A DNA stretch of 60,825 bases, filler included, from Hausera hauseri (GCA_046269625.1; 11 parts of 11 records of this genome joined end to end with filler, not necessarily neighbours in it), one strand, 5' to 3'; positions 1 through 60,825 are shown, numbered from the whole stretch's first letter. A program made the numbers and translations. Notes: generated from the letters alone by a model not told the origin.

Positions 1-290
1 TACTTAAAATAAAATAAAAATAAATAAATAACCAATAATCACGAATATAAAAAATTTTCCCCGTGAAATTTTATAACAATAAATCAAATAAATCACGGAT
101 TCACTAAACAAAAATTTTCTTCTCAAATTCCTACAACATAAAAAATTTAAAAGCAAATAAGGGATTGCAAGTGCTGGGGCAATTAGCACTCGTAGCCAAC
201 AAAAATTCAAAAAATAAAATCTGTGGATTTAAACTCATTTGTTTAAATCCACAGTTTATTCAAAAAAATAAAAAACGAATACATTCAAAA

Positions 291-1031
291 ATGTCCACAC
301 AGAATAACTATCTCAAAAAAATGAAGACGATGCCAGAAACCTTGGGAACACGCACCAAGGAGAATTCAACGACGGATAGAACAAAAACAATTATGAGGCC
401 CGGTGAGCCAATCATGCGAGAATCCACCACGGATCGCCGAATAAATGTTCCAGGCCAACCGGATATATTAACAAACGGAAAGGAAACAATTCCGCTGACG
501 GGATACCACATTCCGAAGGTACCTCGAACAGCATACAAAGGAGCCGTTAACGACAGTAATGAGCGGACTGCACCGACGGAACAAACGCGGTCCGAAGACC
601 GGAGCCGAACCACACGGCGAGCCAATCGTCCGAGAAGCCGCCAAGCTCCATGCCGTTCATATTCCAATTATATGACGGTGCGAGAGCTCTTGCAACGAAG
701 CCGCTTTGCACGGCACCTAACCGAGTTGTCCGAGGGCGATCCGTATTGCCTCCCTTACGGGCATCTCCGAAGATTCTACGCCGACGGAGACAGCCGACGG
801 CTGTTCGACTCCTCCGCTTTTGTACCAGTCTTCATAAGACTGATGGCGGCGGCAGACCGTATGTTCGAGTCACTGGTTCCTTCCAAGAGCCAGCTGATTC
901 CGAACCAAAGAATCTCCGAATCACGGCGGATCAGGGCGTACAGCTCCGAATCTGACGATCAGCCGGTTTCACCTCTTCGACACATCAGAGTGGAACCGTC
1001 CCTATACAGTACGGACGAATCGTACGCCTAG
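291..1031 (+). CDS. Orphan ORF (about 246 aa, R/S/T-rich, probably disordered N-half), possibly a retroelement accessory ORF
   Basis: Uninterrupted GC-richer frame in AT-rich flanks; AAAA-ATG start at 291; internal repeat ENSTTDR/RESTTDR; no recognisable family motif. Confidence 0.4.
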   Translation: MSTQNNYLKKMKTMPETLGTRTKENSTTDRTKTIMRPGEPIMRESTTDRRINVPGQPDILTNGKETIPLTGYHIPKVPRTAYKGAVNDSNERTAPTEQTRSEDRSRTTRRANRPRSRQAPCRSYSNYMTVRELLQRSRFARHLTELSEGDPYCLPYGHLRRFYADGDSRRLFDSSAFVPVFIRLMAAADRMFESLVPSKSQLIPNQRISESRRIRAYSSESDDQPVSPLRHIRVEPSLYSTDESYA

Positions 1032-1611
1032 GCGGACGGTAATTGTCGTACAAATAAACGTTATGACTCTTATGCGATCTTGTTTTATCGTTTTCTCGCA
1101 TTCATTTTTTGTTGTTGTTTTTCGATGACGATGTTTTTGTATAGAGTTAGGGACTCTAATAAAGTAAAAACATCTAAAATGATTATGGATAATGACGACC
1201 TCTATTCGGATTCAGTGGCACCGTTTGAAGCGGAAAACCATTTACGAATTGGCGATAGTTGTGCCGATATTCATTTTATTGAAGATGATGCATGTTATAC
1301 CAATTCTTTCTATGGTTATGCGAATTATAAGGTGTGGTTTATTAAACATCCACGACTCTCTAAATTTATTGACACATGCGGAGCACCCGACCAGTCTGCG
1401 ATGAACACTGACCATCAGGGATCGGTTGTGGCGACTACTCCTTCGGCTATGCGGCCCGAACATCATCTGGTAGGGAACCTGGGCGCGTCCGTGATCCGTG
1501 CGCCACAACATGCTTCTGGCATCACTCTTCAACCACTTTCTTTTTTGTTTTTTAAAATAACACATTTCTACCATACACACTAGTAACACGGACATTGTTT
1601 ACACCCTCTAT

Positions 1612-4600
1612 ATGTCTCTATCCTTTTTCCTACACACTTCTGACTTTTATTTGTCACTCAATGGTTCTGTGCTACACCCGTCTGACTCACTTTCTTCCTT
1701 CGCTTCTCCGATCATTCATCTCACCCTTCAATTTTACATCCGGGGTGGTTCGGACCCTGATCCTTCTGCTGAGAATTCCTCCAAAACGAGATCTGGTCGT
1801 CGCCCTGCTGACTATGCACAACCTGATTCTCCTAACCTTCCTTGCACAGAAATCTTTCTCGATAAAACAAATTCAAGCCGCACTTGGCTACAATTTCATT
1901 TACAATGGCTTAAAGCCAATCATATTACCAATTCTTTCTTGCGAGCCAACATCTTGTTACTTCTTCTCCCAGCTTACATCAAACATCAAATAAATAATCT
2001 TAGTGATATCCTTACTTCGCCAACATCACATGACATGCTTTATGAGTCTGTTCTTCATATTACCGATCCATCGATTGATAATAATATACAGAAGTACTTT
2101 AACGAACATTCTATAGGCAATCAAAAGCCTTCTGACTTTCTGCAGACCTCTATTTCACACCTAAGTACTCTTGGCGTTACCCCCACCAACAATGCAGACT
2201 TGATTCGATGTTATTTCCTACCCCTCCTTGCCCACTTCTATCAGAGCTCTCCTTACTGTCGTTGACGACTCGACGGCGATTGAAAAACGTGCCCTATTGG
2301 TTAATAAAAGTTTCGAAATTTTACAAACTAACAACTCACAACCCGTAGCTGCAGCAACCACACATACTTCATCGCACGTAGACACGAGTGTTTTCGCACA
2401 GCAACTACAATTAATGCAGAAACAATACGATACTCTACAACATTCAATTTCTTCCATCACGGTCCAACTAGGTCATCTGTCTATGTCTCGGCGAGGGGAG
2501 ACCCGTGCATTGCGTGAACGTAGCCTCTCCAGGCATTCATTTCGTTATAAATCTCCTGGCGGACGAATGATTTGTTTTTATCACAATAAATTTCGTAGAA
2601 ACGCAGAAAAATGTCTCTTGGGCTGTAAATTTTATGACTACCGTTTTGCGGTGGACAACCCTACCTGTATTTATCACACAAAATTCCACTCTCATGCCAG
2701 ATCGTGTGTTCTGGGATGTAAACATTACAAAAACAACTTTAGTTTTTCTTCATCTTCTTCTCCCCTTCCTTTTTCTTATTGTTCATCTTCTTTTCCTCCA
2801 CAATCTTCAAAAAAACTAAAAACGCCACCAGATGTCACGGCACATTCGGGAATAGGCAATACCGCTCAGTCTTCTGACCGTCTTAACACCACCTCCGCAG
2901 TTTTTCTGTTAAAAGCTGCACTGTTCTCTAGCAATGCTCCACATATTGATTTTCTTATCGATTCAGGAGCTGCCTTTTCACTCCTTTCTTTGTCCTTTGT
3001 CCCTACATCCACTGCAGTTTTTTCTCCCGCACTTTTCACTGTCAACGGTCAACCTTTGCGAATCGCAGGTACCACGGAACTGATTTTTACATTTTCAAAC
3101 TTACCAGACAAGTTTGTCTGGAAATTCCACGTGGCCAGTATTTAATCTCCAATCATGGGGCTCAGATTTTTTGGCCGCACAGGACCTGTTAGTTGACTGC
3201 ACGTATGGCTGTTTGCTACGTAGATACTCCGTCGTGAACGTTAACAATTGCCTACCAGACAGCTCAACAGGCATTTCGTCTGCGAACTCACATGTGAATT
3301 TGGCAAATTGCTCGTCAGTTAATAACAATACATTTAGTAGTTTATCTATTTTCTCAATTACATCTTAAACATCGAAGTCGATTTTAAAACAATCCGTTAA
3401 ACCAAATGTTAATGGCGGCGATGTCGTTCGTTCTTCGCCAATCACAGTCGCCGCCTCCTATGATAATATGTCTCAATCATTTTTATCACTAGATTCCAAT
3501 CTCAAATCATACATCATTTCTTCTTGTTCTCGCATACTCAAAAAAGACTCTAATTTTAAGCCATCATCAACAACTTATCACCACATTGTCACCCAATACC
3601 AAAGACCTATCAGACAACAGGTGAGACCATTATATCCTCGTAGACGAAAAGCCCTGGAATTAGAGTTTAACGAACTCAAAAAATCTGGTATCATTTGGAG
3701 GTCAAAATCACCATGTGCTTCACCATTACATGTAGTAGCAAAAAAGGACGGTACATTTCGACCATGTGGCGACTACCGTCAAGTAAACAATCTAACAGTC
3801 ATAGATACTTGCCCATTACCGCTCATAAAAGACATCCTGCACAGTCTTAACAACACCAATACATATTCCACAATAGATCTGCACAAAGCCTACCATCAGA
3901 TTCCCGTTGCACCCTGTGACATTCCAAAGACTGCTGCCATAACTCCATTTGGCCTTTACGAATACATCTTTATGCCATTCGGTTTACGTAACGCAGCCCA
4001 AACTTTTCAAAACCACATCGACACCGTTCTCTCAGGCCTTGATTTTGCTCATCCTTTTGAACACATCTGAATAATTTTTCATAGACTACATCATAGCAAC
4101 TTACAAGTTAACTTCTCCAAGTGCAACTTCTTTCAGAAACATGTCAATTTCTTAGGCCACATCATGACTCCTCACCGCCACTCTCCACAACCTGATCGAC
4201 TACAGCAATTGAAAAATGTAATACTACCAACGACCACTACAGATATGAGGAGTTTTCTTGGCACACTACATTTCTTCCATAAATACGTACCGCATTGCTC
4301 TAAGCTTACAGCGCCTTTCGCACACCTCTCCTCTGGAAAGAAAAGATAGTTAATTCAATGGACTCCCGATTTAGTCACCAAATTTGATACACTTACGTGA
4401 AGGCCTAAAAACCGTCGAAATACTGGCCTATCCAAAACCCGATGCGAAGCTAATACTTACTACCGATGCCTCTACCACATCTACTGGTGCAATACTACAC
4501 CAAATTTCCAACGGCGTCAATGAACCTTTGAAATTTTACTCTCGAAAACTCACATAACCAAAAAGCCGATATTCAACATTTGATTGTGAGCTACTAGCCA

Positions 4601-6659
4601 TAATTTTGGCAGTAAAACATTTCAAGCATTTCCTCCTCTCTCGTCCATTTATCATCCAAATTGATCACAAACCTGTTCTGTACATCATGTCACTAAAACA
4701 GCTATCACCGAGGCAGGAACGACAGATATTGTGCCTATCTACATTCAGTTTTGTCATAAAGTATATTTCAGGTACTAAGAATTTGGTCGCAGATTTCCTG
4801 TCGCTGTCGATCAGCTCAATTACGGTTGAACCAATATTTTCTACCGAAATTCTAAAGCTCAATTAGCCGTCTGCTGATATTCTTAGCTATTTCAAATCCT
4901 TCGAAATCACTGATGGCATTGCATACGACACATCTAACACCGGTAATAAAAAAATCATGCTCGTTCCTTCTTTGCAGAAGCCAGCTTTCCTTCACACGCA
5001 TTCACCTCATCATCCAGGCTCGAAAGCCACGTTTCGCTTGCTCCAACGTCATATAGTTTGGTTATCATTGCGCACAGATGTACAAGGTTGGGGTAAGGAA
5101 TGCGTCGCCTGACAAAAATACAAAGTCAACAAACATCTTAAACCGCCGCTTTACCATTTCCCATGTACATCACGTATTCATAACGTCCATCTTGATCTCG
5201 TTGGATTTTTACCTTCTGATAACGGGTATCAACATATTCTCACTATGATGTATCGTACTTTTCTCCGGCCTGAAACCGTTCCTCTCCGTTCAACAAACAC
5301 TGATTCAGTAGCAGACGCCTTTATTAAAACCTGAATCAGTCGTTTTGGATCCTCACGGCACATTATAACGGACCAAAGTCCGCAGTTCGATTCGGAACTC
5401 TTTAAATCGCTTGTTAAACGCATGAGGATATCACATTTCCACACAACACCGTACCATCCACAATCAAATGGCCTTGTTGAAAGGTTCTATCGAACAATGA
5501 AAATTTCTTTAAAAATCTTTGCAGAAAATCACCGCAGTTTGGCGTCCATTCTACCATTTCTTCTACTCGGGTGGCGCAACACTCCTTCCACCACCACGGA
5601 TTGTGCTCTAGCCGAGGCACTTTTTGGGACTCCAATACGGGCTCTGTTCGAACTTTTCGACATTGACGACAATCCGACAAACGAAAATATTCGCGCGGCA
5701 CAGTCTCACTTTGTTGAAGTCAGCTCAGATTCGTTCTGCCGCCTATTTAACAATAACAAATCGTACATTCCGAAGGATTTATACTCAGCCAAGTTTGTAT
5801 GGGTGAAGGATCAATCGCCTTCGGGTTTTCAACCTCAGTATGTTGGCTCATACAAACTGCTTCACCTCTCATCTCATACAGCTACCATCCTACGCCAAGA
5901 CAAACCCTACAACGTCCACATTTCGAATCTTAATCCGGCTTTCTTCGTTGATGACAATCCGGATGCCGATTCCACTTCCAACCCTAACTCAACTCCCTCT
6001 CCTTCCATTCCTTCTTCAAACTTTCTTCACGATGTCGCTCCGTTGCAGCAACCACTTTTCTCTCATACTAAATCATTCTCATCTTCCGCACTGCTTACTG
6101 TACATACATCGCTTATTTCGTTTTCTCCGCCCACCTCTCTGCCCCCTCTTTCGCCATCTCCACCGCCTTCAGTTTCTTCGCCTCTCTTGCTTGATTTATT
6201 CTCTTCACCATCTTTAACGTCTTTACCACAAGCAACACAGCACATTAAATCAGAAAACCTTACAAAACGTCTACTACAAAATATCGTTCAACAACAAAGC
6301 ACAAATCAGTCAAATAAGACACGCAGAGTGACATTTAGTACCTATAGCAGGGAAAAATGCGTAGACGGAATACAACTCCTCATAACACCAAAACCCAATA
6401 GGCATTAAACATTTTTTGAGTTTCACCTCTTTCTGTTTTGCTTTACAGTTTCTTTTCTGCCATGGAGGGTGATGTAGTGCCACGGTCTAGGACATGGCCC
6501 TCCATTTCTGGCAATAGAGTCACCGTTTGGTGCGGCTAGGCCGGTACGGTTTTCGTCCTGCTTTTTTACCGTCTAGTCTGTGTTTGTTTGGCAGCTGAAC
6601 AGTGCATATTAGTGTAAAATAAAATCAATATTCTTATTTGGCTGCTTATCAGACTACCA
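1612..6659 (+). mobile_element. Degenerate Ty3/Gypsy LTR retrotransposon, CsRn1/Boudicca-like clade (copy A): gag-pro-RT-RNaseH-INT plus 3' LTR
   Basis: Gag with CHCC motifs (CFYHNKFRRNAEKCLLGC); protease FLIDSGA; RT ASPLHVVAKKDGTFRPCGDYR, IDLHKAYHQI, MPFGLRNAAQTFQ; RNaseH LTTDAS, NLVADFLS; integrase HPG, TTPYHPQSNGLVER; many stops and frameshifts. Confidence 0.93.
6464..6659 (+). repeat. Polypurine tract (6464-6472) and putative 3' LTR (about 6473-6659)
   Basis: GGAGGGTGA directly followed by TGTAGT after the pol stop; AATAAA at 6618; candidate end ACTACCA is an imperfect inverse of TGTAGT. Confidence 0.6.
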
Positions 6660-8010
6660 ATTATTCTATCTTTTAATTTTGACCGTTTATTACATAATCG
6701 TCGTTGAAAAGCCTGAATTGAACTTGGAAGTAACAAATGACAATACAAGCCCAACTAAAGCATGTACAGTACATAAAAATACCCACTGAATTTATCGGTT
6801 TTGCATAGTCCTGCAAAAAAAAGAAAATACGGAAGCTAAATTAAGTTCCGTAAAATTTCTGGATTTTTACGGAAAGGGTTTGACATGTGTCATTATCACG
6901 ATTTCATTACCACAATATCTTAATGCTCATCACCAATTATCGATCTGATGTAAAAAAAATCTCAACAACATTACGTTACAAAGAATTACTTTCCAATTCG
7001 AAATTTAATCTAAAATATGGTGGATATCATGATGAATCTCGTACAGTTCAATTAAATCATAGTAAAAATTCCGGATACATCAAATGAAAAATTTGTCTTG
7101 AAAATTATCAAACAAGAATAAATTATCTAAGTCAGGAAGTCGATGTATATAATGACTTAATAAACGCCTGTGAAGAAACAAGTAGCAAAAGGCAATTAAT
7201 TTTCACTGAATATATTTTTGTACAGTTTCCGTTAGGATTTAGTATTATTTTACCAATAATTTAAAATTTGAAGTAACATAGATTGATGTAAATTATTCAG
7301 TATCACCGAACCCGGATTATTTAAATAAATTTGCACATTGAAAATAAAAAAGAATATTTTTTTAAATCTCGAAAATGTCTTAATCTCAAAATTCTTAAAA
7401 ACGGCGTACCACATCAAAAATAACGGAGTCGTGAAGAGTTAGTGCATGATAGTCTGATTTACCCAACCTTTTTTATTTTGTTGTTTTAATATTCAAAAAA
7501 ACTCGCTTTTTTATACATTGTATCAGTCCGACATATTTTTTTTGTTTGTTACGTTAATACATTTTCCGGCATCCTTTTATTTTTGAATGTGTCATCCAAA
7601 AAGATCAATCGATACATTTTATTTATACGATTACGGGAGTCTCGCAACCAAGGTCGATGGTAAGTTGGAGCTCCCAAACATTCCTGGTAATGATTTAACA
7701 TCATTTGAAAGTAAAATTATTCCAGAACCTTCGTCCCCGATAAATTTATATACAATAAATGTTATCAGAAACCTCAGAAATCTCAGCCACATTCCTGCAC
7801 ACATCCGTTCCAATTTTGTGGATCCAGAAACCAACCAACGATCTAAGGGTTCATTTTCGACTATTATGAAAATTCAATGAAATCAATTTTAATACCAAGT
7901 GACGAAATCAAACGCATAATTCAAAACAAAGAACAAAACCAAACCGATCATGATTTTGAATTAAATGATTTAACGTGCTGATTTAAATTCACTCTATCCA
8001 AAATGTGGTA

Positions 8011-8110
8011 NNNNNNNNNNNNNNNNNNNNNNNNNNNNNNNNNNNNNNNNNNNNTTAATTAATTAANNNNNNNNNNNNNNNNNNNNNNNNNNNNNNNNNN
8101 NNNNNNNNNN
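8011..8110. other. Artificial contig linker (44 N + TTAATTAATTAA + 44 N)
   Basis: Identical 100-bp structure occurs ten times; TTAATTAATTAA gives stop codons in all six frames. Confidence 0.98.
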
Positions 8111-8243
8111 GACGATTACATATTCGCATTTTGTCCTGCATACAGGGCAGGACATTTTGCGGACAGCTATTGTTGGAGATAGCCCACACACAAACTGTCT
8201 TGTCATTCATCTCTTCAAGGCAGATAGGGCACGTTTTATCCAT
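8111..8243 (-). pseudogene. Degenerate RING-finger ORF downstream of pPolB
   Basis: MDKTCPICLEEM in one frame and KMSCPVCRTK in another; the central CxH part is missing. Confidence 0.55.
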
Positions 8244-8511
8244 CTTGATTTTTGAAATAATGACAGATTAATACAAGTAATGACACACTGTATTGATTTT
8301 TTAATTTGAATTTCACATTTGTTGATATATTTCTTAAAATATTTACTTGTCCTATATAGTATAGTTATACTTGACCTATAAAATACTTAGTTTTACTTGG
8401 CTTTATCCTATATCCCACATTACTTAATGAAGTATGAAACACGATTTTTTAAAACAAGATTTATTGATATAACAATACAAATAAATTATAACAACAATAT
8501 AGCAACGCTAC

Positions 8512-11498
8512 TTACAGCATGTCCATATTTACCACATGTCCGTGAGGCAGCGTGCAGATTCCATTTTCCAGAATGTCTGTTGTCATGCATCAAATCTAGA
8601 CTCTTCTTCCGCAGCGTTACAGTTTCGATGTTGTGAGCCGCAGGTAGGATCCTTCGCATTTCGGATATTATGTGTGTCTTCTCCTGCAGAACTCTCACAG
8701 TCAGCGAAGTTGATTTTCTTTGCCAAGGTGGCTCTTTGAACACCCTTTGTCCGCTTCTTTACTTGGCCACGTATCAGTGGCATACATCTTTGATCTTAAC
8801 GCCGCGAATCTTGAGATGATTTCCCCACTTATTTCATCTTTGAATTTCTCAAAGACTTTCTTATTTTGAACATAATAATTCCTATGGTCTTTTGGATAGT
8901 CTGATGTATCCAATTGCTGCGCCAATTGAGCAAAGTCGTCAAAGATATCATCTGTATGGATCTGAGGTATGATACTATCAGTATCCATATACATCAGCTG
9001 TAGCTTCTTGAATGTAGGGACCATGATGTTATAATACAAGGTCTTTGATATATCCAGTGTCGACATGCCCACATGAATTGGCTTGTTGAATTCCAGTGAT
9101 GTCTTCAACACATGGATACTTACGAAGTTTTCAGCATATATCGTGCTGCTGTTGAAGTTCGGCTTAGAAATCAACTTTTTGGCCCTTTTCTACGATGTTG
9201 ATCCTGTTTCGGATATTTTCCATGGTTTTGTCAAAAACGCTCTTGTTATACAACTTGAACTGGTCTTTTTCAATGTCGTTTTTGGCACTGGCCCTCAGCT
9301 GCGTATTGAGATCCATATAAGGTTTCAGCCATGTAGACTGGTTGAACTGTAGAGCCCGATAGATCTTGGTGATTCTGAGTCAATTTCTGATAGCCTATTG
9401 GAGATTGATGTAATGGGCTACATATTTCTCCATATTCTCTAGTAGCAAAGCAGATTTCTGTGTTTTCCATTTGGCGGCTGCTTTCTCTCAGGGAGGAAAG
9501 GCAGATGTTCATGCCTTGTATGGATATTATGTGGATATTCAACATTTACCTCCATTATGTAGCCCGTATCTCCATTGGGATCTACATCTTGTATTGCTAA
9601 GTCTTCCGGATGATCCACTCATTTGAAGTCGTCATAAGGCAATGTGGCGCTTATTGCCCATCCATAGAGGTTGTTGGAATCCAAGTAGGTCATATAGGAG
9701 GATGCCTTGGATGGATCATATTCAGCCAGATACTTGTTGTTGACCTCACTATACCGGTGAATGGCCTGGCATATTCCACCTCTAATGCCTCGTTGGATCA
9801 TGAGGTTTATATCATAATCCTTCAAGATCTGTAGCCTAATACCAATATATCGCATCACAGCTGCCAAACTCATTCCTGGAGCTGTGGAGAAATGAACAGG
9901 ATCCAGCTTGTGACTTGCAAGTGTTACATCCCGTAAGCTTTCAAAGACATCAGTCAGCAGCAGCATGTCTGTCTTGAAGTATACATCACTATATTCTCCT
10001 ATTGTCCTACATTTGAATGCTTCCCAAACATTTTGGACGTGTTGGTTATCCACATCACTGGTATCACTGTCTGAGATCTGATTGCAAAGGTCTTTCTTGT
10101 CCGGCAATTCTGTTTCATCCAGTGATCTCCATGATGTGATGTAATTATAGGGAAACGCTCTTTTCCTTTTGACCAAGTCAAGTGTAGTAGGAAGGAACCG
10201 CTTCGTTTCCTTCAGTTCTTCTGCTGGGAGGTTCTTTACGAAGCTATCAAGTAAAGAAGACATGATTCGGAAGCTGTCTACAAAGCTGAGTCGGACTTTT
10301 CCAACATGCTTCTTAAAGGTGACATATTTCTCCTCACTGTTGGGAATCACGTCGATGTTTTCCAATTCGCGGACTATGAAATAGGAATCACAGTCACTGA
10401 GATTGTGGAATACTGCAAGCACAAATGTTACTGTTCTGCAACGTAGATTGCAATTGTTGCAGGCTGCGCCTCGATATGTGCTTGTAAAATGGCAGTGATC
10501 TCTGACTTTGTGATTCTCCTTAGTGAATGATTTGGAGAAGATGTAACATATTGCAGCCTCGCGCCATTCTTCTTGTTTCTTCTTCGACACACTCGTTTTA
10601 TCCTAATCCTTGTGTTGCTGCAACATAACTTTAATCCTATGAGCCATTTCTTCTAATCACTTCATAAAATATGTTACTGCATTTGGAGCCCTGAATAGAA
10701 ATGGTTCCTTGTCCAGTCGTTTTACATACATACAATATGACTAGAGTTTGTAATATTGGTATGCCGTTTTGCTGCTATGTTGAGGATTGTGGTTGCAACT
10801 CTGAATTGGACTCAAGATTGCTTCAAAGTCGCAGTAGATGATTATTGAAACATTGAGCTTCTTTTCAAACTCTTTAAATTCTATATGGTCCTCCTTGGGA
10901 AATTCTGTCCTTATACAACAATTGTTGTTTCAGTACATCTTGTGATCCGCAAGCTTCTCCACGGGTGCATCGCTACCGAAATGGGACAGACATCTCTTAC
11001 AGATTTCAATTCTTCCATGATTTGTTGTTATTAGAGATCTTAGTAGACGGTTAAAGTTTTTGATCCAAACGAAATGTTTCTTTTCTCCGTCGTCTAGCAG
11101 GAGCAGATCCCTATGATCTTCCAGTTCGGCATCGCATATTTGTAGCGAATAGAATTTGTCTTCCTCCAACCCAAAGATATTGATTGATATACTGTTGAGT
11201 CTCCCGGATTTTTTGACTTCATCTAAGCATTGTAGGAACGTAATACATTGGAAATCATAATTGTGCTGTAGATCATTATACAACCAAACTCGGGGAGCAT
11301 TATGTTGATTCGATACGAGTTTTGATAGAATGGAGTACTTGAAACACATTGCATTATTATTATAGACATTTATACATGCTTTTTTCTTAACGATCCATTC
11401 CGGAAACTGTATATATGAGATGCCTCGCATGGGGGAGTACTTGTGCACAAACACAAGCAATCTCTTTAAGTAACCAAAGTCCATCCACACTTCTTGTC
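8512..11498 (-). mobile_element. Polinton/Maverick (adintovirus-like) protein-primed DNA polymerase B remnant, copy 1
   Basis: Fragments NAMCFKYSIL...HFVWIK, KVRDHCHFT..YRGAACNNCNL, FHNLSDCD, YLDSNNLYGWA, YMDTDS, KFKDE, ALRSKMYA; many frameshifts; similarity to copy 2 ends near 11499. Confidence 0.9.
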
Positions 11499-12049
11499 CT
11501 TAAGATTATTAGTCTTATAACAGACATCTACGATGTGGTCTACAGTAATGTCACGTAAATTGAGTCATCACGTGAAATGTTACATATGACTATTTTCAGT
11601 GCCTCTTTGGTATACACTAAATTCTTTAAATAATTTTTCATCTGTATAGAAAATTGATTTTCTTTTAATATTAATTTCGACAATAAAATTTTCGCGAAAC
11701 ATGATTGGTTTTTAAAGGTTAATTAGAAAAATTAGCTGATTAAATGGTGTCTTTGTTACTAGTTAATTTTGATGGAATGCCTTGTGTAAATTATTTTACT
11801 TTCTGATTTTTCAAAATTTCCCACTATCCATTTTAAAAGCCTTTTATATATAAATACATTCGGACTCAACCATAGAAAATAAGTCTACAACAAAGGTCAT
11901 ATATATTGTAAATATTTTTGGCGATTTTTTAAAATGATACTAAGTTTTCGAGTAAATATGACAACTTCTGATGCCAAAAATCTGGAGTAAAACCGATGGA
12001 ATGTTGACTGCATTCTAAAATACAAATTTTCAAATATATCTTTCTAAAC

Positions 12050-12120
12050 CAGGCCTTCTTAAACTATGGGTCGCGACCCCAAATGGGGTCGCGTAGCAAA
12101 ATTCTGTGGTCGCGAGAGAG
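12050..12120 (+). mobile_element. hAT (Charlie/Buster-like) transposon terminus
   Basis: CAGGCCTTCTTAAACTATGGGTCGCGACCCC resembles SPIN/Charlie termini; preceded by the 8-mer TTCTAAAC (nnnTAnnn target); other end not in contig. Confidence 0.6.
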
Positions 12121-12176
12121 TTTAATGTCAAATATTTCCATACACAATTTAATAACATCTAGATGTGTATTTGTGC

Positions 12177-12276
12177 NNNNNNNNNNNNNNNNNNNNNNNN
12201 NNNNNNNNNNNNNNNNNNNNTTAATTAATTAANNNNNNNNNNNNNNNNNNNNNNNNNNNNNNNNNNNNNNNNNNNN
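12177..12276. other. Artificial contig linker
   Basis: Same N44-TTAATTAATTAA-N44 structure. Confidence 0.98.
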
Positions 12277-12415
12277 TATAACAATTATCTCCTTCACTCA
12301 TTAAATGAGTCTTATTTTCATCCTTTTTTGAATTTCTTGACTTTATATTGGCTTTTTATTGATTTAACTTTGAATTGAATTTAAACATTAATATTTGTTT
12401 AAATTCCTCCTCACA
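12277..12415 (-). repeat. Partial LTR of the Gypsy family seen at 58095-58273
   Basis: Aligns by eye with 58137-58273 and ends identically in AAATTCCTCCTCACA (TGTGAGGAGG on the minus strand). Confidence 0.8.
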
Positions 12416-26400: not shown

Positions 26401-26512
26401 CGATCGATAGAATGAAAGAACGAACGAGGGAACAAACGAACGTACAAATGAACGAAAGAACGAACAAACGAAATAACGAACGAATAAACGATCGAACGAA
26501 CGAAAGAAAGAA
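20479..26512. repeat. Degenerate tetranucleotide satellite (AACG)n with AAAG/AAGG/AATG/AACA variants, filling a whole contig
   Basis: Directly visible; top strand is very A-rich and T-poor. Confidence 0.98.
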
Positions 26513-26612
26513 NNNNNNNNNNNNNNNNNNNNNNNNNNNNNNNNNNNNNNNNNNNNTTAATTAATTAANNNNNNNNNNNNNNNNNNNNNNNNNNNNNNNN
26601 NNNNNNNNNNNN
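26513..26612. other. Artificial contig linker
   Basis: Same N44-TTAATTAATTAA-N44 structure. Confidence 0.98.
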
Positions 26613-27032
26613 TGGGAAGAATATAATACCCAGTTTTGCAAAGATTGCCTTATGCGAGATATTGGGAATATGTGTGATATAAATGAATCCCTGTTCTGTC
26701 AAAGATCATGCTGATGGGCGAAAGAAGATATTTAATAGCACATTTCCAGAATTTCGAATGTGCATATAAATGTAGCAAATTGGTAGCTATTCCAAAGAAG
26801 ATTACATGTATTTATCGTGAAAATGATTCACATTGTGCTTATAAAGTGTTTAGCGTTATGTCAAAGTTATATTGTTACTAAATGTGTTTTGAAATTAGTT
26901 AGTCTTAACCTATATAGTAGTTACTTAGTTTTACTTGGCCTTATCCTATATCCCACATTACTTGATCAAGAGGACAACACGATATTTCTATACTACATTT
27001 ATTAAACAAAAAATAAAAATGAATAACAATAT

Positions 27033-30000
27033 TTACAATGCCACATGTCTGTGAGGTAGTGTGTGGATTCCATTGATCAGGATGTGCCTTTTGTCATCCA
27101 TCCAATCTAGGCTATTCTTATGCAGTGTTACTGTATGGATGTCATGATCTCTAGACTGGATGCTTCACATCTCTGATGTGATATGAGTCTGCTCTCGCAG
27201 AACTCGCACATAGTCATTGAAGCCAATCTTCTTGGCCAATGTAGCCTTTTGAACGCCCTTGGCTCTCTTTTTGACCTGACTACATATGTCTAGAGCATAC
27301 ATTTTGGACCCGAGAGCTACAAATCTAGAGATGATTGCTCCATTCACCTCGTCTTTGAATTTCCCTAGGACATTTTTGTTGGCAATTGTATAGTTGGGAT
27401 GATCCTTTCTATATGCTCCGTTAACTGGACAAAGTCCTCATAAATGTTCTCTGTATGGATCTGATATATGAAACTATCAGTATCGATATAAATCAGATGT
27501 ACGGACTTGAACTTGGGGACCATTATATCTGTATATTATGGTTTTTGATAGATCCAATATTGCCATACCCACATATGTTGGCTTGTTGAATACCAATGCT
27601 GTTTTCAGCATATGGATGCTGACCAAGTTCTCAAAATATATGGTGCTGCTGTGGAAGTTGGGCTTGGCAATGAGCTTCTTTGCCGCTTTCACTTAGATAC
27701 CAATTCGATGTTGATCCTATTGCGGGTAATCTCCATGGTCTTGCCAAAGATTGAGTTATTGTAAAGTTTGAATTGATCCTTCTCAAAGTCGTTCTTGGCA
27801 TTAGTCCGCAGCTTGGTATTTAGATCTATGTATGACTGCAGTCGCATGGACTAGCTGAACTGGTGGGCTCTATGGATCTTATTAATACGAAGTCCATGTC
27901 TAACTGCCTGTTGGCGATTTATGTAGTGAACTACATACCTCACCCTTTTACCAAGATGACATAGCAGCTTTCTCTGCTTTCAATGGGGCGGAGTTCTGCT
28001 CTCAGGAAGAAAAGGCAGCTGTTGATACCTTGCGTGGATGGAAGCTGGATATTCCATATCCACCTCCAGTATGTATCCAATATTTCCAGTGGGATCCAGG
28101 TCCAGTATGGGGATGTTTTCAGAATTCTCGACCCATTTTAAGTTATCATAGGGCAATGGGACGCTCATTGCATATTCATACAAGTTGTTGGCATCCATGT
28201 ATGATATATAAGGATTCCTGGGATGAGTCGTATTCGGCCATATACTTGTTGTTGGCTTCGCTATACCGGTGAATGGCCTGGCATATTCCGCCTGTAATGC
28301 CTCTCTCGATCATAAGGATAATGTCATAATTCTTGATGAGCTTGGTTACAATATATACCGGTGTATCTCAGTATAGCTGCCTAGCTCATCCCTGGAGCCG
28401 TAAAGAAATGAGATTGATCTAATGCATGGCTCTTCATTGTGACATCCGTAAAGCTGTCAAAGACATCTATCAGCAGCAGCATGTCCGTCTTGAGGTACAT
28501 GTCGCTGTATTGCCCTAATGTTCGGCATTGGAATTCATGCGAGACATTCTGGGAATGCTGGTAGTCAGCATCACTGATATCGCAATCAGAGAGCATACTG
28601 TAAAAGTTCTTCTTGTCCTGCAATGAGGTCTCATCCAGTGTTTCGCATGAAGTTATATAGTCATAAGGAAACACGCCTTTCCTTCTGACAAGGTCAAATG
28701 CAGTGGGAAAGGATCGCTTCGTCTCCTTGAGTTCTTCTGCATGGAGGTTCTTCACTAAACTATCCAGTGACGAGCTCATGAAGCGGAAGCTGTCTATGAA
28801 GAGAAGTCGGATTTTACCAACATGCTTAGTGAAAGTGATATACTTCTCCTCACTGTTGGGGGTAGCATCAATGTTTCCTTCACTGCTGCCCAGTTCCCGA
28901 ACAATGAAGTGGGAATCATAGCCACTGAGATTATGGAAGATCACATGTACATATGTACATGTTTTGCAACGTAGATTGCAGTTGTTGCATGCTGCCCCTC
29001 GATATGCACCTGTAAAATGGCAATGATCCCTGACTTTATAATTATCCTTAGTGAATGATTTTGAGCACAAGTAACATGTTGTTGCCTTGCGCCATTCTTT
29101 TTCTTATTGCTTCGACATGCTCATATTATCCTTATGCTGCTGCTGCATATCTCCAATCCTATGAGCCATGTCTTCAAGTCGTTTCATGAAATGTGCTGCT
29201 GCACCTGGAACTCTGAATAAAAATGGTTCACTGTCCATTACTTTGGCATACATCACTATGATGAGAGTTCATGATTTTGGTATGCCGTTGTGCTGCTATG
29301 TTGAGGACTGGGAATGCATGTCTGAACTGGCCTGAGAATAGCTTCAAAGTCCCAATACACGACAATTGGGACAGTGAGGTTCTTCTCGAACTCCTTGAAT
29401 TCAATGTAATCCTCCTTGGGATATTTTGGCCTGATACAGTAATTGTTGTTGCAGTACATCTTGTGCTCTGTAAGCTTGTCTACTGCTGCATCACCACTGA
29501 AATGGGAAAAGCATCGTGTGCATATTTCGATTCTTGTTGTGTGTTTCGTAATTTGGGATCTGACTAGACGCTCAAAGTTCTTGATCCATACACAATGTTT
29601 CTTTTCTCCATCGTCTAGTAGAAGCAGATCCCTATGATCGTCCAATTCAGTATCATATACCTGCAGGGATAGAATTGGTCCTCATCATCCAATCCAATGA
29701 TGTTGATGGATATATTGTTGATTCGACGGAACTTCTTTATTTCATCTATGGATGGTGGGAACTTAATATATTGGAAGTCACAGTTGCGCTTCATATCATT
29801 ATATGGCCAAACTCGATCTGCTGCATGTTTTTTATCCCGTACGAGTTTACATAAAATGGCATACATGAAACACATGTTGTCATTATTATGGACATTGATA
29901 CATGATTTTTTATTCGCGATCCATTCCGAAAGCTGAATATATGAACTACCCTGCATGGGAGAGTACTTGTGAACATACACAAGCAATCTCTTGATGGTTG

Positions 30001-30600
30001 CCACAGTCTATCCACTCTTCTTATTCTGACTCTCCTCAACTTCACGGATCAGCTTCGCATGCTCTTCATTTAGCCATTTTACTATATTGGCATTTTCCAA
30101 TATGGGCCTATTTTTGGTCTTGAAGGCTCTATTGGATTCTTCGCCATAAACATTGATGAACGTGGCCTCCAGTTTCATATTAACCTTAAGGGCTTTGGGC
30201 TCAGTTATGTTGTCCTGAAGCATTCCCTCTATTTCCTCCTTTGTATGTTCCAGGGACTCCTTGATGGTTGTTTGGTCAGTTGCATCAATAACATATCTGC
30301 AGCTTTTTCTCTTTAATACTGCAGCATCAATTGGCCTCTGTCTTTGAATTTTGTTGGAGCCGCTGCACCTGATGGGCCTGATGCGCCTGATGGGCCTGAT
30401 GCACATGATGCGGCTGCGCGTTTCAATTCTCTAAGATGTTTCGCAGCTGATGCACCAGATCCTGCAGCATAATGCAAGGCAGAATACTGCGAAGCAGATG
30501 CATCAATATTATGTTGCTCATTATACATGGCCTTCTTGGACTTTGATGCGAAGTGACTCAAATGATGCTAGTGATCATAATAGAACTGTATGTAATGCGC
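27033..30600 (-). mobile_element. Polinton/adintovirus-like pPolB remnant, copy 2 (longer N-terminus)
   Basis: AFKTKN, ESQNKKSG, NNDNMCFMYAIL, VVYWDFEA, DHCHFTGAYRGAACNNCNL, FHNLSGYDSH, RKGVFPYDY, MDANNLY, NKPTYVGMAILDLSK, GSKMYA, AKGV, DDKR. Confidence 0.92.
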
Positions 30601-30782
30601 ACCGCATACAGTCTCGCATCCCGGACATATATATAATATTGGATATTATTGGATTTGTATCCATAATACCGCTGCATCGTTTCATGACACTTTTGCGGAT
30701 TATGCGCTTTGGATGTGCAATAAGCATAGGAACCGCACATCTGATTTGCTTTTAGGACACTTGTTGTCATTGGCATATTATT

Positions 30783-30882
30783 NNNNNNNNNNNNNNNNNN
30801 NNNNNNNNNNNNNNNNNNNNNNNNNNTTAATTAATTAANNNNNNNNNNNNNNNNNNNNNNNNNNNNNNNNNNNNNNNNNNNN
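30783..30882. other. Artificial contig linker
   Basis: Same N44-TTAATTAATTAA-N44 structure. Confidence 0.98.
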
Positions 30883-30897
30883 TACCCGGTATCCCCT

Positions 30898-33800
30898 TTA
30901 AACATCTTGATACTGATCGGATTGTTCAACTAAACGATTGGGTTCCAAAATTTCCTCCCTCCTTGGAGCAAACCGGTCCAAGCACGTTTCTTCGCTACTA
31001 TTTACCGTTCTTGAATTGATCCAATCATCCGACCCTCCTTCTATTTTACAGATTTTATTGATGGGTCGTCGATAAATTTCACCATTCTGTAAAATCTCAA
31101 CTACTCGCACGACCCCATCTTGTCCTGGAAATATCTTGGTTATCTCAGCTATTGGCCAACGGTTCCTCCTTTCTGTCGTATCTAACACCCAAACTCTGTC
31201 TCCAGGAATAATATCTGTTCTCCCACTCTGCCATTTTTCTTTTGTCCTCCAAGATATCAATAATTCTTTTCTCCATCTCCTCCAATATTCCTCTCTTATT
31301 AACTACACATATCGCCATCGTGTGTTAACACTGCCCTTTGTTGTGCCTGTAAAGTGTGAATTAATCTCGGCATTGTGACCGGCTATGATAAAGTAATTAG
31401 GCGTGAGGACGATGTCATCCTTGCTATCGGTTGATGCTACCGTAAGTGGTCTGCTATTTGTTATTCCCTCGATTTCACATAATATAGTTGATAATTCTTC
31501 ATCAGTAACTTGAGCATCTCCCAGGATTTTGTTCAGTGCCCTTTTTACAGACTTTATTAATGCCTCGTAAGCTCCACCAAAGTGTGGTGCACCTGGAGGG
31601 TTAAATATCCATCGAATATGATCTTTCTCCAAGTTTAATCTCGTCGAGTAACTATCCACTTGTACTTCATAAATTTCATTATCAGCTCCGACGAAATTCG
31701 TTCCGTTATCCGAAACGACTATTGATGGACGCCCCCTTCTTGACATGAACCTTTTAAATGCTCGGATAAATGAATCCCTGTACAAACCTAAAGCTATTTC
31801 CAAATGTACACCTCGACAAACTAGACATGTAAAAAGGCAAATGAAACGTTTCGCTTGAGCATGTCCCCTTCCTTGTTTGGTACTTATTGGTCCTGCGAAG
31901 TCTACACATATCTTGTCGAAAGCCTTTAAAGGAAGTTGGAACTTAAATGCTGGTAAAGGTGCCATTTTGACATTCATCCCTTTTGCTTTATCTCTTTGAC
32001 ATGTCTTGCAATAATTTTGATACGATTTTACTAATTTCCGCATCCTGGGGAACCAGAACCTTTGAGACAATTCAGCTACTTGGTGATTTATCCCCGCAAT
32101 ATGTTTCTACTTCATATGGGTGTCTTCTATTATTAGTTTTGTGATTCGGCTCTTCGGCGACAATATTATTGGGTACTTAAATCCCCAACTTAACCATGGT
32201 GTCGTAATTAATCGGCTGTTAGAACGTAGGATGCCTTCAGCGTCTAGAATCGGGTCTGCTTTGGATATCGGACTTTTATTGTTTATAGCTTTTTCTTCTT
32301 TAAGTAATTTTATCTCGTTCTGAAATTCTTGTTGTTGGTCTAATTTTATGAGTTTCTTCTCAGCCTTACTTTTAAGATATGACGGCTCTACATCTGTTAT
32401 GTTTATTCCTTCATCTTGTATTAATTGTTGTATCTTCGAGTCCACAGAATTCTGCCACCGGGATTTTTCATTCGTTAAACTCGTTTCATTTTCGTCATTA
32501 TTTATTAAGAAATTTTTTATCTCTACCTCCCGGTCATATCCCATTTCTGACCGTGTGAATAAACTAACAGTTTCTTTCCTTCTTTCTATATCCATTTTCA
32601 CTGCGAATTCTTGGGGTTGTTCCGGCCAACTAATTTTCTCATGAGACAGAAACTTCGGTCCATGCCACCAATTATAATTCCCCTTTACTATCTGTATAGA
32701 TTGACCTCTTGACAACGCGTCGGCAGGGTTTTTGCTTGTTTTCACGTATTTCCACTGAACGTTAGAAGAGTGTTCTTGTATATACGCTATGCAATTTGCT
32801 ACAAATGTCTTATAGTGTTTACTGCACTTCCGAATCCAGTGTAATACATTTTTACTGTCGGTCCAGAGTGTAACTCTTTTATTCTTCCCTTCCAGAGCTT
32901 TTATTAGTCTGTCCTTCAATTTAGCTCCAATACAAGCCACTAGTAACTCCAACCTGGGTATCGCAATCGATTTTACGGGAGTTACCTTTGCTTTAGCTGC
33001 TACCAACGTAGTGGAGAAACCTCCGTCCTTTTTCCTTGTCCTAACATAACCTACCGCGCCGTATCCTAATCTTGAGGCATCACAAAATATATGTAGCTCC
33101 AAACTTTCGTCCTTGTCTAATCTCAAGTATCTTTCGATCTCTATTTCGTTCAATAAATAGGTTTGTTCCATCCAAGATTTTATCCTCTTCATTGTCTCCT
33201 CTGGTCGTTTTTGATCCCATCCATAATTCCCAATCCATAACTTCTGTGTCATCATTTTTCCAATTATGGTGTAACAACTTAAGAATTCCAACGGATCATA
33301 TATTTTAGCTACCGCACTTAGTAATGTTCTCTTTGTAATTGTCTCTTCGATTATGATCCTTTTATCGAACGAATATTTGCCTTTTTGTGATAATTGTGCT
33401 TTTTTCCAATATGTTATATTCCTTCGATCTCTTTACATATGGGATTTCAGCGACAAGTTGTTCTGAGTTAGTTGCCCATTTATGTGGGACCATTCCTGCT
33501 CTATTCCATATCGTATTCAGTCCATGATATAATTCTACTACCGCTTTTTCTGTAGGCACTGCGTCTATGCAATTATCCATATATGTTGAACACGTTATGG
33601 TTTCCACTGTTCTCGGATATGTCTCTTTAAACTTTTCTGCATTAACCCTGTATACTAACTGTGCTAGAAAAGGAGAACTGTTTAGTCCGAACACTAATCT
33701 ATTAAATTCATAAGAAACTTCCTTATCACTTTTTCTCCATAAGAAACGTAGGTATTTTTTATCTGCTGAATCTACTGAGATTTGAAGAAACATCTCATGT

Positions 33801-36342
33801 ATGTCGCAAATTAAGACGTACTTGTTACAACGCATTCGGAGTAAGATGTCAGCTACGTCAAGCTGTAATTTTGGGCCGACCTCCAAGAAATCATTTATAC
33901 ATTTTCCTTTATTCTTTGCTGCTGCGTCGAATACTATTCGACATTTTGTGGTGTCTCGATCAAACCTAACTACGGAAAAATGCGGTAATAACCACTTTGT
34001 CTCTCTTTCCTCTTCTTTCGATACTTCTCTTATGTATGATTTTTCTTCATATTCCTTAATAACCTTACTATATTCGTTTTCTACACTAACATCTTTATCT
34101 AATTTCTTTATTTCCATGATGTGTCAAACCCACTAAAATCTGGATGCCTTTCTTCCTTCCAGGGTAATTTAACACAAAATCTATCGTTTTCATATTTTAT
34201 TCCATTCGTTACCTTTTCCAACAGTTCAATCTCCAAGTTGTTTAACTCCGTTTTTTCCTGGAACCCCTGTTCTGCTTCCCATAATCTGTTCCAATCCTCT
34301 TGCACTTCATCGGTTCTTTCCAAAACGTTCTAACAAAATTTGTCCTTACCTTTTTCCTTTCATCTCCGATCACACCAACGCACGTCCATCCGAGTGGAGT
34401 CAATCTGGCTACCGGTTCGTTTATTTCTCCTGCTATTTCTTTTATGGATCTATGTAGGTGCATGTAGTTTGCACCTATTATCCCATCAACCGATTTCGGT
34501 GATTTTTGAGTAGCGAATTTTATATTTCTCAAATGTGGCCATTTGTTTTTCTCGACCTCCCAATTCACGGCCATCATTTCCCCAGCTGGATCATGTAGGA
34601 CCAACGCTTCAAATGGGATGTTAACCTTCCCGTTCTTACTTAACAAATTCATCTTTACTCTTTTCATTTTCGATTTTGTTGTTTCTCCACCTACCACCAT
34701 GACAGACACATTTTCCTGATCCCCTACTAATTTTAATTGTTCTGCAACAGAGCGTTTGACGAATCATTCTGTGCTCGCGAAGTCTAATAACATGCATACG
34801 TTTACCTTTCGCTCTCCATTCTCCAACCATACGTCTACAGTACGCAATGCAATTTTGTTTCCTGTCGTTTTCCCTTCTGATCGTTGAATTACATACGTGT
34901 TAACCTGTGCTTCAATATCGTCCCCCACGTTTTCCTCTTTGTTTACTCTTTCTTCTGTATGACGTGTATAGAACGCTTTTTCTTGCTTTTTATAATTATC
35001 CTTTTTTGGGGTGATTCACGAACAAAGTGGCATTTTTCTCCCTACCTACAATTTCCATTCAGACAGTATTTACATATTCGTGTTTCAACTTTCCTTTCTT
35101 TCTTGTGTAAGAATCGACAGGTATTTCCGAATTTACAAGTCCCCTCCTTCTCAAATTCCCAACAAAGCATTTCCTCGTTCTTATCCGTTGTTTTAACACC
35201 GTTACCTTTCTTTGTGTTATCTTGAATTCGGATCCTATTCTGATTATATTGTCTATCTATGTAAAAGCTCTTTCGCGATTCTTTGTTGTGCCTCTTGTTT
35301 CCGAACAGTGTGTCATTTTTATCCGTAGAGGGGAGATCACTTTCAATTCTCGAACGATTGTTAGTTGTTGTTTGTTTAAATTTACGTTCATCTCCAAATC
35401 CTGAGGGTGATCTAGCCTCGAATGTGTTGAAAACGTTGATACCTCTAATTCTTTCAATGGTGCTCTTTCGTATACTCGCTTATGATTCCACCCAAGTTTT
35501 CAATTCTTCAACTGTCCGATTTAACCTTTTTTCGGCGGCATATCTCTCCCATAACAATACTATGGACTCTGGAAGCTTCTCTACAAGGCTTTGGTATAAC
35601 AACCCTCCACCTAATTCTTCTTTCCTTCCCAAATTTTTCAATCTTACTGATATGCCATCTAACAATGCAACGAATCGGTCTAGGCCTACGATGTCTTCTT
35701 CCCCTATTGGTTTAAAACGCATCACTTCAGTCATATAGGCGGCATAACACCGTTGTTTCCCTCCATAATAAGAATCCAGTTTTCCCATTGTAGCCTTATA
35801 GCCCTCTTCTGATAAATCAAAATTCTCAATCAGCCTTTTCGGTTCTCCATATACACATCTTTCTAACTGAAGCTGTTTGCATATGGTAGACATTGACGTT
35901 TCGTTCATACACGTATCGAACATTCTTCTCCATCGATAATATTCAACGACTGCTCCACCAAATTGTGGCAATTCCAACCTTTGTAACTTTGGCAGATTTA
36001 ATTTTTCTTTCATTTCGCTATTTACTGTCTTTTTTGTAGCGTTGGCGATCAATTTGTTATCCCGTAAGCTGCGTTCATAAACTATCGTGTTGATCTTTTC
36101 ATTTTGCTCGTCTAACCTCTCCATCTCGTTCTCCGGTAATGTTTCTTTTTCAACTTTCTAGCTGCGGTAGTCAACAAACACAATTCCTCTTAGACATTTG
36201 CGAAAACTCTTTCGTAACTTTGATAAAATACTTCGTAGTCGTGCTCATTCAAATTAACATCCATTAATCTCCTTCTAATCGAAGCTAATTCATTTATAGT
36301 TCTTCGTCGTTCAACAATGCGTTCTTCGAGCGCTTCCGCAGT
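30898..36342 (-). mobile_element. Degenerate BEL/Pao LTR retrotransposon (gag-pro-RT-RNaseH-INT)
   Basis: DUF1759-like gag LPKLQRLELPQFGG; protease ALRTVDV...LLDFAS and PVARLTPLGW; RT WLLPHFSV..TTKCRIVFDAAA, FGLNSSPF, TYMDN; LHIFCDAS, IPRLEL, NPADALSRG; integrase VDFAGP, SDNGTNFVGA, LTPN; C-terminal RWPIAEI..PGQDGVVRVV. Confidence 0.95.
35018..35164 (-). other. Tandem CCCH zinc fingers within the BEL/Pao Gag frame
   Basis: Manual translation: CWEFEKEGTCKFGNTCRFLH (C-x8-C-x5-C-x3-H), linker KKERKVETRI, then CKYCLNGNCR*GEKCHFVR (C-x7-C-x5-C-x3-R); same frame as gag ORF 35480-36124. Confidence 0.85.
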
Positions 36343-36442
36343 NNNNNNNNNNNNNNNNNNNNNNNNNNNNNNNNNNNNNNNNNNNNTTAATTAATTAANN
36401 NNNNNNNNNNNNNNNNNNNNNNNNNNNNNNNNNNNNNNNNNN
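36343..36442. other. Artificial contig linker
   Basis: Same N44-TTAATTAATTAA-N44 structure. Confidence 0.98.
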
Positions 36443-36852
36443 TCGTGCACATTCCTTCCCGGTACCGTTCGACTATTCACCACCCCACTGTTACGGGACC
36501 GGTGCCGACTCACCGATAACCTTTTCCAGTTACCTGTAAACCATATTCCGGTCCTGGCTCACTTTTTAGCCTTCGCCCCTTGCTTCTGCGCTTCATCCCA
36601 TCGACTTCGTTCCTTCGGCTTTTGATGCGCCTTTGCTGCCCCATCATTTCTACGTGCCACACATAACCGTGCACTGGTTCATTCTAATATCCGGTTTTTG
36701 TGCACTTCCCGTGCTTCCGGGGTGCACCGTGCACTTTTACGGTGTGTTTTTTAAAGTCTCCGTAGCAGGTTTAACCAATCCAGTGCCTGTGTGCGCATCA
36801 AGTACGCTTCTGATTTGCTGACGGGGGTAGGGGATGAGCCAGGACCGGCATT

Positions 36853-37278
36853 TTGCTCCTACCCTTTACCAAAATTCTGGAAATACCATCAATCAAATAT
36901 GTAAATGAATTTTTCTCTAGTCAAAAATTCTTTACAAAACGTTTACCAATTGAAAAAGACACAAATGTGATCTATTCACATGATGCTTTATTCATTCTGC
37001 GAGATTATAAGATTAAAAGCAAATTACCGACTTGGAAAAATGAGGGGAAAACTACAATAACTAATTTTTGGATACAATTAGGTGACAAGTATATAGTTAA
37101 AGAAACGAGCGTTATCAAGTTTATTCCACTGACAGGACATGCAAATTTCGAACTGGAAACAAACTCGAATTATTATTCCAATTATTTGAATATGAAAACA
37201 ATATCTGTCTATAAGAAAGTCGCACTAAATGATGTTATAATGATGGAACTCGAAGTGGAAGAGTCGACCACCCAGTAG
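36853..37278 (+). CDS. Orphan AT-rich ORF (141 aa) upstream of Gypsy copy B
   Basis: Open frame with ordinary globular-looking composition; no early ATG; no recognisable motif. Confidence 0.25.
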   Translation: MLLPFTKILEIPSIKYVNEFFSSQKFFTKRLPIEKDTNVIYSHDALFILRDYKIKSKLPTWKNEGKTTITNFWIQLGDKYIVKETSVIKFIPLTGHANFELETNSNYYSNYLNMKTISVYKKVALNDVIMMELEVEESTTQ

Positions 37279-37605
37279 TTTCGGTTTCGACAAGGCGGCG
37301 CTGAATTTTCGGCTGCCCGCCCTAGGTCATTGAGTCGGACGGCACTGTTCGCAGGGACCCTGCATCGCGCCCCTAACTACATACCCACCTCATTTTTCCT
37401 TTTCCTTTTTTCAAATAACATACACATTTACACCATCAAGGCATCACAAATAAACAAGACACAAATTTATAACATCTTCTGTGCTTTCGTCTGTTCATCT
37501 GACTTTTACATCACACACAACCGCTCTAACGTACCCATCTCTGGGATCCTAAATCTTTCTTCGCCTCATATTCAAATCCGTATACACTTTCGCATCCGTA
37601 GCGGC

Positions 37606-40600
37606 ATGAATTCTTTGCCAACCGCAGACACCACGGATAAAGTCACCACGAAACCAAACCCCATTTTACTAGTCAAAAAATTCACTACTACTTCTGCTAA
37701 TAACTCTTCAACTCCTACTTCTTACGCTGATTTCCCTTAATACACTGAATTCTTTATCGACAACCAAGGCTGCAGCAAAACTTGGTTGCAATTTCACCAA
37801 CTGTGGCCACAAGCAAACAACGTTACCAATTCCTTAACTAAAGCACGCAACCTCCTTTTCTTCCTCCCTAACAATATTAATACACAAATTCATAACATTA
37901 TTAAAATTTTCGAACGTCCTGATCCGTATTCACAACTCTTCAAAGCCGTTCTTAAGATCACAGAAGTCTCAATGGGCACTATCATACAACGCTTCTTTCA
38001 CGACAACGCCATAGGTACACTACGACAATCACACTTTTTACGTACTTCTTTGGCACACCTACAAACCCTCGGTGTCACGAAAGAAAATAATCCAGAATTG
38101 CTTCGCCACTACTTCCTCAACGCGTTGCCCATCCAAATTTGGGCACTACTTACCGTCGTGGAGGACTCCACGGCTCTTGAAAAAGTGGCCTAATTAGCCG
38201 ATAAGACATATGACGTTTTGTACTTAGAATCCCTACCAATCGTTTCGGCGGCAATCGCTGCAAATGGTAATCAAAACAACAACGCAACGATAGAACAACA
38301 GCTAAATCAGCTACGTGCTAAAAATGCAGCACTGCAACGCAACAATTAACAATACTAATAATAAATTGAATGAACTTTCGCTGTCCCGCCGAAGGAATTT
38401 TGTCACTGATCGCGCCAATTCTGTACCTAGAAACCGGTCACAGTCGCCTGCGCGGTCGCCTATCTGCTATTATCACAGCAGATTCAATAAAAGTGCAAAA
38501 AAATGCGGACCAGGGTGCAGATTTTACAATAAAAGTTTTTTTGGACACTGTTGTTTGCATTTACCAGGCAAAGTTTAAAAATCAAGCACTTAAGTGCATT
38601 GCAGGCTGCACTTTCAAAACAGATACGAACGACGGACGTGCTACCTTTTCTTCTAATAGTCGTCCTAGTTCACCTTTCTAAAAAACTAAGTTTGCCGCCA
38701 GATGTCACGGAAAACTGTGACAAAGGCATTGCTTCACCTTCTGAATGCCGACACGCCTCTTTTTGCGGTCTTTACTCTAAAGGCTGCATCACTGTTCCCA
38801 CAACGCAATCCGTTGATTTCCTCATTGATACAGGTGCAGCAATTTCTTTATTGTCATAAACCTTTCCTGTCCAAAATTTATCTTTCAAAATCAAATCTTT
38901 ATACACCGATTCGGGTCAACCGGTGCACATTTCTGGCATGGCTAAACTATCTTTTACCCTACCAAATTTCCTTCACCTTTCCACTAAACGTTCACAGTTG
39001 CTAATGTTCAGACGGCAATTTTAGATTCTGATTTTTTTACCACATTATAATTGTTGGTTGACTGCAGTCAACGATGTCTGAGGAGTGGTATCACTGGCAG
39101 CGTTAGTGAGCATATAAATAGCATTTTGACTACCGCGCAGTCGATCGAGAAGCGGAGATCAGTTATAAGTAAATCAAAAACTACTTTTAATTTTCGTAAC
39201 AATTACATTTCATTTCGCAAATTTTTAAACTATAACATTGATATTCAGTCGAGGTTTAATGTCGATAATTGTGGTACTGTTACTTAAGTTAATTCACTCG
39301 ACGAAATCACTTCATCCAACACCATTTTCAATTCCACCGTTTTGCACCAAATACCAATTGACTTTATACCCGCAAACAATTCACAAATTGCATCCGCTAC
39401 TACTTAAGCTGCTTCACCATCATTACCGAATCTCTCGTAGTTGCCTGCAAGTTTGCAGCAATTCGTCAATACATTATGCCCATGCGTACTTAAAAAAGAT
39501 CGTACGTTTACTCCTGCAAACAGTACTTTGCACCACATAGTTAAACAGCACCAACGACCAATACGTCAAAAGGTACGACCACTTTCACCCCGTCGTAGGC
39601 ATGCCGTTGGAGCCGAATTTCTTGAACTAAAACGCTCCGGCATTGTACGCCGTTCCAAATCCCCTTGGTTGTCACATTTACATGTATAAAAAAGGACGGA
39701 ACTTTTAGACCATGTGGAGATTACTGACAGTTGAACAACTTGACCATTATGTTTGCGTACCCCCTAGCACTCATCAAGGATATCTTGCATCGCCTTCATT
39801 CAACCGCAGTTTATTCGAGCATAGATTTGGCCAAAGCATATCACCAAATACCGGTGGCACCCGATGACAGAAAAGACTGCTGCCACTACTACTTTTGGTT
39901 TCTACGAGTACCCGTTTATGCCATTCGGTTTGCGAAATGCCGTACAAACTTTTCAGCGACACATTGACTCAATTCTCTCAGATTTCCCGTCTGCGTACCT
40001 TTACATCGATTATATTCTGGTCGTTTCGTCTTCAGCCAAAAAGCACGAGGAACACCTCGTGAAATATTCCAACGCCTTAAACACTATAATCTGCAAGTCA
40101 ATTTTGACAAATGCCATTTCTTCAAAAAGCGCATCAACTTTTTGGGCCATTCTCCCAAACCAGATCCGGTTGAAGCCCTTAAGAATATCGAGTTACCACG
40201 TACGACCACTGAAATGCGCAGCTTCCTTGGTACACTACACTTTGCACATAAATATGTACCATATTGTTCTCACTTAAGCGGCGGCAAAAAGAAGCAGCCA
40301 ATTCAGTGGACACCTGAATTGGTTGATAAGTTTGATAAGCTACGTGAAGGAATTAAGACCGTCGACATTCTCGTTTTCCCCTAGCCTGACGCGGAACTTA
40401 TCCTTACCACAGACGCTTCAACCATTACGGTAGATGCTATGCTTCATCAAATCAACAAAGGAGAAAACCAACCGCTGGAATTTTTCTCTCGTAAGTTAAC
40501 ACCCCCTGAAACTAGATACTCAACGTTCGATAGAGAATTATTGGCCATTGTTCCGCTTTAAAGCAGTTCTCCCACCTACTTGTCGCTCGCCATTTTACCA

Positions 40601-41196
40601 TACAGATCGAGCATAAGCCCTTAGCTAACATCATGGCTATGAAACAGCCTTCTACACGCCAAGAACGACAAATATCATATTTGTCAACATTTAACTTCGA
40701 CATAAAACATATCAATGGAGTTAATAATTTAGTTGCCGATTTTTTATCTAGGTCGGTTAGTTCGATTAATTTTTCACCAATCTTCACTCAAGCACAACTT
40801 CAACAGAACCACCATCTCAGGACATGCTTAATTCTTTCAAGTCTTGCACAATTATTGACGGCGTGGCTTTAGACACTTCCAAACCAGGTCATTCAGGAAT
40901 AATTCATGCACCACCTCTGCAGGTGCAAGCATTTAATAGTGTACATTCGCTACACCACCCTGGAGCTAAAGCCACTTTTCATTTACTCTACGGACAAGTA
41001 ATTTAACCGTCAATGCGTTCCGATGTACAGGCATGGGTGTGTGGCTTGATAAAAATACAAAACAACTAAGCATCTAAAGCCATCACTATTCCACTTTCCC
41101 TGCACATCGCGTTTCGAATCCGTGCACATTGACATCGTTGGCCCTCTTCCTCCAGACAACGGTCATCAATTCATCCTCACCATGTTGGACCGTTTC
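37606..41196 (+). mobile_element. Degenerate Ty3/Gypsy, CsRn1-like clade (copy B), truncated in integrase by the contig end
   Basis: Colinear with copy A: WLQFHQLW, ELLRHYFLNALP, CYYHSRFNKSAKKCGPGC, FLIDTGA, RPIRQKVRPL, IDLAKAYHQI, MPFGLRNA, NLVADFLSR, HHPGAKAT, VHIDIVGPLP. Confidence 0.93.
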
Positions 41197-41296
41197 NNNN
41201 NNNNNNNNNNNNNNNNNNNNNNNNNNNNNNNNNNNNNNNNTTAATTAATTAANNNNNNNNNNNNNNNNNNNNNNNNNNNNNNNNNNNNNNNNNNNN
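41197..41296. other. Artificial contig linker
   Basis: Same N44-TTAATTAATTAA-N44 structure. Confidence 0.98.
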
Positions 41297-42000
41297 TATT
41301 CCGTTAGAATTGTGTCAAAAGATCCAACCATATTAATGCTGAGAAGTCTGCCCTTGATTTACAACCGCATTTATCTGATTGTCAGAATGATATTGTGAGG
41401 GAAATTGTTAATGAAATTGTTAATCCAACTGGTGATTCTTTCTGAACTGTTTTTATTGGACCTTTCTGCCTCAGCAGGCGTTTCCAGAACAAACATCTTC
41501 TGTTTTTTATTCAACCTGAGAATCAGCTGAAAACACAAGAAAGATGGTAGGCACATTCTGAAGATTTGAACGAGTTCGATCCAGGGCCATCCGATAGGCA
41601 AACTAGGCGTCAACTGAGTGTCGCACGCTTTAGAGGGACACAGGACTGACCTTTAATGTCAAAATTTTAAAAACGTTGCTAGTTTGTGAAATGAATATAA
41701 TTATTCAGGCCAGACACCAAGACCACCCAATCATTGACTAAAATACTGACCAGATCGCTGAATTTCCTGTATTTTAAAGAAGGTTATTTTAAATAGAGAA
41801 TAGCCCAGTCTGTGGTCCTTACTTTCATGCACGGTTCAACTGTATTCCAGTGCTACAACGACTGGATGTAGATTCAAGTGTGGTGGATGACTAGAAGTTT
41901 TTTCATGCTCCATACGCTGCATATCGGTTACGCGAGTAATCAGTATCATTCCCATTGAGAAAGAACAGGTTTCAGAATAAAATAAACACATTTATAAAAG

Positions 42001-42642
42001 GCGCCATATTTTATCAGCGCGTCTTACTAGAAATTAACAAAGATTTTTCAATATAAACACTTGTTAACTACATCCTACCATCCACAATGGAATGGTATGG
42101 TTGAACGAATGAATCGAATAATTCAAGGTATCCTGTCCACAAAAGTCGCCCATGGTAAGAAAGAATGGCACCAACATTTAAAAACAACTGCATTCGCGAT
42201 AAACATTACACCTACGAAAAGCACCAATTATTTACCATTTGAATTAATGTTCGGACGATTAACATTATTACCATTAGATACTGAATTACTACCATCTTCC
42301 TTGAAAACAAGTTACCACATGGATGTAAAATATTAAGATTTGCTAAACCGACTTGAGTATTTTCAAAAGGAATCTAAAAAATGTGAGCAAAAATACAAAG
42401 CCGGTTACAACAAGCAGTTTAATAAAAAGGCACGTCCACATACTTACAAAATTGGAGATTATGTAATGATACATTATCCCGCTGTAAAGAGAGGAAAATC
42501 GTTGAAACTGACACGCACATGTCAAGGACCATATAAAGTCGTAGATGTACGCCCACAAACAATTTTATCCAAAAAGGACCAAACAAATACAAAGCCGCAT
42601 CTGTATAAAGAGTTACGAGAGCTTCATAAAAAACAGAGCTAG
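42001..42642 (+). mobile_element. Ty3/Gypsy integrase C-terminal half
   Basis: TTSYHPQWNGMVERMNR, PFELMFGR, YKIGDYV, KL..TCQGPYKV (GPY/F module). Confidence 0.88.
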
Positions 42643-42755
42643 AATCCCCAGAAACGGTAGAATCGAAAGTAGCAGTTTTGTCTCTGAGAAACGATATAGA
42701 TAATCATGAATCTAATAGTTACAGAGTTCACCTTATTTCGGATAGATACTTCGGT

Positions 42756-44150
42756 ATGGTTTTATTTGTTTTCCTTGCGTTCTTGAAACTCAGCCGCTGC
42801 AGACAACAATACTGAATTGATCCAACGTACAACCATTACACATGTCGATAAAAGCAAACCTAGTATTTGCTTCAGAACGCCTATACCAGTTTATCCGCGA
42901 CGTGAAATAAAACTTGTATTCATGTCGTCAGATAATGTATTGACCAGTTGTTCAATCCAAGAAAAACACCGCAAAATATGTTGTCAACTGCGTTACAATA
43001 CTTCTTATACTTATTACGCGCTACTAAAACCTCTGATCAAGATGAATATGTTGCGGAATGGAAATCAAACATAAATATGCACATTTCCACTTACGGTATC
43101 ATCGGATTCCTGGCTGACTCAGACTTACCAAATTACTACACATTTACCACCCGATTCTTAGAGAATAATCTGGAAATCGTAGATTTCAATCCAACTACTC
43201 CATGTATAAATTTTCACACTATACGACTTTTACCTCTTGGATACGAAATCAATATATATTATTATTCTTACCCCAGATTTGTTCTGCAATCACATTCATG
43301 TCATCTGAATGGCGCACATGATCAGGTATGCTGTACTCTTTATACCGACATCTGGTATTCACTTCGTTTCGACATGTACTTAAGGATAGGTGACAATCCT
43401 TCCAACTGTATACACTCTTCCCGATTTCCATTGTTTATCTTCATTAAGCACGCACAACTAGCATCGATTCCGCGTTAAATAGTGGGTATACTTACTAAAA
43501 CTAGAACTACCACACTTATTCCTATATGAACTACCCGGGTAGTCAGCCCTAAGGGTAGGGAAAAAGATGGTGGAATATATAGAAATGATGAAGATAACAA
43601 GCAACAGTCAAAGCCGAAATTAAGCCAACAAATATTTCACGGAAAACTTATGAATCAGTTTCCAATGAAATTCAAGTTATAACCTTATACAAATAAAATA
43701 GAAATAATAATTTCTCAAGAAATACGAGGAAGAATTCGAATAACATGTACGAGTATTCACGAGAAAGTTAAAATCGAATTCTCCAAAGATAAACGAAATT
43801 TCTATGAAGGTTTAACACCAGCTACAAATTATTTTATGAATATACAAACAAATGATAATTCAAAATTATTGGCTATAAAACCATTACATACAGCTGATCG
43901 ATATCAACACATAATATATGACGAAGAAGATGAAAAAATGAAAAAAACCACACCTTTACCGGATACTACAGAATCAAACCCTCTTAAATATTGGTGGATA
44001 ATTGCAATAGTGATTTGATTCGGCAAAATATGTTTAATCGTAGTGAAATACAGTAACAAAGTGAAATGTAAAAGAAAGAGAAATAAAGAATATCACTACT
44101 TGATAATTCGAAGAAACAAAAATTACGAAATAATTCGAGACAATCGAAAC
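42756..44150 (+). pseudogene. Disrupted type-I membrane-protein ORF downstream of integrase (signal peptide, two FN3-like repeats, TM, basic tail)
   Basis: MVLFVFLAFL..SAAA^DNNT (needs one frameshift); two repeats sharing P.I.F.T...EI...VL.S..C...H..(I/V)CC.L....Y; KYWWIIAIVI*FGKICLIVV followed by KCKRKRNK. Confidence 0.5.
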
Positions 44151-46025
44151 TAAAAGACTGTGAAGACAAGTAATATTGAACCACAGAACATTTCAAATGT
44201 CATACCACTAATTCAGAATGAAATTCATAGAATAGAAGAATACTCACAAACCCATAGAATAGAGGAATACTCGCAAACTACCTTCTGTTTTTACCCTTTT
44301 TATTAATTGGATTGAATAAAGATGACTTGTAGGAAATTTTGGTAAAACATTGGTATATAATTCTTGTGATTGTCGGACCAATCATAATGAGTTACTTTAG
44401 TAAGAGTGTCTTAACCAATCGAATAAGAGAACTAATTTAAATTCACCTGTGTGCTGACATAAAAAGATACAAATTAATGATATTTCAGCAAATTTTCAGT
44501 TTAACAATTGACAACATATCTAGTAAAAGGATCAACGCTGTCGAAATGGAAAGCATAACTAAAGCGAAACACACAAAGATTAACGCTCTTGAAACAGCAA
44601 GCACAAATTCCAGACGAATTATTGCAAATGTTTCCGAAATGGGAGGCACAAGAAACTCCACAGGATCAGAAACAAAGGAAGAAACCGATAATATGGAAGG
44701 AATCACAAAATTTCAGTGATTCGCCAAACCATATCATATTCATTTTATGACAAGATAATCGCTCATCTTGACCGGGATAACCAATTCATCGACGAAGTAT
44801 CAAAAATTCCAAATTATTTCAAATATGGAGAAACTAGGAACAGACGCTTGCTTCCATTAAAATTATACCATTTTGACCCCATACTCCAACTTTAACAATG
44901 GATAGACGAAAATAAATGAATAATCGTTCATATGGCGTTAGTCAGAATACAGATAAATTTCCGCAAATTAGATAATAAAAAAGATCGAACAGAGATTATT
45001 AACCATCAAGAATCGTTGAAAATCAATTATACAGTAGACCAAAAAGGAACAAAAATTGTCACAAGAGAGATGTTAACTATTGGTCTAATTGAAGTTTACG
45101 TTGCAGAACAGACATATTCAATGCCAGAACGAAGAGGAACTACGAAGAGGATACAATATTTTATTAACGGACAAAGCGAAAAGCACGAGATACCTAGCAA
45201 TATAATTTGCGTACGGAAAACGATCGAATGGAACATAGATTCCACTACCTATTGAAATTATCATCGCAGAAGCAAACGGTGACATTATTTTCTCCGAAAT
45301 AATATCCCTAGAAGAGTAATAGAAATCGACACAAGATAGACTGGGATAAAATCCAAACAGGAATGGATGCACCAAAGCTCAGAGCTAAAGTTATTAAATT
45401 GATTTTAAGATTTAAAATCGTAGCGTTAGAAGCATACAAAACGCTTAATGTGCTTTGCATACCAATTAACCGAACTTGCGCAGTTGTTGATCCTATGAAG
45501 AATGTGGAGAACATCTCAAAGCAACCGATAACGAATATGTCAAATGATCGAGCTTTTAAAGTTGCCCAATTTTCCAAATACCACAAAAGGAATAGTCCAG
45601 TTAACAATGGAAGCACATAAGAGATCGATTGACCACTATTGATGGACACCTATTGACTCCCAAGGAAATATGCTTACTTATGGAGATTTGATGAATCGAA
45701 AGCCAAAATACATTGGTTCAATGAAATGAAAATTCGATGTTTAGGCAACTTTAGAAAAGGAACAAAAGCCAAGCACATTTCAACAAAAAATGAGATCGAA
45801 CAAGACGAATTTGACATGCCGAATTGCTAAATATCAGAAGGACAAGCACATGATGTAAATGAAAGCGAACCAAAGAAAATATTAGTAAAAAGGAAATGCG
45901 ATCCGACAGCACAAGTCCCAATATCTACCGAAACTGAAACTGTTGAAATGAATGAACTTAGGCGTCAATTAATTATGGCAATGATGGACCCGAAGAGAAC
46001 GAAAATTCAAGAGAATGGAATATTG

Positions 46026-46125
46026 NNNNNNNNNNNNNNNNNNNNNNNNNNNNNNNNNNNNNNNNNNNNTTAATTAATTAANNNNNNNNNNNNNNNNNNN
46101 NNNNNNNNNNNNNNNNNNNNNNNNN
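46026..46125. other. Artificial contig linker
   Basis: Same N44-TTAATTAATTAA-N44 structure. Confidence 0.98.
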
Positions 46126-49100
46126 TGATATGCAGTAGTACTTAGTCGTTCAATTTCGAAAATCTTAGAAATTTTGTCAAATAATTTGCCTGTAAAATTT
46201 CTTCCTCTATTGGTTAGTATTTGTTCGGGCGGTCCGTGTCTGCAGATGATTTTCTTTACTACTGCGTCGGCAAAGTTTCCGCTTTTTGACCGATTAGTGC
46301 GATCAATTCCACAAAATGCGTTAAACTATCTAAGCATGTCAAAATATATTTGTTATTTTTATGAGTTGTAAGCAAAGGTCCTACTATATCCATAGACATA
46401 GCTTGCATAGGCCTGTCTGGTACGTCGATCGGTTTTAATTCTGCTATATAGTTTTTCACTTTTCTTTGTTTCGTTGCACAGACTTCACAAGCGTCCACCC
46501 AATTTTTCACGTCAATATAAACACTTGGCCAGTAGTACTTATTCAGTATACTTTTTAATGTTTTCTTCCATAATATATGTCCAGCTAAATGTGAATCATG
46601 TTCAGCCATTAACACTTCCGTCCGTATTCCTTTTGAAATAACTACCAATTTTCGTCCCTTTTGTTTGTAATATAGAATATTATCAGGATTTGATGCACAA
46701 TATTTGTGTCAGTGTCTCTGTAAGTGTTTCTTTAGTTGACGTCCTTTTGATATCTCGTCTTTCTCTACAAATTTAACTATTTGCAGGATGACTTTATCTT
46801 TAGCTTGTTCTTCAGAAATTCTGATCGTTTTATTTAGTGTCAGGGTCTGCTGTGGCTGGACCAATTCTTCGAGTTGGGCTCTTTTCATGGTCGTAATTAT
46901 GCTTTTCTTTGTTTTAAGTCTTGATAGATCGTCTGCGTCGATGTGTTTGTTTCCCGGTTTATATTGAAATTCAATATTGTATCGCGAAATTTCCTCAATC
47001 CACCGATTTAATCTGCATGTCGGGTTATTAACCGTCCTTTTAACTTCGTGACAGCTTTGTGATCGGTAACTGTAACAATTTTCTGCCCGTAGACGTAGAC
47101 ATTAAAATGTATTAAGGCGCCTTTTACGGCTAGTGTTTCTAGTTCAGTGACTGAATAGCTTTTCTCAGCTTGCTTAAGCGATCGTCCTCCGTATTCAATT
47201 GGATGTTCTAATTCTTCGTCTTATCGTTTTTGAGCCAATTCATAATCAGTTCCTTCTTTGCTCGCATCCGTCTTGATTATGAATGGTAAGTTAAAATTGT
47301 GGTATCTCAACGCTGGTTAACTTGTTAAAATGTTCTTCATTTCGTCGAACGCCTTCTGTTCTACATCAAACCATTTCCATTTGATGCCTTTTTTCAATAG
47401 TTCATATAATGGCGCATTTATTTTCGAGTTGTCCGGTACGTTGGTGATATAATACCCGCATAAGCCTAACCAATGTCTTAATTCTTTCTGATTTTGTGGT
47501 TCCATACAATGGGATATTTTGCTCAATAAGGATTTGTCTGGCTTCGATACTCCTTCTCCAACTATATGTCCAAGATAAGACACAACATTTTGCGCCCATT
47601 TATATTTCTTTGGGTGCAGTTTCAATCCTGCCTGTTCCAATCGCATAAGAGTATCTTCGATGTTTCTTAGATGTTCGTTTTCTGTTTTTGATGCTATCAT
47701 TACATCATCTAAATATTCAAACGCATGGTCCAGTCCCACTTACATCTTATTCATTATTCTGGTAAAAATAGCTGGGCCGGTTATTATACCAAACGGCATG
47801 ACGTTAAATTCATAAACTCCGTCGTGCGTCTTGAACGCTGTTTTATAACGATCATCTTTTTCAATTTTCACTTGCCAGTATCCTGATTGTAAATCCAATG
47901 TGGTAAACCATTTTGTTCCTGATAGTCGGTCTGAAGCTTCTTTCGCTGATGGTAGTGGAAATAAATCCTTAATCACAAGTATATTTAAGGCTCTGTAATC
48001 TATATAGAATCGGTGTTTAGTGGTACCTTTTTTCTTGACCATGAGTATTGGTGAGTACCAAGATTAGTAGCTTGGTCGTATTATGTCAGCCTTTAACATA
48101 CGTTCTACTTCTTTGGTTATTTCAGGTCTTAGTGAATGCGGTGGTGGATACCATTTAGGCATCTTTTGCTCTTCCAAATCAATTTCATCATTAGAGCCAG
48201 GTTTCTTTTTTAATGGAATGGTTAATCTTAAGGTTTTTGCTCTGCCTATATCTTCTTCATTTTGGGCAATAATCGATTTATATCTGCATAGTAATTCATA
48301 AAATTGACTGTAGGCTTCTGGTGAAAACTTTGTTTCAACATGAGGTGGAAATTCGGCATATTTGTATGGTTTTTCTTCGATTGTTATTGCCAATACCTTA
48401 TATGTATGGCCCAATATAGTATTGGCATACAACTTTACTGGCGTTGTTGCATTGTTTACTAATCTGATTGGTACTCGTCTCGTCGTAACTCTTGTTAATA
48501 CGTTGCTGAATGATATTGGGGTTAACATCTTCTTGCGGCTCAAAGTAAACTGGTTGGTCGCCTTCTTCTCGAATCTGGGCATAAATTAACATTTCGGTTC
48601 TGGACGGAATATTTTCGACGACGGGAATCCATACTTCTCCTAGTTTCCTTTCTTTCATCGTTTTTATCCCTTTCACTAGTGCGAGTTCAGGTAGTTTTCC
48701 AGTCTGCAAATTTATTGCGATATTGGGTAATTGTTTCAGTATATCACAACCTAACACTACATCATCGGTTAGTTGATCCATTATGGCAAACTCGTGTCGA
48801 AGAATTTGACCCATTAATTGAACTAGAGGACTCCACTTAAACTTTGGTTTGGATTCTTGCCCCAAGGTTCCTATTCTGCTTGGATCTGACGACGATGCTG
48901 GCTGCAGCTGTTTTCGGAGTGCCGGCGCTATTGATTCTAACTTAATAAACGATTTTTCTGATCCGGTGTCGATTAAGGCATAGACTGTCCAATCTTCAAT
49001 GGTAAATTTTGTGAAGGGTCCCCCTTCCATAACTGTTCCATAACAATTTGACACGTCCTTTGGTCGTTTAATTGAAGAAATCTTATGTCCGTTTATCGTT

Positions 49101-50373
49101 GTTTCTGGTGGTAAAATGATATTTTCGGTCAACTGTTTCAGTTCTTTGTTAGGGTATAAGATGTTGATAGCTATGCTACCTGTGTTGTTTGTAATTAATT
49201 GTTCTTGTATTATTGTGTTTTGGTGTGATTCCCTTCCTTGTATTCCCCAAACTATCGATCTTGATTCTATATTACGAGCTATCCTTGGTGAGTACAAAAT
49301 TTTATGGTCATCTTCCGCTCGTCGCTGATTAATGATTTGCATTTTCTTCAATACTCCGTATGATTTTGTTCCTTCATAAGGGTCTTCATAGCTGACGGGT
49401 TTCCCATGGATTTCCGATTTGTATGACATCATAGATGTTCTGTCACATTCTTCATATATTGGAACTGTTGGCGGCATGATGGGTAACGGTGCCTTAATTA
49501 CTGAATACATTCTGTGTCCCTTTTGTCTGAGGATTGCTTCTCCTCCCTTAGGCTCGTCATCATCGGAGTTATCTCTTTGTTTTCTTGATTTCTTAACTTT
49601 GCATCTCCCTAAGAATGTGGATCTTGCTCGGCGTTTAGAATTTTAATAGCCGACATGCCGATAAACGTCGTTTTTCCATCGATTTTCTTCGTATGCCTTG
49701 AGCATTTTACCGAAAGGCGTGATAATTGCGGTTAAAATCTTGCAAGAAAATCCTGTTAGCGTGAATATTTCGTATACATTTATAACCGCTTGAATTACTG
49801 CCTTTATTACCTGTATAAAAAATTGCTAAATATCCGGATGCGGCTTGTCCAAAGATTAAAAATCTTCCCCATATTTTGTAGAGTATTTCCATGGTTACTT
49901 GTTGGTAATGGTTTGCACCAAGCAGGGATTTCCCTTTAGCCTGGTAACGGGTGTCGTCTACTACTGATGCCATAGCTCGGTTTAATTCGTGTGTTCGCTG
50001 CCGTGGAAAAGCGAGAAATTGTCGGAAAGCTTCGATCTACTTTGGTCTGTAAATGCCCTTTTGTGACGTATCCTGGAACTTATCGTCGGTAATCCCTTTC
50101 GCTAAATTAGTCCCAGTTAGTTTTTTAGGAATGATAGTGACACCTCCATTAGGTAAACTAACCCAATCCGCTTCACTGCGCCTAAACATAGGTTCACCCA
50201 AACTTGCCTTACAATCCTTTAAGATTGTAGGTTACGTTGCGTTGTCTAGCAACAACCTGGTGAGGGCCATGGCTAAGTGTGGAGGGCGTTCTTATATACA
50301 TCGTTTTTCTTCGACATTAATTGGTACATCTATTTTCTCGCACTCATATTTTAGTAGACCTTCGCCAGTAACT
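46126..50373 (-). mobile_element. Degenerate Ty3/Gypsy element (pro-RT-RNaseH-INT), a different family from copies A and B
   Basis: ALIDTGS; RFYIDYRALN, LDLQSGYWQV, KTAF, VMPFG, YLDDV; KTDAS; HDSHLAGH..YYWP..CEVC, SMDIVGPL. Confidence 0.93.
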
Positions 50374-50473
50374 NNNNNNNNNNNNNNNNNNNNNNNNNNN
50401 NNNNNNNNNNNNNNNNNTTAATTAATTAANNNNNNNNNNNNNNNNNNNNNNNNNNNNNNNNNNNNNNNNNNNN
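50374..50473. other. Artificial contig linker
   Basis: Same N44-TTAATTAATTAA-N44 structure. Confidence 0.98.
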
Positions 50474-50539
50474 TGATGGTTGCTTGACCACTTGCATCAA
50501 TGACATATTTGCGGACTTTTCTCTTTAATGCTGTAGCAA

Positions 50540-52490
50540 ATTAGATAAAATTTACCAGTTATGTTTCACAATTTGCGTGGTTATGACCTCCATCATATCT
50601 TAAAACACGCGTTGAGTAAATTCGGCATTTGCGAATTAAATGTTATTCCACTGAGGACTGAAAAATTTATGACAATGTTTGCAATGATAAGATGTTGGGG
50701 TAAAAAGTCTGTTACTATTATATTTCTAGAAACTCTTCAGTTTTTACCGGCTTCATTAAAGATTTTAGCCTCCAATTTAGATAGATACCCATTTACAGAA
50801 TCGGCTTTTCTTTCGGATATGATTAGGGGAAAAGGAATTTTTCCATACACTGCTGCCAAAAAATTCACTGATCTGCAGTCGATGTCCGAGTTACCAACTA
50901 AATGAGATAGTGTTAGCGATAGTGACCAAAAGGAAGCACAACTTACCTGGTCGAGATATAGTTACAACAGCCTTTTAGATTATATGTTGGTATACATGAA
51001 ACTCGATGTATACTTGTTAGGAGATGTTTTGAAAGGTTTAGATAAGAGGTTAAGATTCAGGATGGTTTAGAGGCGGTTAACTTCATTTCATTTCCTGGTT
51101 TATCTTGGGCGACAGCATTAAAATCAAGTCATTGTAAGATTGAACTCATTCAAGATCCTGAAATGTACAGCTTCTTTCAGTCAAGTATTCGCGGTGGTAT
51201 GACTTTTGTAAATAAGCATAGGGTTACCATTGATGAGAGCACTAGTCTCTTGTATATAGATGTAAATAATTTATATGGCTGGGCTTTACCACAACCTCTT
51301 CCATTTGCGAATTTTATATAGATATATGATGAGGAAAAATTAACTAACCTGATTGAACAATTGCGTTTTATTGACTGTGTTAGGGAAAAACGAGGTTTAG
51401 TTTTTGAACTCGACTTAAACATTCCGGCAGGCAAACATGGTAAATTGGACCACCTATCCTCCAGTTTCAATCAATCAATGTCCGTCTGGTTCAAAAGTAA
51501 AGAAATTGCTGCTGACGCATGAGCGTAAGTCCAACTATGTTGTTCATTATCGCCTCTTACAGTTGTACATCGAGTTGGGCGATGTAGTTGAAAAGGTACA
51601 TGGGGTTGTTGAGTTTGACCAGGGATATGTGTCTAAGGATTACATAGATATAAATACTGCGAAGAGGGCTGCAACAAATAATCCTTTTGAAAAAGACTTC
51701 TTCAAGCTTGAGAATAATAGCTTGTGTGGCAAACAGTTGAAAACCTGTTGAAAAGGTCAAATTTGAGACTGTGTAATAACTCTAAAAAGTTAGTTACATA
51801 AGCTAGTAAGGCCCAGTTTAAAGAGAGTATTATAATAGCCGATGATCTGGTTGCTGTTCTCCTCGATAAAGACATGGTCACCTTAGATAGACCATCATAC
51901 ATTGGTCAGGCCGTACTTGATCTTTCTAAGTTGCGGATGTATGAGCTGAATTACATCGAGTTGGAGACTTATAGGCACCAGTTTAATTGCGAGTTAAATA
52001 TTGTTGCAGGTGACACGGACAGCTTTTCCCTGAGTGCCGTGTAGTTGATCTGCGGTCCCAACTCTTACCAGCAATAATAGCTAATGAACAGTTGTACACT
52101 TTTAACTATGACCCTAAAGACCCTCTTTTTTCTACTAGTTTGGCGTCTGTTATAGGAAAATTTAAGGACGGGAGTAAGTGTTGCGTGGAATATCAAGAAG
52201 CGATTTTCTTAAGACCGAAATACTGTGCCCTTATAACCAAAAGCAAACCCGTCCTTAAATGCAAGAGCGTCAACCTGAAATAGACAGACGCACAATTCAT
52301 CAACTACATACAGGCATACAAAAATGAATGCGGGATAATTGTTGATCAAGAACGGATTGATACCAAAAACCATAAATTAGTGACGATTAGTACCAAAAAG
52401 AATGCGCTAGATCCGTTTGATGATAAGCGTCAATAGATAACAAAGAATAAAAGTGTTGCATATGGCCATTATTGTATTCAAACTGTAAAT
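50540..52490 (+). mobile_element. Polinton/adintovirus-like pPolB remnant, copy 3 (divergent family)
   Basis: FHNLRGYD, KGIFPY, SIRGG, YIDVNNLYGWA, EKDFFKL..NSLCGK, PSYIGQAVLDLSK, AGDTDS, IGKFKD, FLRPK, FDDKR, SVAYGHY. Confidence 0.9.
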
Positions 52491-53086
52491 ATTTTATTGT
52501 GTTGTATCTGTTATATTAATAACTATTTTACAATATGTCTTATGCTGTTTTGTTTGTTAGGCTTTTTAGTAGCTATATACCACAATTCAAACAAAAGCAA
52601 TTTACCAAAATTTAAACAAAAGAAATTTGGAGCGAAATTCAAAAATTTAAGTCCATCTACAAACAATGTAGTACACTTCATTATCATACACACAAACATG
52701 ACTGTGTCTCCTATCTCTACCATATTAATCGTGCATGTGTGTATCATTTTTTCCTACCCCATGACTCATCCGCGAATCACATCAATTTTTCCTTCGGAGG
52801 AGGTCGAGATAGGAAATTTATATTGGCCTCGTGCGATCACATCCCTCTACTTGCGTGGTATTATTTGGTTAGTTTCTATTGGTTGAATCTAAAAATAAAT
52901 CAATTTTTCTACCCTTCAGTTTTCATTGAACGTAATTGGGTGTGTATTACTTGACGTTCTTAATTAGAAACTGAAGTGTAGTTACTTATTTATCGCCACA
53001 CCTGATGAATTCTGTTGTAACTGAAACCGCAACTCATTAAAAAGTGATAAAATTGACAAGACAAAATATCAGACGAATCCACTCAC

Positions 53087-55013
53087 AATCAGCACTTTTC
53101 GAAGCCATTCGAACGGACAGAAGACAATCAATGTCGTCAATGCAAACATGATGGCGACATTGAATACAAATGCGTCTGAAAATACAAAAATCAATGAAGG
53201 GACGACAAATGATGATGAAAATTCATTACAATTTGTATAGAGAGGTGCACGAAATGGTGCACTTTTGGAGAAAACGACAGCGAGAATGATGTATTGGAAG
53301 GCGGAGACGGAGAAGATGGCCATGTTGACGTGTGTGTCGTGTAATACGTCATTGCCGAGAGATTTTGGTAGGAAATACCTGCAGATGAAAGAGATGATTG
53401 AGTAAGTGAGTAAGGGTGACAGACCATGGTTGTTTACTGACGTAGATGTACCCGACAATTTGGAACAATGTGTTGAGTAGCCATTGGAGAGTCAGGGATG
53501 AGATCATGGCGACAGTGAGTAATCTGACACTGGGTTTCTCCACGGATAATTGATAAGATGCGGCACTGTATCCATCTATGGATAATTTATGTTGTTAAAT
53601 ATACATGTGTGTAAGTAAGTGTGTGTGTCAATTACATGTGACGCCGAGTGTTGTGATGAGGAATAGATCCACATAGAGGAATTGTAGATCACCGATGTTG
53701 GCTGCGAACTGCAATTATTGGATATTAAATTGAACGATGATGATATTTGCGTGTCCATTTGTGATGTGGGATAATGGTTTATTTGACAGTTGAATTTCAT
53801 GGGGTGAATATATCCAATTAATTGAAATTATTAGAAAATTGATAAGATATAAGAAATAGAATAGAAAAGACAAGACAAAAGAAGCAGTAGAAAAAAACAA
53901 AGCAAAAGACGCAAGGGAAAAGAAGTAGAAGAAAAAAGACAAGACAAAAGAAGCAGAAGAAAAGAAACGAAAGAAATACCGAAGTACCACCAAACCATCA
54001 CCTATGGGCAGTAGAAAGGGATACAACCAATTTACCCAATAAAGGATAAGAACTGATATGAATTGTGTGAATGAGTAACCCGCCATAAATTTGAAAGTGC
54101 CGAAACTTGTCGTCAATGCACATCGACCCTCCTTGATGAGTTCTGGCACACAGGAAATGTTCTGTATTTTCGATGTAAATGGACTGGCTACACTAGCCTC
54201 TGCCTCACTTAGTGAAATACCCGCATGAGCCGCCTTCAATGCCCCACAATCATTGGCCCCATCACCACACATACACACATAGTATCCAACTGACTGCAGT
54301 GCTTCAATTAATTGAGTTTTCTGTTCTGGTGCAAATCTGGCAAATACTGATCCCTTGACAACGAGCTACACAACGACAACAACAATTGTGAATAACAACA
54401 GTCCATGATATTTAGTTAGTTACTTTAGGTATAAGTTGTGGGCAATGATCCCTTATTGTAGCCCATGTACGACCACTAATGGCTAGATGGAAATCAGGCA
54501 CATCTAGCATGCATATCTTTACATGGGATGGTTTCACCATGTCCCTAACAACAGTTGTTATGTAACTATGGTAACTGATGAGTTACCCCTCTACTGGATT
54601 CAATATCGATATCTCCTTCACAGCCCGTTGTAGATCCTCTGCATAATGGAATTCCACAACGGCACCATCAACTTTATCCTCATCTACTCTGGCATCTACT
54701 AGAATAACCTTATCCAACTCGCCGATAATATCGCAGTCCCTAGCAACAGACAATGCAGTTAGCATGTTGTCCCCAGTAACCATAACAGGACGAATCAATG
54801 CATCTTTCAATTCCTCTATCACAGACTCTGTTTCCGGTTTCAATCGATTCTCCATCACCAGAAATCCCAAAAATCGCAGATCAACTTCCACCTCGTGTCG
54901 AGGGATGCGCATAGCCTTCGAGTAACTGATTTTCAACGGTCGGTAAGCAAGTGCCAGCACTCGATAGCCGTGCCGCGTGAACTCCAGCAGAGTCGAGCTG
55001 AATTCCCTGGGTA
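53087..55013 (-). CDS. ATP13A3: P5B-type ATPase (ATP13A2/3-like), seven exons: 54587-55013, 54424-54544, 54036-54365, 53636-53708, 53425-53575, 53230-53378, 53087-53175; partial gene
   Basis: [77 protein letters not shown]; all six introns are GT-AG with consistent phases (five of 42-60 nt); exact paralog assignment uncertain. Confidence 0.9.
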
Positions 55014-55917
55014 CTGGAAATAGATATTCGGTAATATGGGAATAATGAACTAGTGCCATTTTGTCCGGCATTACTAACTACAGACGAATATTGATGAAAT
55101 ATGGTGTGAAAGTATGAAATAATTTTATGGTCACAAAATTCCTGACATTCGATTGTTATTAAAAATATTGGATAAAAAATTAAAAGAAGTTCCCATTGTC
55201 CAATGAAGTGGAGACAATGATTATGTTGCCTATAAGAGACCACATGGGAATTGCAGATGACTTGTTCGTATATTTGTGTAGGAGAATTGTAGGAGACCAG
55301 GTGGCAACAGAATATTCAACATAATCAATAAATCTATATGGGGATAAATGACACCTACACATATTTATTATTGGTGTGTAATCGATATAATTGGCCCATC
55401 CTTCATCATAGAAAACTGAGTGGCCTCTGAATTATAGTACACGAAATTACGCAATGTTAGAGACGACGAATGGAGTGATAATGTGATACAATTAATGATG
55501 TAAACATGAATATAGAGAAATAATATTGACAAGCAATAATTCAATTACATAGCCGCCACATTGTCCACCATGATCATGCGCGAATATTCGGTTGAATGAA
55601 TGAATTGCAAATGAGTAGAAAGTTAATTATGCGAATAAACAAACAAATTATTCGCAATGTTCACAATATTCGTGTGAATTGACTGACAACATCATGGTGA
55701 TTTGTGTATCGATATGACCGAAACATTTTGTCAATAAACCGATGAAATTCGTTTTAAGTATTTTATTTATGAGAATTTTTCATTGATTACAGAATGTCGT
55801 CATCATTGATTTTGTGGTGGTGTGTAGTACAGATCAATAATTGCTAATGAGGAACAGAACTCATTAGTCCAATAAAATGTCTAATATTCATAAAGAGGAG
55901 TTATTTGTTAACAAAAC

Positions 55918-55942
55918 CTGTGTGTGTGTGTGTGTGTGTGTG
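55918..55942. repeat. (TG)n microsatellite
   Basis: Directly visible. Confidence 0.9.
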
Positions 55943-56502
55943 AATTACTATGTAAACAAATTGTTGCACAATTTTATTATGATCGAGTCGAATCATTGAC
56001 AATACATGCCATGTATTTACTTGAATAATGATAATTAATCAATACATTTGATGAATTCAAATATGAAAATTATTTGTCCTCTTCATATTTTCGCATGGAT
56101 GAATAAGCAACTGTATGCCAGAATTGCCCATAATGCAAAAATATTCTGGAATTTCTGCATCAGTGAAAAAAATTACTTTACTATACAGATTATCTGTTTT
56201 ACTCCTCCTTCCCTCCCCCCCCCATGATAAAAATACTTTTATTTGGCAAGTAAATTATTACAGACAAGAAAAATTGATCCAAAATATTTGATGATATATG
56301 ATAACAGTTCATATCATCAGTATTAAGTAGAATTTGTCAATGTACCAAATATCTCACAGAGGTTACACACAATATATGCTGATGAACCAGAATGAGAAAA
56401 AAGTTAGATCAATAACATTACGAACACACACACAGACAGACAGAAAATGAATATGCACATCACAATGCACCAAATATGAGTCATTGATTTGTAATTATCA
56501 AC

Positions 56503-56602
56503 NNNNNNNNNNNNNNNNNNNNNNNNNNNNNNNNNNNNNNNNNNNNTTAATTAATTAANNNNNNNNNNNNNNNNNNNNNNNNNNNNNNNNNNNNNNNNNN
56601 NN
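56503..56602. other. Artificial contig linker
   Basis: Same N44-TTAATTAATTAA-N44 structure. Confidence 0.98.
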
Positions 56603-58273
56603 ATGCAGTCTAGGGGGCTACCATTTGCACAACGGAGCGTGATATCTGATTTCTCCAGCTGGACATCTATCAATCTTTCGAAAATCTTCCTACTCATCAC
56701 GTTCACCCGTGCCCCTGTGTCCAATAGGCAGTCTTACCATCTACCTTGTATCTTTATTTTTATATCTGGCCGTCCTTGTAGTTTATCGTACGCGACCAGG
56801 GAAAAAATCCCCTCTTCATAGAGGCTCTCGATTTGACTTTCTCTAATTCGTACTTCTTCGTTTCTGTATCCAAATGTTCCCTTCTTTATAAACCTCCGTA
56901 CCTTTTCCTATGTTCGTTTCTTCATTTCTTCAATGCCTTGTCCGTTCCTTTGAATATTTTGGGAGCCTTTGGAGTTGTTTAATGCAGTGCACCGACTAGT
57001 TCCACTTCTGTCGAGGCACCTCCTTTTGGGTATGTCGACTCTGTAATGGACTCTTTATAGTCTTCATCGATATTTGCAACGTATGCGTGCCTGCTGTTCA
57101 ACCCCTCTCCATATCGTTTCGCACCATATGCCGCCCTTTTGTAGTTGTCGGTATACTTATATTGTCCTCTTCTGTTCTTGTCCAATTTTGTCTAGCATTT
57201 TTCTTCCTGTGCCCTCTATTGTGACGTCTATTACATTTTATGTTTATGCAGTTTCGCATTATGTGTCCATGCTGACCACACCCATAGCATATTGCAGGTT
57301 TCCTTTCCGGGCAATTCATGTTAATGTGACCTTCTTTTCCGCAGCCAAAACATCTTGGTGCTTGCTGGAGGTTGCATGTCCTGCTTGTATGCCCGTCTTT
57401 CTGGCACGACCAGAATTTCATTATCCACTTTACCGGCGTATTGTGCTGTTGGAAATACCTTCTTTCCTGTTTTGGTTTATCAAACTTGTGCACCACCACA
57501 TCCCGATAACACCGTCGACCATCTTTATTGTATTCTCTGACTGCATTTATCTCTTCCGTCTTTGTAATCACTTCGTGAACTTTCTGTATTTTCGCTTTGA
57601 TTTGTTCTACGCATTTTTCGTCACTGCAGTAGATTTCTTTTCTCATCTCCGGATCATCACAACAGTAAATCATCAATTCCTCTGTTACAGTCTCTGCTGT
57701 AATTTTGTGGCTGAGGATTTCTTTCACCAGCTGCTCGATTTTATTGAAGTAGGGGGCCGGTTCTGCACCCTTTATTCTGTAATCCAAGGCCTTCCGCAGG
57801 TTTTGCAAAAGCTTTTCTCAAACCGTCTTGGTAACCTTTCACCTTCTGACTTACTAGATTGTATTTTTCCTGTTCTTTGTCCGCCAGCAGGTACAGGACC
57901 GCGGTTTCCCGATCCGACAACGACATCTTTATGAAGTCGAAGTATCTGTCGCATTTTCCAATAAAGGTTTCCACGTTGTCACCTTTAGAAATTCTTTTGG
58001 CATCAATTTCTTCTCGAAGAAGTCTCTTGAAGCGTGGTTCGCCATGTTAGTAGATCGCGTTTCTACCATCCCGACATCAACGTCATTCGATGATTGTAAG
58101 ATTGAATTATGCATAAAAATTTATTATAAAAGTTTGTATAACATTTATCTCCTTCACTCAATTATCCCCTTCTTTTTATCCTTTTTTGAATTTCCTGACT
58201 TTCTATTGGCTGTTTATTAATTTAACTTGGAATTAAATTTAAACATTAATATTCGCTTAAATTCCTCCTCACA
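56603..58273 (-). mobile_element. 5' part of a Ty3/Gypsy element: 5' LTR, gag with four CCHC-type knuckles, start of protease
   Basis: MVETRS start; ETFIGKCDRYF; FWSCQKDGHTSRTC, CFGCGKEGHINMNC, CYGCGQHGHIMRNC, CNRRHNRGH; protease CLLDTGARVNV near 56730. Confidence 0.88.
58095..58273 (-). repeat. Putative 5' LTR (179 bp)
   Basis: Minus strand reads TGTGAG...CTTACA with AATAAA about 25 nt before the end; lies just upstream of gag; second copy at 12277-12415. Confidence 0.7.
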
Positions 58274-58485
58274 ATGACGATAAAAATAAACCACTATATT
58301 TTATGAAATATGATTCAAAGAAATGCTTGATGACTAATTCATGTCAGAAGTTTGAAAATATTGATAATATAATCCGCGACAAGTTTCTTGATACCCTCTT
58401 TTATCTTTATACAAAGCATTATTTCTTAGTTGGGCAATAATTTTTCATGACTTTTACAATTAGCAAATTTTTCACATAATATAAT

Positions 58486-58893
58486 ATGACTCATGGCGAA
58501 AATGTACAAAAATTGCTTAAGACATATCGCTCCAAAGAAAAATCTTTAAAAGAAATTACAAAGTTCATGAAAATATTTCAATAGATGAAGTCAGAATAAA
58601 CAAAGGAGGGTCAACGAAAATTAAAATATATATATCATCGTGTAATAAATCATACACGGAAGTTACAGCAAGTAGCATTATTCATGAATTTGATCCCCCG
58701 GTGAAGAAATGAAACATAATTACTGGCTAAAAGGGTGATTATAAATATCAAGAGATCTCAGAAGGTATGACTTTCTAAGAAATATAAATTAAAAAGTTTG
58801 CATGTAATTTCAACGTGGCTGGTAAATAATCTAAACTGGAAACTAGTCTTTTCTGATAAAAAACCGTTTACTCTCGATGACCCCGATAATTGG
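58486..58893 (+). mobile_element. Tc1/Tc3-like transposase relic
   Basis: WKLVFSDKKPFTLDDPDNW at 58837-58893 resembles the Tc3 motif FSDEKKFNLDGPDG; upstream extent approximate. Confidence 0.55.
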
Positions 58894-59143
58894 TGATTGA
58901 ATGTTCATGTTGTATGATGATTACTCGTGGGTAGGGAGAAAGTGTATGTTTGCCCTCACCTATCCCCGGGGGGTAATCGAGAAAATCAATATTGCACATG
59001 GAAAATTATCGATCGGTAACGGTGCCGTTAAATAAATAATACATTTCACAAATCGACCGCTGCACATTACACAATTAATCGAATCGATCGGGGCAAAGTG
59101 CTAATATATAGTGCATATTAATGAACATCGATTGGTGCACAGT

Positions 59144-59670
59144 ACATGTTCAAGTGTGCAAAAATCAATAATATAGGATTTCAGATAATTGCAATATTGA
59201 TGATTAGCACCCGGCCCCGGGTGCAGTCAAGTGCACATACGATGCACTATGTGAATGTGCAATTAGAATGCTAATTGAGGTCTAACATACATAGGCCTTT
59301 CCGGTATAAAATAAAAATCCATAAAATCGATATTGGGCATGTACTGGTCGGTAGTGCACCCGGTGCACTACCTATCGGGAAATGATTATGGCGGAGGAGC
59401 CCTTGGGTACTGCTGCCATGATACTTTTACACTTCACATTTTTGTAGTCGTACGACCTAGGATTGATCAAATCTATCGGAATCAAGTGCAGGTGGATAGG
59501 GCATGTCGAGATGCATCTTGATGTGTACTGTGCAGGTGCATTGCACATGTGCAAGTGTGCAAAAATCAATAATATCGGTTTCCCGTTTTCTCCTATATTG
59601 ATGATTAGCACATGTGACCGGGTGTGTTCGAACGCAAATACGATGCACTATGCGAATGTGTAACTAGAAT
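59144..59670. repeat. Diverged direct repeat (about 125 bp blocks, 401 bp apart), rich in TGCA/GTGCAC palindromes
   Basis: CAAGTGTGCAAAAATCAATAATAT...ATATTGATGATTAGCAC...ATACGATGCACTATG.GAATGTG at 59151 and 59552. Confidence 0.8.
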
Positions 59671-60825
59671 TTAAATCTATCGATTGATTTTCGAATAATA
59701 TCGACCCAAAGTGCAACTGGAGCAGAATACCCATAGGCTTTATTTGCCATAAGGAAACAAAATTCGATATTACATTTAGCGGGGACAGATAGGAAACCAA
59801 GTATGGAGATTTCGAATATCGAGTTGAATATTCGAAATTCGAACATTTTTGGCTCGAATATCTAATATCGAACTTTCGAAAAATCTGGCAACGGCATTCG
59901 ATTCTTCATGTCCGAAAGCCCCTTGACGCATTAAAGTTATATCATGGAAATCTGCTATATAGATATAAAATCAATAATTCGAATTAAGCAAAATGTGCAT
60001 TTCAAGCTCAACAAAGCGGAAATCAATAAATCTTTAAGCGTGGTTGGATAGGAAGCCATATATGGCGAATCGGAATATGGTATTATATATTCGATTTGGA
60101 GCTTCCAAGTTGAATATTTACCCTTTCGAACTCGAAAACTCGGTCAAGTATGCATTATTCAAAGAATCTGATGTCATTCGATTCCCCATGCTCGAAAACC
60201 TATAAGCAAATCGAAATTGGCGCCGACGTGCATTTAATTTATTTGATGCATTAAAACAAAGTATTCTTGAATGTTCAAGAAATAAACGAAAATCAATTAA
60301 TTCAATATTTAAAAAATCTATAAACGAGGCAGTGTGCGTTGATATGGTTATATATTTAATTATTTCAGAAATCAATTCAAGAATGGTGAGTTTTTATTTG
60401 TGCTCGTCAAATAAATGGTTGATTTTAGATTTGGAAACTACAAACAGTGCTTGGCTCAAATCCATGAGCCTGAAATTGTCATAATATTATGAAGAAATAT
60501 TTTAGTCATCTTTACAACAGGACTAAGTATTATATATATCCTACATGTGAGGTAGTGTGCTAAACCAATTATGAGGACTTTTACAATTTCCATAAGCATC
60601 ATCTGATTTCATTCACAAAGTCGAAAAAACAGATATACAATATGAATATGCCAATAATGACTTTTACGCCTAAGCAAAATCAAGGATGCAGTTCAAACGT
60701 GCAGTTCTACTCTCAGAACTATCATAATATCATGAGGAGATACTATGGATAATACAAATGCAAGGGAGTACTGTATTATATTTGCCCAGGATGTGAGAAT
60801 GTGTGATGGAGCATACATGCAGTTT

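What the first reader, a model, noticed from the sequence alone, without database searches (positions are those of the whole stretch)
35018..35164. BEL/Pao retrotransposon Gag with tandem CCCH (TIS11/ZFP36-like) zinc fingers instead of CCHC knuckles
Seen: reading through the single stop at 35480-35482, the gag frame stays open for 103 codons and then encodes MLCWEFEKEGTCKFGNTCRFLH-KKERKVETRI-CKYCLNGNCR*GEKCHFVR. Finger 1 is a perfect C-x8-C-x5-C-x3-H with the typical CxFGxxCxFxH pattern. Finger 2 is C-x7-C-x5-C-x3-H with two lesions that are each one substitution away (TAG from a Tyr/Trp codon, CGT from CAT). The protease (KIALRTVDV...LLDFAS) starts about 165 nt later, and I see no CCHC knuckle between the DUF1759-like gag and the protease. 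The ORF track misses this segment. Established: BEL/Pao Gags normally carry a CCHC-CCHC-CCHH cluster at this position; tandem CCCH fingers are host RNA-binding modules (ZFP36/TIS11, makorin, MBNL, CPSF30). Inference: this lineage replaced its nucleocapsid with a captured sequence-specific RNA-binding module, implying a different genome-packaging mechanism or mimicry of host mRNA regulators. I do not know of a described case but cannot exclude one.
Basis: partly seen in the sequence, partly recalled or inferred. Interest (0 to 1): 0.85.

Follow-up and report, generated by a model that had tools for sequence, protein, structure and literature searches.

The report
BEL/Pao retrotransposon Gag with CCCH fingers
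A dead copy of a BEL/Pao retrotransposon carries two CCCH-type RNA-binding zinc fingers where this family normally has its three Cys-His boxes, and two intact relatives show the swap marks a small lineage rather than an accident of this copy.

Summary
Piece 30883-36342 is the internal part of a decayed BEL/Pao LTR retrotransposon on the minus strand, in the order DUF1759 Gag, protease, RT, Peptidase_A17, integrase, DUF5641.

In the gag frame, between Gag core and protease, lies an intact C-x8-C-x5-C-x3-H finger (35164-35105). It scores 26.9 bits on Pfam zf-CCCH, above the 20.5 cutoff. A second finger, C-x7-C-x5-C-x3 (35074-35018), is broken by a TAG and has Arg at the last ligand position. No CCHC knuckle occurs in any frame.

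Two independent relatives have the same layout:
- P0001 (65% identical Gag) has both fingers intact, in one ORF with Gag and protease.
- P0151 (about 45%) has both fingers by spacing; Pfam calls only its first.

Of 55 other Gag homologues with enough downstream sequence, 52 carry the classical boxes. The gag tree fits a single origin of the CCCH state.

Most likely the pair replaces the nucleocapsid RNA-binding module; this function is inferred, not shown. "TIS11-like" is only partly right, because spacing, linker and lead-in differ and no single donor family emerges.

I found no published description in the searchable library. Repbase, Dfam and GyDB could not be screened. Verdict: new variant of a known kind, moderate interest.

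Novelty: no paper in the searchable library describes it. Repbase, Dfam and GyDB could not be screened.

The parts
36193..36342 (-). N-terminal part of Gag, cut by the edge of the piece. It is followed by a TAA at 36192-36190 and a frame change before the Gag core.
   Evidence: Aligns with P0001 residues 14-61. The next stretch, 36189-36115, aligns with P0001 residues 63-78.
35483..36157 (-). Gag core (capsid-like DUF1759 domain at 35962-35537). It ends at the TAA at 35482-35480, a position that relatives read as a sense codon.
   Evidence: Pfam DUF1759 E 8.5e-13, 49 bits. 64% identity to P0001 residues 77-299.
35171..35479 (-). Poorly conserved linker between the Gag core and the fingers, in the gag frame.
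   Evidence: Open for 103 codons. Only 30% identical to P0001, with indels.
35105..35164 (-). CCCH finger 1, C-x8-C-x5-C-x3-H, intact.
   Evidence: Pfam zf-CCCH 26.9 bits, above the 20.5 cutoff. Only CCCH match in six frames. PDB matches to TZF proteins, E 1e-7 to 9e-6.
35075..35104 (-). Ten-residue basic linker between the fingers.
   Evidence: Translation. P0001 has the same length, P0151 only 3 residues.
35018..35074 (-). CCCH finger 2, C-x7-C-x5-C-x3. It is broken by a TAG at 35044-35042 and has Arg at the fourth-ligand position (35020-35018).
   Evidence: All three Cys align with finger 2 of P0001, which is intact. Fingers are 51% identical, against 30% for the linker.
34946..35017 (-). 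Basic tail after the fingers. It ends at a TAA at 34945-34943, and the frame changes to the protease frame near here.
   Evidence: Region 35215-34946 has 25 Lys+Arg against 11 Asp+Glu. P0001 is colinear in one frame across this point.
34245..34940 (-). Protease, with IALRTV at 34853-34836, LLDFAS at 34790-34773 and IIG at 34481-34473. It is interrupted by a TGA at 34766-34764.
   Evidence: 64% identical to P0001 residues 473-683. The motif family is shared with CCHC-type relatives. Weak Pfam Asp_protease_2 match.
33365..34123 (-). Reverse transcriptase, in yet another frame. The active-site box reads YMDN at 33583-33572.
   Evidence: Pfam RVT_1 E 3.1e-10. Motif located.
32110..33432 (-). Segment matching the BEL/Pao signature domain Peptidase_A17, with a weak RNase H match.
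   Evidence: Pfam Peptidase_A17 E 2.6e-45, 154.7 bits.
30901..32106 (-). Integrase (H2C2 zinc domain and rve core) and the C-terminal DUF5641 domain, split by a stop at 31305-31303.
   Evidence: Pfam Integrase_H2C2 6e-9, rve 0.0037, DUF5641 5.4e-21.

Best explanation
This is a decayed internal copy of a BEL/Pao (Belpaoviridae-type) LTR retrotransposon. It belongs to a small, distinct lineage. In that lineage the Gag C-terminal nucleic-acid-binding module, normally the triple Cys-His box, is a pair of C3H1 (zf-CCCH) zinc fingers set among basic residues.

In an intact member, Gag, the fingers and the protease are translated as one polyprotein. The fingers sit where the nucleocapsid sits. They would bind single-stranded element RNA for packaging and act as a chaperone during reverse transcription.

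Shown: the architecture, its conservation in three diverged members, the absence of CCHC, and the normal CCHC state in other relatives.

Inferred: that the CCCH pair does the nucleocapsid job, and that it came from a cellular C3H1 gene.

The window copy itself is dead. It has at least six in-frame stops, at least four frame changes, a broken second finger and an altered RT box.
For: - Pfam domains in BEL/Pao order, and zf-CCCH above its cutoff.
- No CCHC knuckle in any frame.
- P0001 has DUF1759, then two zf-CCCH stretches (43 bits, E 4e-11), then the protease, all in one ORF with no CCHC.
- P0151 has DUF1759, then a C-x7-C-x5-C-x3-H finger (Pfam zf-CCCH 34.2 bits) and a C-x7-C-x4-C-x3-H finger seen by spacing only, then the protease start.
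- Identity of the window to P0001 by region: Gag 64%, linker 30%, fingers 51% with every Cys aligned, protease 64%. This is the pattern expected if the fingers were under constraint.
- 52 of 55 other Gag homologues have CCHC boxes at a median of 50 residues after the Gag core. Four of them, scanned with Pfam, give no zf-CCCH hit.
- In the gag tree a branch with 98% support sets 48 classical rows apart from the window, P0001, P0002, P0151 and P0004. Two long-branch CCHC rows (P0014, P0081) lie on the window's side of that branch, separated from the rest by a 95% branch.
- CCCH monophyly is not rejected (p-AU 0.84).
- The region around the fingers is basic, 25 Lys+Arg against 11 Asp+Glu.
- The literature gives the triple Cys-His box as a family hallmark (PMC554778).
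Against: - Only three sequences carry the feature, and the hosts of all three are unknown.
- None is shown to be active or complete. P0001 is a chimeric ORF fused to CFAP58, and P0151 is a fragment.
- The second finger of P0151 is seen only by spacing, not by Pfam.
- No RNA-binding or packaging data exist.
- The AlphaFold model was too poor to test the fold (pLDDT 46.6, fingers below 35).
- The tree is unrooted and based on 173 columns, using the quick method.
- Nucleocapsid function could also be supplied by the basic stretches alone.
Confidence: 0.7

Rival explanations
1. The CCCH pair arose in place from the ancestral Cys-His box region, by drift of ligand spacing or duplication of the third box. 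It was not captured from a cellular gene.
For: In classical relatives the last Cys of the second knuckle plus the third box reads C-x6-8-C-x4-C-x3-H (P0024, P0114, P0129, P0149). That is the spacing of finger 2 in P0151. No single cellular donor family stands out: TZF for the window, CPSF30 and MBNL1 for P0151, mixed for P0001.
Against: The fingers of the three members match the Pfam zf-CCCH profile significantly, up to E 4e-11. The four classical Gags scanned give no zf-CCCH hit at E 0.01. The surrounding box features of classical Gags are entirely absent, namely the first knuckle, the conserved RW...AK spacer and the HH-x-LLH tail.
Confidence: 0.15
2. The fingers are an accessory module and not the nucleocapsid. 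They might bind host mRNAs or interfere with host RNA-based defence or mRNA decay, while packaging relies on the basic stretches.
For: Cellular C3H1 proteins such as TTP/TIS11, ZAP, CPSF30 and MBNL are regulators of host and viral RNA (established knowledge). Finger 1 of the window resembles TZF fingers.
Against: No effector region, such as a CNOT1-binding tail, is visible. The module sits exactly in the nucleocapsid slot, and no other zinc-binding nucleic-acid module remains. This is speculation without a test.
Confidence: 0.1
3. The segment is an artefact or a one-off: a misassembly, a fragment of a host exon inserted into this one copy, or a chance motif.
For: The window copy is heavily decayed. 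P0001 shows that chimeric ORFs exist in the databases.
Against: The same module sits at the same position and in frame in three sequences that are 45-65% identical and come from different sources: the window, ENA and JGI/IMG. The chance rate of the motif is about 3% per piece in any frame. The Pfam score is above its cutoff.
Confidence: 0.03

Closest known systems
Classical BEL/Pao elements (Pao, Sinbad, BEL, Roo, Max, Ninja)
   Same: DUF1759 Gag core, protease of the ALRT.../LLD.. type, RT, Peptidase_A17 region, integrase and DUF5641, in the same order.
   Different: They carry the hallmark triple Cys-His box: CX2CX3-4HX4C, CX2CX2-4HX4-5C and CX2-4CX3HX4H (PMC554778). Here that box is absent and two C3H1 fingers stand in its place.
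Tas (Ascaris), a BEL/Pao element reported to lack the triple Cys-His box
   Same: It is a precedent that the box is not universal in the family (PMC554778).
   Different: The paper read here does not say what Tas has instead. No relationship to Tas could be tested, because no reference sequence was available.
Tandem zinc finger (TZF) proteins: TTP/ZFP36, TIS11d, and nematode TZF proteins
   Same: Finger 1 has C-x8-C-x5-C-x3-H spacing and the C-K-F-G...C-R-F-x-H pattern. These are the best PDB matches of the window's finger (E 1.2e-7 to 8.6e-6).
   Different: The second finger is C-x7, or C-x7-C-x4 in P0151. The inter-finger linker is 10 or 3 residues rather than 18. There is no YKTEL-type lead-in. 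P0151 matches TTP and TIS11d only at E 0.16-0.93.
CPSF30/Yth1 and MBNL1 C3H1 fingers
   Same: They are the best PDB matches for P0151 (CPSF30 finger 2, E 4.5e-7; MBNL1 2e-4) and among the matches for P0001. They have closely spaced fingers of mixed spacing.
   Different: They are cellular multi-finger proteins with no Gag or protease context. The similarity is limited to about 25-30 residues per finger.
Retroelement Gags that lack CCHC (errantiviruses, spumaviruses, Ty1)
   Same: They show that the nucleocapsid zinc knuckle is dispensable or replaceable. Llorens et al. score states from 0 to 3 CCHC arrays (PMC2774666).
   Different: Those lineages lost the knuckle and use basic or disordered regions instead. 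Here a different class of zinc finger occupies the slot. The term CCCH does not occur in that survey.

Membership tests
BEL/Pao LTR retrotransposons (Belpaoviridae) | Gag with DUF1759 capsid-like core | tested here: met
   Pfam DUF1759 E 8.5e-13, 49 bits against a cutoff of 25.4.
BEL/Pao LTR retrotransposons (Belpaoviridae) | Pol order PR-RT-RH-IN, with the Peptidase_A17 signature and the DUF5641 tail | tested here: met
   RVT_1 3.1e-10, Peptidase_A17 2.6e-45, Integrase_H2C2 6e-9, DUF5641 5.4e-21, all colinear on the minus strand.
BEL/Pao LTR retrotransposons (Belpaoviridae) | Triple Cys-His box in Gag | tested here: not met
   No CCHC or third-box pattern in any frame. The box is also absent from P0001, and none is visible in the P0151 sequence. 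This is the variant feature. The family assignment rests on the other domains.
BEL/Pao LTR retrotransposons (Belpaoviridae) | Flanking LTRs | not testable with these tools
   No long direct repeats within the piece. The piece is cut inside Gag at one end and just after DUF5641 at the other.
zf-CCCH (C3H1) zinc fingers, Pfam PF00642 | C-x7-8-C-x4-5-C-x3-H ligand spacing and a profile score above the gathering cutoff | tested here: met
   Window finger 1 scores 26.9 bits, P0001 43 bits over two stretches, and P0151 34.2 bits, against a cutoff of 20.5. Window finger 2 is broken.
zf-CCCH (C3H1) zinc fingers, Pfam PF00642 | Zinc binding and single-stranded RNA binding | not testable with these tools
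   The structure model was too poor to use. This needs biochemistry.
TIS11/ZFP36 tandem zinc finger family | Two C-x8-C-x5-C-x3-H fingers, an 18-residue linker, and a (R/K)YKTEL lead-in before each finger (defining layout recalled from my own knowledge) | tested here: not met
   Finger 2 is C-x7. The linker is 10 residues in the window and P0001 and 3 in P0151. No YKTEL lead-in is present.

The most novel reading that the evidence does not exclude
A lineage of BEL/Pao retroelements swapped the retroviral-type zinc-knuckle nucleocapsid for a cellular-type tandem C3H1 RNA-binding module. It therefore selects its genomic RNA by a sequence-specific single-stranded motif, as TTP, CPSF30 and MBNL recognise theirs. 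That would be a packaging logic not described for any LTR retroelement. It would also be a natural experiment on how interchangeable nucleocapsid modules are.
Probability: 0.2. Interest if true: 0.75.

Novelty: new variant of a known kind. Interest (0 to 1): 0.55.

Why it matters
Nucleocapsid zinc knuckles (CCHC) are among the most conserved features of retroviruses and LTR retrotransposons. In BEL/Pao the triple Cys-His box is treated as a family hallmark.

A lineage that kept the capsid core, protease and Pol but exchanged the knuckles for C3H1 fingers would show that the RNA-binding module of Gag is swappable. It would offer a second, independent solution to genome packaging and chaperoning. 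It would also warn annotators that pipelines keyed on CCHC will miss or mis-split such Gags.

It links retroelement Gag to the class of host fingers used in mRNA decay and antiviral sensing. That raises testable questions about RNA specificity.

Tried and rejected
- The search for homologous proteins with the 145-residue finger piece, with P0001 residues 300-540, and with P0151 gave no further family members. The only extra hit was a plant C3H1 protein.
The gag alignment gave no confirmed locus. A degenerate DNA pattern for the lineage-specific protease start gave two loci, L001 and L002. L001 (55% GC) carries the motif in a frame full of stops; in L002 (54% GC) no such reading frame was recovered. 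I take both as chance matches.
- Four scans of viral contigs were empty.
The DNA and neighbourhood of P0001 and P0151 could therefore not be read, and no dN/dS could be computed.
- The AlphaFold2 model of P0151 from a 5-row alignment had pLDDT 46.6, with the finger region below 35. No fold search was made.
- Cluster look-ups gave no organism for P0001, P0002, P0004 or P0151.
- I considered an alternative genetic code as the reason for the in-frame stops. I rejected it because all three stop codons occur together with frame changes.
- I considered programmed gag termination at 35482-35480. I rejected it because P0001, P0002 and P0151 read through that position with a sense codon.
- I did not place the RT among the named BEL/Pao clades, because no reference sequences were available.
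- Nothing in the piece looked human.

Full report
**What is in the sequence.** Piece 30883-36342 has 38.4% G+C and a CpG observed/expected ratio of 1.06. On its minus strand it encodes the internal region of a BEL/Pao LTR retrotransposon.

Pfam scans of the stop-free pieces give these matches:

| Domain | E-value | Notes |
|---|---|---|
| DUF1759 (Gag core) | 8.5e-13 | 35962-35537 |
| zf-CCCH | 4.5e-6 | 26.9 bits, cutoff 20.5 |
| RVT_1 | 3.1e-10 | |
| Peptidase_A17 | 2.6e-45 | |
| Integrase_H2C2 | 6e-9 | |
| rve | 0.0037 | |
| DUF5641 | 5.4e-21 | |

All lie in the order expected for this family. There are no long direct repeats, so the LTRs lie outside the piece.

**Checking the observation.**
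- After the TAA at 35482-35480 the gag frame is open for 103 codons.
- Finger 1 follows at 35164-35105, with spacing C-x8-C-x5-C-x3-H.
- A 10-residue basic linker comes next.
- Finger 2 lies at 35074-35018, with spacing C-x7-C-x5-C-x3. A TAG at 35044-35042 interrupts it, and Arg stands at the last ligand position.
- The protease motif IALRTV begins 165 nt further on, at 34853, in a different frame.
- A pattern scan of all six frames finds no CCHC knuckle and no other CCCH motif.
- A CCCH pattern appears anywhere in six frames in about 3% of composition-matched random sequences. The in-frame position, the Pfam score and the alignment to relatives rule out chance.

- Gag does not start at the ATG at 36124.
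- 36342-36193, in another frame, aligns with residues 14-61 of the relative P0001. 36189-36115 aligns with residues 63-78.
- Gag is therefore cut by the edge of the piece. It carries a further stop at 36192-36190 and a frame change before the core.
- Over the whole element I count at least six in-frame stops: 36192, 35482, 35044, 34766, 32109 and 31305.
- There are at least four frame changes.
- This copy is dead.

**Relatives.** An exhaustive HMMER search with the Gag core found 1751 proteins at E up to 0.001.
- **P0001** is the best hit, from an ENA metagenome contig of 4408 bp. It is 65% identical. In one ORF it has DUF1759, a linker, two intact CCCH fingers, and the protease. The fingers are C-x8-C-x5-C-x3-H at residue 405 and C-x7-C-x5-C-x3-H at residue 435. 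It has no CCHC. Pfam gives zf-CCCH at 43 bits over two stretches.
- **P0003**, the third-best hit, is a fragment. Its cluster mate **P0151** (JGI/IMG, 326 residues) runs from the Gag core through two fingers into the protease start. The first finger is C-x7-C-x5-C-x3-H, with Pfam zf-CCCH at 34.2 bits. The second is C-x7-C-x4-C-x3-H and is seen by spacing only.
- **P0002**, the second-best hit, ends before this region.

Of the other hits, 55 have at least 150 residues after the Gag match.
- 52 have a CCHC knuckle.
- 49 have two.
- 47 have the third box.
- The median distance from the Gag core to the first knuckle is 50 residues.
- Four classical Gags scanned with Pfam give no zf-CCCH hit.

This agrees with the literature. 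The triple Cys-His box is called a hallmark of Pao/BEL, with Tas as a noted exception (PMC554778). A broad survey of LTR retroelement markers scores only 0 to 3 CCHC arrays (PMC2774666).

**Is it a lineage trait?** A gag tree of 55 rows and 173 columns was built.
- A branch with 98% SH-aLRT support places 48 rows (47 with CCHC, one with no fingers) on one side. The window, P0001, P0002, P0151 and P0004 fall on the other.
- Two long-branch CCHC rows from a pseudoscorpion (P0014, P0081) also fall on the window's side of that branch. A 95% branch separates them from everything else.
- The window and P0001 pair at 97%.
- Counting only rows of known state, one change explains the CCCH and CCHC distribution.
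- An AU test does not reject CCCH monophyly (p 0.84).
- CCHC rows thus lie on both sides of the CCCH group. CCHC is also the general state of LTR retroelements (established knowledge). CCCH is therefore most simply the derived state. The tree is unrooted and short, so this remains an inference.

Identity between the window and P0001 varies by region:

| Region | Identity |
|---|---|
| Gag core | 64% |
| Linker | 30%, with indels |
| Fingers | 51%, every Cys aligned |
| Protease | 64% |

This is the pattern expected if the fingers were under constraint before this copy died.

**What kind of finger.** Sequence searches of the PDB give no single donor family.
- The window's finger 1 is closest to tandem-zinc-finger proteins: 9y10 at 1.2e-7, 6nzl at 1.9e-6, TIS11d at 4.6e-6 and TTP at 8.6e-6.
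- P0151 is closest to CPSF30 finger 2 (4.5e-7) and MBNL1. Its matches to TTP and TIS11d are only 0.16-0.93.
- P0001 gives a mix of KIAA1064, Yth1, 9y10 and TIS11d.
- The TZF family layout is not present. By my own knowledge that layout is two C-x8 fingers, an 18-residue linker and a YKTEL lead-in.
- These are generic C3H1 fingers. They are not members of the TIS11 family.

**How it most likely works.**
- Shown: the module occupies the nucleocapsid slot between the capsid-like core and the protease.
- Shown: it is flanked by basic residues, 25 Lys+Arg against 11 Asp+Glu over 90 residues.
- Shown: no other zinc module remains.
- Shown: in P0001, Gag, fingers and protease form one reading frame.
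- Inferred: after cleavage by the protease, the CCCH pair with its basic flanks binds single-stranded element RNA and serves packaging and chaperoning. The aromatic residues next to the ligands would stack on bases as in cellular C3H1 fingers (established knowledge for TIS11d, MBNL and CPSF30).
- Open: whether the module was captured from a host gene or arose in place. In classical relatives the last Cys of knuckle 2 plus the third box reads C-x6-8-C-x4-C-x3-H. That leaves an in-place route open. However, the Pfam profile separates the two kinds cleanly.

**Known or new.** Full-text searches combining BEL/Pao, Bel-Pao, Belpaoviridae, LTR retrotransposon, Gag, nucleocapsid, CCCH and zf-CCCH returned no paper describing CCCH fingers in an LTR retroelement Gag. 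The library is incomplete, and Repbase, Dfam and GyDB were not available. I therefore rate it a new variant of a known kind, with the caveat that an uncommented database entry may exist.

**Limits.**
- Only three sequences carry the trait, and their hosts are unknown.
- P0001 is a chimeric ORF. Its residues 690-1000 are CFAP58 (E 3.3e-39).
- Two metagenome scans and four viral scans added nothing.
- The structure model was unusable.
A naturally intact relative can be assayed instead.

Noticed in passing
P0001 residues about 690-1000 (no window coordinates): The closest relative is a chimeric ORF. The retroelement part (Gag, fingers, protease, start of the pre-RT region) runs without a stop into about 310 residues of CFAP58 coiled coil (PDB 9fqr E 3.3e-39; Pfam CFAP58_CC). 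The join lies at a short similar stretch. This suggests an assembly or transcript chimera on a 4.4 kb contig.
   Followed up: partly
P0004 (no window coordinates): The fourth-best Gag relative (39% identity, JGI/IMG, 2153 bp contig) jumps from the Gag core to what looks, by eye, like the pre-RT region and then into an unrelated coiled-coil sequence. By eye it lacks both fingers and protease. It looks like another deleted or chimeric model.
   Followed up: no
window 33583-33572 (-): The RT active-site box reads YMDN in this copy. The Sinbad paper gives YVDD for Pao and BEL. No relative with an RT was available to tell whether this is a lesion of the copy or a lineage trait.
   Followed up: no
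window 34790-34773 (-): The protease active-site motif reads LLDFAS. P0001 and many CCHC-type relatives have LLDD followed by A or G and then S. The Ala/Gly variation is thus common in this subgroup, while Phe is specific to this copy.
   Followed up: partly
window 36342-36115 (-): Gag continues upstream of the ATG at 36124, in another frame, up to the edge of the piece. It contains an extra stop at 36192-36190. The ORF list therefore understates both the length and the damage of gag.
   Followed up: yes
P0024, P0114, P0129, P0149 (classical relatives): The last Cys of the second CCHC knuckle together with the third box gives a CCCH-like spacing, C-x6-8-C-x4-C-x3-H. This is the spacing of finger 2 in P0151. 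It may hint at an in-place route to CCCH fingers.
   Followed up: partly
window 30883-36342: G+C is 38.4% and the CpG observed/expected ratio is 1.06, so there is no CpG depletion. This may fit a host without heavy CpG methylation. The host was not identified.
   Followed up: no
L001 1842-1879 (+); L002 1554-1591 (-): The two metagenome matches to the degenerate protease-start pattern lie in contigs of 54-55% G+C with no retroelement reading frame. I take them as chance matches.
   Followed up: yes

Follow-up and report, generated by a model that had tools for sequence, protein, structure and literature searches.

A predicted FN3-like membrane protein encoded in frame behind the integrase of a gB-bearing Ty3/gypsy element in Hausera hauseri

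The DNA analysed here, referred to as the window, is a stretch of 60,825 nucleotides in which parts of 11 records of the Hausera hauseri genome (GCA_046269625.1) are joined end to end with filler. One of its contigs holds a decayed, 5'-truncated member of a multicopy Ty3/gypsy element that forms a large family, and behind the integrase of this copy lies the coding sequence of a predicted surface-type protein built of fibronectin type III (FN3)-like domains (Table 1). All the peptides that the initial annotation had quoted, namely the integrase motif (which we take to be a GPY/F module), the ATG at 42756 with its hydrophobic run, the domains, the stalk, the transmembrane segment (TM) and the basic tail, are present where it had placed them. 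The later hydrophobic segment, the second of the pair in Table 1, was likewise confirmed and is accompanied by an additional one. The window copy is damaged: its frame changes in the signal and in domain 1, and past domain 2, up to the end of TM1, it has four stops.

Table 1. Features of the contig that holds the window copy of the element.
Feature	Position	Strand	Basis or remark
Whole contig of the Hausera hauseri genome	41297-46025		Holds the decayed element copy
Non-repeated flank	41297..42000	.	Element edge abrupt at about 42001, inside integrase
Integrase core, C-terminal half, decayed	42001..42444	+	Translation; sister copy L010 matches PF00665 and PF17921
Integrase GPY/F module (name presumed)	42445..42561	+	Seen in translation
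Integrase-signal linker, one frame in undamaged copies	42562..42743	+	Unbroken in 11 of 30 contigs
Predicted internal signal	42744..42801	+	Hydropathy, alignments; frame change inside it in the window copy
Domain 1, predicted FN3-like beta-sandwich, four conserved Cys	42835..43088	+	Model of L140, fold searches, Cys pattern
Short two-helix connector (predicted)	43089..43169	+	DSSP on the model
Domain 2, tandem duplicate of domain 1, four conserved Cys	43170..43448	+	Model, profile, Cys pattern
Thr-rich, then charged linker, variable in length, predicted disordered	43449..43658	+	pLDDT <50
Domain 3, predicted FN3-like, two conserved Cys, most constrained	43659..43889	+	Model, fold search, dN/dS, Cys pattern
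Juxtamembrane stalk	43890..43991	+	Translation; domain 3 to TM1 unbroken in 24 of 32 contigs
TM1, then basic residues; internal stop in the window copy	43992..44045	+	Hydropathy 2.7-3.0, sister copies
Predicted cytosolic tail	44046..44282	+	Translation, sister frames
Two extra hydrophobic segments (44283-44314, 44351-44398), possible hairpin	44283..44398	+	In frame with TM1 in undamaged copies
Predicted cupin / double-stranded beta-helix domain	44731..45111	+	Model of sister copy L155
Degenerate DEDDh-exonuclease-like domain, weak evidence	45188..45650	+	Homologous frame of the second lineage
More coding sequence, unassigned fold	45651..46025	+	Contig ends here

The 5' edge of the element is sharp, as 12 alignments begin at 42001 and none before it, and the summed contig depth, which comes from one contig-type run (possibly the source sample) and served only to place the repeat edge, is about 2-4 in the flank and hundreds to thousands inside the element. 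On the 3' side the window copy reaches the end of its contig, and sister copies extend to a stop, a PPT and an LTR. A DNA search with 42640-44425 matched 40 of 40 scored sequences (596 candidates at first look), 39 of them on other contigs at 79-90% identity, and a protein search with the natural 373-residue frame of the copy L018 (110 sequences scored of 2186 candidates) gave 121 matches and added subfamilies of about 40-60% identity. With all 40 scored copies matching and homology between domains 1 and 2, the feature does not owe its existence to chance. Gene-like fragments occur in the flanks of two sister copies (L019:281-616 and L151:207-773) and presumably resemble a TGF-beta type I receptor kinase and a purine-synthesis ligase gene. 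Another Ty3/gypsy element, decayed and of the ordinary gag-PR-RT-RH-IN type, occupies about 37600-41196 of the window, in a neighbouring stretch that is not contiguous with the contig described here.

The junction of integrase with the FN3-like protein was counted over 38 locus rows in which the GPY module and the beginning of domain 1 are both present, or 30 contigs once eight duplicate contig rows are removed. It is free of stops in 11 of them, in frame with one stop in two, carried across by compensating frame changes in the window copy and out of frame in 16. Three copies (L150, L151, and L163) read from the integrase core into domain 1 in a single frame, L140 has an open stretch of 716 codons that reaches from the integrase tail across the three hydrophobic segments, and the frames of L151, L150, and L155 extend into the downstream domains. 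TM1 and the later hydrophobic pair are joined without a break in six of 16 contigs (duplicates removed by hand, as for the counts from domain 3 to TM1 in Table 1). The linker, AT-rich and about 75-80 codons long, is both open and conserved in length in 11 contigs of several subfamilies. In a second lineage of the element, described below, 10 aligned frames run stop-free from GPY into domain 1, one of them spanning 1192 residues from RT to the TM tail. The linkage to integrase in many copies and a frame shared with pol via a predicted internal signal are supported by these junctions, and the proposal of a surface-type protein of FN3-like repeats is supported as well. The same is not true of the ATG at 42756 as a start: a Met does precede the hydrophobic run in many copies of the window's lineage, but it is missing in several open frames of that lineage and in all 11 aligned frames of the second lineage, and the aligned junctions show neither a conserved Met nor a pyrimidine-AG stretch ahead of the signal.

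The ectodomain of L140, a natural sequence, was modelled with AlphaFold2 from a shallow alignment (43 rows, that is, L140 and 42 others), giving a mean pLDDT of 75 and a pTM of 0.60. Local pLDDT is mostly >90 in domain 1, mostly >85 over domains 1 and 2, about 70-90 in domain 3 and <50 in the linker and stalk. Foldseek against PDB places three-domain fibronectin fragments first (E 3e-8), with TM-scores that are low because the domain orientations differ. With VIA-align, GH2 Ig-like domains reach Z 8.1-8.7 and FN3 domains score about one unit lower (Z 7.7), with rmsd 2.5-2.8 over about 88 residues for the two groups together and all values in a range that the tool rates as middling; the FN3 match is to the fibronectin EDB domain (Z 7.7, rmsd 2.8, 87 aligned), and the predicted strands fit a seven-strand beta-sandwich of about 90 residues. 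The fold search fits FN3 and other Ig-like sandwiches alike. Cytokine receptors and receptor phosphatases, typical bearers of FN3 chains, are among the fold matches. Three fold searches rank beta-sandwich chains at the top, and no fusogen is among the matches listed, beyond which further families may also match. Comparisons in the ESM Atlas, taken as leads only, score 0.85 to fn3 clusters for P0001 (an outside relative, see below) and 0.81 to unnamed clusters for L018.

Motif evidence is less uniform. The ectodomain has no significant family in Pfam, where fn3 at best reaches E 0.39 and Fn3_Dep-1_3rd E 0.063, both below cut-off, and the conserved strand-B Trp is absent at its expected place in domains 1-3. 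The N-terminal FN3 motif in the form initially quoted has no literal match; Leu-x-Pro-x-Thr-x-Tyr, which is an FN3 motif, is clear only in domain 3. On the fold-search results the three domains are therefore predicted to be FN3-like Ig-type sandwiches, though they fall short of Pfam fn3. Domains 1 and 2 are homologous in profile comparisons (E 1e-6 to 1e-12; 33 of 33 and 18 of 18 rows); judged by sequence, they are a tandem duplication and domain 3 is a distant member. The initial annotation had recognised this similar pair correctly but counted two domains, missing the third.

The signal-like segment consists of a basic residue, 13-15 hydrophobic residues and small residues ahead of the likely cut, and the hydrophobic run and the small residues at the likely cut recur in all aligned copies. 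N-glycosylation sequons in the ectodomain and the basic residues after TM1 fit a lumenal ectodomain, and hydropathy predicts a type I membrane protein with a signal, one TM and basic residues inside.

Selection was estimated as pairwise NG86 dN/dS on the open frames of alignment A1, in which pairs are not independent and the choice of open frames biases values slightly downward. Between subfamilies, where dS is near saturation, the values are 0.31-0.34 for domain 1, 0.29-0.35 for domain 2, 0.17 for domain 3 and 0.56-0.70 for the linker; among close copies they are 0.44, 0.49, 0.24, and 0.82 in the same order. The second lineage gives 0.40, 0.32, and 0.22 for the three domains and 0.05 for the integrase tail. 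The FN3-like domains are under purifying selection, in agreement with the dN/dS check proposed at the outset. The outer domains evolve faster than integrase (0.24-0.40 vs 0.05-0.10), a difference that might fit a binding surface.

The element that carries this gene also encodes a gB-type env. The profile PF24664 (gB-like viral fusion glycoprotein) matches frames of L012, L104, and L107 (E 4e-20, 8e-24, and 7e-19, respectively), and the gene sits between gag and protease in a GAG-ENV-POL layout. On one strand of L119 a signal, the gB-type gene, a TM region, protease, integrase and the FN3 region follow each other, RT and RNase H being deleted; the env TM region runs into protease in one frame in L098, and the order PR-RT-RH-IN is given by Pfam matches on natural frames of L077, L159, L010, and L262. 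A gag with a zinc knuckle (CCHC seen; PF19259 at E 0.002 and PF03732 at E 0.009, both below curated cut-offs) is linked to the pre-env region by L227. The LTR, of about 665 bp, starts with TG after a purine tract and appears to end with TA, and a TGG-type PBS follows it in eight loci; no single contig carries both LTRs of one copy, and the element size of about 16-17 kb is a hand sum over overlapping contigs, none of which spans the whole. Because the gB-type gene is on the same element, the FN3-like protein is an addition to env and not its replacement, and the earlier wording of a surface protein "rather than a classical fusogen" does not hold. The gene does lie behind integrase, as had been proposed, but it is not the last before the PPT and 3' LTR, about 2.5 kb of coding sequence following it.

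Several observations on the structure of other copies may be recorded. The LTR end appears to be TA, not CA, in L171, L176, and L179. At L213:1075-2169 the last ORF gives way directly to a single LTR, then to the PBS and then to gag, as in a tandem or circle-type junction. Internal deletions join gB to mid-integrase in L023 and protease to integrase in L119. A further GAG-ENV-POL copy lies on the minus strand of the window at 46126-50373, with a gB-type env fragment (49109-50372) that is 55-81% identical to the second lineage and pol-like sequence downstream.

Outside these copies, a full HMMER protein search returned a sole relative, P0001, a singleton of 479 residues (E 4e-10) with a matching signal, three domains and TM. 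Searched against the Hausera hauseri genome, P0001 matched 89 of 89 scored sequences (5357 candidates) at 34-44% identity, on other contigs. The second lineage is represented by 32 distinct contigs and again has the FN3-like gene 3' of integrase; as own-genome relatives of P0001 follow integrase, P0001 is likely to be element-encoded too. The gB-type gene is upstream of protease in the three second-lineage contigs scanned (L262, L264, and L267; PF24664, E 7e-39, 9e-9, and 6e-16), so that the order gB, PR, IN, FN3 is seen on single contigs of both lineages (L119 for the window's). Identity between the lineages is 43-49% for RT-RH, 30-35% for gB, 32% for the nuclease-like part and about 21% for domain 1, and all ten ectodomain Cys (4+4+2) align. 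The FN3 cassette is probably old, since the second lineage keeps the gene order and every one of these Cys despite such divergence. Identities of integrase and domain 1 correlate with rho 0.73 over 136 pairs, which mostly reflects the split between the two lineages; within the window's lineage there is no correlation (rho 0.13, 21 pairs). Word-indexed protein searches gave no match for L018 (947 candidates) and only itself for P0001 (3335 candidates), alignment A1 had no match among longer proteins (3159 candidates, which is weak evidence), and no relative of the FN3-like protein was found in viral contigs. Nor did a host source gene emerge, the searches returning only element copies and P0001. 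The TM tail of the second lineage ends in a conserved Tyr motif of the Y-x-x-hydrophobic type known from sorting signals.

The region downstream of the membrane protein is heterogeneous. Between the last hydrophobic segment and the cupin, short repeated peptide units occur in variable number (window, about 44520-44700; L151:2988-3200; L026). The cupin is predicted from a model of L155 that has a pLDDT of 73-87 over the cupin part only and is unreliable beyond it (best Z 10.2, rmsd 2.7, 101 aligned; Foldseek E 6e-5). A dead DEDDh-like domain is weakly supported, as the corresponding second-lineage frame (32% identical) has only two PDB matches, ISG20L2 (E 0.46) and SDN1 (E 0.94), and a profile of the downstream region had no match among PDB sequences. 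The second lineage has a RING finger in its downstream region. In that lineage one stop separates the end of the FN3-TM frame from the cupin/nuclease frame (for example in L256:1363-1371, L276, L267). The sequence CARYYA, a known readthrough signal according to the accessible text of PMC4132726, follows 18 of 26 located stops (17 TGA and one TAA); three of the 26 are mis-anchored and two more copies have no nearby stop. About 30 codons past this stop there is a pyrimidine tract with AG, followed by a Met, so splicing is also possible there. The window's lineage has no stop at the boundary of TM tail and cupin.

With gene order, the in-frame junction, conservation and selection established, it seems to us an evenly balanced proposition that the element encodes a gB-type fusogen together with an in-frame, post-integrase type I FN3-like glycoprotein that likely acts in attachment alongside the fusogen. 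The polyprotein would enter the ER at two points, the env signal and the internal signal, and both ectodomains would be released into the lumen by signal peptidase. PR-RT-RH-IN would then form a cytosolic loop held by the env TM and the internal signal until the element protease trims it; counting the hydrophobic segments would put Pol and the downstream domains in the cytosol, provided that env spans the membrane once and the last pair is a hairpin. Both glycoproteins could reach the budding membrane; the FN3 chain might recognise a partner on the cell surface or in the matrix, and gB would carry out fusion. The wider picture, in which an old enveloped Ty3/gypsy lineage enters cells with two glycoproteins, a gB fusogen and an FN3-chain attachment protein made from one polyprotein with Pol between two anchors, is put forward more tentatively, as something short of probable.

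In herpesviruses gB is assisted by distinct receptor-binding proteins; in rhabdoviruses and baculoviruses a single protein, G and GP64 respectively, performs both attachment and fusion. The gB of this element may need no partner, given the latter precedents and because most GAG-ENV-POL gB elements in the accessible text of PMC13524379 are described without a second surface protein; the junction broken in 19 of 30 contigs also speaks against attachment. The main rival, which we nevertheless consider unlikely, is that the FN3-like protein acts on the producing cell as a receptor mimic or decoy that dampens signaling or immunity, or blocks re-entry of related elements. A decoy would also fit with the cupin, nuclease-like and RING domains that adjoin the gene and look host-directed, and it would suit the FN3 chains typical of the receptors found among the fold matches, the tyrosine motif of the second-lineage tail and the accessory domains of the planarian element Burro, which are read as host-meddling (PMC6431247). 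However, the searches found no host gene from which a decoy could derive, the tail has no signaling domain, and synthesis in one frame and in one-to-one ratio with the fusogen suits a component of the particle.

The remaining readings concern how, or whether, the ectodomain is used. Production from a separate subgenomic or spliced RNA, as for env of Drosophila gypsy, with the open junction incidental, would follow the habit of gypsy-like env genes, which usually have their own ORF (PMC6431247), and many window-lineage copies do have a Met in the right place; it is rendered improbable by the open linker of conserved length, by the second lineage, which has no such Met, and by the aligned junctions, which have no acceptor-like tract before the signal. 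Quite improbable, too, is a role confined to the signal and TM, which would cut and anchor the polyprotein with the ectodomain as a passenger spacer: the weakly constrained linker agrees with it, but the ten invariant Cys and the dN/dS of 0.17-0.40 that the three folded domains show in both lineages do not. Least credible of all is a fusogen-less element in which the FN3-like protein replaces env. The place behind integrase is the usual place of env, and in the accessible text of PMC4299795 CrocERV31 swapped env for a nectin3 with three Ig domains, but here both lineages have contigs on which a gB-type gene precedes protease, and the occurrence of gB and FN3 together on L119, L262, L264, and L267 refutes an env substitute.

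If the attachment reading is true, entry with two glycoproteins would parallel, in a retroelement, the division of attachment and fusion between different proteins in herpes- and paramyxoviruses. For hardly any env-bearing invertebrate retroelement is it established how target cells are reached (PMC13524379), and a second surface protein kept beside the fusogen in lineages whose RTs are <50% identical is a candidate determinant of tropism, or else a candidate decoy directed at the host. Surveys restricted to gag, pol and env would miss the FN3-like gene, and its place behind integrase invites mislabelling as env.

Parts of this arrangement are already known, namely the env-before-pol layout, capture of surface proteins by retroviruses (PMC4299795, accessible text) and extra ORFs after pol (PMC5408684, accessible text). 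An FN3-type membrane protein fused behind integrase and kept beside a fusogen did not appear among the listed hits of full-text searches of the open-access literature. The closest relatives in layout are the GAG-ENV-POL errantiviruses with HSV/gB-type ENV of Nematoda, Bryozoa and Platyhelminthes (Chary and Hayashi, eLife 2026, PMC13524379), which, in the accessible part of that report, share Ty3/gypsy pol and a gB-type env between gag and pol with the present element; a chromodomain is the only post-integrase domain named there, whereas here it is an FN3-like protein, and "fibronectin" and "immunoglobulin" do not occur in its main text. Burro (GYPSM1; PMC6431247) similarly has an env, related to mononegavirus fusion proteins, in frame between gag and pol, a very long polyprotein and accessory domains, but it exceeds 30 kb (about 16-17 kb here) and carries MATH, BIR, BCL2 and ankyrin domains between gag and env, none of which matched in the two gag-env-region frames scanned here; the review names no post-integrase membrane protein. 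In the accessible text of PMC5408684, LTR elements of bdelloid rotifers have extra ORFs after pol, including small TM proteins and DEDD-type exonucleases, as a likeness, but these ORF3s are separate and stand in place of env, and the word "fibronectin" is absent from that text. The planarian secretory cell nidovirus also has a single very long ORF with fibronectin-named domains; it is an RNA virus, however, and its fibronectin type II domain is an unrelated fold (PMC7968707, accessible text). CrocERV31 with nectin3 and CrocERV29 with KIT ligand, as presented in the accessible text of PMC4299795, resemble the present case in that an LTR element carries a three-domain Ig-type surface protein, or a ligand between pol and env, under purifying selection. 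They belong to the Retroviridae, the captured genes are recent and still share about 76% identity with their host source, and nectin3 replaces env, whereas the element described here keeps its env and has the FN3-like gene, which has no recognisable host source, fused to pol.
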